A DNA stretch of 64,000 nucleotides from Klebsormidium nitens (GCA_000708835.1 DF237453.1:1-64000); one strand, 5' to 3'. Positions 1 to 64,000 are shown, counted from the first letter of the stretch. Numbers and translations: made by a program. Notes: generated by a model from the sequence alone, not told the origin.

Positions 1-458
1 CCCCGCGTGGAGCCCCCTTCCAGGCCCTGAGAGCCGGCAGCCAGCAAACAGACGTGTTTGGAAATCAGGCGCCCCCAAGCTGCGTGGAGTCCCCACCCTG
101 TATGCTGATCCCAATGTGGTGTAGGAAGGAGAAAGATGACAAGGAGGAAGGTGTGGAAGGGCGGCGGGGCTGGCTGGGAGGGCGGGGGGAGATGAGAAGA
201 AGGGAGCTCGCGAGAGGCGAGGCGAGATTGAAAGCGTGCTAAGTTGGAAGGGCTTGTTTGGCCGAGGGAAGGCGCTTCTGGTTCTTGATTCTTTGGAATG
301 AAACATTTCGCTGCTCAGAAGCGTTTTATAGCTCGCTTCGCTCACTCAATTTTGATCTTGTCGCTCTCTTCGAGCTCAATTTAGACGTAGACGTCAGGAA
401 TTGATATGTTCGAGAGCGACATGTTGTGAGTTTCGAGTTCGCTTTCGCTCGCAATAGC
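1..458. repeat. Direct repeat, copy 1 (left end runs off the window); copy 2 at 2365-2822
   Basis: 1-458 matches 2365-2822 at offset 2364, with about 4 substitutions seen. Both copies end at ...CGCTCGCAATAGC and then diverge. Confidence 0.92.
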
Positions 459-1118
459 TTTACTATTTCAACGAAATGTTTAAGAAATGGAGAAGTTTGG
501 GTGTTGGGTGCAGCTCTTCGACGCAATATCAACATCTTCATATCTTATATCTTCATATCTCAAACAGCTTCACCCAACGCTCAAAACGATCTCCATCTCA
601 ACGCGATCGGTACCCACAGAAGCAGGTGGAAAGGCCTTAGGCAAGGGAAACGCATCAGACGGAGCACTCAAGGCAGAACTGCAAGCCGTCCTAAATCCTA
701 TTAGGTGGATGGAAGATCAATAGTCACTAAAGTGACGACAAGTTGGTGAAGCCATGCACGCATGTATGGCGGATGATTGAATTAGAGCTTAGAAGTCTTT
801 ATGGGAATTGTTTGTAGTGGGGTTAAAACAAAACACAACTAGGTCCTAGAGGCCAGAAAAAGCATGGAAGCATTGAGCTGAGAAACCTACATTTAATGCA
901 AGGAGTTAGCCTGATTCCAATCCGGATACAAACGTCTGTAGAAGTCCGCCAAAACGTGGCCACAAACACGACGTCCTCAATGTGGTCAGACATAACCGTA
1001 TGACAACCGAGCTCAGACGTGCCACGACGAACGACTACAATCGACAACGACAAGGCCCTACGCAGATGTGCAGTTGAGATCAGAACAGGCCACGAGGCCA
1101 ACACCAACGAGGACTAGC

Positions 1119-1293
1119 GACACTTGCAAGACGGGACACAGCCCACTGAGATGGCTGCAACGGGAGACGGGTCACAGCCCACACGACACTGCCAGCATAT
1201 ATGCAACACGAGACAACCAAGCAACAATACACGACACTTGCAAGACGGGACACAGCCCACTGAGAGTGCTAGTACAACAACAACAGTGACACA
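1119..1293. repeat. Tandem repeat (~114-bp period) running into the assembly gap
   Basis: GACACTTGCAAGACGGGACACAGCCCACTGAGA occurs at 1119 and 1233, with a partial degenerate copy (GACGGGTCACAGCCCAC) between them. Confidence 0.8.
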
Positions 1294-1794
1294 NNNNNNN
1301 NNNNNNNNNNNNNNNNNNNNNNNNNNNNNNNNNNNNNNNNNNNNNNNNNNNNNNNNNNNNNNNNNNNNNNNNNNNNNNNNNNNNNNNNNNNNNNNNNNNN
1401 NNNNNNNNNNNNNNNNNNNNNNNNNNNNNNNNNNNNNNNNNNNNNNNNNNNNNNNNNNNNNNNNNNNNNNNNNNNNNNNNNNNNNNNNNNNNNNNNNNNN
1501 NNNNNNNNNNNNNNNNNNNNNNNNNNNNNNNNNNNNNNNNNNNNNNNNNNNNNNNNNNNNNNNNNNNNNNNNNNNNNNNNNNNNNNNNNNNNNNNNNNNN
1601 NNNNNNNNNNNNNNNNNNNNNNNNNNNNNNNNNNNNNNNNNNNNNNNNNNNNNNNNNNNNNNNNNNNNNNNNNNNNNNNNNNNNNNNNNNNNNNNNNNNN
1701 NNNNNNNNNNNNNNNNNNNNNNNNNNNNNNNNNNNNNNNNNNNNNNNNNNNNNNNNNNNNNNNNNNNNNNNNNNNNNNNNNNNNNNNNNNNNNN
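1294..1794. other. Assembly gap (N run)
   Basis: About 500 consecutive N. ORFs spanning it in the ORF track are artefacts. Confidence 0.99.
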
Positions 1795-1840
1795 TACAAC
1801 CAACTATACAACTACACAACTACACAACTACACAACTACG
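1795..1840. repeat. (ACAACTAC)n-like simple repeat at the right gap edge
   Basis: TACAACCAACTATACAACTACACAACTACACAACTACACAACTAC. Confidence 0.85.
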
Positions 1841-2364
1841 GCCCCACACGACCACGAAACCAACGGTCTGGAGTCCACGTACGACAGACGACAACGTGAA
1901 CACTTGTCCACATGCAGCCATTGTGACCATCACAGCGGGGAAACAAACAGAGAGGAATTCGAAAGAAACGCCAAAGGCAAACGCGTCAGGGAAGCCTACA
2001 TAGTCAAGTGGTCCCTTGCAGCCGCCATGTGCAGAGGTGCGTGACCACATGTGTCGTGTCCGTTCAATTGCAAACCGGTGGAAAGTACCTGGATGCCGGG
2101 GCACGAAAGAGAAATAGTGTCAATGCTAACAGGATCGCAGAACGGGAGCAGCGTGCAACGAGGAGATTGAAAGCGCTCCCGGTATGGAACTCACCGACTG
2201 CCCTTTCAAGCGCCATGTCAGCCCACTGAAAGCTTCGCAAGAGATAGAGACACAAAGCAGGAGACCATGTCAGAGCACAGCCCGAAAGAGAACACCATCC
2301 AAACGGAGGAGTTGGCCTGTCAGATTGGAGGTGTAGAACGCGTGCATGTCGTGTAGACTTGGAA

Positions 2365-2822
2365 CCCTGCGTGGAGCCCCCTTCCAGGCCCTGAGAGCCG
2401 GCAGCCAGCAAACAGACGTGTTTGGAAATCAGGCGCCCCCAAGCTGCGTGGAGTCCCCACCCTGTATGCTGATCCCAATGTGGTGTAGGAAGGAGAAAGA
2501 TGACAAGGAGGAAGGTGTGGAAGGGCGGCGGGGCTGGCTGGGAGGGCGGGGGGAGATGAGAAGAAGGGAGCTCGCGAGAGGCGAGGCGAGATTGAAAGCG
2601 TGCTTAGTTGGAAGGGCTTGTTTGGCGGAGGGAAGGCGCTTCTGGTTCTTGATTCTTTGGAATGAAACATTTCGCTGCTCAGAAGCGTTTTATAGCTCGC
2701 TTCGCTCACTCAATTTTGCTCTTGTCGCTCTCTTCGAGCTCAATTTAGACGTAGACGTCAGGAATTGATATGTTCGAGAGCGACATGTTGTGAGTTTCGA
2801 GTTCGCTTTCGCTCGCAATAGC
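2365..2822. repeat. Direct repeat, copy 2 of 1-458
   Basis: About 99% identical to 1-458. Confidence 0.92.
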
Positions 2823-2829
2823 GACAGCG

Positions 2830-4850
2830 AAAGTTGAGTAATTAAAGCGGGTTAGCGATGCTTGGCGAAGGACTTTTTATGCCAAAGTTGCAAGAGCTCC
2901 TGTTGTCACCGCGTGCTGGACTGTGCACCTGAACTTTTCAAATACTATAACAAAGTTCCCCTCTAGCAAGGGCTAGGTACTTCGCTCCTCATGCCGCCTT
3001 GATTTGAAGCTTTTCCTTGGTCGTCCTGAAGACTGTAACTCAAGGTGCCAGTGGTTTCATGCAGAAGTTTAATGTGCCCCATTACGGAATCTTTCGAGTG
3101 TCGGGGGGTCGAACAGGGCTTTTGCTTTCGCAAACCGGTGACGAAGCCTGTGGCTGCGCTCTGTCACCGTGATTGGTATCGTTTGTACTTGTTGCGGTTT
3201 CCTTAGTCCAAATTCGTCCAGGATCTCGGCTGTTTCTGAAGGCATACTATACATAGACAGTATGGCCTATCCGTTTCGCTTAGAAGAAACCGTATTCTGA
3301 AGTGCAAAGGAACGAGTTTTGGCTGTCCTTGTATGTTTGATAGAACTGCCGGAATTAGTCATGGGGTCTAACCGTCAAGTATCTAAGCTTTGAGTTGTCA
3401 GCGTTGCTGGTTGAACGGAGGCTATGATGTAGACCTGGGTACCGCGGTCCCGCGATCATTGGCATACCCGTGAGCCACGATTATTTACGAAGGTTTAACC
3501 AGTTGCAGCTTGCGAGGGTCTATTTCGGGGTCTATCTTCTAGCCCTTGGACTTTGGTCTAAACGCCTTTTTCTGGCATGCCTTGCTCATGTCCGCCATGT
3601 GATTAACGTTCACGGTTCGAAGTGGCCAAATGCGAAAGAGTTGCTGTGTTTTGCAGATGACTGCCTGTCTGACCTTGTCACGCATTACTTGATTGAAGGT
3701 GCCAATTTGGAAAGCGATCCGTGCTTAATTGACAACGGGTCCATTCCTTTATACCTTCAAAGAGAATCATCGCCGGCTACGTTGGATCCGCGGCTACGAT
3801 GGCCCATCTCCTTGTTTGTCTCTGGATTTTGAACAGCATAGATGTAGTCCTGGCCCTTTCCGTTTGTCCTTTGCTTCGATCGAAGCAAACGATGACTTTC
3901 AAGTTCCTCAACAATCGCAGCGGAAACAAGTCGGATAAAGGACCTTTATTGAGTGAATCAGGAAGAATACTCAAGGGATCTGATACATTGTTGTCGGTCA
4001 GTTCCGAGTCCTTGTGTTGAAACAAAAGATTCAGGTTTGTGAAAGAGTCCCGTTAATTGCAGTTTTTTGCTTCTTTTTGTCCGAGCTTCGAACTTTTGTT
4101 TCTTTTTCGTCCGGCCTGAGTTCTAAAGGCCTGCAGTTTGTACCAGACGAATTCTTCACTTATAAAACTGCATACGGTTAGATCAATAGCAACGGGATGG
4201 GCAGAACACGTTGCCGTGCTGAAACAGACGGTGGGCTTTCTAGGCCCATCATCTTATCTGGACTCGGAAACAGGGCTACGCTTGTAAACTATTGGTCACC
4301 CTAAAGTCATCGCGAATGGGTTCACGGGTATTTTGGTACCAATTGGTGCCAGAACTTTGGCAAAATTCATGTTAATTGGCCAACGCTTTGGTTACAAATG
4401 CTGCGAACGATAATAAGATCACCTATCCGGAACGGGAACAACTGAGGGTTATGGGTGGTTCAACGTGGAAACGAGTGGGTAGGAAGTTATAAATTGGTCC
4501 CATCGGTTTTCCCCGCTGCTCGAGCTGAAGCGTCCTCAAACTCACTAGACAAATAGCTGGGCGCCTTCCCCTCTATTTAGATCCAGACCACGTCACATCC
4601 GTCATGCTTTCAACCCGTGCATTCGTCTCGTCTCTCAAATGCATCCGTCCTTTTGGAGTATGTACAGGATTACCTCGATGAGGAGCCTCCGAGGAGATCA
4701 AAAATTGCATGTCACCTGCCCTCTGCTTGGTAAAGTCATTTTCCAGGGGCCGCGCGAGGAGTACACGCAAAGCCCTAATGGGCTGATTTGCGGCTGCTCA
4801 GTACCTACCTTCGTCACTGCTCATACGAGGAAAGCATGTATTTTCAAATC
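2830..4850 (+). mobile_element. Decayed non-LTR retrotransposon (L1/Tx1-like LINE) ORF2 remnant: RT plus possible zf-RVT, 5'-truncated
   Basis: Degenerate RT motifs occur in canonical order across frameshifts and stops: DCAPELFKYY (~2920, cf. DG.P.EFYK), CPIT (~3075, cf. RPIT), EQGF (~3110), INVHG...LLCFADDC (FADD at 3650-3661), EGANL (cf. SGAKIN), then a weak FW...TCP zinc-finger remnant (~4650-4730). Confidence 0.55.
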
Positions 4851-5734
4851 AGTTCGTAGGACACAGTCAGCAATCTCCTTAAAGTGAGCAAGCTCGACAG
4901 GTCTCTGATGCCTGAATAACGAGCAGAATCGTCGAAAGACTGTACTGAATTGAGAGCTCAAACCTAGTCAGAGCATGCAGCTTGTGACGATGATTATTGT
5001 GTGGCTGGAATTGCGGCGATGACATTACTGGGTGTATCCTTCACCTCCACTGACGTCGTCGGGATGTACTGACGCCACAACCACGTGCTAGCACTAGCTT
5101 TTGCACTAAACTTCGCATTGGTCTTCCACAACCGGAAAATCTCTTCCGTTTCGCGCTCAGTGTCTTGCATGAGTACAGACTTGGTTGAATGTTGATCTGC
5201 TTATCAATCTACTTGACGTACCTAGAACGGGTGCTGGATAGTAGTGGCCTTGAGGATCTTTCGGAGGGATAAACTTGCCCAAATGCGCCACAGTATTGCT
5301 TACCTTACCCCAAGTCCGATGCCGCTCTTAATTGTCCACCGAAAAAGTGGGTAGCTTTCATGAGAGGTTCGTATACGCTCTGTCCTTTTCGCCCACCCTG
5401 CTTCCGAGCGCTCATGCTCCTTTATGCATTCGCTGTTTGACAATTGACCAAAAACTAAAGGCTGTAATCTTGATACCCCTTCACATCTGTTCTGCCATCC
5501 TGCGAGCTATAGTATCCCCACAAAATATGCGTACTGATGTAAGAGCCACATGGGCTAGAAAAAAGTCACGGGCTTTTCAATCCCCCCTGCTCCTCTGTTT
5601 GCTCCTGATCTTTTCCTTCCCACCTGTCAGATGGTGTTGGTTCCTTCGGGTCCGTTGTTTTAGTTTGTTGCCTCCTTGTGCTCCAAGACTCTCTGCTTAG
5701 ACATTTTTCAAGATGGTATTTCCGCGGCACTCTC

Positions 5735-6285
5735 AGATCCACCGCGCTTATGGACCTGGAGCTTTTCGGGACGCTTTTGTCCGTCGCAGCAAGGAAGACG
5801 CTAACTCTGGGCAGTGTCAGTATGTCCATAGACGAAGTGGTCATGTCCTGATGCCGCCATCGACTGTATTCCTCGATCCATGTATCCGGCGCCTTTTAGG
5901 ACGCTTCTGTTTGTATCAGCGATTAAGACGCTTACTCTGGGCAGAATGATTGTTACCATTGTCGTCGTTGCGTCCTGATGCCGCCTTCAACTGCGTTTGG
6001 GGATCCAAGCGCTTATGGACCTTGCGTTTGCTTTTAGAAAGCTTCTGTTTGTCGCAGCAATGAAGACGCATACTCTGGGCAGTGTGATTATGTCCAATTT
6101 CGTGGACGCGCCCTGATCCCGCCATCGACTGCGTTCTGGAAGGCACCGCGCTTAAGGATCTCGCGTTTTTCAGATTGAAGTTTCTGGTTGTCGCAGCGAT
6201 GAAGATCCGCGCAAGTTACTCTGGGCACTTTCATCTTGTTTATAGACGTGGTTGAGATGTCCTGATGCCGCCGATGAATACAATC
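5735..6285 (+). repeat. Diverged tandem array of 4 units of ~130-146 bp
   Basis: The anchor ACTCTGGGCA is at 5804, 5934, 6072 and 6218. Each unit also carries a GTCGCAGC..GAAGAC-like and a CCTGAT(G/C)CCGCC block. Confidence 0.88.
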
Positions 6286-7849
6286 TGGACATTCGTGTCA
6301 TGCTTTGATGCTCGTTTCGTTGCGCATTTCTCTGTTCCGCAATTTTAACGGCCCGCCAAAAGCCCAATCCGAAAACGCTCATGGCTTCTGCTTTATTCTC
6401 CGAAGGTCGCCTTCAATAATGATATCTCAAGCCTTTGGCAATCTTGGACCATCGTTACTCAGGCAGATGAAAGCAGGACTTGGTGATGGAATTGAGTGCT
6501 TGCCCTTTGTTTCCAGCCAACAGTTGTGCTCTTTTTTTGCGATGGAAACGTTCCGCAGACGCTCCCCCTTTGAAAAGGTGTCCAGGGCTGCCCTTCGAGC
6601 CATACTCGAGGCTCGTGCGCTGCCCAAAACCAATGAGCTCATTCCAGCGCTCAAGCACAGGAAGGTTTGGCTGCTAACCAGAATTGATAATGAAACTTCA
6701 TTGTGGTTCTTTGACCAACAACCGCGTTAAAGCCATTCATCCAACCTGGTTATTGCCCGAGTCTGGTCATTGGACAGTTAAACAGCTCAAAACCCCCCGT
6801 TGTGATTTACCCCCCAGAAAACCCTATAAAGTCTCCCTTTGGTCCTTGCCAACGCCAACACTATCTGCTGGGATCCTTTGAATTTCTCGGTCATTGCAGC
6901 GCGGCCATGACGAACTTGGACAGCTGTGAGCTCTTTCCAGAGTTCAATCTCTTTTTGAACCAATGGGTCATCTCCGACGGCCTCATGACCGGCCCGCTTT
7001 CAGCGTTTGCAGCTCTCGATTCGCTCTGAGCTGTCCGGGCTACCTCTTTTTTGGCCACTTCGGCTTTCCATGCCTGGACGTACCCGTTTTCGATATAGCA
7101 ATCAAACCCTCATGCATCTGCGCTCGGCGACAGGGTACCACTAAGGGAGGTTATTGCCCGAGTGACCATTCGGAATTTTCCAAGGTGCCCCTTGCCCGTT
7201 TGTTTGCTTGTCGTGGGAATGCGTGCACGCTGCTGTGAGCGCCACAACGTTTTGCTCGTCAAAGAAGGAGCTTGTGAAGCTTGGACGCTCCAAATTTACG
7301 CGCAAGTCCTGCGAAACTTTTGTTTCTGAACCAGACTCTACTCCCGGCCATGATGACGAATACAGGCGCGTGGGCCCACTTCAGTGCTCAGTGTGTCCAC
7401 CTTGGTCTCATCTGACGCCGCCATAATCAGCTGAACGGACTTTCTGAACCCGTGGATTATCAAGCGCTGATGGATCTAATGGCCTTGCCTCCGTCAGTCT
7501 AGAGGGGCATCAATGATGTGCACAAGATTCACCGACGTTGAAATTCTAAGAATAACATGAGTTGGTCTGGAATATGCAGGGACGCTCCGATACCATGCGA
7601 ACACCCTTAAAACTTCCGGGGTTGTGATGATTTCAGCGCAATTCGGATTTTTAACTTCGTTAGTCAAAGCTTGTGAGCACGCATGCGCAGTGTTGGCTTC
7701 AGGCGCTATCATTGCTTGGCCAGAAAAGCTTCGACTACTTGAGGTAAGGAAACCGAGTTTGCTCATCCGGATTGTTACGGAGGTCCTTTTCTAGTGGTGC
7801 TGCCGTGAATTACACGGCAGCAACTCCAGAAAAGGACCTTCCCTAGAGC

Positions 7850-8060
7850 TGCTAGTGCTTCATCAATCTTGTCGTGACCATAACGAGCTTAAAGTCAACG
7901 ACAGCCCAAGGCTTTTGTACCCACAACTCGAAAGCAAACGGTGGCGATTTGAAGTACGCAATTTCCATCGCAGTCAGACTATATTTCCGAAGGTTCGGAG
8001 GCTCGTAACTCTTGCCGTGTACGCAGCAAAGTTGTAGAAGGAACCCATTCACGTGATAGC
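7850..8060 (-). pseudogene. Possible KDZ (Kyakuja-Dileera-Zisupton) transposase remnant
   Basis: The minus frame reads VNGFLLQLCCVHGKSY...VVDF, resembling the KDZ G.F...C.HG and VD.FH motifs. Heavily degenerate, with shorter than expected spacing. Confidence 0.3.
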
Positions 8061-11000
8061 TCAGATCTAGTAGATTTACGCAAGGTCAGCTTCTTCGTTT
8101 GACTAACCTTGCGTCCGTGACGTTCAATGGGTTTATCACTCGCAACCCACTGGAAGTATGCTAGCTTGAGTACTGACGCCCGCGGCTACATTTGCGCCCG
8201 CACCTTTTGCATCTGTGATCGTATTAATCGTAGTGCATGTACCTGATTCTGCTTGTTTTCCGTCTGTAAACATTTACACGTGTTTCATTAAGTGCTTGTC
8301 GACTCGCTCGACGTATACGGAACACGGATTCATGTCTTCCTGTCCGGTTCTGAGGACACTTGTTGAGCGTCACCGTGCTCAATTGCTCCAGGAGAATCTG
8401 CTCCACCTCAGTCTACAGCCGGTTCTAGGCGAGTCACCGAAGAAGTACCTGGTCATGAGAGGTTCTCTCCAAGCGGCCTTTCTCGCCCGCTGCTTACGAG
8501 CGCGTGCACTCACTTCACGATTACGTACGAGGGCCGGCCGCGCTCGCTTCATGTTTTCACCGTTTTGGTATTGAAGCAGAACTTCGACGCCTTTTACATC
8601 TCGATGTCAGTGGCCATGAGGACAGACTGGGAGCCAAAGTTGCCCAATTAACACGGTTATCCGGGACTAAGCGCTACACTGCAGTGATCGAATCATCCCC
8701 ACCTTCATCAACACCTTAATCTTTCCTCTAGAAGGACTCACATATTGCATCTTACAATGTGTAATTGGTTCTTGTGATTGCCACGCCATGCCAAGTGCTT
8801 TGAAGTCGGGCCTCTTTCCAGTACGTTCGTCAAGCGGCGTTCAGTGTTTCTTGCTTGTTGACCTGTGAGACTTCTCAGGGCGCTTCTCTGTGTAGCGGCG
8901 ATGCAGACATCTGTTTTTGGGCACTTCCCGGGGGCACTTCGGTTTCGTCCAACTTCTCTCTTGCAGTTGAATTGACGCCGCTGTCGACTGCAAGGCCACT
9001 GGATTCCACTCTAACATCCCATTCTATCATCCCGCAAGTTTTAGAGCTCGCTCGTTTATTTTTGACTTTCCCGCCTCGTTTGAGTTGAGCGAGCAAGCCA
9101 AGGAGCCGTGCTAGGCCGGCAAGGTAATTGAACGGACAACAGTAAGCAGGCTATATTCCAACTCGAGGACGCGTTTTGGGACAGCGCGAGAGTCACGGCT
9201 GCTTTCGTTGCTGGTTGCTAAGGGCCCCTGGGCTTCTGTAGTCGTCTCTTTAGAGAAGTATCTGGTTGTGCCGTCTATCTTGAGGCTTATGCGCTGCCCA
9301 ATACCCCCTGCTTTCAAACCGCCCGTTTAAGCTATCTCCCATGCCATGACATGCCAATCTTGTAATATCTTCTCTGGCATTGAATTCCTGGTTTGGCGGC
9401 CTGGATCCAGAAGGCCGCGCTTACTCCACATTTCTTGTTATTCTGTGCGAAGCACACACAGTCGGAGAAAGCGGTTGAATCTGCCCGCCCTGGTTACGAA
9501 AGAGAGAGCGTTTTGGCTGCTTTCTCTAGGAGTTGCTGCCGGCGTGCCCTCTAGCGTGGGCCGCTCCTCTCGAGGGATGTTTGTCATCGAATTCACGGGC
9601 CACTTGCTCGAGATACATGATCTTTTAAAGGGACTCAGAATTTCACCTGTTCTGCCCCCATGTGCCAGTGCTCTACAAGCACAGCATATATAAGAGGAAG
9701 GTATTTTTGTAGAACTTAAGTTGTTGGCAAGTACTCGGGTGCATCGTGCGGACCTTTTATACAGACCGCCTCCATTTGTCAGAGTTCTCACTAGTACCGG
9801 TTATCAAAACTAGGCGTGCAGGCCTGCTTGGAGTCATATGCCTGGTTGCAATATCATACTTCGAAACAATTTGTAACAGTCGCTTACTACATCAAATGGA
9901 GCTGCGCAATCAAAAGTGCAAAAGACAGAGCAGTCCCAAAGGGTCACGGGCAAGGCTCTTGTGTCTGTCGAGCTGCAGTATTTTAAGAAAGACCCGGACA
10001 CTGTCACGTAATATTTTGTTTCCGGTTAGATGATGAGAATAGTTCGGTCGCTGCTGGGCCCCCCATCTTTGCGCACCGCTTTTCTGTGGGCCCCCTTCTT
10101 TGAAAGGTTGTGCTGACGTGCGTCATGCATTGCCGCGGCACTGACCGTGAAGTTTGCGCACTCAAAGGCGCAATCAATCTACCTGTGTACATCTAACAAA
10201 ACTTTGCAATAGAAGCAGACCCCCGAGTTTGCGGCCATGGATGAACGATTACAGGAGCGTGGGCCCTATTTAGTGCCCAGAGAGTCTTCGCTGGTCCAAT
10301 CTGCATGACGCCGCCACTGCCTGCTTCATTTCTTAGCGGCGATTAATCAGCTTCGCTGACGTGACCACCTCCATACAACGTTTCGTTTTGACATTTCCGG
10401 TTGGGCGCCCCGGTTCGCGCCTTATCCTCCCTGTGTGCATGCGTCGGAGTTCTCATGCAACCTGGCCTAGGTCTGGCAGGACTCTTGAGCGCCTCTCGTT
10501 GATGAAACATTGCGGCCGTGATGACTACCTATAACCAGTGGGTTGAAGGCTCAGTCTATGAGAACAGTCAGGCTTCCGAAGCCGCCATCCTTGTATTTAC
10601 AGTCGTTAACTACTGAACTACTTATTTGATGCAGGCTACCTTTCATCTGCCACATACTTCGAGTGGTCTCGCATCTGCTCGTCCGAAATCGTTTCGAGGC
10701 TTTGTCTTTCAAATACATTCAGATTTAAGGAGGTCCCGTCCCTAAAAAGGTGAGTTTCTCTGCCCTTGGCGCGTCTCTGCTATTGCTTCAAAAGGCGTAT
10801 TATTTCTGACGACATATTGAAGGACTGCTGGCAAGGGCTGAGTCTCGTTGAGATTTCCTCTCTCCGTAGCGATGGGCATATATGGTGATGTGGCCGAAGT
10901 TGTGCCAGGCACGTGCATGCTCGTTGCTCGGTATGCCTGTCTTCCGTTCACACCCTCGGCAGCAATGGTTGGTTTGTGCAAAGAGAACCAGCAAAACATC

Positions 11001-12821
11001 TACCAATCCTTCCGTGTATTCAGCCGTCGGATTTTTTTAAAAGGAAGTAAGGACCTCGGCTGGATTGATGTACTTTTGGAAATGTGATTCATGTGTGTCG
11101 TAATGCACGGAGCAGGGCTAACAGCAAAGTGGATTGATCTCATTTCACATGAATGATCGATTGAGCCTTCTCCCTGTCCATGCAGGTTGTCCTAGCTTTT
11201 ACAAATGGCCGATCTCGGCAGAGGGTGGCGTTACTATACTCCAATACTTATACTTGGGTCGAAGCAGCAACCATGGCAGCGTCTACGTTTCTCGTCGGAG
11301 ATTCTAGGAGATAAAAGAGATCAAGACGACGTTCCTCGTCCGATATTCTACGAGATGATTAAAGAGACTGGATACGTCAGGGTCCGGAGCTTGGCACCCT
11401 TCGCAACCCAGATAACATCTCGTCTTCGATTTCGTTACGAGGATTGATCCTAGGCATATAACTAAGTTGTCACATGTATCACTGACATCATGTTTCTTGC
11501 TGTCGAATTGATAGCTCGTCATGAGCAGATGCATCAAACTAATAGCAGGCTCCTACCTTAGCGAGTCAGCGTTCAAATTGTATCGTGTTGCACCCCCGGT
11601 CAATTTGTTGCGCCCTGAGGCCCCCCCGAGTCTGGCCGGCCATTGAAGCACTCGATGGAAGTATCTGTTATGCATCATGTTTGCATCCCTGTTCGTGTGC
11701 AACTTACAAGTCGCCGCTGTCTGCAAATGTCCAAATTTTGGAAGGCATGGTCAGAAGGCTCGCGCACTCAGTCATGAGTGTCTATCGCGAACCTTGATTC
11801 GCGCTGCCCGCTTCAGTGCACGTCGTGTGCAGCATGGGCCAGTTGTTGCATGGTTGTGCAATGTAGCAAGCGCGATGCAGATCAGCCGCCTCGAGTAGTC
11901 CTTGGTGTGCGAACAAAGGACGTACCAGACTCAAAATCCGTACTAAGAGCGTGCATGATCGCATGATTAGAAGCGTTTTCCTTCAAGACTACGCCGAAGG
12001 GCCTGTGAGGGCTACAGTGCTCGCCGCCAGCTATGCTAGCTGGCAGGCCGGGCTGGCATTACCCATCAGCCGGGCCGCGCCCCCTCACGTCGGCGCCTGT
12101 AGAAACGCGGGCGGCCGCGGCGTTTACGTTAGCTACTGTATGACGTGGCGCCAAAAGATATCAAAGTTGCATTCACTTCTTGCCAATCGGGTCCGATTGT
12201 TTCCAGAGTTCAGGAATATACTAAGAGGCATTGCTCTAGTTTGGCTTTTGCTAGCTAGATGGCACCCGGTTCTTTTGCCAAGTTTTGGGAAGATTCACAG
12301 GACGTGAAGACAAGAGATCATGGTCATATCAGCCAGCTCCGAAGTCAAGTGCTAGCTGACGACCTCAGCGCCGTCCTTGGTGGCTCATAGAAGGTGCATT
12401 CACAGTGTGGTGGTGTATGTTTTGCGGCGCTATATAGAAGTGGAGAAGTGGAAACCCCAGGGTCTGCTTTCTCAAGTAAGGCTGTAGGTTGAGCTTGTTC
12501 TTTTCTTGTGATACCCTTGTGAGAATGGGTTTTGAATACTGATCCGTTGGCGCCCTGTTCTGATTGCTTGCTGACAGAAACTTCTTTTCTTTCTGGCTCG
12601 CATTCGGATCTACCACCATCGGAGGTCTATCTGTATACATACATTTTCTTAAGGGGTACATGCAACTGCAGCGGGGTTCAAATCTAGAAAGCATCCTGAC
12701 TCTTAGAAACCAATATGACATTGTTTTAAGCCCCGTGACATCAAATCACGGCAGCATTGTTCGTAGTGGGAAGTGTGACTAGACAATTGCACTCAACGGT
12801 GCAGATCAAGACCACGGCGCC

Positions 12822-15800
12822 ATGGATCTTCTTGCAACGGACGATCATATTGCAGCCCTCTCGCCTCTTGAGCTCGTAAATTGGGTGGTGGAACTGAGCT
12901 CTGGAGGTGGGTGACATTTGCTACCACTGTTTGAGCTATCGTTTGCTCCTTCAGCAGACTGCGCACTCTGAACTTGCTACTCTATGTAATCTGTGTCAGC
13001 CACTGGCGGCGCATTGAAAGCTCGTTTGTCAAGCTGATTCCACGTTGATCACGTGCCTTCCGCAGTAACGTCGACAGCAGCCTGTAAAAATCTGTTGAGC
13101 TTTTGTGCAGATGTGGTCTGTGCAGTTGAACACTCTTGCAAATCTTATGCAACTTTCAGATTGGAGCATCACATGACAGTTGAAAAGGAAACCAACCTCA
13201 GTTGGACCAATCAATCAGCTTCATAATGATCCAACGTCTCATCTTCCACAAGCCAACAGCTGACTGTTACTTTGTTGACACCAGGCGATGGCCGGAAGCC
13301 TGTCAAGCACACCGCCCTTCTCAAGCTGGTGTCAAACGCGCTCGCGCTTTCCCCCGACCACGACCCCTACCGCCATTCCCTGGCCTGTTTCAAGTCTCTC
13401 GGCGGGGGCCAGTTCTCACCCGCGCAGCAGAACAGCATGGGCCACCTGCTCCTAGCTGCAATTGACCAGTGTAAACAGGCCCCAACCTTCTCCCACGTTG
13501 ACCTAGCTCCCTCTAGAAACGAGGCTGCTGCTCTGGTGTCGTCCGTCTTCGAGGGGGTTTTCACACTAGAAAGCCGGCTGGTGGTCCGGGTGGCCGCCGC
13601 CTTCGGTGTGAAAAGCCCCGACCTCGGGGACTCAGGGAGAGCCGCAGCGGGCCAGTTTACGAAGAAACTAGTTGCGGATAAAAACTTTGCGGCGGGGATG
13701 GGGCTTGCGCAGCAGCTCGACTTGGGGCCGGAACTAGGGGCGGCGCTTTTGTTGCAGATGTTAGACATGGGGGCGGCGCAGGCTGCGGTCGATTGGGCGA
13801 AGCCATACGGAAAAGAAGTGGGGGCGCGGATAGTGAGGGAACTTGCGGCGAGAGGGGACCATAAGACGGCGTGGCAGATGATTGAGAAGCTGGGAATGCA
13901 GGCCGAGTTTCCAGGGGCGTATATTGCCTACAGGTGAGGATATGGTTTTGACTCTGGCAAGAACGAAAAGAGGGAAGCGACAGTCAGTTTCCAGTGAAGG
14001 AAAGTTCGCTGGTGTAAACAAACGTCGATATTTCTGGTCTTGTGAACTGTAGATGTGAGGGAAACGGGCTCATGCATCCGCGCTTCACTTTTATCTTGGT
14101 GAAGGCAGGGTAAATGATTACAACGATTTCACAGGTATCATTGTCAAACATCTCAAACCCATCCGTGCAAAAAATCTGGGTAACTTTTCTTCTTCAAGAG
14201 CTGTAGTGCAGGTCCAAGAGGGAGAAAAAGATGGCTTTCTGTTGGTCTGCTTGGAAATAGCGTAATCAGTTGAAAGACATTCAACTTCACAATCATCTGG
14301 CGCTTCAACAGAATAATCTGTGTGCATATCAGTCAGTCTGCACGTTGAGGACCGGCTATAAGTCGCTTCAAAGCTTGTGGAAGCTGCCATAGAAAAGTGG
14401 TCGCTTCTCTTTGTCCAGACGATGGTGTGGATCTCAGATGAAAACTTCGACGATCAGCATTCTATCCTCGAGAACGACTCACTTGGCAAACCCTCAAGGA
14501 CCTGTTGGAAGGTTGCTTCTTTCCCTGTTTCGGAACCCATGTTTACCTTCCGCCCCTGTTGGCCCAAACGTCTCTCTCGCAAAGCAATCAGATCGCCTAC
14601 TGGTCGGCCGATATGTCGAACCAACGCATTGTATCAGTCAGCTTATCATGTCCTTTGCTTCGTGAGCTTCTAAGCCGGTATGTCTCGCTTCCCCTCCAGG
14701 AAAACGTCCATCACGAAGCTTGCCAAGAAAGGGGTCTGGGACGTGGCCCGCTCCCTCGCTGAAGAGGACCCGATTCTCAAAGAGCACCTCGTGGAGGCCG
14801 CCATCATCGAAGAAGAGTTCGCCCACGCCGTCGAGTTTGCCGAGCGGTTCGGCCTTGACCACCTCTTAACCGAGGAGGTTGTCTCCGCGTCCGGGCTGCC
14901 AACGCAGACCGACTGCCTAACCCTACCGATCCCTCCTAACCGCGTTTTCTTCGTCGATAACCCGGAGGGTTTAGCGCGGGCTGAAAATGAGATCTGTGCC
15001 TCGGACTTAGTGGGGATCGACTGCGAATGGAAGGCGGACTCAGTTCGGGGGGCGGTCCCAAACCGGGTTGCGTTGCTCCAGCTGGCGACACGTGGCGGCG
15101 CGTGGTTGGTCGACCTGATAACTCTCAGCCAATCCTCCCCCGAAGCTCTAGAGTCTTTCCTCTCCTCGTTCCTTCCCAACGAAAACATCCTGAAACTCGG
15201 GTTTGCGGTCAACGGTGACCTGGACCGAATCTCCAAAACTCACCCCGCAATCCGGGGGGCGCTCCGAAACTGCGGCCCGCTTCTAGACGTCGCCGGGTTA
15301 GCAAACCTGCGGGGAGTTAGAACCAGGTCCTTGAGCGGAATCTGCGGAGTCTGCATCGGAAAGCCGCTTTCTAAACGGGTGCGGATGAGCAACTGGGAGG
15401 AGCGGCCCCTAAGCGAGGCGCAGACGCAGTATGCTGCTCTCGACGCGCTGTGCCTGATTCCGCTCTTCGATCTGCTTACCAACCCGGACTTTCGGGTGCC
15501 AGAGAGAACCGCGTACAGCCAGGCAGCTGATGGGGGGATTGCAACGGTAGAGGAGCCGGGAACGGCGGAAGCTAGCTTTAGAGTCGAGAATGCAGATGAG
15601 TCGGCGGTTGAGGGAGCGACTGGTGATCTGGCTTTGGGCCGAAAAGGAGGGGATCCTGAAACTTTCGAGGGGCTGAGCGAAACCAACGGAGCAGCGCTTA
15701 TAGAGCCTGGATCAGGGCTAGATAGAGAGTTGCAAAGTGAGTTAGAAAGCGGGTTGAGTAGAGATGTAGACAGTGAGAGGTCAGACAAAGGTATAGATGG

Positions 15801-16876
15801 AGGAGAAAACGGTCGACTACAGGAAAACGAGGCGGCCGGAGGGTCAGGCTCTGACGCAACAACCGAGCTGCTTGCGTCAGCAACCGGTACTCTGGAAATG
15901 GTTGGCCCCTCTCTTTCGTCAATGGCGGAATCTCTCTCAGCTTCCCTTGCCGCGCCGGTTAGAAACGAAGACGGGTCCTCGGTTAGTAACTCCGGACGGA
16001 AGCCTCAAAAGCCGTGGCAGAGTTTAGTGTACTTCTACGGGGCCAGGATCGACACGGGGAGGGGCAACAAGCGACGGGAGAAGCGAAAAGGAATGGCAAC
16101 CGAGCGTTTGGAGAAAGCTGATCTACAAGGGCCGCAGTTCTCGGAGAACGGTGCTCTAAGCTCAGGCGGACCGCAGATTGCCGAACCAAAGGCAGAGTAC
16201 TCACTTTTGGCGGGTGAGAAACTAGAGGCGGGAGTCGCTGCGGCGGTCGAAAAGCCGCAGGCGTCAGAGAAGGGAAAGGGGACGTGTGAAAGGAGCAAGT
16301 GGAGCGGGCTGGGGCTTCCCGAGAGAGTCGCGGAGGCGCTTCAGAAAGGAGGGGTGGCGCCCCCGCAGGTTTTAGTGTGCTGGGAGGGAGGGGAAACGGT
16401 GGGGAGAGATAGTGAAAAAGCGGAGGTTGGTGGAGCTGGTAGGGCTGACGTGGATGCGACCGAAGACAACGGGAGTTTGGACGTGAAGGCGGAAGTTGAA
16501 GGGGAGCCATCGAGCTCGCATGTGGGTGTGAGTCCGGTCGATGGGGCCAGCGGGATCCGGCCGGAGCATACGGAGGTGGACGGAAACGGAAGTGGGAGCG
16601 GAAACGGAAGCGGAAGAGAGGTTGAGGATGGAACGGTGAGGGGGGATGAGGACGAGGAGACTCGGGCGCTCGAAGCCTGGCGAGCCGCGAAATTGGCAGC
16701 GGCAGGGGAGCGAAAGGTAGGTCAAGAGGGAAGAGGCTCGGGAACTAGGAGTGGGGAGGAAAGTGGTGGTGTTAGCGAACGGGTGACTGGGAGCGAGGGG
16801 GAGGAGGCCAGTGGACACGTGGCGACGCGCGAGCGGCCAGCGTGGCAGGTGCGATGCATACCTGTGCTGATCTCGG
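12822..16876 (+). CDS. Plant MUT-7/EXD3/Nibbler-type DEDDy 3'-5' exonuclease (Arabidopsis At1g56310-like); exons 12822-12906, 13285-13933, 14700-16876
   Basis: ATG in GCGCCATGG context; GT-AG introns with phases 1 and 2 consistent. Helical N-terminal region ...EFPGAYIAYRKTSITKLAKKGVWDVA matches the plant family as recalled. ExoI GIDCEW, ExoII LGFAVNGDL and ExoIII YAALDA are intact, followed by RMSNWEERPLS and a long acidic Gly/Ser-rich tract. Confidence 0.92.
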
Positions 16877-17345
16877 GTGAGAAACAGCGCAGGGAAGTCT
16901 CAGATGTGCACGCTACTTCTGTCCTGTGGTTGGAGCGTAATCAGTGGGACTCTTGAAGTTCAGACCTTGCAGTGTGACTGCTTCTGCGTCCTCTTATCTT
17001 CCTCTTTCTTATTTGTGACCAGATATGTTATTTCTTGAAAAGTTCTTATCTTCCACTCTAGCGGTTGAGTGGATCACGACTGAACTAAACGACACTTGAA
17101 ACACGAGCATAGGATCCGGAGGAGCGGCCATCGACCTTGTGAGGACTTCCCTGTGAGAAACATTCCTAGCCGCAGCAACTTCTGCTGAGGAGCGTTCGAC
17201 TGATCAGTCCTAGCCTTTTGGCTTCGCTCGCACGGAAGCAGTCCATGATGTCCAACATGGTCAGCAGCTTCGAAAATTTCAGACGTTCTACCCAACATGG
17301 GCGACATCTGATCAAAACCTCGACTGAGTATTTTCATTGTTACAG

Positions 17346-18830
17346 TGCTAGAAGCCGCCGTGACCAGTCGTCCGGCCGCAGTGAACTCTTCGGAGAGCGG
17401 AGTCGAAGCTGACTCGCCGGAGCTTCCCACGCCGCTCGTTCATCCGCCCAAGAAGCTTAGACGTGAGCGCCAAACTGTTGCAGTGTTATTTGCAAAGCTC
17501 AGAGTCTTTCCCGTTTAGCTAGTCCGAAGCGCTCGTTAAAATCTGGACGGCGTTCCCCTGAGAGAGGAGCAAGCGAACGCGACCCAAGGGGCTGCAAAGC
17601 CTGTGGCCTTATAGAATCCAGCGACAACAAATTACACATATTAGTCAATTTTGACAGATTCTCGGATTTTCTGCATCTGTGCTGACCGGTCACTGTCGTT
17701 AGCGGCTTTGTAAGACTGAGCTTAGAATGCAATTGTAGAAACAGTTTTCCGCCTATTACTCGACAGGGTCTTACAGTTTTGACTCGCGGTGTTGCGCCTT
17801 TTTCCCGGCTCAACCACGTGACAACTTGCTTGACCTATGTAGACATCTGCCTCCCATCCTTATACGTTACTGGTATCTTCCTTTCGAACTTATCAAGTGC
17901 TAGGGCAACGTTAGTGTGGACTGTTAGCGGCTCGCCTATGCGACCAGGTAGTCTGTTGAAGCTCTTTCACTCCAGATTCAGGACAAAAACAATACGTCCA
18001 TCTCTATGACCAATGAGAAATTGCACAACGGAGTTTGTCAGGCTAAGGGGATCCCTCTTCTCGAATGCAGTAAGGCCTGTTGTGCTTCTCATCGGCGAGG
18101 GGCGAACCCCTGATCTCCAGGTTGTCATTAAACACCTGGGCATGCCCGGAAAGTGAGAAAGCAACCCCTATTGTGCTCCCCTCTTTTCGTTCCTCTTTCT
18201 CTGCTCTCTCGTTTCTGCGTGCGACGCTTTCGGGTAGATAAGTTACCTATTGATTAAGGTATGCAAGTGTCCCGCAGTTCATGAGAGGAAGTGTGCCGAC
18301 TGGCATGCCGCCCTTGCCTGCGCATGGCATCTGTCTGTCGCCGTTTTCCCTCGTGCCCAAAGTCGATCGTACTTGCACGCTTCTTTCCGCAAACGACGAA
18401 GGTCGTTTGAAAAGGCTGCCGAGTCAGAGCGTCTGCAGTGATGTGCCTGGTTACTGTAGCAAAAGATTCAATCGCATTCCTGCCTTCCCAAGTACGCCAC
18501 GTATAAAATCTTAAGTAAAGAATCCTGTTCCCGGAGCAGTAACGTTCGGCCACGTAGCAATTGCTGCTGAAGAGAAACACCTAAACTCTTTGTTGTTCCT
18601 CGCAGACTGGCTTGGATCGCCGACGACCACGAGTGTCTGACCTACTTCGGCTACCCCCCCGCGCTGCTCCCCCCGACCGGCCACGTGAAAAGAGCGCTTC
18701 TAGCTTTCGACAGCAAGCTGAGATCACAGCTCGGAAAAGCGGGGGCCCGGGTTGTGACCGCTTCCGGCAGAGAGGGGGTCTCTCTCGCCTGGGAAATAGG
18801 CCCCCTGGTCCGGTCAACTGGGGCCATTTC
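17346..18830 (+). CDS. YbaK/aminoacyl-tRNA-editing (ProX/INS)-like domain exons, probably the same gene as the exonuclease; exons 17346-17462, 18071-18152, 18606-
   Basis: Phase-consistent GT-AG splicing gives ...RPVVLLIGEGRTPDLQVVIKHLGMPGK|LAWIADDHECLTYFGYPPALLPPTGHVKRALLAFDSKLRSQLGKAGARVVTASG. This matches the C-terminal half of YbaK (VLVL..G...D...LG...LA...E...GY..G..PP.GH...vD..L...V..aG). Confidence 0.68.
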
Positions 18831-20454
18831 GCGGGACTTTGCAATCAAGGAGGCAGTTGGGCTGGAGGGCCGAACGGAAGAGAGTGGGGAGCGGAAGAGC
18901 GGAACGGAAGAGGGTGGGGAGCATGAGAGCGGAATGGAAGAGAGTGGGCGGGCGGAAAGCGACCGTGATGGAACTAGCGGAGAGGAGACAGCGGAAACCG
19001 GCGAGATCGTGGGGGCTGCATCCTTTGACAACGGTGCGTTGGAAAATAGAACGGCCGAGGAGGATGGGAGCAATTTGCGAGCAAACGAGCAGGGGTCCGA
19101 CGATGGAGCGAGGCGAAGCGGAAATCTTCAGGGGGGCGCAGTTTCCGGCGGAGTTGGGACGGAAAAGGGCGGAGCTTCACCGGAAGGCGGGAGCGGAGAC
19201 GGCGGTGATTCTGGGAAAGCCGAAAATCGAAAGCGCGTTGGCGCAGGGGAATGTTTAGGGTTGCCGCCACCCGACCAAGCGTTCGATTTGAACGGGCCAA
19301 CGGATGTGAACGGGGTCGACGTAACTGCAGTGAACCATTCAGGGGGATCCCTCTCCGCGGGCTGTGAGGAGGTTGCGACGTGGGATGAAGTGGGCCGGAG
19401 TGCGTCGGGAGGGGAAAACGCGGGGACTGCGTCCGTGAGGAGGGGTGCGGAAAGTGCGTCCGGAGGGGGGGGTGCAAAAAGTGCGTCCGGAGGGGGGGGT
19501 GCCGAGACTGTGTCCGGAAGGGGGTTGCGGAAAATGCGACTGGAGGGGGGGCTGCCGAGGAGGCTGTGTTTCGACAGAGGTTTGCAGAGACTACGTTTGG
19601 AAGGAAGGTTGCAAAACGTGCGTCCGAAGGGAGGGGTGTCGAGGCTGCGTCTAGGGGGCGGTTTGCCGAGAGTGCTTCCGGAGGGGTGACTGAGAGTGCC
19701 TCTGAAGGGGGGGTGACCGAGACTGCGTCTATAGAGGGGGTTGCCGAGACTGCTGCTGGAGGGGGGGGTCGCCACACTGCGGTTGGAGGGGGGACGGAAA
19801 GACGTGCCGCAGGTCTGGTGGGCTCCCTAAGAGCTGACGGAGGCGTACTGGCTGTGAGGTTTCATCGACCAAGTTGGGAAACCGAAACCATTCTAGAACT
19901 CCCTTTAGAACCCTGGTACAGCCCCCCCAGCAAAGTAGAGCAGCTTGTCAGGGTCGCCGAAGATCCAGCGGGATGTGTGACCTGTGAGCAAGTGGGGGGG
20001 TCCGAACACGGGTCCGCCGTGCCCCCCAGAACGTTCAGGAAACGAAAACCGCGTCCCCCGAAAAAGAGCCCCCTGGCAGGAACGGGTCGGTTCGTTGGGC
20101 TGGGCACGAGAAAGGAGCTAGAGACGCTGGTTGCAGTGCTCGGGGGATCATCCCGGGGATCGCGTGGCGTGAGCAACGGGCTGGGGGAAACTAGAGTGGT
20201 GCGAGAAACAGCCGCTCCGGAAAAGCGGTCGGGGTACGATCCCCGGTCGTCGTTTCGGGAGGCGTGGGCTGCGGAAGCGGAGAGAAAGCGGCCATTTTGG
20301 GCGGGGTGGTTTTCCGGCGCGCAAACGTCCGCCCGGTACGAACCACCGGGGGCGATTCGCCCGCCTTGGAGGGAGCCGGTTGGTCAGTCACCGGTCGGTG
20401 GTTTTGGTTGGTTGACTGACAAGGAGTTACACCCTGCGGACAACCCTTGTGCTG
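18831..20454 (+). CDS. C-terminal continuation of the same exon: low-complexity region, minisatellite, then an unknown module; contains a 1-nt frameshift near 19520-19524
   Basis: ORFs 18685-19689 and 19566-20462 overlap in different frames. Adding one G to the G5 run at 19520-19524 joins them and restores the repeat reading (AETVSGRGV-AENATGGGA). Possible donor G|GTAGGT at 20455. Confidence 0.55.
19445..19800 (+). repeat. Coding minisatellite, ~27-nt unit x ~13 (AESASGGGG-like)
   Basis: Repeated GCCGAGA(C/G)TG(C/T)GTC(C/T)GGAGGGGG-like units encode AESASGGGG, AKSASGGGG, AETVSGRGV, TESASEGGV, AETAAGGGG and similar. Confidence 0.85.
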
Positions 20455-20879
20455 GTAGGTAGCGTGCAAACACCCGGTCGTCAGCACGTCGACCTACCAG
20501 ATGAGGTTGGATTTTTCGAGAGTTCGCTCCGCGCCTATTATCAGCGTGTAAAACTTATACGGCTCACTTGTCTTCGCAAAGGGCACCAGGCCCATGTTAT
20601 GTCACGAGAAGTAGTTTTTGGTATTAGTCCAGTCCAAGTACGCATCCTTGAGAAGAGCCGTGATCGAGCCCGTCCGCCGACCCCTTTATTGCTGTGTCCC
20701 CATCTCTTCCCTCCACTCATACCATTTTTGTTACTATCACCCAACATTCGTCATTCGTGGCGACCTTCTCCTTAGATATGTTCTTGGAATTCTCAAAAAG
20801 CCGCCCACGTCAGCTCGTCCTTCGCTGGGATTCTCGTCCACTTGTGTCCGTAGATGTTAAATTGTGGTGACCATAACCC

Positions 20880-21250
20880 CCGGCTTTAGAGTCCCCAACT
20901 CACGTCCTTCTTGAATCAAACTTGGGTCCATATTCTGATTAGCGCCATGTTTCGAATGCAGGTATGGCAGCACAACGCGACGAAGTTCTCGGTGTGCCTC
21001 CAAGCGCTCGCCTGGCCCGCTCAGCCGGAGTCTCGAGGCCCTGTTTGAGGACACACCATATGATACGGGACGGATTATGCCCAGGTAAGGAATCTGACCT
21101 CGTAAACAAGGCCTCTCTTCTGACGCCATGTGTCATTGTCCCATCTTCCAAGAACTCCTACTGTTCAAGGAGTTCGGAAATCTATTCAATAATTGCTGCC
21201 ATGATAGCATCCTCAAACGCGAACCAAGCTGTTTCTACAAGCGCCTAATC
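20880..21250 (-). pseudogene. Decayed coding remnant of unknown family
   Basis: Protein-like reading (ALVETAWFAFEDAIMAAIIE*ISELLEQ*EFLEDG; ERLEAHRELRRVVLPYLHSKHG) is interrupted by TAG stops and a frame change. Confidence 0.3.
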
Positions 21251-22960
21251 GTTGATCCTTAAATGCACCCATTCATCAAATCATACCTTTCGCAGGTTTT
21301 GCTCTCCGGCCGACCTTTTTGGGTGGAGCGTTGAAAGCCAACCCTTCGACGGGTGTCGTGCGGATGAGATGGGCCGCAAAGGTCTGCCTAGGATGTTAGG
21401 CCAGTTCCTGTCCGCCCCTCAGGCTCCCAAAACCTTCACTGGACGCCTAATTGAACATCGGATAACTTTGTCGAGCCTGCCACCCCGTTCCATTCCTTTC
21501 CGTGTTTGTATGAAAGCTTTGGTATGTCAACCCCTCGCCCCACGAAGGGAGAGCACAAATGCATTCCCGAGGTCGCCGGTCGAGATTGTGCTTGATTGGT
21601 CAATCCTTCGACAGTCGACTCAGCCGACATGATCGTGTTCGAGTGCGCGATAGCCTTTGAAGCAGAGTGATACTGACAGCTATTGCAAATCACATGGCAA
21701 TGATGTGGACCTCCGCCCATGCATGCACTCTGGTTATACATGTATGCCAAGATTCGTCGATATTGCGCACTGGTACCGTAATCAAACGGCGCGACCTGAT
21801 TGCCCGGCTGGCTCTGGCCTGCGGACGCATACGCAGTGGCCCGACACTGCGCGAGACCAGCATATGTCATGCGTCAGGTTACCTTCGATTATATGTAGAT
21901 AAAGTGAGCCGCGCCCCAGCGACGCGCGCAGCGCACTGACATGGCGGCTTGGATATCGACTTGATCATGATGTCGATCACGCGGATATACGATGTATCAA
22001 TTAATCAATGTGCTGCATGGCCGCGGCGCGCATGGCAACTTGGCAACGACCAACTATGGATGGCGGGCCGTACTGTTGCTTGCTAAGCACCGGCCAGCAA
22101 TTACTGCGTCAGGTACGTCGCGTATGTCGTAGTTAATCCTATTCAACGCACGTATACCGGCGGCGTATACAGAACTGCTCGCCGGTGGTGTTGGCGCATG
22201 CAGCTGCGCGGCTGCATGCCTGTACGTGACCGTCGCAACATGCGACTTGCTGGCACGGGACCGCTGCCGCAACTTGGCAATGATTCAAATGCGATATGCC
22301 ACCTTTGCCAGCATGCAGCGCGCGCGAGGATAACGACTCAGAGTTAATCAGATTGGCCAAATTGAGTTGTATACATCATAATTCGCACATTGAGTCACCG
22401 TGTCTAATTGTCCCGGAGTGAGTCCGTTTTATTGTACGTCGACTAACTTGGAACGGATTGCTCATGCAAGATCAGCGACTAAGACAGTCTACTGGTGCTC
22501 GGGAGAGGGGAACCGGTCTGTCTGCTACAGGCTTCGAGTCCACGCTGTCATGCAGCGTACGTCGCCCAAAGCGTGAATGCAGCACGTTACCCTCCTTCAA
22601 GTAGAAGTCACGGTGAAGAGGCAGGCTTCCAATATTAACGTGGCGAGGTACACGCACTTCTCAATCATGCAGTATGCTTGCGCGTGATTTCTATGTTGCA
22701 AGTTGCAAAATCTGCATGCCGTACGTTTAGGCAACTCCGGCCCTAGCCCAGTGTTGCGATTCACGAAAAAGACTAGACCTGGCCACAATCCGTTGAAGCC
22801 TGGGGACTGCTGCGCTTTCGACCGTTCCTCAATGCTTCTTTTTGAGCCCATCGCCTCGTTTCACAGACTTTGCACAGCGTCTGGCCCGTTTGACTCTATC
22901 GTTAACTTGGTATGCTACCGTTGAAATTTAGTGTTGGACTAATTGAGAAGGGGGTAAAGC

Positions 22961-23015
22961 CTGATCAGACGGCTCCGCCGCCGTCTACTGATCAGACGGC
23001 TCCGCCGCCGTCTAC
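22961..23015. repeat. 27-bp perfect tandem duplication; each unit contains a 7-bp stem-loop
   Basis: CTGATCAGACGGCTCCGCCGCCGTCTA x2. AGACGGC and GCCGTCT are reverse complements around a 6-nt loop. Confidence 0.9.
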
Positions 23016-23449
23016 AGTCCTACAGCGTGGCGCAACACTGACTGTCCTGTCGGCATTTTCGCTGCCCTCCAAAATATGCTGACGCGAGCGCCAGCTTGAT
23101 CCTTTGCTCAGGCCGCATCTTTCAAGTTCGCTGCTCAACAGTTGCGGACTTGAATAGCTGGCTTCTCTGTTAAGTCGGAAACGGAATTTAGTGTCTGAAC
23201 AAAAAGCTATGCTTCGCCGGATGGGGCAGGCGGCTCTGATAGTTTGAAGGAAGACAGTACCTGCTCGAAGTCGGACTTAGCCTCCGCCCACCGGGTTTGG
23301 GCCGCAGAGGCGGTGACGACGTAGAAATGTCCTGCGACAAAAGGGTGAAACATGCAAACTATCAGCAAGGAACTACAGTCAGCAAGAAAATGTACAAGAC
23401 TTGCTGACTAGATGCACTTGGCCTTCCGGCGACCGGAAGGCAGTGGCGA

Positions 23450-26400
23450 ACGCCTTAAAGTCGCTGCCAGAACAAAAAAATCAGCAGAGACCACATCAGC
23501 TGCCGGAACGAGTCCATGGTGTCCACATCTAAACGACGATTGAGCGGCGTCTCTTCGATTGCAAGGAGCCGGAAAGTGGTAAGAGTAGATCCAAAGTACA
23601 CCCTTAGTAGACCCACTGATCAAAGGTATAAACTTCTTGGCTTGGCCAGACCGCTTGTATTCTGCTTTGGGGCAGACTTTTAACACAGTTTCGGAAATTT
23701 CAAAGTCGTCTTGCTTCAGACATGACAGCTTCCGGACCCTTCGAAACTTCAACGTTTCCACGTTTCGGCTGCCGGATGCGTTCCTTCAAAACGCTCCAAA
23801 AGTTTTCTTGCTTCAGATACAGATTAAATACCACATTGACGTAGTGATGCCGCGCGATTGTGGGCAGCACATTCTCGCCTTTTCCTTCGGATGCAGATTG
23901 CAGTTTTTCAAATACTCGACGTTTATCTGCTTCTTGCTTGATTTACGTACCTTTAAAAGCTTCAACGTTGACGTAGTGATGCCGCGTGATTGTCGGCAAC
24001 ACGTTCTCGCCTCTGAAGCATTCCCTCCTGCCGCCAAGGCCCTCTACAACCTCGCCACGGCATTGCTCCGTCACGTACCTGAACGAGACGTCAGAAATAA
24101 GATCCTGCGTTTGCCGTTCAACTTTTTTGAGCCAACCCTCCCCTCACTTACGGACCACGTTTGGCGGCGGGACTATCGGACTAACCAATGATAACGGGAC
24201 AAGTTGAGAAGCGGATCCTCAAGACTAGAAAGAACAAGGCATTGGGATGGTCTAATTTACTTTTCTGCAAGCAAGCAATGCACACAAGGTCGTTCCCTAG
24301 GTTTGATCTGATTTCAAGAAAAGCAACCCAAAACGAGTCAAAATTTCTTGGTGGAACTAGCTCACGAAGAAGAAAGACAGGCCTCCTGATCTGTGGAATC
24401 GGAAGCTCGTAGCAGGGGACTTAATTATGGATCTCTGCAACCAAGATACGTTCCTCAGGGGAGCCCAAAGCAGCCCAAACGATGTCTGGAGCCCATGGAA
24501 CAGGAATCTCGAGGATGTTTTAGTTGCACCTTCGAGTGGCTCCCTCTCAAAAGAGCAACTACTCACTCGAAGTGGTACTTGTTCCCTTGTGATGGATCCG
24601 CGGGGGTCTCCATCTCTTTCCGCAGAAACTCGGTTGTGATGTTCTGCACGGAAACGTGTCGCTAATCAGTTTGCGTCCATCGGGGCCTAGTTCTAAGCAC
24701 AGTCGAACTGGATCACACACGTGTCAAAGCTGGTCAATGAAGTAAGAAAGAAACAGAGATATATTCAAAAAGGAAAAAGGTGTATAGGACAGGGCAGCGG
24801 TTTTTCAAAAGATCGGGACGGTATGCCGGGTAGGTCGGGCGCATAGCATGGAAAACTGATGAAAAGTTCTCAAGAGTTTCAAAGCTCTGCTTTCAGAGCT
24901 TTGTACTCTAGGACAGCTTAAGAGTAGAATCTTTCCGAGAAAGACTTCGCAAAGAAAAGAAACCGGGCTTTTCAGAGCTCGGTGAACGTTTAAGCCGGCA
25001 ATCTGAAGCCACAGAGAAAAGCTAGGTACTCGATCCTTTGAAAACAACTGTTCCCATAACGAAGAGAGGGTTACGGCATTAGCTTCAACAACGCTGCAAA
25101 GTCAGAATCGATGCTCACTCCTCCTATGATGAGCTTTTCACTGATCTCTTCGGCACTGACTGTGCCAGGAGTGCCCGGCGCAATTGGGTATCGTAGCACG
25201 CTAACCTGGAATGCAACGGCGGGAAACGGTCAGAATCGGAAATGATTCTAAAGGCACGGGAAATCTAAGCTTGGCTTCAAATGTTTTGCTGCATAAGGAT
25301 CCTTCGCTCCTCAGAAGGAGACGTACAGTAAGCAAGACTGGCGGAAGGCGTCTTTGAGGAACCTCGATATTTATGCTCTCATGTCAAACCCATTACTCTA
25401 TGAGCGTCTTGATCCTGATCCCAGTCTCAATTTGGCACATGAACGCTGCGCTGGCCCAGCGAAGTTCTCGGATATCCGTCGACTTGCCAGGAATGAGCTG
25501 AAGCAACGCTATAACCAGAAACGCCCAAGATAGGGTTTATCGTATCGTCCATTCGCTGGTTGAACTTATGAGCCGACGGAATGCATCAATCCGAGTCCAG
25601 CTTCAAGCTCCTCGTAATAGGGACTCTTCTTGTTCAAAAGATTTGATATGCGACCGATGACAAAAGGACAACCGTCCGAACACCGACCTGAAACCAAACA
25701 TACTCTCGACAAAGCGCACGAATGAAGCTAGCAGAGGCTCCGAAAGACGAAAGGAATCTGAGACTCACTGTATCGAACGTTTTGAAGTCGCCGATGAGAG
25801 CGAGCGTTTCCTCCCCGTCGTCCTTGGCGACCTCCGTCCCCGGTTTTCGGTTCTGCACGAAATGCGCAATGAGCAGATCCTTTCGCGTCCGGTTCCGAAG
25901 CACTGTTGATCCAAGCGTGTCTGACGCCTTTGCTTCGCGAAGTTCCGCCGTTTAGTTAAAGCACCTCTAGTAACAAGGGTGAGGACAGTGAATGCTAAGA
26001 GTAGAAGCAGCTAGACGAGAAGTCCTTCAAGGAAGTTTCTGTAGTTGTAGGAGCATGATTGGATTTTCAACTGGTTGTAGATACTATGGCTCAGCAATGA
26101 AGTACGAAGGTACAAGCAGTCGACATTTCGGAAGATTGTTGACTGGGCGTCTCTTCCGTCCAACCATCGATTAGATTCGTGGAGACATCTCAGTTTCGCG
26201 CACCCAAAGAAAATCAATCACGCTTCATGAGAAGCTGACTCCTAATTCCTCGATTCCGGCGATTGAAGCATGACTTCTGCATCCTCCCGCGTGCGGACAC
26301 GTGGCAGACGGCTACCAACGCAACGTGGGCCGTGATCAAGCATTGACTCACCAAAGCTTCGACGAAGCGGTCGGGGTACGTGATGGTGAATGGCGTGGCG

Positions 26401-27100
26401 TTCTTGGTCTCACGGTACTTGACGGGTGCGGGCGCGAGCGTTTTGCTTGCAACCAGGATGACGTCGTACGCGCTCGGCCAGACGTCAGCAAGGGCCGAAT
26501 CTCGTGGGCCTGCGTAAGTCAGGCGAGGAGTCACTAAACTGCCGAAGACAATGTTATCTAGAGTGTAAAGTTGCATAGCCTGTCGAGTCAAGGCAACGTT
26601 CTAAGAGATCTTTCCCACTCCGCTGTCGGCCCCGTCATTGCGTTGGTTGTGAGCATAATGTCGAGGAAGGAGGGTTAATAGGTATGATCCAACAAGAATA
26701 ACTGGGGCTATCCGGTGATCGAGAGAAAGCAGAGGCCGTGCATGTGGGAAAATCCTCTCATCACGATAGCTTTGGAAGAGTTGCTTGACTGGGCTAAAGA
26801 AGGCAACCTTAAAAATCTTCCCAACAGGGCCGCTTGCTGATCACGATGCAACAGGCAGAGAACAGTCTCAAGACCTTGCAAAGCGGAAGCGCAGACCAAA
26901 AATCTAGAAAAGGTTAGCAAAGGCGGCCACGTGAACTACGGACACAAAGTATTTGTTGCCGCCCTATGAGCAGATTATTGGCCACTGAGGGCGTGGCAGT
27001 TCAGCTCAGGACAAAGGCAAAAGTTGACGCTGGATTCCGACGCCGCTGTAAAACGCACGTTGTAGTCATTTATCAGCAACCAACAAGCAGACCCCTATTA
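23450..27100 (-). mobile_element. Decayed near-full-length LINE (L1/Tx1-like) ORF2: APE endonuclease, RT and weak zf-RVT remnants
   Basis: Minus-strand motifs in order: LINDYNV (~27070, cf. GDFN), P*FTW..SRFLV (~26930), PIMLL (~26050), LIGDFKTFDTVSLRFL..FGASASFIR (~25780, cf. LDFEKAFDRVS..FL..FG...FI), GVR-GCP-LS via compensating indels (~25680), QRMDDT (~25545, cf. YADD), IAGLNVHRALKS (~24980), TY-GIP (~24830), and LW...RCG...FF (~23500). Confidence 0.65.
23832..24012 (-). repeat. 132-bp-period internal duplication within the LINE ORF2 remnant
   Basis: The minus frame gives GENVLPTITRHHYVNV and GENVLPTIARHHYVNV. Four of five differences are synonymous in this frame, and an in-frame TAA sits where the other copy has Tyr (T*IKQE vs LYLKQE). 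Confidence 0.75.
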
Positions 27101-30093
27101 TAACAATCACTTCATGCCGTCACCGACTGGGGTCAAGTGCCCAAACAAAGTTGCGAGCGAGATTCTTGCAAGGGTGCCCACAAAAAGCTGGTGGTTTCGT
27201 GGCTTTGTTGAAACACACTGCCGGATCCAGTCAGCCAAACGGCCGTTACGCCAGCACATCAGCTGAATCTTTCACATCAGAGGAGCTCAGAGCCGATCAC
27301 AGCGTATAGTCAGTACGAAATTGCTCCAGCATCGAGCCACCTCACGAAATATCAGACGACGTTGAGCAAGGTACCTGACTGGCTCGTGTCAGCTGCCGCA
27401 TACTTGCCATGGGAATGCCAACCTACTTTCAGAAAGGACCGGCACCTTTTGGGTGAAAAGGGTGGTCGTTCTCTTGACACTAACTAGTTACAAGAGCAAT
27501 CTATAAGGCACAGCCGCAACGCTGCTGCAGAGACACAGTGGTGAAAGGATATTATTGGCGCCACATCGGCTCTGCCAGTATTAGAACTTGTATGCAGCAG
27601 GCCAACCCATGCACAGTCGTCAGCACGGCTGCTTCGCATCGTCTAAGCGGTAGCTCAAAATAGATTCTTCCAATCCAAAAAGGGCGTTGCAAAGGACAGA
27701 CTAAGCACTTGCAAAGCTTGCTGGCAGATTTTGCGCGACCACTTGGATCTTCCATTCGACTTGCGATGAATCAAGGAACTTCTCGACTGGATGTTGATCT
27801 CTCGGACCAAAGCGGTTCCACACTCCAGTTACAAGTTTCACCCACATCTTGACGACCCCTTTGACGAGTTCTGCTCCAAGCGAGACTAAAGAGAAGCTGA
27901 AACGGCAGTATGGTCAACAAACTCGGAGTCCGTTTGCTTTGCACGAGTCCCCTGAAATACTGACAAGCTCGTCGATCTAGAAGGGGGTCGACTGTCGTCA
28001 ATCTGTGATTGCGGACGCACCAACCAAGCTTACGCGGATGGCTCAGCGGAGAACTCACGTAAAGGCATGGGTTTATTCAAACCCAGATCCGTGATTCCTC
28101 ACTGCCCTACTGTCGAGTAGAATGCGACCAGGAATCAGCACAGCACACGCATGATGACCTCGGCCTTCTGGAGGGCCAGAACGGTCTGACAAAGGAGCAG
28201 ACAGATGATCAAGAGAGGAGAAGGCTGAAGCGTTCAGTATGGAGACCGGAAAGAGGGTCTGAATGGCCGCAAGAACGGAAACGCGAGGCATCTTATATGA
28301 CGAAAGGCCGGCCGCAACATCTCATATCCGCTAAGATCGAAAAATTACACGGACAAGTCTTTCGTTACGTTACAAAGGTGACCCGCCCACACGTCTTGGC
28401 AAAAGGGAAACATGTAGACTCTTTACCGAAGTCGACTAATACTGCAGACTGTCTGCGAAAAACGCCTCAGAACTGGTTTCGAAAGAGCAGATTTTCAGCG
28501 TCAAGGCTACGGGGATGCTAATCGAGATATTTTACCATAAAAGGAAGTCGTAGTAGGAAACCAGGATTTCCGTCGCTCAGCGCATCGCTTTGAATCTACT
28601 CCAATTCTGCCAACAATTTGTTGTTTCGTCCCCAGGGCAAAAGGCAAAAGTAGGGCGACAAAGCCAGAACTAGCGGCATTATTGTTCCCTTTGACAGTCG
28701 ATGACCAGAGCCCTGTGACTCAAGTCAGAGAGAATAATCTCATCATCGCCGCTGGCAACCAGGAGAAGGAGTGGCATCGTCAGTGCAAAAAGTGAATTCA
28801 CGAAAAGGCTCTGGTTCCCTAAGTTCGAGAAAGTACAGTATCAGTAGTAACGCCAAATCAGTGGCGCGGATTTGCGAGGCATTCCTATCGAAAGGGGGAT
28901 ATGACCATTTCCTTGCAGCTTTCAACATCCCTTGAGCTCTTAAAAGCCAGCGGGATTGCCATTACAAATAGGCCTTTTGGATTTTATGCTTCGAACACTC
29001 TGGCAGTACAGAAAGCAGGTCGTTTATGTTGGTCCGATTTTCAGAGGCAACGATGTCAATCTACAGTACGAGGGCTGGGCAACCTTACTCAAGGAAAGCG
29101 CTCGAGCAAGGTCGCATCTGTTTTCAACCTATATGGCCTCTGCAAACTGAAGTGCCCTTTCAAGTGTGCTAAGGAGAAGTTCCAATGCAGAAAAGTACCA
29201 TTCGGCTCTGAAACCCTCGTGAAAAAGCCTGGCTTCAAACCATGCTACGGTGTTAGCACTGTCGCTTGGGTTCTGATCAAAGTAAAGAGCTCGAATCCGT
29301 CTGATGGTCTAATAGTTATGCCAATGGTGTGTGGTAAGAATGTCAGCTATTATTGGCTGATCACCAGTGCCATAAACCCACTTGACCTGAACCGAGGCTT
29401 GAACCGAGGCCTAAAACAAAAGAAACAACCACGTAACCGATATCCTGGGCTGGACATGCAACTTCAGCGTTTTGATAAATATCAGACCTGTCCAGGACGC
29501 GTTTGTGACATGAAGAGCCCTTGAAACATAGAGCGCTTTTGTGACACCGCTTGAGTGAGGCCACTACTGTCAAGGAGTACATCGTTGTGAGCCTTAAACA
29601 TGCCCAGTGCGGCCTCAAAACTACGACCACAAAATGGAAACGATGGCTCCCTATTCACATATAGGCTGGGGGCTTCATTTTCAAGTCATAAGGACCCCCG
29701 TCGGGAAAGGCATGCTGACACAGCGTTTTGCTGTTTACATTGAGATGGACAAAGTTCTATTATCAAAGACAACGACTGAGAAAAAGCAAACTTGTTCAAA
29801 CAAGAAAGCTGCTGTTTCAAGAGCACTGCAAACCGCCACACCTCCACTTTGATGGAAGTAGGCCACAAAAGTAACCGCGGGGTGAGAAACAAACAGCTTC
29901 GATTTTGCAAAAGTGATGCCTACCTTGTTACGACAGATAACCAACTATGCCCGCCCAGGACAAGTGCTGACGCCTCAAAACATATGTTGACAGCACGATT
30001 GCAGAAAAGCATATCAAGAAGGAGAGCTGCTGCCCTGACAGATGCCCTAAGAGCGTGCTCTGGACAAGGAGCAGGAAGCAACTCCTCGAGGAG

Positions 30094-32244
30094 CTACATG
30101 TAGTTTTGATCTCCTAAGCATCTATCCTTAGAAAACCAGGGGGCGGGAGGGGGGCTTCCCAACACAGTGGAAGCAGCAAACTTCTGCCCAGAAGTGGACT
30201 TGATAGTCAACTGAAAAGAGAAACCACGCAACCCGGCAATCTGGCGTTTGGACCGTCCTTGAGTTGTTAACTCAGCGCGCCTTTGTGATGACCGGAGATC
30301 TGGAGCACGAGGGGCCCGACCCAAATCGTGAAGCAGGCTTAGATTTTGTAGTATACATCATTGTGACTTTGACAAGACTCACACAACTGAAGGAAGGGCA
30401 CTGACGCTGAAAGGCGAAGTAAACTTTGTTCGAGGTGACTCGTCTGCCAGTGGGGAGCCTATAACCTCTAAAACAGCAGCTAGAAGCGACTTGCTTCTGA
30501 TGCTCCTGAATCAATCTTGTTGACTAGAATCAGCCAGGCACAGCGTTGTGGAAGTCCCAACAAACCACTTGAGAAAGTGCAACACTCTGGCAGACGGGGG
30601 TCAGATGTCCACTCCAAATTAACCCAGTATAGCAGTGGAACGCTTTTGCAGCTCACTCAGAACAAGATCCTCAGCTGTGCTATAGAGCGTGGCGGCAAAT
30701 GCAATCATAGCCAAACAACGGTATACAGGCAAAGCCAGGATTGGGTGTGGGTCCTCCCACAGTGCATTGTTTTTGCAGAAGAAGTTTCCAAGAAGAAAGT
30801 GGGGAGAAAGTGAGAATTGGGGTGGAAGCGACTGAATGTGTCTGAATGTTAAAGTCCAGCAAAGTGGCTGTAGTAGAAAGCTTAGGGCTGAATGAGTCGC
30901 TGGGGCCCAGTCGCAGCATTATAGCAGCGCGCTTTCAGTGGGCATCTCTGGTTGGTCAATGCAACTTTCGATGAAAATCAAATCAAAGTGATTTAAAGAG
31001 TGTTCTGATCAGAGCACGCTTGTCCATTGCATTTGGGCATTGATACAATCAGAACCAGCAGTCGCTTGTGCAAAGAGGGCGTGGCATTAATGAGTCTCGA
31101 CCACTAAGACGGATGGGGCCAAAACGCGGCTGACCCTTGTACTCACTGCCCGCAAAACTTGTCCTTCTGCAGAAAACTTTGCCACGCGGCTTGCCGGCGG
31201 ACGTGCGCAACTCAAACATAAGGTACTCATCGAAGAGTCTACGTCAAGCAGCTGAAATCTTTCAATTGGACGTTAATTGCAGACACACAATGAGTCCCAG
31301 GGCCGTCAATTCAAAGACCCCAAAAACTAAATCTATAAATGAACAATGCAACCTCAGCATAGAGATTGACCAAATTGAAGAGATGCATGCATGATTTTCA
31401 AGTTGAGTCCTGTCTTCTATCAAGGAAAATCCTCTGACAAGTGCACGTACTTATAAGCTTGAGCTTCAAAACTGCAGTTGGCTTTCATGAACAATAAGGT
31501 CATCACCATGAAAAGGAGCGTGCTTCCAGTCCTCTGTTTGCAGCATTCTGCCTATGGGGTAGCCACAGCATCCAGCGACCGACATGGAAAGGCAAATGCG
31601 GGAACTTTCGGGCATTTCCCTAAAATGCATGAGTATCTCGCAGCATTTTTCTGGAAACAGCGCGGCGATTCGGGCTCAACCAACCATGTCCAAGAACCAA
31701 CCAACAAGCCGTCAGAATGTTATGGTGACGACTTCTTCAGAAGCAGTCTGCCCTCGTGATCATAAACGCACTCCTCCCATAAACTTCTGCAGCTCTCACC
31801 AGAATGCGGCTTTCACTTGTGTCAAAGAACCTTCATCTTCAACAGATAAGAGAAAGGAAAAACGTTTCACAAAAGAATGCAGCAATCTTCTTTGTGCTTA
31901 CCAGCTCCTGCCACCGCTGCCGCCCCTGCCAACCCCCCAACCAGCACTCTCTTCATCAACTCCCGCCGCCGCAAACCCGCCATCCTGGTTGCATCGCTTT
32001 CAGCTCCCCCCGTGCATGCACCACTTTTATCTTCCGACTCCTCCGAGCCATAACTTGCCCTTGCCATTCCTCCATATTGCCTTTTGTGGTATACATTCTT
32101 GAAAGTGAAGCGCTGCGCTGATTGCTGCGCAGGCAGAGGAACAAGGGTCCGACCGGAGATTGAGCAGCTGGAGCTCAATGCTGTAAAGTGGGGAACCTTG
32201 ATGGGCTGGATTGCGGCCACGCAGGAGCCGTAAGGCGTAGCCAT
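30094..32244 (-). CDS. Uncharacterised ~230-aa protein with predicted plastid transit peptide and twin-arginine (thylakoid lumen) signal; exons 32244-31902, 31836-31800, 31471-31451, 31238-31147, 30465-30383, 30210-30094
   Basis: ATG in GCCATGG context; Ser/Ala/Arg-rich N-terminus; RRRELMKRVLVGGLAGAAAVAGA. Six phase-consistent GT-AG exons include a 21-nt micro-exon. The exon 5 acceptor (GAG) is atypical, so the 3' half of the model is less sure. Confidence 0.62.
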
Positions 32245-32329
32245 GGCGCCCTTTGTTGGAGGAGAAAACGGAGCAACCACTGAATGTGGGAGTTCTCAGA
32301 GCTCTGAGCCTGTTCATGAGCCAATTCCT

Positions 32330-32350
32330 GGGGTTAGGGTTTTAGGGTTT
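32330..32350 (-). promoter_or_regulatory. Telo-box (AAACCCTAA) tandem upstream of the minus-strand gene
   Basis: The minus strand reads AAACCCTAAAACCCTAACCCC about 90 nt upstream of the ATG at 32244. Confidence 0.55.
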
Positions 32351-33469
32351 GCTTTTAGAAATGGAGAACGTCCACCGTCGATGATGTGGTCCGGGATCCG
32401 GCGATGAGTGGTTGAGACCAATTCTGGTATCAGAAAGCGGTTTATTTCAGCCTCAGCGCAACGTACTTGATTATGAACGGCCTACATTAGTACGGTGGTT
32501 GTGTACATTACCTATCTTCCGGTGCAGCTTACCGTACCGTACGTAAATCACGTACCTTGTATGATTTTTGCCGGTGTTCTGCACTCACCATCGCTACTTG
32601 CTGAAAAATACGACAAACTCTTCCATTGCCGGCCGAGTGCCGGCCGAACTTGAGGCGGCGTTGAGGCCAGGCTTCATAATGCATTGACATCTTAGACCGA
32701 GGTCAAGTGACTTGCATAAGTGTACGTTTCTGATCCTGACTAAGGTCAGCTGGTCTGGTAGGTATTCATCTAGGTGCTTGAGGGCCGAAAGCCCACAAGT
32801 TTAACCACAGCGAACATTTCCTAGCTGTAGTATCTTTGTACTGGCAGGTGACCAGACCGTACGCCAGCTAGAGCTGAAGGACTGCGTATTGCCGACATAT
32901 GGGCTAAGAAGACACGTTTCGCATTTACGAGCTCTAGGATTGTGAATTTTGCAAGTCAACAAACTCAACGGTCTACGGGGTCAACGGCTATTCGCTTTCT
33001 CAGGCTCTACATGCAGGAACTCTACAGACTGCATTTGATTCGTTCCGCTCTGGCCGGAGATTCGATTCTGTGCTGTGGAAAGGTTGAGCAGATTAGACTC
33101 CTGCAGACTGCGCGCAAAGACGGGCCAGCATTTGGAACCCCAACCTGTGCAGTCTGATACGTGTACTGGCTGATCCTATCTTTCTCCGCAGAACCTCTGC
33201 GTCCGGATTCCTCCTTGTGGTCGTTTTGTGTTTGAAGCGGCGCAAAGCAGTCCTTGTTGGAGCCAAGTTAGAAAGCCCACCATTCCTCCCTGCGCATTCT
33301 TCTCCAGCAAAAGTGGCGGCTTTGAAAAATCAGTGCATACATTGGGCGTAGAAAGACTTTGTGCTTTGATCAAACTTTAAGCATCACCGCTGCTCTCTGC
33401 ATTGCGCGCCCGCATTCGGAGCACCAAATTTCTGTAAAGCCCTCAGCATTGCCAAAAGAAGCGGCAAAA

Positions 33470-36400
33470 ATGGGCAAGACCGCAGCGCCCTCTTTTTGGG
33501 CGTCCAGCCTGGTGGGGTGTCTGTTGCTGAGTTCACTCCTTTTGGCTGAGGCCGGGAGACACAACAGCGGGCTGGCGAACAAGGGGCGGGAGCATTCACA
33601 CCACCACCATCATGGTGGCCATGGGCACGGGAAGCCGGTGGGAATAAGCACCGAGGCAGAGTTTGAGGGGGACGTCCTCCCAGAGAAGACGGCTGTCGCG
33701 CAGGGCAGCGGAAAGATTGCTGGGGGAAAGTCGGAAAATAACCGGCGGTCGGTTGAGGAGTCTGCTGACGTGGGCGGAGTCTACATGTATCTGGCGTCCT
33801 TCTTGACTTTGCAGAGCCGCCCGGCGATCGCGAGCATGACAGGTGTCACGCCCACAAACTGCCACCTGTCGCATGACGTCACCTGCGGCAATGGCAAGCA
33901 GTCCGGAGACCGATTGGGTGCGGCCGTGGACTTCCTCACCGCGTCTTTGTTCGGAAAGTCGACCGAGGGAAAGCAAATTCTGCCGGCGGATGAGTCTGCC
34001 AAGCCCGCAGAGATTGACCCAGCACCGGGTTTCTCGCAAGCCCCCCTGGAAAGACCATCCGACGCGGGAAAGAAGATCCTGCCTAGTCACGAGGGAACAA
34101 AGCCTGCAGAGTTGGATCCGGCAAACCACAAGCAGGGGGGTGAAATTGCCGGACAGGAGACCCCCCTCCCCGCAGACGAGGGCACTGGCAACCCCTCTTG
34201 GACCGGCCTCCTCCCGAGCATCGTCCGCGCATTTGCATCCATCCGCAACTCTGGCCACGTCACCGCTGACATCAGCGGCGCGTCAGCGCTCCGCCGGCCG
34301 TCTGATGCCGGCAAGCAGATCCTGCCTGCAGACGAGGGGAGAGGTGTTCAGCCCCCTCAGAGCGGAATGGAGGGGGAGCGGACGGAACTGAACGCGGCGT
34401 TCTCGGAAACTAGAGCGAGGATGCTGATCAGTGCGGGGAGTCCCGAGACGAGCACGGTTTCGCAGCTGTTTTTAGATGCGCACAACGCGGCGCGCAGCGC
34501 AGTGGGGGTGCAACCAATCAAATGGAACACGACCCTGGCAATATTTGCACAGGTGAGTTGTAAGGGGTTGCCTCGCTATTTGGTACGCTATTTGGTACGC
34601 TATTTGGTGAAAAGCGGGTGCGGTGGTTTTGTCGTTTCAGGCAAGCGGATGGGGGGTGCACTGATTGGGGCAGAAGGCTGGCGGCGTTGGCGTTGGTTAG
34701 GAGCGAGATTATGCTTCTGGGGCTTGGAGACACTTTGCTCTCATTATGCTGGAGACAGGTCTACATTTTGCTGACTTTCATTGTAAGATTGGGGGTTTTC
34801 CTGATGATGGATCATCAGCCACATTCGGATGTCTAAGTAGGCAATGTGATGTGAGTAGGCAATCCTTTCCTGCCAAAAGCCCGGCTTTCATGTATTATAA
34901 AAGAGAGGTTTGTAGGCGTCTTCATCTTGTGTAGAGTGAAGGTTTTCTTGGACAGCAAAATGTTCGTACTAATGCTTGACGAATGCGAACATCACGATCT
35001 TATATAGGAGCTTCAACGAAACCTGAGGCTCTTGGTGGAAAGCCCTAGAAGAAAGTCCGATAATGAAGCCACCAGAACCTCTCGGTTTTCCAAACGAAGA
35101 AGCAGAGAATCAACGCCATGTGTGCCGATCGGCGCGCTTACAACCAGGGCGCCCACTTGAGTTTTCTCGAGCGTTAGGGCTCCTATTCTTGACCAACCGA
35201 AAGTTCGTGAAGCGCCAATGAAACACATGACTCTGGAACGTCCGAGCTGAGACGTTCCTCTTATCTATGAAGGCACGGGCAAACAGCAAGCAGATCAACG
35301 CAAGCTGTGCGACTGCACACTCGCAACCACAGTGCCCAATACAGACTGATTTAAGCCTTAGCGCTTCATTACTCCAGATTATCGAGCTCGAAAGTCACGC
35401 GCGAAGTCCGCTCTGAACGGTTTCTCTCTTTTCGTACAGGCGTGGGCGAACAACCAGAAGATCAACGCGAGCTGTGCGATGGCGCACCGTCCGACGAGCG
35501 GGCCCAACAAGCGCATCTACGGCGAGAACATCGCGTGGAACGGCGGCTTCAAGAGCAGCGCAACCCAGGTGAGCGGGTTGTTCCGTTGTTCCGCTCTTCC
35601 GTTGAGTGGCTCAGCTCTTTCTCAACTGCTGATGTGTCTAGGCTAGCCGCCTTCTTTCATGACTTTCTAAAAGCAAAATTCTCGAGGTGAACGGCGGCCT
35701 CAAGAGCGTTCCGATGCTCCGCTTCGATTTCCCTTCCGTACCGATGTACCGAGCCTGCCTCCGTCTTTGGCCAACTCTCCTTTCGCTTAGCTCATCTGCC
35801 GGCGCATCTGCTGGCGCATCTGCGTCCAGGAACGTCGCGCCCGGAATACAAACCGTTTAATAATCAGCAAAAGCGAGCACAAAAACCTCCCACTACTCTT
35901 CTATTCTGTTGACGGACCTTTCGCCACAAACTGCAAACTAAAGTTGGATTCTTGGATCCTTTAGCGTTTGGACTAGTGAGCGCATCCAATTTTAGCGACG
36001 GCAAACTTTTCAACCAAGGTTCGTTTCGCGAAAGAGAAAACGAGCGAACGGGGGGACACGTCAGCATCATGCAGGGTGATTCTCAAAAGAATCCTACATA
36101 AGGAGTCCTGACGTTTCCCGATTCTGATCCCAGATCACCAATCTGTGGGCCGGCGAGTCGATCTACTACAACCGCACGTCCAACACGTGCACGCCCGGCA
36201 AGGTCTGCGGACACTACACCGCGGTGAGCGCACCAAATCTACGAGTCTAGTATAAAGTCTTCAGAAAATGGTGCCTTTCTAGCCTGCAACCGACATGGGC
36301 TGTGAGTGTCTGGGGCGGGTAGTCGCACTGAAGTAGTCTCGCTCGGAGTCGTAGCTTTTTGGCAGTGACCAGGCAGCCTCAAACTCATTGCTCGTGTCGC

Positions 36401-36941
36401 CTCCTTGGACGCGTCGGAAAACTCACTTTGTCAGCACTTTGTCAGCACTTTGTCAGCACTTTGTCAGCACTTGTCAGATACAGGATCGCTCTAATTATTC
36501 AGAGTCACGAGCAGCCTTCACCAAGCCCTTTGTTGGCACCGTACTCGGGCGCTGCAAACCAAGTCCCGGACCCTCTTGTTATCCATGATTTCTGCCAGTC
36601 CCGTTCAGACGAAAATTCGAACTCTTTGCTATTCTGGATGCTAGCTGTCCTTCCGGCCTCAGGTCAACGGAGTCCTTCAGAAACTCCTTTTTCCTGCAAC
36701 GAAGTTCGCAACGTGAACGAACGAACGGGTGGGTTTCATACCAGCCAAGAAGTGAAGTCCTTTCTTGGATCCCGCTCCGCCCACTGATTCCGTTTCCATT
36801 TCTACGCAGATCGTCTGGGCCAAGACCACCCAGCTGGGCTGCGCCGTCGTGGCTTGCCCCGACCCCACCTACCGCATGACCCAATTCTGGGTGTGCAACT
36901 ATTGGCCCAACGGGAACATCATCGGTCAGCGGCCTTATTAG
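33470..36941 (+). CDS. Secreted CAP/SCP (PR-1-like) protein, ~477 aa, with a long N-terminal extension; exons 33470-34552, 35440-35568, 36134-36223, 36810-36941
   Basis: Signal peptide MGKTAAPSFWASSLVGCLLLSSLLLAEAG. CAP motifs: FLDAHNAARSAVGVQPIKWNTTLAIFAQ|AWAN, YGENIAW, WAGESIYY, CGHYTA|IVWAKTTQLGCA, WVCNYWPNGNIIGQRPY*. All introns are GT-AG phase 0. Confidence 0.95.
34574..34608. repeat. 12-bp tandem repeat x3 (intronic)
   Basis: CGCTATTTGGTA x2 + CGCTATTTGGT. Confidence 0.9.
36424..36477. repeat. 11-bp tandem repeat x~5 (intronic)
   Basis: CACTTTGTCAG x4 + CACTTGTCAG. Confidence 0.92.
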
Positions 36942-39900
36942 GTTTACTACGACGTGAAAAACATCTAATGACGAATAAGTGATGAGAAGGGAGGGTGGGA
37001 TGAAGAATCAATGTCGATCAGTTGAGGGGTGATGGAACCTAGGAACACATAGACAGGAAAAGGATTGGCAGAAGAGCGTTGGGTCATTGACGGACTGACA
37101 GAATGTATGGTAACGATACAGAACAGACAGCAATCATTCTTTTACTGACAGGTTTGTAGGACAGGTATTGAAAACACAGGGCAAGCATAAATCGATTAGC
37201 ACTCGACTGGAAAGCAGCACAGGGTGGTAGCAACGGATGCGTCAAGAAAGGAAATCGACTGAGAACCTGATACGTTACAATAAGAGGACTGCTCAAAGTG
37301 CAAGAACGAATCTGGTTCGGGACGTGCGAAAGAGCGTGATATCCACATACAGTATCGATCAGATGGATCGAAGATCCGAGTGTCCGGAATTTAGTTGCAG
37401 TACGGCTGCAGAAATTTTTTTGAGTCACCTGCGCCTGTGCATATGAAGCTAGATCATCGGCCCAAAGTGGGAAACGGGACGCCCTCTGCAATCCAGGAGA
37501 TTGATTCTTGAACGTGCCTGACATGCACCTTTGAGTAATGCAGAGACCGAGTTCATTTAACGGGCTGGAACGCTCGACACGTCTCTCAACCATTATGCGG
37601 AGTTGCCAATTGACATGCATGTCAGCATGTGTGATTCAAATGAGTGCCGGAGCTGTTTTGCACCCCCCCACGCAAGCAACGGCGCCATGCGAAACTGAGC
37701 TCATGACTTTGCGCGACTCTGTAATAGCGCAAGCGAAAATGATCTTGCCGCGAGTCAGGGGAACGTTTGGCATCCGGTTGTCCAGTTTGAATTCAAGGGA
37801 ATCCCCCAAGCGTTGAACGGGCATTGGCCATCGGGAAGCACCACAGGTCAATCAGTTGTGCCTCATTGGAGAGGTCTCAAGCTTGGTCGGATAAACATTG
37901 GAAATGTATCACGATGCGCAGCCGGCTGATCTTGCGCGCCACCAAGAATCGATTGAAGGCTGCGAAGATGGACGTGGGGAGCAGGGGAGCTGTGCCGCAC
38001 GCGGCTAGTGGGCGGATTGACGGCGGCTTGTCTGCCGGCCTGAAGTCTTGAGTGAGCTCGGCTACGTTTCACCGATAATCTTAATAAGGCTTTCCTAATT
38101 CATGGGCGACCATTCCCTCGCATAATTTTCAATAACTGGTGAGTCCAGACCAAATGAAACGCGGTGCACCGTGCCAATGCAAGCACGCCGCGAGGCTCAT
38201 ACTACATGGACGGGCCGCCGCCGCTCCGCATTGCCAGTGCGATCGTGAGGAGACGGCCTCGATACGGACACGAAAATAGCGCAAGCCTTGACTCGAGCTT
38301 AGCGGACGGTATCTGAGCGCAGCCTGAACGGACGTCCATGCTACCTGACGACGGTCGCGGCCTGCACGCGTGAAAGTGGCCGCGGGCGCCGGCGACGGCA
38401 GTCACACCGCCCGGCGTGCGCGGCGCGGTCGCGCCAAAAATGGATACCCATCGTCTGGTTCGATATCGGCATATTCGGAGTCGGCGAGAGCCGTCGATAA
38501 AATGCGCGCGGAGAAAGTAGGTCCCCTTTCGATCTCTGCCGACGGTAGGTTAACAGTGCTCAATGTACCCCGGACTTTGCAAAGGCTGTCGACGATTCAG
38601 TCTACAGTAAGTTAGCTAGTAGGTAGCTGAGGGTACTCCCGGCCAGTAGGGAGTGGGCACATACATATCCATCTGTACTCCAGAGCCACTTTGCAGGTAC
38701 TAAAGTGTTTTGGAGTCGCTATCGCTTAAATCGTACTAAGCTTAAGCAAGTACATCTGTATCCTCTGGCCCTAAGCTTCTAGTTGACCTTGACTGCCATG
38801 TGGCACATTAATTCAAGGACATATGAAAAATAGCACGTGCTGAATGCAGCACCGAACAGAGCCTCCACGTGCCACCTTCTACGTTTATGTTCCGCTGCGT
38901 TGACCGCGAGTTTCAAGTGTAGTCTGCTCGTAGCATACCTTTGCCCTAAAAAGTAGCCGCTCTGACGTCAGCTCCTCGGACTAGCTATCAGATGTGGGCC
39001 CCGTGCGAATGCAACCGTCTGTTCCTTACGTAAGCATATGCCCAATTCAAACAATGTTAGAGCTGGCGCTTGTCTGAGAGTGCAGACACCGGTTCGCCAA
39101 TTGTGACCGCATCTGCTGAGAATTCGGCGCACTTCTGAGCGGCGACTGATTCTGAATATTGGAACTTCTCTCTTTTTGCCAGCATTGCGCGAGAAGCGAG
39201 ACCTGACGTCAGCTTCACAAGAACTGTACTTACAAGGTACCCAAGGCCGCGCAGCACGTAGCTAAGTGCGAGGCGGTACTGTTCTGCATTCACAACATAT
39301 CATAGTCTCATCATTGTACAGCAATTAGAGTATATATATGCACAATTAGGACTCGAGGATCAATCACAGGCTTGAGTTCTGGTGTCGCCAAGTCACACTA
39401 ATTAACTTCGTTGAGACCGCCAGTCCTGTAAATTTTATGCAGTTGCAATGTGCTCTGTTTGAGCGTTGGTTGCCTCTGGCCTTCTGAAAGCAGGCGGTAT
39501 TACTGGCCAAACGCGGGGGCCAAGCAATCATGGTCTTTCTGATTCAACTTGGCTAAATGCTGTGGTCTTCTTTCAAGGCCGCCTTTGATGCCACTCCCAT
39601 CCGTCATGCTGGCCCTTTCGGAGGAAAGGAAAAGGGATTACGATAGGATGGGCAGATTGCCAAACGCAGGCTCCTATGGTTATGTGGCGCATTCATAAGA
39701 TCTGAACCATGAGAGTGCTTTGAAAGCGAGCAGGGAACGAAGCCCGTCCCAACCGAGGCGTTCCAAGGGGGAATGATCATCAGGAGGAGATAGGTGACTA
39801 TTCTGAATATTTGAGAATAGGAAGACTTACAAAGCTCAGAGAGGTTGGATTCCACAGAGGACGCGCAAGGCCTCCAAAGAGCGCTGCTTCAAGCAGTCAG

Positions 39901-40860
39901 ACCGCTTGCTGTGTTTCTGTATATGAAGGTTCAGGGCCAACTCCATCACTGGCAGATAGCAGACGGCAGACGCCAGACGTCAGCACCCGCCAGCTTGACG
40001 GAAGGGACACGTTTGGAGAGGCGAAGCAACTGGGTTAGCAACATGAATGCTGAGCCAAATGCGGGCCAGCTGAAACCTGAATATCGGGGCCCTAGCCACT
40101 AGACGCAGCATTCCACCGGGGGACCACCGTTTTTCAAGTCATGCAGGCAAGCCCTCGATTCTTCTTCTCCGTCGGAGGTCTATATGCCAATCTGCCCGAA
40201 GTAGCTATGCTGCCTTAGACAAGGCTGAGAAATCGCAGACGTTCCTGAGGTTGTAAAGAAGGTGCGAGGTGTAGGTTCTCGTGTTCTGGGGGACCGAAGG
40301 GAGATCGGGAGGTCGTGAGATAAGACTTAATGCAGTATAAGAACCTCCTTCGTATTTAACAGCACAATATTGAGGCAGCTACTGAAGAAGCTAAACTACC
40401 GCAACAAATCATCATATGGGCGGAATAAAAGAATTCGTTTTCGTCCTTAAGAAGACGCTTGTCTTTCACGAACGACCGCAGAGTTTTCATGTTGAGTTGT
40501 CTTCCTTCTCGTTCACTTTGAAAGTGCTTGGTTCATAGTCTCTCCCTATGCCTCCTTGGGGCTGGAGCAAACGGCCAAGCGACAAGGAGCAATTTCCTAC
40601 CTCTTATCCGGTAAAAGACTGCCTATCTCTAAATTTGGACCTATCCCCTAGAAAATCAACAGCTATACCTGCTCATTACAGCTAGAACCCATCCCGTAAA
40701 AGAGCTACATTCGTTCACAGGCTGTCGCAAAAGAACCGAAGACATGGCTTCAGCAGATTGGCAGCATTGAACAACATTCAACTCTGCCTGCAGAGACTCG
40801 CTGGATCTTAATAAGGGTGCACATCACTCCTCAACTCCTTACGGCCCTCCGTTATCACAG

Positions 40861-43800
40861 GCCGCCCTAGAGGCGCGCCCCCGATGGGCGCACTGGGACG
40901 AGAGCCTCCGTTCGGACGTGCACTTCCGGAGCTTCGCCACTAAGGAGGCGACACGTGGCAGCATCAAGTGGCCCCCGCAATGGAACAGCTCTCCCATCGT
41001 CGACCCGCAGGGCCCTTTAGCGGGGGTCAGGGAACGGGCGAGATCGGCCCCCCCGGAACGGAACAGGGAACGAGGGGAACGAAAAGCAGAGAGGGGATCC
41101 GTGGTGCCTAGGTGGGTGATTGATGCGAAAATCACAAACCCAGATTGTCACAGCCATAAGTGGAGCTAATAGATGCTCCGCTTGTGAGCAAGCGCTAGAC
41201 TCGCCAATACAATAATCACGGACGGCTTCGATGAGGACGCAACGTTAGGCACGATGCTGCTCAAGCATGATGGAGGTTCTACAGCTATCAGTCGTGGCAG
41301 GTTTCGTACTTCGTGACGTGACGTGACGTGACGTGACGTGACATGGAGAACGCCGAAGAGTCTTTACATGATTAAAGTCGCTCAAAAAGTGGAAGTTAGT
41401 CTAACTTTCTCTTCAACTTACATCAAGAAGCAACAGTTCCAATCCTGCAATCTCAAACCCTGCCCTCCGGTTCCGCAGGTGGGACAATTCCGTCGAAACC
41501 AGCATCCGGGAGCGCACCGGAAAGGCAAAGCTCAAAGTGACCCTGCCCAAATATGCGGAGCCGTTCCGACCGAAGAGCGCGCCGCGGCCGTCGCGCACCG
41601 AGGTAAGACGCCGAGATGCTGATGTCACCTCCTTGTCACCTATATATTGGTCTTTGATGATCCTATAATCTTGAGCTTGTTTGAAGTACGCCGTTGCAGA
41701 CGATTCAGCCGTTCCGTTGGATCAAGCCGCTCTGAGTTTCGGTACCTACAGAGTGGCTGCTAACACGAAAGCGACTGTTTCATTCGCCACGATGACAGAG
41801 CTCTGTACAATTCCAAGCAGGGACACGAAACAAAAGGAAAGATGACAGCTACGGTTGGTGATCATTCGTAAAATGCATCGGATTCAGCGTACAGGAACGG
41901 AGTTCCTTTGCACACTCACTGCTCCTGTTTTCCTAAGTGTTCCAGAAGCTGCTTTCGAAACGCTCTGAAGCTCTCTCTAACCTCTTTAGTTTCCGAGCCG
42001 TCTGGTTCAACCACCCAGCACGCGACACAAGGCAGAATAGAGTTCCCGTTTCGAAGATTACGGTTTCCTTTCAAACAGCTGTACCACGACCGGCTCATTG
42101 ACCAGCACTTTTCCTGACAGGTCCCCCGGTCAAAGACGCCCGTCAGCCGATCTTGGGAAGGCCCTTTCTCGTCGGAACCCGCCGCCCCTGCAGCGACCGG
42201 AAGACACGCCCGGGCTGTCCGCACGCGGCCGCGCGCGCTCGCACCAGGGGACCTTCGCGCCTCCGCTGAGATGTTCCGTACAGTCAGACGGAGATCTCAG
42301 TCCCCAACGTTTCCTCGAGGAGGGATGCAATCGGCTGGGCATGAGAAAGAGGTGCTCGGGAGAGCAAGAAATGCGGGCTGCTCTCGACCGGTTTCTAAAG
42401 GAGGGCTACGTGCGCGCCAACAGAGTGCGAGCGCCGACCACATGCCGGACTTTGACTACGGAAAGGGGACGCGGCGCGCTGCGCGGAAAGATGACACCAG
42501 GTCTGGAAGCGAACGCGCGGGCAGGCGCAGACAAGATTCGGTGTCAACGCCGCGCGCGAGCGTCGTCCAGGACGTCGCCGCGGCCGCAGACGCGGCGCTC
42601 GCCAAAGCCCTGTCCCTCCTCCGCCAGAGCGCGCCCCCGCCCGCGGCGCTGACTAGACCGAAAACGGCGCCGCTTAACCGGACCCCAGTGATCTCCACAG
42701 ACCTCGACCCGCCCACGAGTGCGAAGGTCAAAACGAGCGTTTCCTCCAGAGCCGATCGTCTCGCGGCCGCGCGGCCGCGCTCGAACTTGTCGCGGCAAGC
42801 GCTCCCGGCCGTAGACGACCCCCCGGGCACAATCGCACCCAATTCTCATTCTCACAACGAGCACGGTAGGAAGCTCCGGGCAAGCGACACCCCTTCGATG
42901 ATTACACCAAAGCCAGCGGGTCTTGTGCGGCGGGTTGTTGCGTCCACGGGCGAGGGCGCCGCTGACTGCTTCGGTTTGGACAGGGCCTCGGAGTGGACGA
43001 GCGCGGCCGCGAGCGGGAGCGCGGTGTGCCTGGTTGAGCTGGCCCGGGGGGAGACGACCGGGGTGTTTGTGAAGCTCGTGGTGACGGATCGGGAAAGGGC
43101 GCTGGGCGGGGTGCGGTTCGCGCATGCTGCGGACTTGACGGATGCCTTGGAGGAGGTAAGTAGATCAGAATTATCTCGTTAGGAGGTATATTGGACGCCT
43201 CTGTCAGTTTGAGCGGTCGAACGTGTCGAGAGAAACGGCCATACAACGTGCACGGTCGCGCGATAAAAAGAGACAAGTCTGCTTGATTGACGGGTCGGGG
43301 CTGGCCTGTTCAGTGGCCGGAATGCTTTGCAGAATACATTACGAACGGGAAGACTTTCGAAAGATCGCGAACAACCGGCTTCGCACCCAAAATGAGCACA
43401 GAATCTGAATAACACGACCAGAATACAAGACCGTCGGTAAAGCCGGACGACCGGGTATCCAACAATGTCTGTTTTGTAATCAACTCACTCTTCAGCGTCC
43501 AGGTTGCGGAGCAGCTCTTACACAATCATGGTTCGAAGTTTCAATATATCCGTCGAACTTTCTCAGGTGGGCTACGGCGACATCCGCTTCCACGCCAAAG
43601 ACAACCCGAGCCCCGCAAACCCCGTGGTCCGAACCTTCAAACTGGGAGCCAAGACCGCGATCGGGCGTTACCTCAGCGTGACGCTATACCCACGTCACAG
43701 CTCGCTCGCGGACACTCAAAGTGACATCAGCGTCCAGAGGATCTACGTCGGACGGGGCGATCCGGCCCTGCTGTCCGAAAGCGTTCTGATGCGGAAACCG

Positions 43801-44559
43801 GAGAAGAAGCTCCGGATGGTCGGCAGCTTCCGGCACGTGTTTGTGGAGGAGACCGGCAAAGAGAATCGGGAGGAAGGGAGTCAAGGTCAGATCTCCGGTG
43901 CAGATGTACCGGTCGCTGTTGACGGCTCGTGGAATGCACCGGTCGCTTTCGACGGCCCGGGAGATGTACCGGTCGCTTTTGACGAGTCGGTTGATAGTTT
44001 AACACAGGCCCAAACTGCAGAACCTGGGGCAGCGGTGGCAGGGATAGATTCTGCTCGGCAGTCCGGCTACCGAGCGTCGAACGAGTCAAACAACGGAACG
44101 TCTCTAGCCCCTGGAGAACTTTTCCGAGTAAGCGAGTTTGGCGACCGGTCTAAGCGAGCGTCCGCCGCTGACGCCTCCGGTTATAGTACCCGGCTGGTGG
44201 CGGTTAAAAATAACCCGGGGAGCGCAACCGAGCGGGTTGCATCCCCCGGGCCGGACCAGCTTGAGGAGTGGCTCGCGGGCGCTCTGCGGTTTGACAGACC
44301 GAGTTTGGAGGAACGGATGCCGGCTTATGTCCCGGTCGCTGACTCGGAGGCGGCGACGTATGAGGGGCCGAACACGGGGGATGGTCGCCTTGATGAGGAG
44401 GAAGCGGGGGAGGAGATTGTGGAAGAAGAAGTTCGGAGCCAAGATGAGTCTCAAAAGTTGGACGAAGAATGGAACGATATCCTAACTGGTGAAGCATTGG
44501 ATGATCCAGCCGCTGGAGCTGGAATAAGTGACCGCGCTGACGGAGTAGATGAATGCTGA
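40861..44559 (+). CDS. Uncharacterised protein: basic Pro/Arg/Ser-rich N-part, probable discoidin/galactose-binding-like beta-sandwich, acidic tail; exons 40861-41111, 41479-41602, 42121-43155, 43567-44559; start exon not located
   Basis: GT-AG exons are phase-consistent (2, 0, 0). Putative domain EWTSAAASGSAVCLVELARGETTGVFVKLVV...LEE|VGYGDIRFHAKDN...RTFKLGAKTAIGRYLSVTLYP...ISVQRIYVG resembles the F5/8-type C / jelly-roll pattern. The domain call is tentative. Confidence 0.7.
41312..41342. repeat. (CGTGA)6 intronic microsatellite
   Basis: CGTGACGTGACGTGACGTGACGTGACGTGAC. Confidence 0.92.
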
Positions 44560-46204
44560 TTTTGCCCCTATTAAGGGAGAACAGCTAGTGTAGAAAAATA
44601 TGCAATAAAACCTTTCGTCAAGGAGAATATACAACGCAGCATGGTCAAAAGAAATTATTAGAAAGGTTCCTTGCGATGTTAGGGATCAAAATTAATATAT
44701 CCTTTGAGGATGATGTAGTTCCGGGTTGAAGCAGTAACGTGCAGAGGACTAACGATGCGTGTCACTGACAAGATTGATTGTCAAATATTCTTTGCGGTAA
44801 CTTTATCGCCGGGAGTTGATCTGGAATGATTACTGCATGTGATTGGACGCCTGGCATTGACAGAAGGCGCACTGATGCTATGAGTGCCCTGCGAACGTCA
44901 ACACGTGCTGAACTTATATTAGACACTTAATTCAATTTTCAATATGCAGAACACCAAGGTGAATCGCAAGTTATTCCGGCAAATCAGGACTTTCGCATGC
45001 ATGTTGCTGAACGGAAACGTCTTTGACTCTGAACCACAGGACAGGTATTTTCTTGAGAATTGATCAAGGATTCTGAAAGGCCAATCAGGCAACAATTTAG
45101 ACTCCATCTATGGAAGTCATGTTGGTCCTTATAGTGTACTTTTTGTCATCTTGAGCTTCGCGTCAAATTCCTATCATCTGACACGTCCAAAAACAGAAGC
45201 TCTCATGTAACTTGCCTCGTAGCATTCTCTCGTAAGTAGGGCTGCTCGGATTGGGGTATGTCTGACAATTGCCTATTGGTTGCACCGAAGCACGTATATA
45301 TTGGTTGAAGTTTCCTATTCTCTTCCGGTTCCGAAAGCAGTGACTGCTTGAACTTCTGAAGGGGTTCAATTCTTCACACCACTTTGAAGTGTCTCTTCTC
45401 TGGGGTGACGTCAATCGTGCACACCTGTTGAGAGGCTTTCTTGGTCAGCCGTTCAGGCCACTGGACTTAGAAGCGGAATCCACGGTTTTGGGTCGGCGCT
45501 TTTTTGACAGGCTACATGGTTGATTTTACTTGCTGTCTTCAACCGGATGCAGTTGAGGCGAACCTTTGCCTACTATAAGTTTCCTGCGCAGGCCAGGCTC
45601 ATGAACGTGGCCTCTGAGTTGAAAATTATCTCACACGTTCTTCGAAGAACTTGAGCACGTGTTGAACAGGTCAAAGCACATCCATTTTATTCATTGAGAC
45701 CGTATTCGTATGGCCTTCCACATCCTTGACAACGTGGGTACAGATCAGCAGCTGGATTGATCCACACATCATGTAGGGCACGTAGGAACTGTTGCAGTTG
45801 CCCAATGCGCAAGTACGTAAAGGAATTTGCAACGTCAGCACAGAACGTACATATCATCATCATACGCTGCTCCATGCATCCGCGCCCCTCGATGTCGCAC
45901 ACCGCGCGCGCGTTCGTCCACCACATATGTCCCTAAACGTGGCGGCCGCCAGGCTGCGGCGTCGCTGGCGGCCGCGGCGGCTGTTTCTGCTCGAGCTTAG
46001 GATCCACAGATACTGATTTACAGATGCCAAAGATTCAAGAAGATCAGGATTGGCTGCTGAAAGGAGCGCAATACCTGCAGTGTCCTTCTCCAATTAGGGC
46101 TCATTATCTGAACTGCTGATGATCCCTCATGGTGCTTGAGCTTTATTCCGCAGGGGCATCTTGTTCAGACAGAAAGCTCTTAGAATGATTGGGAAGAAGT
46201 CGTC

Positions 46205-49200
46205 ATGGCCGCTACCTTGCAATCCTTTGTTAGGACTGTCGAAGGGAAGACAAGGGTCCTGCGTATGGATCCGTCCGCCTCAATTAAAGAAGTACTAGTT
46301 GAAAGCGCAGTTGACTGGGGCCCTCTGGGAGACTTCCTTCTAGACAACGTTTACGTCACGCATCACGGGCGACGGTTAGACTCTTGTTCAACACTGGAGG
46401 AGTCAGAAGTGGGCAACCTGGACGTCCTGCAGCTAAGGGGTCGACTGAAGAGCACTTACTGTCCTCAAGCTCACAGTCTAGTGTATGAGTTTTGCTTCCT
46501 TGCTTGGCAGCTCCAGCATTCAGGACTTGGGGAAGTTGCCTTGCAAAACTACTTGGATGAATTCAAGAGCCTTAGCACAGCTTTGATGTGCTGCATCCAG
46601 GGCCGCGATCCAGTCAAGGCTGGTTATCTGGCCCGCCTGTTCCTTGCTACCGATTGTGTAAGGTACATCGTGACGATGCTTTTAGGACCTTCTGCAAACT
46701 CGTTCAGGTGAGCGTATGTAGTTTGATGCAGACAAAATAGCTCAGCTAGGGTTGCTGAGAGGATGTTTGCAACTTTTTGTTAGCTAGCTGCTATATAGCT
46801 TTGCAGCAGCTACCGTGTATTCTGTTCAGGGATGTGCCTGGAGAGCCTCCCTAATCTTCGTCTCACTACCTCTTTCCGTACAAGCACAGGGATTGCAGAT
46901 CTTGGTTACAAGGTTTGGTCCATTTCCTCGTCTTCTCATCTATTCTGGATTGGTTTTGAGATACATCAGAGTACCCCCAGTAACAATCTTATCTTTCAAA
47001 TTGCAGTACAAGGGCATCAGAACATTTCATCGTGCGCTTCGCCAAATACTGCAACCCGGATGCAAGGCCGTCCGGTCTCAAACACGTGGTGCAAATTTTC
47101 TGGAGTCTCCTTCGTGACCTATTCACCAGCCCTTTCTTGGAGGCTGCTCTTCCTCGAGTCCGTGCCTTCCTCCAACAAAGTCAGGAGATACTCTCAGCGG
47201 CCATGAGCGTCGCACTCTGTGCAAAACAGCTGGACCTCCTTCTTCGAGATCCGACCATTAGAAAAGAATTTCGCCGCCCGGCAACTTTGTTCCTTGATCT
47301 AGCTCTATCAGTCCGGAAGCGCTCTCTGCAGTGGGTCTGGGAACTCCGGTCTCGTGGGTATGATCAGACGACAGAAAGAGAGTCCTGGCTGACAGGTGAA
47401 TACTTCACATCGGGTCTCAGTATCTGCTGCAAATATCTCAGGTCCCAAGCTGAATACAAGCGCAAAGTCGTCCGCATGGAGCTTCTGTCGAGCTTGCTCT
47501 TTGCCTCGCCCTCCTCCGGACCTACTGCGCAGATCCTGTACGGAAACCTCGAAGAGGCGATCAACGGAGTTCTTGATGAACTCGGAAAGCTGCCTCTTCC
47601 AACTGATGCTCGAAAGCAAGGCACGCAGCTTGTCTCGGCTCTGCTCCAGGGACTGCGCACGATAGCCAATACGGATGCCAGTCTCAAAATTCGTTTCTCC
47701 GCTCTCCTCCGCGTCCGAATCTTCCCAATCGTATCTCTTGTGTTGGAAGAAATGAAGGATCTTGCGTCCTCTGGAGGATCGTCTCCCTGCTACCTGCGAT
47801 GGTTCTGGTCCTTAGAAGAGAGCGCAGAGCTTCTTGACCCCAAATGGAAGCAGGAATGGATCCGCTACTGCTTCCGTAGCCGCGAAGAAGACAACGGTAC
47901 CCAACATGAGGTCGTCATCCAGAGAGGCACGAACCTGCTGACTCAAGCCGTCGAAAACTTAGGGTCCGCCTCCTGGAAGTCTCTCATGCGGCCGCTTGCT
48001 GTGACCTTCGAGGGAGAAGAGGGGAAGGGGCCAGGTCTCTTACGGGAGTTCTTTACCCTGGTAAGACAAACCCTGACAACTTGCCAGTTCAGATCTACTA
48101 TGAATCACATCGGGTGAAAGAGAACTCTCGCAAAGTTTTAGGTTACAGGAATGAAGACACTCCCAAGAATGAAATGTGATTTTCCATAATAACGGAAGGA
48201 TTGAGAGCGGGTGTAAATTCCATCTCTGTTGAACTTCAGGTTGCATACCTCTCTCTTGATTGGAAAAAGCAGGTTAACACAACAATGCATGCACGCTTTG
48301 CGACTAATCCGCTTTTGGTGTTGCTCTGGAGTAGTTAGCGAAGTTCTGAACCTCTGAGGATCACCGTTGGGAAAGAGCAAGCATAGAAGGATTCCTGATA
48401 CTAGCATGTCGCTTTCTGCCAGGTCACGCGGCAGCTCTTTGACCCTGCGTGTGCGCTGTTCGTCGCGACCGGTCCCGACAAGCGGTGCTTCTTTCTCAAC
48501 CACGCCTCTAGCATCAATCCCGGCCATCTAGCTTACTTTAGGTTCTGCGGCCGCTTTGTCGCACTCGCGCTGTCCGGGGGGGTCGTTTTGGGAGTTCGCT
48601 TCACTTGCGGACTGTTTGATCTGCTCAAGAAGGCAGACGCAAGCTACGTTTGGAACATCGAAGCGGCTCTGAAGACAGCGGAGGATCTTGATCCGGTTCT
48701 ATTTGACAGCTGCAAGAAGCTGCTGGCAATGAGTGCGCAAGAAGTAAGTTCGCACTTTCGAAAGTCCCGGTTCCTCCCTTCATTGAGTTCCTGTATGACA
48801 TTTGAAGCAAATCAGGGGTAGTCGTATCTTGAATGGATGTATATTGGGTACAAGTACAAACTGAAAACATCTTCAAAATCCTCAAACAGCTTGATCTGCA
48901 TCAAACGAGTTAGAAGATTCGTCGAAACGGAGGATAAGCAAGAAGTTTTTGCCCCATGTCTGCACCCTACTTTTCCTCTGCCATCTGACTTTTGCCCGCC
49001 TTCTACCATTTCAGCAGGGAAGAGAATCACAAGCTACCTTCTTTGCAACCACGCCTAACGGCTTTCCTACGTCTGAAAGTGATCAATCACCAACCTACAA
49101 GCGTTCTGCCTTCTCTACAGTTGAAGGAGGCCTCTTTACCGTTCGTGTGCACGGAACCCGACGGCTTCGGCGGATCCAATGAAACGCCCTTGATCCACAC

Positions 49201-50041
49201 AGATGGGGATCGTTTCGTAACGACAGCGAACCGGGAGTTCTTCGTTTGCGAAAAGATTCGGCGCCAGCTGCTAAAGCCCGTTATGAAACAAGCAGCAGCG
49301 CTCAAGGAGGGGCTCTCGTATCTGCTACGGCCCGGAATTGAGCTGTCCGAACTCCTCGGACCTTTGGGGCGGCAGGTACGGATCTTACGTCTTGCTGTTT
49401 CCGCTATGTCCAGTCCTCCCGTCTGTATCGGAGGCACAATGCACGTTTGGTACTGTTAGCAGATCTGATTCAGGAACCTAAGTTCCTCTGATAATCCTAA
49501 TGCTGCTTCCTCAATCTAGAGCATTTTCGAAGGCTCACAATTCTCCTCTCCTTGTTTTCTTCGAGTACGGTTGAAGTCGTCTTGATCCGAATTTTGTATG
49601 ACTAGTCTCTTTAACCAGCCGGGGCATTGACTATGGAATTCATTTCTCGTTCGGCTCCAGTACTTTGACCAACTGCTTCTCGGCCAACCGGAAGACCTCT
49701 CCATCGTGGACTGGAAGGCCCACACAGTCTACCACGGCTACGGCGCCAAGTCAAAGGTCATCAAAAGGTTCTGGAAGGTCGTGGAGGGCCTCTCGGACGA
49801 TCAGCGGCGACGCCTCCTCTTTTTCGCCACTGCTGTGAAGTCGCTCCCGCTCGCCGGTTTTGCCGGCTTACAGTCCCGATTTCACATCCACAAAGCCGAT
49901 TGCGCGTTGAACAGGTTGCCCACCGCGCACACGTGCTTCTTTCAGCTTGTCCTTCCGGCGTACGATTCCTGGAAAGCTATGCGACGGAGTCTGCTGACTA
50001 TCGCGCAGGAGGAGGTTTCGCAAGGTTACGGGATGATTTGA
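46205..50041 (+). CDS. UPL5: HECT E3 ubiquitin ligase with N-terminal ubiquitin-like domain (UPL5 type), ~837 aa; exons 46205-46707, 47007-48060, 48423-48743, 49121-49375, 49661-50041
   Basis: UBL domain: LQSFVRTVEGKTRVL...HGRRLDSCSTLEESEVGNLDVLQLRGRL. HECT domain: VTFEGEEGKGPGLLREFF, YFRFCGRFVALAL, DWKAHTVYHGY, FWKVVEGLSDDQRRRLLFFAT, and catalytic LPTAHTCFFQL. Four GT-AG introns with consistent phases. Confidence 0.95.
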
Positions 50042-50242
50042 ATGCAGACGTCGCCTTTTGAAAGTTCGTCATAAAGAATTTGGACAAGATTCTCAAGGTT
50101 GGTCAAGTAAATAGCTTCCAGGATTGGCAGTCTGACTGGCTCTCTCCGCAAACTCTGCCGCGACTTTTCTTGAGAAATACGAACTGCCTTGCAATAATTG
50201 AACTTACTTTTAAAGCCAATCCTGAGGGTTGCCATCTCGCTT

Positions 50243-50483
50243 AAAGGGTCGATTGGTTCCGACCCTAGCTAGCGCTCTCCCTGTCTTTTTAGTCCGTTCA
50301 ATTCCATCCATGATTTTAGAACTATCACGTGACCCTACTTAGAACATGGCCCGCCGCGCTGGTCGTCAATGTCACTTGGGCCGGGACGCGCAGCTGTCCG
50401 TAGTGCATTTTTCGATTCAATACTCTACCATGCAGTGCACCATGCATGCATGAAAACCCCCGGATTCTGAAAGGGTCGATTGG
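50243..50483. repeat. 14-bp direct repeat pair (AAAGGGTCGATTGG at 50243 and 50470); the first copy forms a hairpin
   Basis: Identical 14-mers 227 bp apart; AGGGTCG-ATTGGTTC-CGACCCT inverted repeat at the first copy. Confidence 0.75.
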
Positions 50484-50619
50484 AAACAGTACAATTATGC
50501 ACAGTGCGTGTCAGACGTGTCTTTCTGGTGAGAAGATCCCTGTCGGACGTTCAAGCGACTGGTCTTACAGATCGAAGTGACTCTTTTGGTCGTCATTGTC
50601 ATCACAAAACAACCCCCCC

Positions 50620-51005
50620 TCAACTTCCATATGGAATGCATACGAACTTCAAGCCGGTAGAATCTCGTACGAGCGCCGCATGGAAATTTCAATCGGCGTC
50701 CATGTGAGTGCGGCATGGAGATCAGACATTCGGTTTCCATGCGGTTTCCGACCAAGAACTCGCTTGGAAACCGGACGAAACATTCATATGAACACCGATC
50801 GGGAATCCATATGGAAATCATGTTTGGAAACCATGCGGAAATTGTACGAGGGTGGCGCTTGTGAACATCATGCGGAATCGGTACAGAACTCGACTCCGGA
50901 AACTGCGGCCTATTTACATGATATCCAAGCTTGTGGTTACCGTATGATATCCATGCGGAATCTTATCTTAGGGCTGGATATTTGACCTGCCATCCATGGA
51001 TACGG
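50620..51005. repeat. Cluster of ~9 CCAT(G/A)(C/T)GGA(A)-like motifs in both orientations, several palindromic
   Basis: TTCCATATGGAA (50625), CCGCATGGAAA (~50676), TTTCCATGCGG (~50734), TTCATATGAA (~50783), TCCATATGGA (~50807), CCATGCGGAAA (~50831), CATGCGGAAT (~50868), TCCATGCGGAAT (~50950), ATCCATGGAT (~50992). Confidence 0.75.
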
Positions 51006-52414
51006 GAAGGCCGCAAGCCTTTGGAAAATCGAACTGCTAGTGAGTAACATACCGAATGGGCTGCCAAGGCAGTACTTCAAATGACTGACACATAAATCTT
51101 GCATGTCAAAGCCTTTGATATCCTCAACAACACGAAATACGAATAGCTAAAGAACGTTTTGTAGAGCTGAGCAGGTTGATGACGTCACTGTTGGCCTGCA
51201 GGCTTGATCTCCATGCTTGGTTGGTGGCCAAGCTTGAGCGGAGGTCTGCAGGTTGTAGAAGTTGTAGCAGGGCTCCAGAGCTTGGCTGTCCCGAATGAAT
51301 GGGCCTGCGACAGGGGCAAGAGGAGTGAGAATCTGTAGGCTAGGCAACAATTGCTTAGGTCTTTCGAAGCTTGCGTACTTAGACTCCAAAAAATCTCGAC
51401 GGCAGCGCTTTCGAAACGCACGCTTTCACCAAACATTTTGCACTTCAAGCGACTCCAATAAAAGCCGCAAAGACAAGCAGACGCGAAATGAAAATCTGTG
51501 CTTATAATGGTCTACAGGTGCTCTACTTTCTCGGACCAAAGTGTTGCGAGTCCTAGCCAGGATACCCGAAATGACACTGATGAGGCCACCGAGATTGGTG
51601 CGAGTGCATGCTCCAGACAGCAAAGCAAGTGCGTGCAGCTTGTAAGTCTCCTGAGGTCCAGCAAAGTACCAAGCGTCAGACCCACCTGTGGTGTCCCCAG
51701 CGTTGGCCGCGTGCTGACTAGTAGATAACCGCGCGCAACCCGCCCCCAGGACCCAATGAGGCAAAAAGCGGCGAAGTCCGTCAGCGTCGCCCGCGCCTCC
51801 GCACCGGTGCCTGCGCGCGCGCAGCCGCCGCTCCACAAACCCGGCTCCACCCCTGCCGTAAGCGTGCTTGTCTCGACCATGCCGCGGCTGCAGAAGCTCG
51901 TCCCTGCAATCAGGAGGTTACCATATTCATTCCGGTCACTATAATGTTAGAGAGGTGTGGGCTGTCACCCTCCGAAGATCGTCAATCTGTGTGCCCCACA
52001 GGCTGCGGAAACAACCACGGCGGAAACCCCACCAAAAGCGCCGGAAGAACTTGTGCTGGGCACCGTCTCACTCAACGTTTGTTTCGACTAGGTTTAGATT
52101 TAACGGCTGGAAGGTTTGCGAATCGACATTTCCAAAACCTAGATATGATTTTTAAGAAGCTGGATTCATTTTCAAAGACCCACTGTCCGACTAGCTCACT
52201 CGCCAGCTTGCAAACAGATTGTCACTCATAAGCACAAAACCGCATCATAACTATCCCGCAGATGAAAATGACGACGCTGTCTCTAGCTTTGTGGCGGCTC
52301 GCGTAAGGAACAAACGAGCACTCAAAAGAAAGTCTTTCTGAAAGCGGCAATCTCGTCCGACTCAGAGCAATAAAAGGCAGTGACAAATCGTCGTCTACCC
52401 ACGCAAATCCTCAC

Positions 52415-52589
52415 CGCAGCAGCGTTGGTCATACAACAGTCTCGCGAACAAGATGGACGTCTGGTCGGTGACACGTGGCCCGCCCCGGAGCTCCTCCAGT
52501 AGCGCATCCACGTGGTGGAACACTTTCGTGAAGCTTGATGCCGAACTGGAAGAAGAAGGTCTTGCTCATGCTCTTGCAGTCGTCGAGAC
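52415..52589 (-). pseudogene. Decayed exon, paralog of 55104-55286
   Basis: Bounded by AG and GTGAGG. Reads GLDDCKSMSKTFFFQFGIKLH/FHHVDALLEELRGGPRVTDQTSILFARLLYDQRCC with a frameshift. Confidence 0.6.
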
Positions 52590-55103
52590 CTGCACAATCA
52601 ACGACTGTCCTTCAACGGTTGACACACACCCTAAAACCGGCTTAGAACTGGAAAGCTGCAGGAGGTAATTCGTCGCTTGGCTTATGACATAAATACCAGT
52701 CGGTTACAGAACGGCCGGGACAGCAAGTGAGTTCTCACAGGCATACCAGAAGAAGAGAAGGTGTTGAAGGGGGCGACAACCTGTCGAGATGAGGTGCCTG
52801 AATGGGTGTACAAGTGATAGGCTGGGCGGGTGACCCCAAGGTTCAATCAGCGCGGTGGACATCTTAGAAGGAAACGTGAACTGGGCATCATCGCTGGAGA
52901 AGAAGTTTTGAAGGCAGGCATACAATCTACGGCAAAAAATGGAGAGGTCAACGCAGATCTCCGCGGTCCCGGATTCATTGTTATCAGGAGAACTTGCCGG
53001 GTATACTAATCAGAATTAACTTGTCAGCACTTGGTTCTGTCGAGGACTTGTATAATGGACCAGAGGGGGTGCAAGCCCAAGTGGAAACCGATATCCCCAG
53101 GATCCGGATCAGTTGATCGGATTCTTCAAATGGCTTGTCAACTTCCACTTCTCCGGGTTAGGTAGACGCTTTTCATGATGGATGTGAGCGATAATGAGCG
53201 GTCCCTCACCTCCGCATGCACTTACTGCTCGGAGTCGATGGTTGCTTGGTCTCAACACGCGAGCGGGCGGGCGAGCGGGCAGAAGGAGCGACACGTTGCA
53301 TACCTGCAGACACGGCACAAGAGGTTTGAGCTTGGTGTTCCCAAATTCGGGCTTCCCCGTTACAAGCAAGTAGAAAAGGAAGAGCGCTGTCATACAACTC
53401 CGGCTTGCAATTGAGACATGATGTCTGCAGAAAGATTGAGAAAAGTGTGACTCAACAGGCTCGGCGACGCCGACACGTTTGCATAACAGCGGACAAATTC
53501 CGACAAAGTCAAAGAATCAAGGGCCTTGCCTTGACGAAAGCCTGAGCGGCTCTTGGGTTCTGCGGAACCAAGTCTCCTTCAAGCTCTCCGCGCATCGAGA
53601 GAAACAAAGGCCGCACAAACACGCGTACGAAGGTGGAACCTATCTTCCTTGTGCTCTACTTTTCATTGAGCTACAGTAACGGTTGTTCTAAGTCTCGACT
53701 AACGAAGTCAGGGAAGTCTACTGTGAAAGGTTGGGGGCACCATCGAAACTCCGAAGCGAATAGAAGCGTTGCTAACCACTTCTTCGCCCGCCCCAGCCTG
53801 TCCGAACGTTCAAAAGGTGAGCACGGCCAGTGCGGCTTTCACCAGACGTCCAGCCAAGTGCCACGTGTCGACCCACCTGTCGTCTTCTCGCGTGGCCCTC
53901 TAGCTGGCCCGTGCTGGCTAGTAGGTGGGCAAGGGCAACCCGCCTTCAGGACCCAGAGCGGCGAAGGGCAGCGAAAATCAGCAGCGTTGCCGCGCTCCCC
54001 CACCGTTGCCTACGCGCGCAGCCGCACCTTCCGCGCTGCCCCAAGCGGTTCAATGTCTCAGCTAGTATGCCGCCGCTGCGGAAGGTTGTTCCTGAAACAC
54101 GATTTAAGAGCATGAATGCCGATGACGATGATTAAAAGTAAGATGGACCGGAGGTGTCACGTTGGTAGTGACCAGTGGTGCTTCGTGGGTCCTAGGGACT
54201 GTGGAAGAATGGCAACGTGCCAACTTGAAGACCACTAAAAGCGCCAGTTGACTTTGCATGTCACTTGAATCAGGGAAACTCCCGTAACTTAGACAACGCT
54301 TTGCAGTCCCGGTTCAGCGGCTCAAGAATCGACCCAACTTTAAGTCCAAAGAAGGCTCGGTGTTAACGACCTTTTGAAGAGCCACTTTCCGTTTCCCATC
54401 ACCAGCTTTGATGCAAACTGCTGACCGCAAAGCAATGTTTCGCGTTGACTTTCACCGAGGAGACAAAAGAAGCGTCTGCGACACGGTGCTAAGAGATAGG
54501 ACCGAGGTGGAATTGCACAATGGAGCGGAACTGACCTGCGGATGATGAGCACGTCACTGGTCGCTACTCGCCGCATCAGCATCGTTTGAACGTCTTCTTC
54601 TAGTAGCCCTTGTCTGCATCTGAGAGAGAGGGCGGCATGTTCAGTTTTACAAACTTCATTTCAAACCGAGTGTTCAGGTTAACACCTTTTCGTGCAAGTT
54701 GGGCCATCGCACCGTTCGACCTCGTTTGTCCCTTCGATTCCGTCGGTCCGTAATCAGATTCAATACAGCAGGTACTGCAAATCTACGCAAAGCAGCCAGG
54801 GTAGTGCCTAGATACCCTCTTCACCCGCGGGGCCCGCCCGTGGTACCCTTGAATCCGGCTTTGCATGACGTTATATTCAATTATCCTCGTCTTACTCGGT
54901 TGAGCCACGAAACGGATAGGCACGCGACATCTCCGTTGATTTCGTTGGACAACGTAGCCTGAAGGTTTAGAGACGATATCAGGCAGAAGAAGACAGACAA
55001 ACAGGCGGAGCTCTTTTCAAAACTCGACCCTCATCCCGTCTTATCCAATACAGCAGAGTCTAAATTTTGATAAAGGTGTGTCCGACTGCCAGAGCGGCCT
55101 CAC

Positions 55104-55286
55104 CGCAATCGAGTTGGTCGCAGAGCAGCCTGAGAAGCGAGATGGACCTCTGGGAGTCGACGACACCCGGCCCGCCCCAGCGCCTCCCCAGGAGCGCATA
55201 CGCGAACGTCGGCGTGGTAGAAGATGCGGTGCAGCTTGATGTCAAACGGAGGAAGGAGACTCCGCTTCGGTGCAGTCGTGGACAGC
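55104..55286 (-). pseudogene. Decayed exon, paralog of 52415-52589
   Basis: Same splice boundaries. Reads FDIKLHRIFYHAD/YALLGRRWGGPGVVDSQRSISLLRLLCDQLDC with frameshifts. Shared blocks include ACGACTGCA, CATCAAGCT, GGGGCGGGCC, CCAGA.GTCCATCT and TGCGGTGAGG. Confidence 0.6.
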
Positions 55287-56810
55287 CTGCGGAACACACA
55301 GCTCTTATTGATCGCACGACATGAACGACCTGGTAATTTCAAAAAGGACTCGCAGTCAACCGGTCGCTTGAATGGGCAACACAAGGCGAACAGTCTGGAA
55401 CAAAATTGCGGGACAGTGCAAACTAGTGTACCGAAACGACAGCCGAAGGGAGAAGCGTGTTAAGAGGTGGGAAATAACGCCGTGACGCCAGCTATGGTGG
55501 GCTCGTTTGATTGAGACACAAATGCCTTGAGTTCCAAGGAAGTTGGTGCGATATACAGGACAGCCTCGCAAGATGAAGGCAAGCACATCTAACGGGCGAC
55601 CGGAATCGCTTGAAGCAGGCAGACCGTCCCCCGGTAGACGGTCTACCGGGGGATCAGAAGATAACGGACGCAATTCGAACCCAAGTGCTTCAGAAATTAT
55701 TGCTGTCAAGGAGATCTACTCGGTCAAAAGGTCAACCGCGCATTCGACTGGCCTCCTGATTGATTCAGTCGTGCTCATGATGCAGAGAAGACGAGGGCAT
55801 CAAGAAAGACCATGAGCGCTGCAAGTGCAAGTGAGTATACCGACATCCAGTGTCTCGAAATCAGCCAACCGGGTTCGTCAAACAGTTGCGGTCCTCTCCA
55901 TCTTTCCAATCTAGGCGGGCGCTTTCAGTGATGCACGTGAGCGAACGCGAGAGGGCCCTAACCTGTGCCGACAGATGCCCGAACATGCTTCTTTGGTGAG
56001 GTCAACACTTGTTGGAGCAGGCAACACGCTGTACAGGTTCGCAACACGCGGTACATCTGCAGCAACGGGGTTTCAAGTTCGAAGTTTGTGTGGAGTTCAA
56101 GAAGGAAAGCGGATGGACTACACCGTCGTAGAAGTTCAGTCAAGGTTGGATTCGGGCTTGACCTACCGCCCTCGTGTCAAAAGCATTGGTCGCCAAGAAC
56201 CAAGTTCGTACAGCAACTTGAAAAGAAGCACGTCAGCAGATTCTGACGTCCAAATCAAAACTCGACATCGGGACAATAGTTACCGGTCAGGAGTTTTTGG
56301 TATCGGCTCTTACAAGCACACTTCTATTGAAGAGAGCGGCCGAGCAGTAAGAGCCGCAACACTCAAAACGATATGGTCACCGAGTGGTCAGGTATATACC
56401 TGGGGCTGGTGGCTGGTGGCTGGCGGCTGCCCGGGTTGAAAGATGACAACGATCTCAATATCTGCACAAAGGAGTGTTTTCGAGTGTGACCCACGGACTT
56501 GTCCTCCAGAAGTGACGGCACGAAAATACTCAAGTAAAGAAGTCCGTAGTAGCTGCGCCAGACCATGTAAAGGGGTTTCTGCTTTGGCAATCCCAAAGGA
56601 GCTCGAATCTTCACGGTCGACATGCGGAATCAGACAGGTGTATTTAAAGTAAACGCTTCCAGCAAGAACCGTCATGGAAGCAAAGGGATTTGACAATTTC
56701 CCGAAATCCAAAGTCTTCGGTAAACAATCACAATTCTGTTGCGCCTTCAAGGTGTCAGCCAATCGAGACAAATCCCGCTTGTCCAAGGTAGCTCTTAGGC
56801 GTAGACGGCC

Positions 56811-59800
56811 TCACCAAGACGTGTACTGGAAGAGGAACCGGTTGACGAAGAAGATCTCGGGCAGGTCGTTGCGCGGCACAACGTGCACGGCGCGGAGAAC
56901 GTTGGCGGTGTCGACCAGCTTGAACTCGCCGCCGCGCGCCATGCCCTCCCACTTCAGTTGCACGCACTTGGTGAGCTTGTCGATGGCGGGCAGCTTCTTG
57001 TAGTAGCGCACCAGCGCCATCTCGTGGCGCCGCTGCTGCCCGGGCGCATGGCCCTCCACGGTGCAGCTCAGGAAGAGCCGCACCTGCGCGTGGAGGTCCC
57101 ACGGGGCTTGTCCCTCGGCCTCTCCTTGGAGCGCGATGTTGCTGTACCAGGGCCGTCCGTGGAAGCTCGGAACGGCCCTGGCGCACATAGGGCGGGGGCC
57201 GAAGCGGTCGCTGTCGCCGGTCGGCAGGGCGAGGGCGCTGTGCACAGTTACCTGCGGGGAATATTGAAAAGCTTTTGCATTAGGGTCGCGCATAGTCTGA
57301 TAGACGCCCGTAAGAGAATCAGCTGCCGCAACTGGAAAACATAACTGGAAAACATAATTCGCTATTATGCTGCTAGCACCGAATCAGAGTTCCCTGATCC
57401 ACCCACGAAAGCCCAGGCGTTCGACCCAAAGTGCAATGCGCAGCTTTTTCAGATCTGAACGTTGCATATCAGCGAAGGAGCAAGAGGGGAAACGCTAACA
57501 AGCTTGTGTAAGATTCCAAGGATGCATCAGAAAAGGCTTGTCGAAGTTGAAAATGACCCACCACGCGCTTTGCAATCCGGTCGTAGTCCTTGCCCAGAAA
57601 CTTGCGGAGTTGTGTAGCGAGGTGTCTCAGCTCGGGTTGCTGATTTAGCAGCTCGCGCGCGTGTTTGGATGAAGAAGGCCCGTCAGCTGGATCCGAGCTC
57701 GGGTTACTGATGTGCTCCAGCCACGGGAGCCTCAGGTTGAGCTTGACGGAGGACAGCACGTTCCGGCGGGGGTCGCTTGTCATCGCCTGTCAAAAGAAAA
57801 AAGAATCGCAGGATGATCCGCTCGGTAATTCCTGGATCACAGAAAAGCTCTCGCCTTGACTTTCGAGGCACTAGGGTTTAACTCGGTTCCAACCAAAGCA
57901 GTTGTCAATATCGTTTAAACTTCGGGCAAGTGGCGACATCTCCCAAGGACGAGATGCAGCTGCTCAGACTTTCAAATGATTGCAACGACAACGAGATGCA
58001 AACGCTCGGACTTGCAAATCACTGCATCGACAACGTCACACCTGCCAAGGTACATTTTTCAAGCACTCTGCGATGAGCGGACAGGCAGGCTTGCAGATCA
58101 TCTCGGACCTCTAAGTGGAATCATCCTCGAAACCTTTCAACAGCTTCGATTCCAGTCTTACCCGTTGAAGAGCCGTCCTTGCATTGTCCTCGGTGCGCTG
58201 CTCCTCGTCCTCCTGGTCCTCCTCGTCGGCATTTGGCAGGCCGGCTGCTTTTCGCAGTTGGCAGAGTCGTCGATGATGTTTGAGGACCTGTGAAGACGGT
58301 TTACAAGTGCTCAAGCGCAGGCAAAACTCGGATAATGGATTGCATCCCGGGGAGTCCTGGTACAAAGCATTTCCAAAGTGGACAACACAACGATGTCTCA
58401 CAATCGATGCCAAGCTGCAAGAGAACGTCAAGCTAGAGGCCGGCAGCTCTGTCCGACCGCGACGCTACTTGAGAATGTGCAAGTCAGCCAAACTCCAGGG
58501 CTTTAAAGAGTAGATTCGACCGCAAGGTTTTCTTTTGCCACGCTCTCTAGAGCAAAGAGAACGAAGTCGGCTGAGCTTAGACGAGCTCGTCACCTCTCGC
58601 TTCACCAGAATTCAGAATCCTCTTACAGTTCAAACACTTCAAGCCCCGATTAGAAAGCCATGGGCACCACCGCTCACCTGGTCCATCGCGTTCCTCCGAT
58701 TACTGGCTCTGTAGCCAATTTTGAGCAGCTGTATGTCGAGCGACTCGAACAGATTTGTTGAGTAGTGAATGGGCACTCCGGAACGCCATATGCAGTCCCG
58801 GTAGTGCGAAACCAGGTGGATTTTGATGATTCGGAACTCGGAGGCTTGCCCCTCGCCGAGCGTACGAATGATCGCCTTCACAGCCCTGCACAACAAGGAC
58901 ACTTCAGTCCCCGAGTCCGACTGACCAACTTCATAAACTTGAGGTTGTACACGACGTCGCTAGCTGTCTAGTAGACCAAAACTTTCTATACTCCGTGACC
59001 GAGAGCTGGAGATGTGTTGAAAAATGTTCGAACCTAACTAAGCAAGCTGATTGGAAACAAGGGCATGTCGAGACTCGTGAAAGTAGTAGCTGAATGCAAG
59101 TGACCAGAGGGCTCCTTCGGTCTTTCTTTCTGCAAGACAAGAGTCCGCAACCGTTCAACTTGCAAACCAGAAAGCGGCCCATGTAGTGAACAGTCAGTAG
59201 GAGACTAATCTGTTAGTGACTAAATTTAGAAAAGGGTGACTTCCCGGATGATGCTTGAAGACTGACACGACTTCCGACCCCGAGCAGCTCATGAACCTGG
59301 TGAATCTAAAGTCGGACTGATATGCTTTGCCTCACTTTTCGCCTTGTCGCTCCATCTGGGTCAGCGAAGCCTCCGTGTGTTCGTCCGTCCGGCAGGCAAG
59401 AATCACCCAGTCCACGAACTCAACCAGCGCCGCAATGATGCTGTTGTCCACAAGGCCGACGAGAGCAGGGATGACCACCTGAAAGCGTACGGAGGTTGTG
59501 GTTCAGCAGCTGAATGAAGCTCGGGGCTGGCCTCAAAACGTAGGTCCTCATTTGAAAATAGACGCTGCTTTCAGAGGAGAGACACCGCAGCAAGGGCAAA
59601 GCACAGGCTGCCATGTTGGTGACTTTGTAAATTGGAAAGTTCGCCTCCCGGATCGTCTTAGAGGAAGTGCGGATGGCTGGTTGCGATACAAGAAAGACGA
59701 TTCAAAAAGCGAGGTATCATTCTTCTGAATAGCATACAAGCAGATCCGATCGTCTTACCTGCATCACCGCCCGATGTTCGAATGCTGCAAACTTGGATCT

Positions 59801-62800
59801 GCCCGAGCTAGTGAAGTACCCTCCTTTGTCAGATCCGGGCACACGCAGATCGGCGAACCTGAAGTGATGTCACGGGAATCAGGATTCCTGCTAGAGTCGC
59901 ATTCACATTGAGAGCTCTTTGGCTGTCGAAGCAAGTGCCTCACAATCTGGACATCTACTATAAGCTGAGGAACTAAAATCTCGGGTTTGAATCTCCTTGG
60001 CTTTTCTAAGTAAGTCACATCAGACGGACTCCCTGACCAACATGTTACACGAATCGAGAAGTACATTTTGTGGTCAAAGACCAGGTGAACAAGTGCCAGA
60101 GTACCATCTAAGCCAACCATTCCTACTGCTCTTCTGTAGTGCTCTGACTTCTCACCTGTAGTTCTCTTTAATGTCCATGAGCGCCTTCTCGATGGCGCGC
60201 GCAATAGCCGTGCGGTGGGACCCCGCTGCCACGTTGAGTAGCGCGTCGCAGATGGTGGGGAACAACCCCAAGTCCGTCTGGTGCATCATGTCTACGTGCA
60301 CCGCCCGGTAGGGGTTCCCCCAATCGGTGTCGCCCCCATTGAAGCCCCACAGAGCGCACTGCACATGGGTCGACAATCGCATTGGAACTGTTGTCAAAAA
60401 GGTGGTCTGCTCGAGTGACCTGGATGAATGTCCTCCAAAGTTGTGCTCTCAAGTTGTCAATCACGGGCTTGATCACGGGCTTGTTCTACCAAGGCTTTAC
60501 TGCCGAGAAATTACACAAACACGCAAGAAAGGGGCTCTCAGCTACGGCAGGACATAGGAAGCTTGGAAGACTAATTCTTCTAAAAGGTCTCGTCCTCACC
60601 TCCACGGGATGCAAAGACAGGCCCATCGACCACTGATCGCGCTTCACAGGGTCTATGTCCTTGTTGGTGATCTTGGCGTGAGCCGCCATCATGCCTTTCT
60701 GCGTCCGGAAATGGAAGTGCTTGTCCACCTCGCACAGACGAGAGGCGGGGCACATGCAGATGCTGCACGGGGCGTTCGTCTGGTTCGTGTCTTTCGTACA
60801 CGTCACCTGTGGCATGAAGCAACGGGTTGGTGGTCAGATATTTCTGCTTCAGACCCTCTTCGCACGCAGAGTCTTCATTGCAACATCGCAAACGTTCTGC
60901 AAACCTTCTGCGAGAACGCGGGCTGACATTTCAGTACCAAGCTTATTGAGAAGCAAGACCTTTGCTAACTTGTCAACAACTGTATTGCCTGAGAGGTGTA
61001 CCACATCCAGTTCTCAATTGTCTTGATGCCTGCTGCGCCTGCGAAAGGTTGGACTCACTTTGCATCCCTCAGGATGATCGCAGACGTAGGCAAACAACAT
61101 CGGGTAAAACCACCTCTCCTCAGCGTCCGGATCCTCTGACATGAAGCCCCTGCACACACATCAGGTCAACCTTTCTGTTAGCAATTAAACCCTGAAGTTT
61201 AAAGCTACTTCTACTTGCTTCCGTTTCAAGTGAGGAGCTTGTACGCTGGATTGCAATCACTGCACTTTGGGTACAAAGCCTGTAGTAGCGAGCAAGAGAT
61301 CACACAGGGAGAAGGTTGAATGCAAGGCAGCTATAACTCACGTAAAGCTCGCATCCTTGAGCGGTTGCAGAACAAGCCGCAAGCACTCCTGGAAGACCTC
61401 CAGCTTCCGTAAGGTGAGCTCAGCGGACCCAGGCTCAAAACCTGCAACCAATTCGAATATTCCAGAACTTAGCCCAATCCTGGCAAGCAACAATAAGGTC
61501 TGACCTCAAGACTGAGTCACATGCCTGCTTCGAACCACCAATTTCGAACATGTCCGGCAGCCCCGCTTACAGCAATTTCGCAACTGCACGCAACCTTTTC
61601 AGATCCCGGCCCGGATCTCGAGCAAGTACCTGGATGTCCCGGCACAGCGTGTAGGATGGGGAAGATAGCAACCAGTGCATGCCCCCCAGGTTCATTCCGA
61701 CGGTGCGACGCAATGTTTGCGGATGTGAGGGCGAACGGCCAGCCCAGGACGCTCATGTCGTTGGAGAGCGTGGTGACGTCACTGTTCATAATCAGCGGAG
61801 CGATGACCGCTCCAGCGTGGCCCGTTCTGTTGATGTATTCCTGCACGAGACACGCATCATGGTTTTGGACTTGCAGGAGCTCCTTGCAAAGCGAGCACTA
61901 AAGTGGCCATAATTGGAGACAATGCTGGCGACACTCTCCAATATCTCTTTCTGTAAGTTTAATCCAATTCCATCCAAAAATTTGCCAAGACTGCAGTGCC
62001 AACGAGCTTATAAACTTCTGATTGGCGACTTCTAAAGTGGCACATAGGTCTCCCGCTCGGTTCCTTCGCAGGTGGCGCTGACCCAACCGGGGGGCAATAT
62101 CCGAGGCGTTTCTTCCCCCCCGTTGAAGATGACTTAATCACAAAACCATTCGCAACCATGGCACAATCTTTAACCACTCAGGTCTCACCTGAGCCTGTTC
62201 CCAGAAAGTCGCCGTGTCGGGAGAACTGACTGTACGATTGCCCTTGCTGTCTTGCGGTCGATCAGCTAAGCCCGTCGAGTTTGCAGAGTTGGAGAGCATC
62301 TCCTTGAGCGCTTCCTCCGGGTCTCGCATTCGGAGAATGATTGGGTAAGGATCGCCCTCTTTGCTGAGGTCGATGCTCACCCATCCCTAAAAAGACAAGA
62401 AGATGCTTCACTGAAAACTGAGTAACGCAATTGCTTCCCCTCACTTTCCACAGTACCAATTTCAATGAACATCTGCCAAGGTCCAAGCTGCCTTTTTCTA
62501 TTAGATTCAGGGCCGCTGTCTGATCCAACTTGCACGTGCAATAATAAAAAATGGATAGTCTCAAGGACCTGTTGAACATCCTTGAACGACCTTCATTTTA
62601 CCTAAGTTCAGAAGATGGTCTCAGCAGTTCCTGGCGCAATTCAAAGCAACGCTGACATCACAAACGCCAATTGAGAATCATGACCAACTTCGGGTCAGTT
62701 GGACGCTATTTGCAGGGACTCCAGTCACAAAAGATATAAAAAACTGCTGCCATGAGATACACAAGAGTAATGATGCAGGGAACACCCTCAAAACCCTGCA

Positions 62801-63504
62801 CTACAACTTTCCTTACATCGTCATTGTGAAACCCTTCCCGACGCAACACTTACTAGTATTTCCACAGCCAGAAAGTTCAGCATTGTCAATTGTGCATGTT
62901 AACATAGTAAGACAGCCCTGGACGCCAATAGAAGTTGTTTACTCACATCACTTTCTTTGAAGAGCACGCGCTCCTCAAACTTCTTGAGCGCCGCCGGCGT
63001 GCGAGCCTTGACCTTGGAGGCGTCCAGGTCTTGGAAGAAGAGCAGATTCATAAGGCTTCTAGTGTCTTGTTCGCTGAGGCCGACATTGTTCCGGCACCGC
63101 CGCACAAATTGTAGGATCTTCAGCGTCTCGCGGATCTCATCGTCTAGCTGAGGAAACCTGCTCTTCTCTGGATCCTCAACCGGATCTGAGAAAAATGAGC
63201 CGCCTGCGCTGTGTGCCTGATGCGCACCATGATCCTCAACAGAAGCGGCCCCCTGCCCCTCCCTCTCTTCCGGCAGCTCAACCCTTTGCCTTTTGCTGCC
63301 ATGCGGCTCAGCTAGCGCTTGACTGGGGCCTGCTTCTTCCGCAATGCTCAGATCTCGCAGCAGCTCTTCTGCAGGTGCTGCTTTCGTGCTAGGACCTGCC
63401 TCATGTCTCACCCACTGACCTGGGCACGCGAACGACTCCCTGTGGCTTCCCAAAGAAGCGGGGGTTGGAAACTCTCGCCCGCAGGCGGCACACTTGTGAG
63501 GCAT
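56811..63504 (-). mobile_element. Plavaka-type DDE transposase gene, 13 exons, ~936 aa, open frame; exons 63504-62947, 62386-62189, 61840-61630, 61441-61342, 61149-61059, 60806-60600, 60358-60156, 59858-59759, 59478-59336, 58885-58678, 58287-58162, 57786-57562, 57251-56811
   Basis: N-terminal C2H2 finger (HKCAACGREFPTPASLGSH). Plavaka motifs: PDTATFWEQAQ, APLIMNSDVT..WPFALTSANI, FQECLRLVLQPL, FYPMLFAYVCDHPEG, TCTK..PCSIC, DMMHQTDLG, FRIIKIHLVSHY...STNLFESLDI..KIGYRASN. BAH-like C-terminus ARAVPSFHGRPWY...AQVRLF...RAVHVVP. Twelve GT-AG introns, summed length 2811 nt with no internal stop. Confidence 0.9.
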
Positions 63505-64000
63505 TTCTCTTTGCACACACTCGGATCTTCTGAGGCTTGCAGGTAGACTGTATGCACTTCTTCAATCAGCCTGCAAGGATTTACTTGCTCCAGTGTGGAA
63601 AATGTCCAGCGGGTTGATTCAGTTCTGCAGCGATGGAAGCAGCAGATGACCAGCGTCAGCTGCCCTGCATCTTGCGATGCGGATCTGACTCTTGGCGCAA
63701 CCACCTCTGATTTGCAAGAGCTTGCCTCCCTGGAACTTCCAGTGGAAAGCCACTTGAGGTTCCCTTAGACAAAGGGAGTGCTTGCATGCTGCTCTCCAAA
63801 AGTGGTCGGCTGACACTGTATTGGGCGGGCTTCCCAGGGAAATTCACTGCAATCCAACCCGGTAGAAGTGGCAGGGGGCAAGCTCCAGGCTCCCCTTCCC
63901 ATTGGCACAGTGGGCACTTCCCCTCTTTCTAGCCTGGCTAGGGCAGCATTTATCCAAGAATTGAAGGATTTATGAAAAGTTGCCTTCTTGACCACAGAAA

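What the first reader, a model, noticed from the sequence alone, without database searches (positions are those of the whole stretch)
12822..18830. MUT-7/Nibbler-type small-RNA exonuclease apparently fused to a YbaK tRNA-editing-like domain
Seen: a continuous phase-consistent GT-AG path (donor 16877, exons 17346-17462, 18071-18152, 18606-) links an intact DEDDy exonuclease to a segment matching the C-terminal half of YbaK. Inference: the N-terminal YbaK elements may lie inside exon 3, split by low-complexity inserts (PERVAEALQKGGV; WQVRCI for the conserved VKSL, which would replace the key Lys with Arg). Established: MUT-7/Nibbler/EXD3 proteins trim small-RNA 3' ends, and YbaK/ProX domains bind the tRNA 3' acceptor end and deacylate mischarged tRNA. 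The Arabidopsis homologue as I recall it ends shortly after the nuclease. The fusion would suggest an exonuclease that reads (aminoacyl-)tRNA or tRNA-like 3' ends.
Basis: partly seen in the sequence, partly recalled or inferred. Interest (0 to 1): 0.75.

Follow-up and report, generated by a model that had tools for sequence, protein, structure and literature searches.

The report
RNA-trimming nuclease with YbaK-like domain
A green alga's gene for a MUT-7/Nibbler-type enzyme that trims RNA ends seems to carry, further along the same spliced gene, a diverged piece of the YbaK fold that normally grips the charged end of tRNA; five related genomes keep the join, but no transcript confirms it and only about two thirds of the fold can be matched.

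Summary
The exonuclease is real and intact. Pfam PF01612 matches at E 4e-19, the best solved relative is "Exonuclease mut-7 homolog" (7jw2), and the DEDDy residues are present. An N-terminal exon is homologous to the N-terminal domain of streptophyte MUT-7-like proteins.

Its splice sites and phases are the same in four further related loci (L001, L002, L003, L005). Ka/Ks of the downstream exons (0.08-0.27) is like that of the nuclease domain. No other conserved exon or start codon lies between them.

Exons 5 and 6 resemble YbaK residues about 59-157 of 159. Pfam tRNA_edit is the only family hit for exon 6 alone (E 6.7e-4 to 0.15, below threshold). hhalign places exon 5 at YbaK 59-80 (P 0.001, 0 of 200 shuffles) and exon 6 at 91-157 (P 0.05), in order.

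The proposed N-terminal YbaK elements inside exon 3 are conserved islands, but they do not align significantly. The family's invariant Lys and Gly-Gly are not recovered.

Most likely this is one gene: a MUT-7-family exonuclease whose usual C-terminal RNA-binding arm is replaced by a probably non-catalytic YbaK-like domain. No transcript evidence was available. The joined protein was neither searched nor folded, by instruction.

The parts
12822..12906 (+). Exon 1 (tentative): start codon ATG at 12822, donor GT at 12907
   Evidence: Sequence read; weak conservation with L002 and L003; phases counted.
13285..13933 (+). Exon 2: N-terminal helical domain of MUT-7-like proteins
   Evidence: BLASTP to residues 39-266 of the transcript-derived protein P0004, E 4e-19. 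64-80% identical in L001-L003. AG/GT sites.
14700..16876 (+). Exon 3: DEDDy 3'-5' exonuclease domain (about 14950-15490), then a low-complexity stretch with conserved islands, ending at the donor G|GTGAG
   Evidence: PF01612 E 4e-19; PDB 7jw2 E 4.2e-19; alignment A1; donor kept in all five loci.
16300..16392 (+). Conserved island WxGLGLPERVAxxLxxG....PQVL, inside exon 3
   Evidence: 16 invariant columns in five loci. AF2 gives a helix at pLDDT about 80. No significant match to YbaK.
16654..16698 (+). Conserved island EExRALExWRAxK, inside exon 3
   Evidence: AF2 gives a helix at pLDDT about 82.
16816..16875 (+). Conserved island HVA..RPAWQVRCIPVLIS at the very end of exon 3
   Evidence: No significant match to the YbaK Lys strand.
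17346..17462 (+). Exon 4: 39 codons, phase 1 at both ends, no Met, ends in the basic cluster PPKKLRR (looks like a nuclear localisation signal)
   Evidence: The basic cluster is kept in all five loci.
18071..18152 (+). Exon 5: aligns to YbaK residues 59-80 (strand, then the helix ending ...LG)
   Evidence: hhalign P 0.001; 0 of 200 shuffles reach the score; Ka/Ks 0.08-0.11; splice sites kept.
18606..18852 (+). First 82 codons of exon 6: align to YbaK residues about 87-157
   Evidence: PF04073 is the only Pfam hit, up to 20.2 bits, profile positions 61-122 of 123. hhalign P 0.03-0.055; 10 of 200 shuffles. Ka/Ks 0.13-0.27.
18853..20454 (+). Rest of exon 6: Gly/Glu/Ser-rich repeats, then a conserved C-terminal block (KSPLAGTGRFVGL..RKELETL.., SSFREAWAAEAERKRPFW). 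The frame breaks near 19514-19530
   Evidence: No Pfam family.
20962..21084 (+). Exon 7 (tentative): conserved, phase 1 at both ends
   Evidence: AG and GT kept in L003 and L005.
21296..21399 (+). Exon 8 (tentative): last exon, ends ...VCLGC then the stop codon TAG
   Evidence: Conserved with L003.

Best explanation
The stretch 12822 to about 21399 is one spliced gene of about eight exons in a streptophyte green alga. Earlier notes of this scan call the genome Klebsormidium-type. The gene encodes a large MUT-7/Nibbler/EXD3-family protein with these parts, in order:
- a helical N-terminal domain;
- an intact DEDDy 3'-5' exoribonuclease domain;
- a long disordered linker with short conserved islands;
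- a small exon with a basic cluster that looks like a nuclear localisation signal;
- a diverged YbaK/tRNA_edit-like domain, of which the last two thirds are recognisable in exons 5 and 6;
- more low-complexity sequence and a conserved C-terminal tail of unknown kind.

Shown: the domains, the conserved splice path, and purifying selection on the exons.

Inferred mechanism: the exonuclease trims single-stranded RNA 3' ends, as Nibbler, MUT-7 and EXD3 do. The YbaK-like domain takes the place that MUT7-C holds in animal homologues and that a dsRBD holds in some streptophyte homologues. There it would act as a second RNA-holding arm. Given the fold's usual job, its preferred target would be a 3' A76/CCA-type end (tRNA, tRNA fragments or tRNA-like ends). 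Because the superfamily's invariant Lys and the Gly-Gly of the GYxxGG motif are not recovered, I take the domain to bind and not to deacylate.
For: Nuclease:
- PF01612 E 4e-19; PDB MUT-7 homologue E 4.2e-19; DEDDy motifs present.
- The N-terminal exon is homologous to the N-terminal domain of the contiguous, transcript-derived protein P0004.

One gene:
- Donor, acceptors and phases are identical in five loci, although intron lengths differ.
- The split Lys codon AA|A or AA|G at the exon 5/6 join is kept in all five.
- Conservation drops within a few bases after the donor at 16877 in the distant loci.
- There is no Met in exon 4, only one near the end of exon 5, and no further conserved block between 16900 and 18050.
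- The flanks outside the gene are not conserved, while the whole block is.
- Ka/Ks of exons 5-6 (0.08-0.27) is like that of the nuclease domain (0.07-0.17).

YbaK likeness:
- tRNA_edit is the only Pfam family hit for exon 6 in four of five orthologues, best E 6.7e-4, covering profile positions 61-122 of 123.
- Exon 5 aligns to YbaK 59-80 (P 0.001) and exon 6 to 91-157 (P 0.05), in order and adjacent.

Variable arm:
- Relatives P0007-P0009 have a dsRBD after the nuclease and P0004 has nothing.
Against: - There is no transcript or junction evidence. No spliced protein of this gene exists in either protein collection.
- Every YbaK score is below family thresholds.
- A profile of exon 6 found no YbaK among 1.8 billion proteins or among PDB sequences.
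- AF2 of exon 6 alone was unusable, pLDDT 42.
- The first third of the fold, with the invariant Lys, could not be located.
- As assembled, exon 6 has a frame break near 19514-19530 that would end the protein at 19689.
- The binding role and its target are pure inference.
Confidence: 0.55

Rival explanations
1. There are two neighbouring genes. The exonuclease gene ends by read-through at the stop at 16956. Exons 17346 onward belong to a separate downstream gene for a YbaK-like protein, kept next to it by conserved gene order.
For: There is no transcript evidence for the 16876/17346 junction. Prokaryote-style gene calls on the relatives end the nuclease ORF just after the donor. The N-terminal YbaK elements could not be shown inside exon 3.
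Against: - Exon 4 has no Met, and no other conserved exon lies in 16900-18050.
- The donor G|GTGAG sits directly after a 14-residue invariant island and is identical in five loci, with conservation ending there.
- All phases match in all loci.
- A separate product would start in the middle of the YbaK fold.
- The flanking genes are not syntenic, while this block is.
Confidence: 0.15
2. It is one gene, but the YbaK resemblance of exons 5-6 is chance. They would encode an unrelated, lineage-specific conserved domain.
For: - All scores are sub-threshold: at most 20.2 bits against a cut-off of 25.5.
- Exon 6's hhalign P is only 0.05, with 10 of 200 shuffles reaching it.
- L005's exon 6 gives no Pfam hit.
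- The PDB and representative searches returned only noise, such as WD-repeat proteins on the motif VTASGKEGVTLAWEI.
- The invariant Lys and the Gly-Gly are missing.
Against: - Among 24,736 Pfam families, tRNA_edit is the sole hit in four orthologues, always at the same profile positions.
- Two separate exons align independently to adjacent, ordered parts of YbaK.
- Exon 5 beat all 200 shuffles.
- Several family-conserved positions are kept: G97, Y98, P105, K110 as K or R, G131, G134, and the DL...LG helix.
Confidence: 0.2
3. The YbaK-like domain is an active aminoacyl-tRNA deacylase. The protein would couple deacylation to 3'-end trimming of tRNA or tRNA-like RNAs.
For: The fold family deacylates mischarged tRNA and binds A76 (PMC10164551). 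The domain is under purifying selection.
Against: - The invariant G101-G102 of the YbaK alignment are Ala-Leu here, in all five loci.
Confidence: 0.08

Closest known systems
MUT-7 / Nibbler / EXD3 family of 3'-5' exoribonucleases (C. elegans MUT-7, Drosophila Nibbler, human EXD3)
   Same: A helical N-terminal domain followed by a DEDDy exonuclease domain. The best solved-structure hit is 'Exonuclease mut-7 homolog'. An accessory domain follows the nuclease.
   Different: No MUT7-C domain (PF01927) was found anywhere in the gene. A YbaK-like segment, very long low-complexity inserts and an unknown conserved C-terminal tail stand in its place. The predicted protein is roughly twice as long.
Streptophyte MUT-7-like proteins P0004 (N-terminal domain + nuclease) and P0007-P0009 (N-terminal domain + nuclease + dsRBD)
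   Same: Both the N-terminal domain and the nuclease domain are homologous, at 37-39% identity in the nuclease.
   Different: They end soon after the nuclease or carry a double-stranded-RNA-binding motif. None has a tRNA_edit-like part.
YbaK / ProXp-ala / ProRS INS superfamily (Pfam tRNA_edit, PF04073), free-standing or synthetase-borne aminoacyl-tRNA deacylases
   Same: Exons 5-6 align in order to YbaK residues about 59-157. They keep G97, Y98, P105, K110 (as K or R), G131 and G134.
   Different: It is fused to an exonuclease and not to a synthetase. The scores are sub-threshold. The first third of the fold cannot be located. The invariant Lys and G101-G102 are not recovered. The domain is split by introns, and probably by large inserts.

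Membership tests
MUT-7/Nibbler/EXD3 exoribonucleases | DEDDy 3'-5' exonuclease domain (PF01612 / IPR002562) with its catalytic Asp, Glu, Asp, Tyr and Asp | tested here: met
   PF01612 at 69.5 bits against a cut-off of 23.6. D114 and E116 in IDCEW, D180 in NGDLD, Y251 and D255 in YAALDA.
MUT-7/Nibbler/EXD3 exoribonucleases | Closer to MUT-7 homologues than to other DEDDy nucleases (WRN, EXD2, RNase D) | tested here: met
   PDB ranking: 7jw2 'Exonuclease mut-7 homolog' E 4.2e-19, against WRN 4e-11 and EXD2 2.8e-8. No phylogeny was made.
MUT-7/Nibbler/EXD3 exoribonucleases | Helical N-terminal domain upstream of the nuclease | tested here: inconclusive
   It is homologous to the N-terminal part of streptophyte MUT-7-like P0004, E 4e-19. 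There was no sequence hit to any solved structure, and the fold was not modelled.
MUT-7/Nibbler/EXD3 exoribonucleases | MUT7-C domain (PF01927) after the nuclease. Most animal members have it; it was lost in drosophilids (PMC11347159). | tested here: not met
   No PF01927 hit in any exon translation. This feature is not obligatory for the family.
MUT-7/Nibbler/EXD3 exoribonucleases | Mn/Mg-dependent trimming of single-stranded RNA 3' ends | not testable with these tools
   Needs a biochemical assay.
YbaK/INS superfamily (PF04073 tRNA_edit) | Match to the family profile above Pfam's gathering score | tested here: not met
Exon 6 alone scores 12.6-20.2 bits against 25.5.
YbaK/INS superfamily (PF04073 tRNA_edit) | Ordered alignment over the domain | tested here: inconclusive
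   The last two thirds align in order: exon 5 to residues 59-80 (P 0.001) and exon 6 to 91-157 (P 0.05). The first third does not align.
YbaK/INS superfamily (PF04073 tRNA_edit) | Strictly conserved Lys (K46 in YbaK, K45 in ProXp-ala) that contacts the C75-A76 phosphate (PMC10164551) | tested here: inconclusive
No significant alignment of that strand was obtained.
YbaK/INS superfamily (PF04073 tRNA_edit) | GYxxGGxSPxG loop (G97, Y98, G101 and G102 invariant, P105 nearly invariant, in the YbaK alignment A4) | tested here: not met
   The sequence here is FGYPPALLPPTG. G97, Y98 and P105 are kept, while G101-G102 are Ala-Leu in all five loci.
YbaK/INS superfamily (PF04073 tRNA_edit) | YbaK fold by structure | not testable with these tools
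   Folding needs the joined exons, and that step was left out by instruction. Exon 6 alone gave pLDDT 42. The tail of exon 3 alone gave pLDDT 47.

The most novel reading that the evidence does not exclude
A nuclear MUT-7-family exonuclease has recruited a tRNA-acceptor-end-binding fold. This would let it pick out tRNAs, tRNA fragments or aminoacylatable tRNA-like 3' ends (for example of viral RNAs) for trimming, perhaps telling charged ends from uncharged ones. That would link small-RNA 3'-end processing to tRNA charging status, a link not described before.
Probability: 0.12. Interest if true: 0.8.

Novelty: new variant of a known kind. Interest (0 to 1): 0.55.

Why it matters
Accessory domains beside the nuclease set what MUT-7-family exonucleases bind (PMC11347159). 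A member whose accessory arm comes from the tRNA-editing fold would be a natural experiment in retargeting a small-RNA trimmer. It would also be a case of a YbaK-type domain reused outside translation quality control. I found no paper holding both terms. No protein with this pairing appeared among the hits of the searches run.

The case is limited to a narrow algal clade. It rests on a gene model without transcripts and on a sub-threshold domain match. It is therefore a good lead and not a result.

Tried and rejected
- A profile of exon 6 against PDB sequences gave only noise, such as WD-repeat proteins.
- The same profile against 1.84 billion representatives gave only ORF fragments of the same clade plus one unrelated repeat protein, P0019.
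- The ESM Atlas on exon 6 gave nothing above 0.83.
- AF2 of exon 6 alone (pLDDT 42) and of the exon 3 tail (pLDDT 47, only two helices) gave models too poor for a fold search.
- A metagenome scan with the exon 6 alignment found no relative.
- A genome-contig scan for YbaK returned only near-identical enterobacterial genes, useless for a profile. I replaced it with 13 diverse plasmid-borne YbaK genes.
- A word search on the tail of exon 3 found no spliced or transcript-derived protein.
- Pfam, an HMM of YbaK residues 1-58, and hhalign on the conserved islands of exon 3 gave nothing significant.
- Rfam on 12000-22000 found nothing.
- Pfam on the conserved C-terminal block in four loci found nothing.
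- A WD40 reading of VTASGKEGVTLAWEI was rejected: it is a single 15-residue motif and has no Pfam WD40 hit.


Full report
**What is there.**

The window is GC-rich, intron-bearing eukaryotic DNA. Earlier notes of this scan call the genome a Klebsormidium-type streptophyte alga. I did not test that, but the nearest annotated relatives of the nuclease are streptophyte proteins.

ORF 14680-16956 (758 aa) has one Pfam domain, DNA_pol_A_exo1 (PF01612), at E 4e-19. Its best solved relative is 7jw2, 'Exonuclease mut-7 homolog', at E 4.2e-19, ahead of WRN and EXD2. The DEDDy residues are present in IDCEW, NGDLD and YAALDA.

The upstream ORF 13272-13937 is homologous (E 4e-19) to residues 39-266 of P0004. 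P0004 is a transcript-derived protein in which that N-terminal domain and the nuclease are contiguous. So the MUT-7/Nibbler-type assignment holds.

**Relatives.**

The nuclease ORF has close relatives on four other assemblies:
- L003, from a Logan assembly, 86% identical in the nuclease part;
- L001 and L002, from one JGI metagenome, 68% identical;
- L005, with its twin L006, reached through the downstream ORF.

These are genomic contigs with prokaryote-style gene calls, so their 'proteins' stop at introns.

**The splice path.**

- donor G|GTGAG at 16877;
- exon 17346-17462, 117 nt, phase 1 at both ends;
- exon 18071-18152;
- exon 18606 onward.

Every site is AG/GT and the frame is continuous.

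In all five loci the donor after ...PVLIS is the same. The acceptor and donor of exon 5 and the acceptor of exon 6 are in the same places and phases. The Lys codon split across the exon 5/6 join is AA|A or AA|G in every locus, although that intron is 453 nt here and about 1.8 kb in L001.

Protein-level and DNA-level conservation coincide with these exons. In the more distant loci conservation stops a few bases past the donor at 16877. Exon 4 has no Met, and no other conserved block lies between 16900 and 18050.

Ka/Ks is 0.08-0.11 for exon 5 and 0.13-0.27 for the first 82 codons of exon 6, against 0.07-0.17 for the nuclease domain. Outside about 12800-21400 there is no conservation with L001-L003.

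All this favours one gene. None of it is transcript evidence. No spliced product of this gene is in either protein collection.

**The YbaK resemblance.**

The joined exons were not searched, scored or folded.

For the first 82 residues of exon 6, Pfam tRNA_edit (PF04073) is the only family reported:
- in the window, E 0.1, 13 bits;
- in L001, E 6.7e-4, 20.2 bits, profile positions 61-122 of 123;
- in L002, E 1.9e-3;
- in L003, E 0.15.

L005 gave no hit. All scores are below the gathering score of 25.5.

I built a 14-sequence YbaK alignment from E. coli ybaK and 13 diverse plasmid-borne homologues, 32-62% identical. hhalign places exon 5 at YbaK 59-80 with P 0.001; no column shuffle out of 200 reached that score. 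It places exon 6 at 91-157 with P 0.05; 10 of 200 shuffles reached it. Reversed sequences score at background.

The two exons thus map independently to adjacent, ordered parts of one 159-residue protein. Family-conserved positions G97, Y98, P105, K110 (as K or R), G131 and G134 are kept.

Against this, a profile of exon 6 found no YbaK in PDB sequences or among 1.84 billion representatives. The language-model atlas gave nothing. AF2 on exon 6 alone was unusable.

I put the odds that exons 5-6 are truly YbaK-derived at about four in five.

**The N-terminal third.**

These residues do lie in sharply conserved islands within otherwise fast-evolving low-complexity sequence: 16300-16392, 16654-16698 and 16816-16875, plus 16000-16041. 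AF2 gives confident helices for two of them.

But Pfam sees nothing there in any locus. An HMM of YbaK residues 1-58 gives nothing. hhalign scores are no better than shuffles. hhalign's preferred, non-significant, placement of the first island is YbaK 25-54, the second helix plus the Lys strand, not the first helix. That would put a hydrophobic residue or a gap at the Lys.

So the islands are good candidates for the missing strands and helices. Their assignment is open, and this argument for the fusion is not established.

**Catalytic state.**

[quoted passage not shown] It is not recovered here under either placement. The invariant G101-G102 are Ala-Leu in all five loci. An active deacylase is therefore unlikely. 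A binding role is the more economical reading.

**Mechanism proposed (inferred).**

In MUT-7 and EXD3 the C-terminal MUT7-C domain adds to RNA binding, as the second arm of a 'forceps' (PMC11347159). In this streptophyte subfamily the C-terminal arm varies: none in P0004, a dsRBD in P0007-P0009. No MUT7-C is present here.

I propose that the YbaK-like domain is the accessory arm in this clade, perhaps biasing the nuclease to A76/CCA-type 3' ends. The conserved basic cluster at the end of exon 4, and a second one before the C-terminal block, suggest a nuclear protein.

**Gene extent.**

Exon 6 extends to a donor at 20455. A conserved exon follows at 20962-21084, and a short last exon ends at 21399.

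As assembled, exon 6 changes frame by one base in a G-rich tandem repeat near 19514-19530. The relatives are open there. This could be a homopolymer assembly error or a real truncation at 19689. It lies after the YbaK-like part and does not affect the finding.

**Verdict.**

Noticed in passing
window 19514-19530 (within exon 6): There is a one-base frame break in a G-rich tandem repeat. The frame from 18607 stops at 19687-19689, while the conserved C-terminal block is in the frame of ORF 19566-20462. L001, L002, L003 and L005 have a single open frame there. It may be an assembly error or a real truncation.
   Followed up: partly
window 20455-21399: The gene appears to continue beyond the ORF stop at 20462. 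There is a donor G|GTAGGT at 20455, then a conserved exon 20962-21084 with its AG and GT kept in L003 and L005, then a short last exon of about 21296-21399 ending ...VCLGC* (L003 ends ...VSLGC*).
   Followed up: partly
window 19977-20454: A conserved C-terminal block (KSPLAGTGRFVGL..RKELETL..SRG.R.VS.GLGG; SSFREAWAAEAERKRPFW) is present in all five loci. It has no Pfam family, and its function is unknown.
   Followed up: partly
window 17447-17462 (end of exon 4) and about 20090-20130: There are two conserved basic clusters: PPKKLRR, and RKRKPRPPKK just before the C-terminal block. They resemble nuclear localisation signals. The first lies on a 39-codon exon with phase 1 at both ends, which could be skipped without changing the frame.
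   Followed up: no
proteins P0007-P0009: More distant streptophyte MUT-7-like proteins carry a double-stranded-RNA-binding motif (PF00035) after the nuclease. That is another variant of the C-terminal arm.
   Followed up: partly
protein P0005 (Adiantum nelumboides): A fern protein model joins a reverse transcriptase domain (PF00078) to a MUT-7-like nuclease. It is probably a gene-model merger with a retroelement.
   Followed up: no
L001 and L002 (JGI sample 3300060284): Two versions of the whole locus occur in one metagenome sample, each 68% identical to the window in the nuclease part. They could be two related algae, two haplotypes, or paralogues.
   Followed up: no
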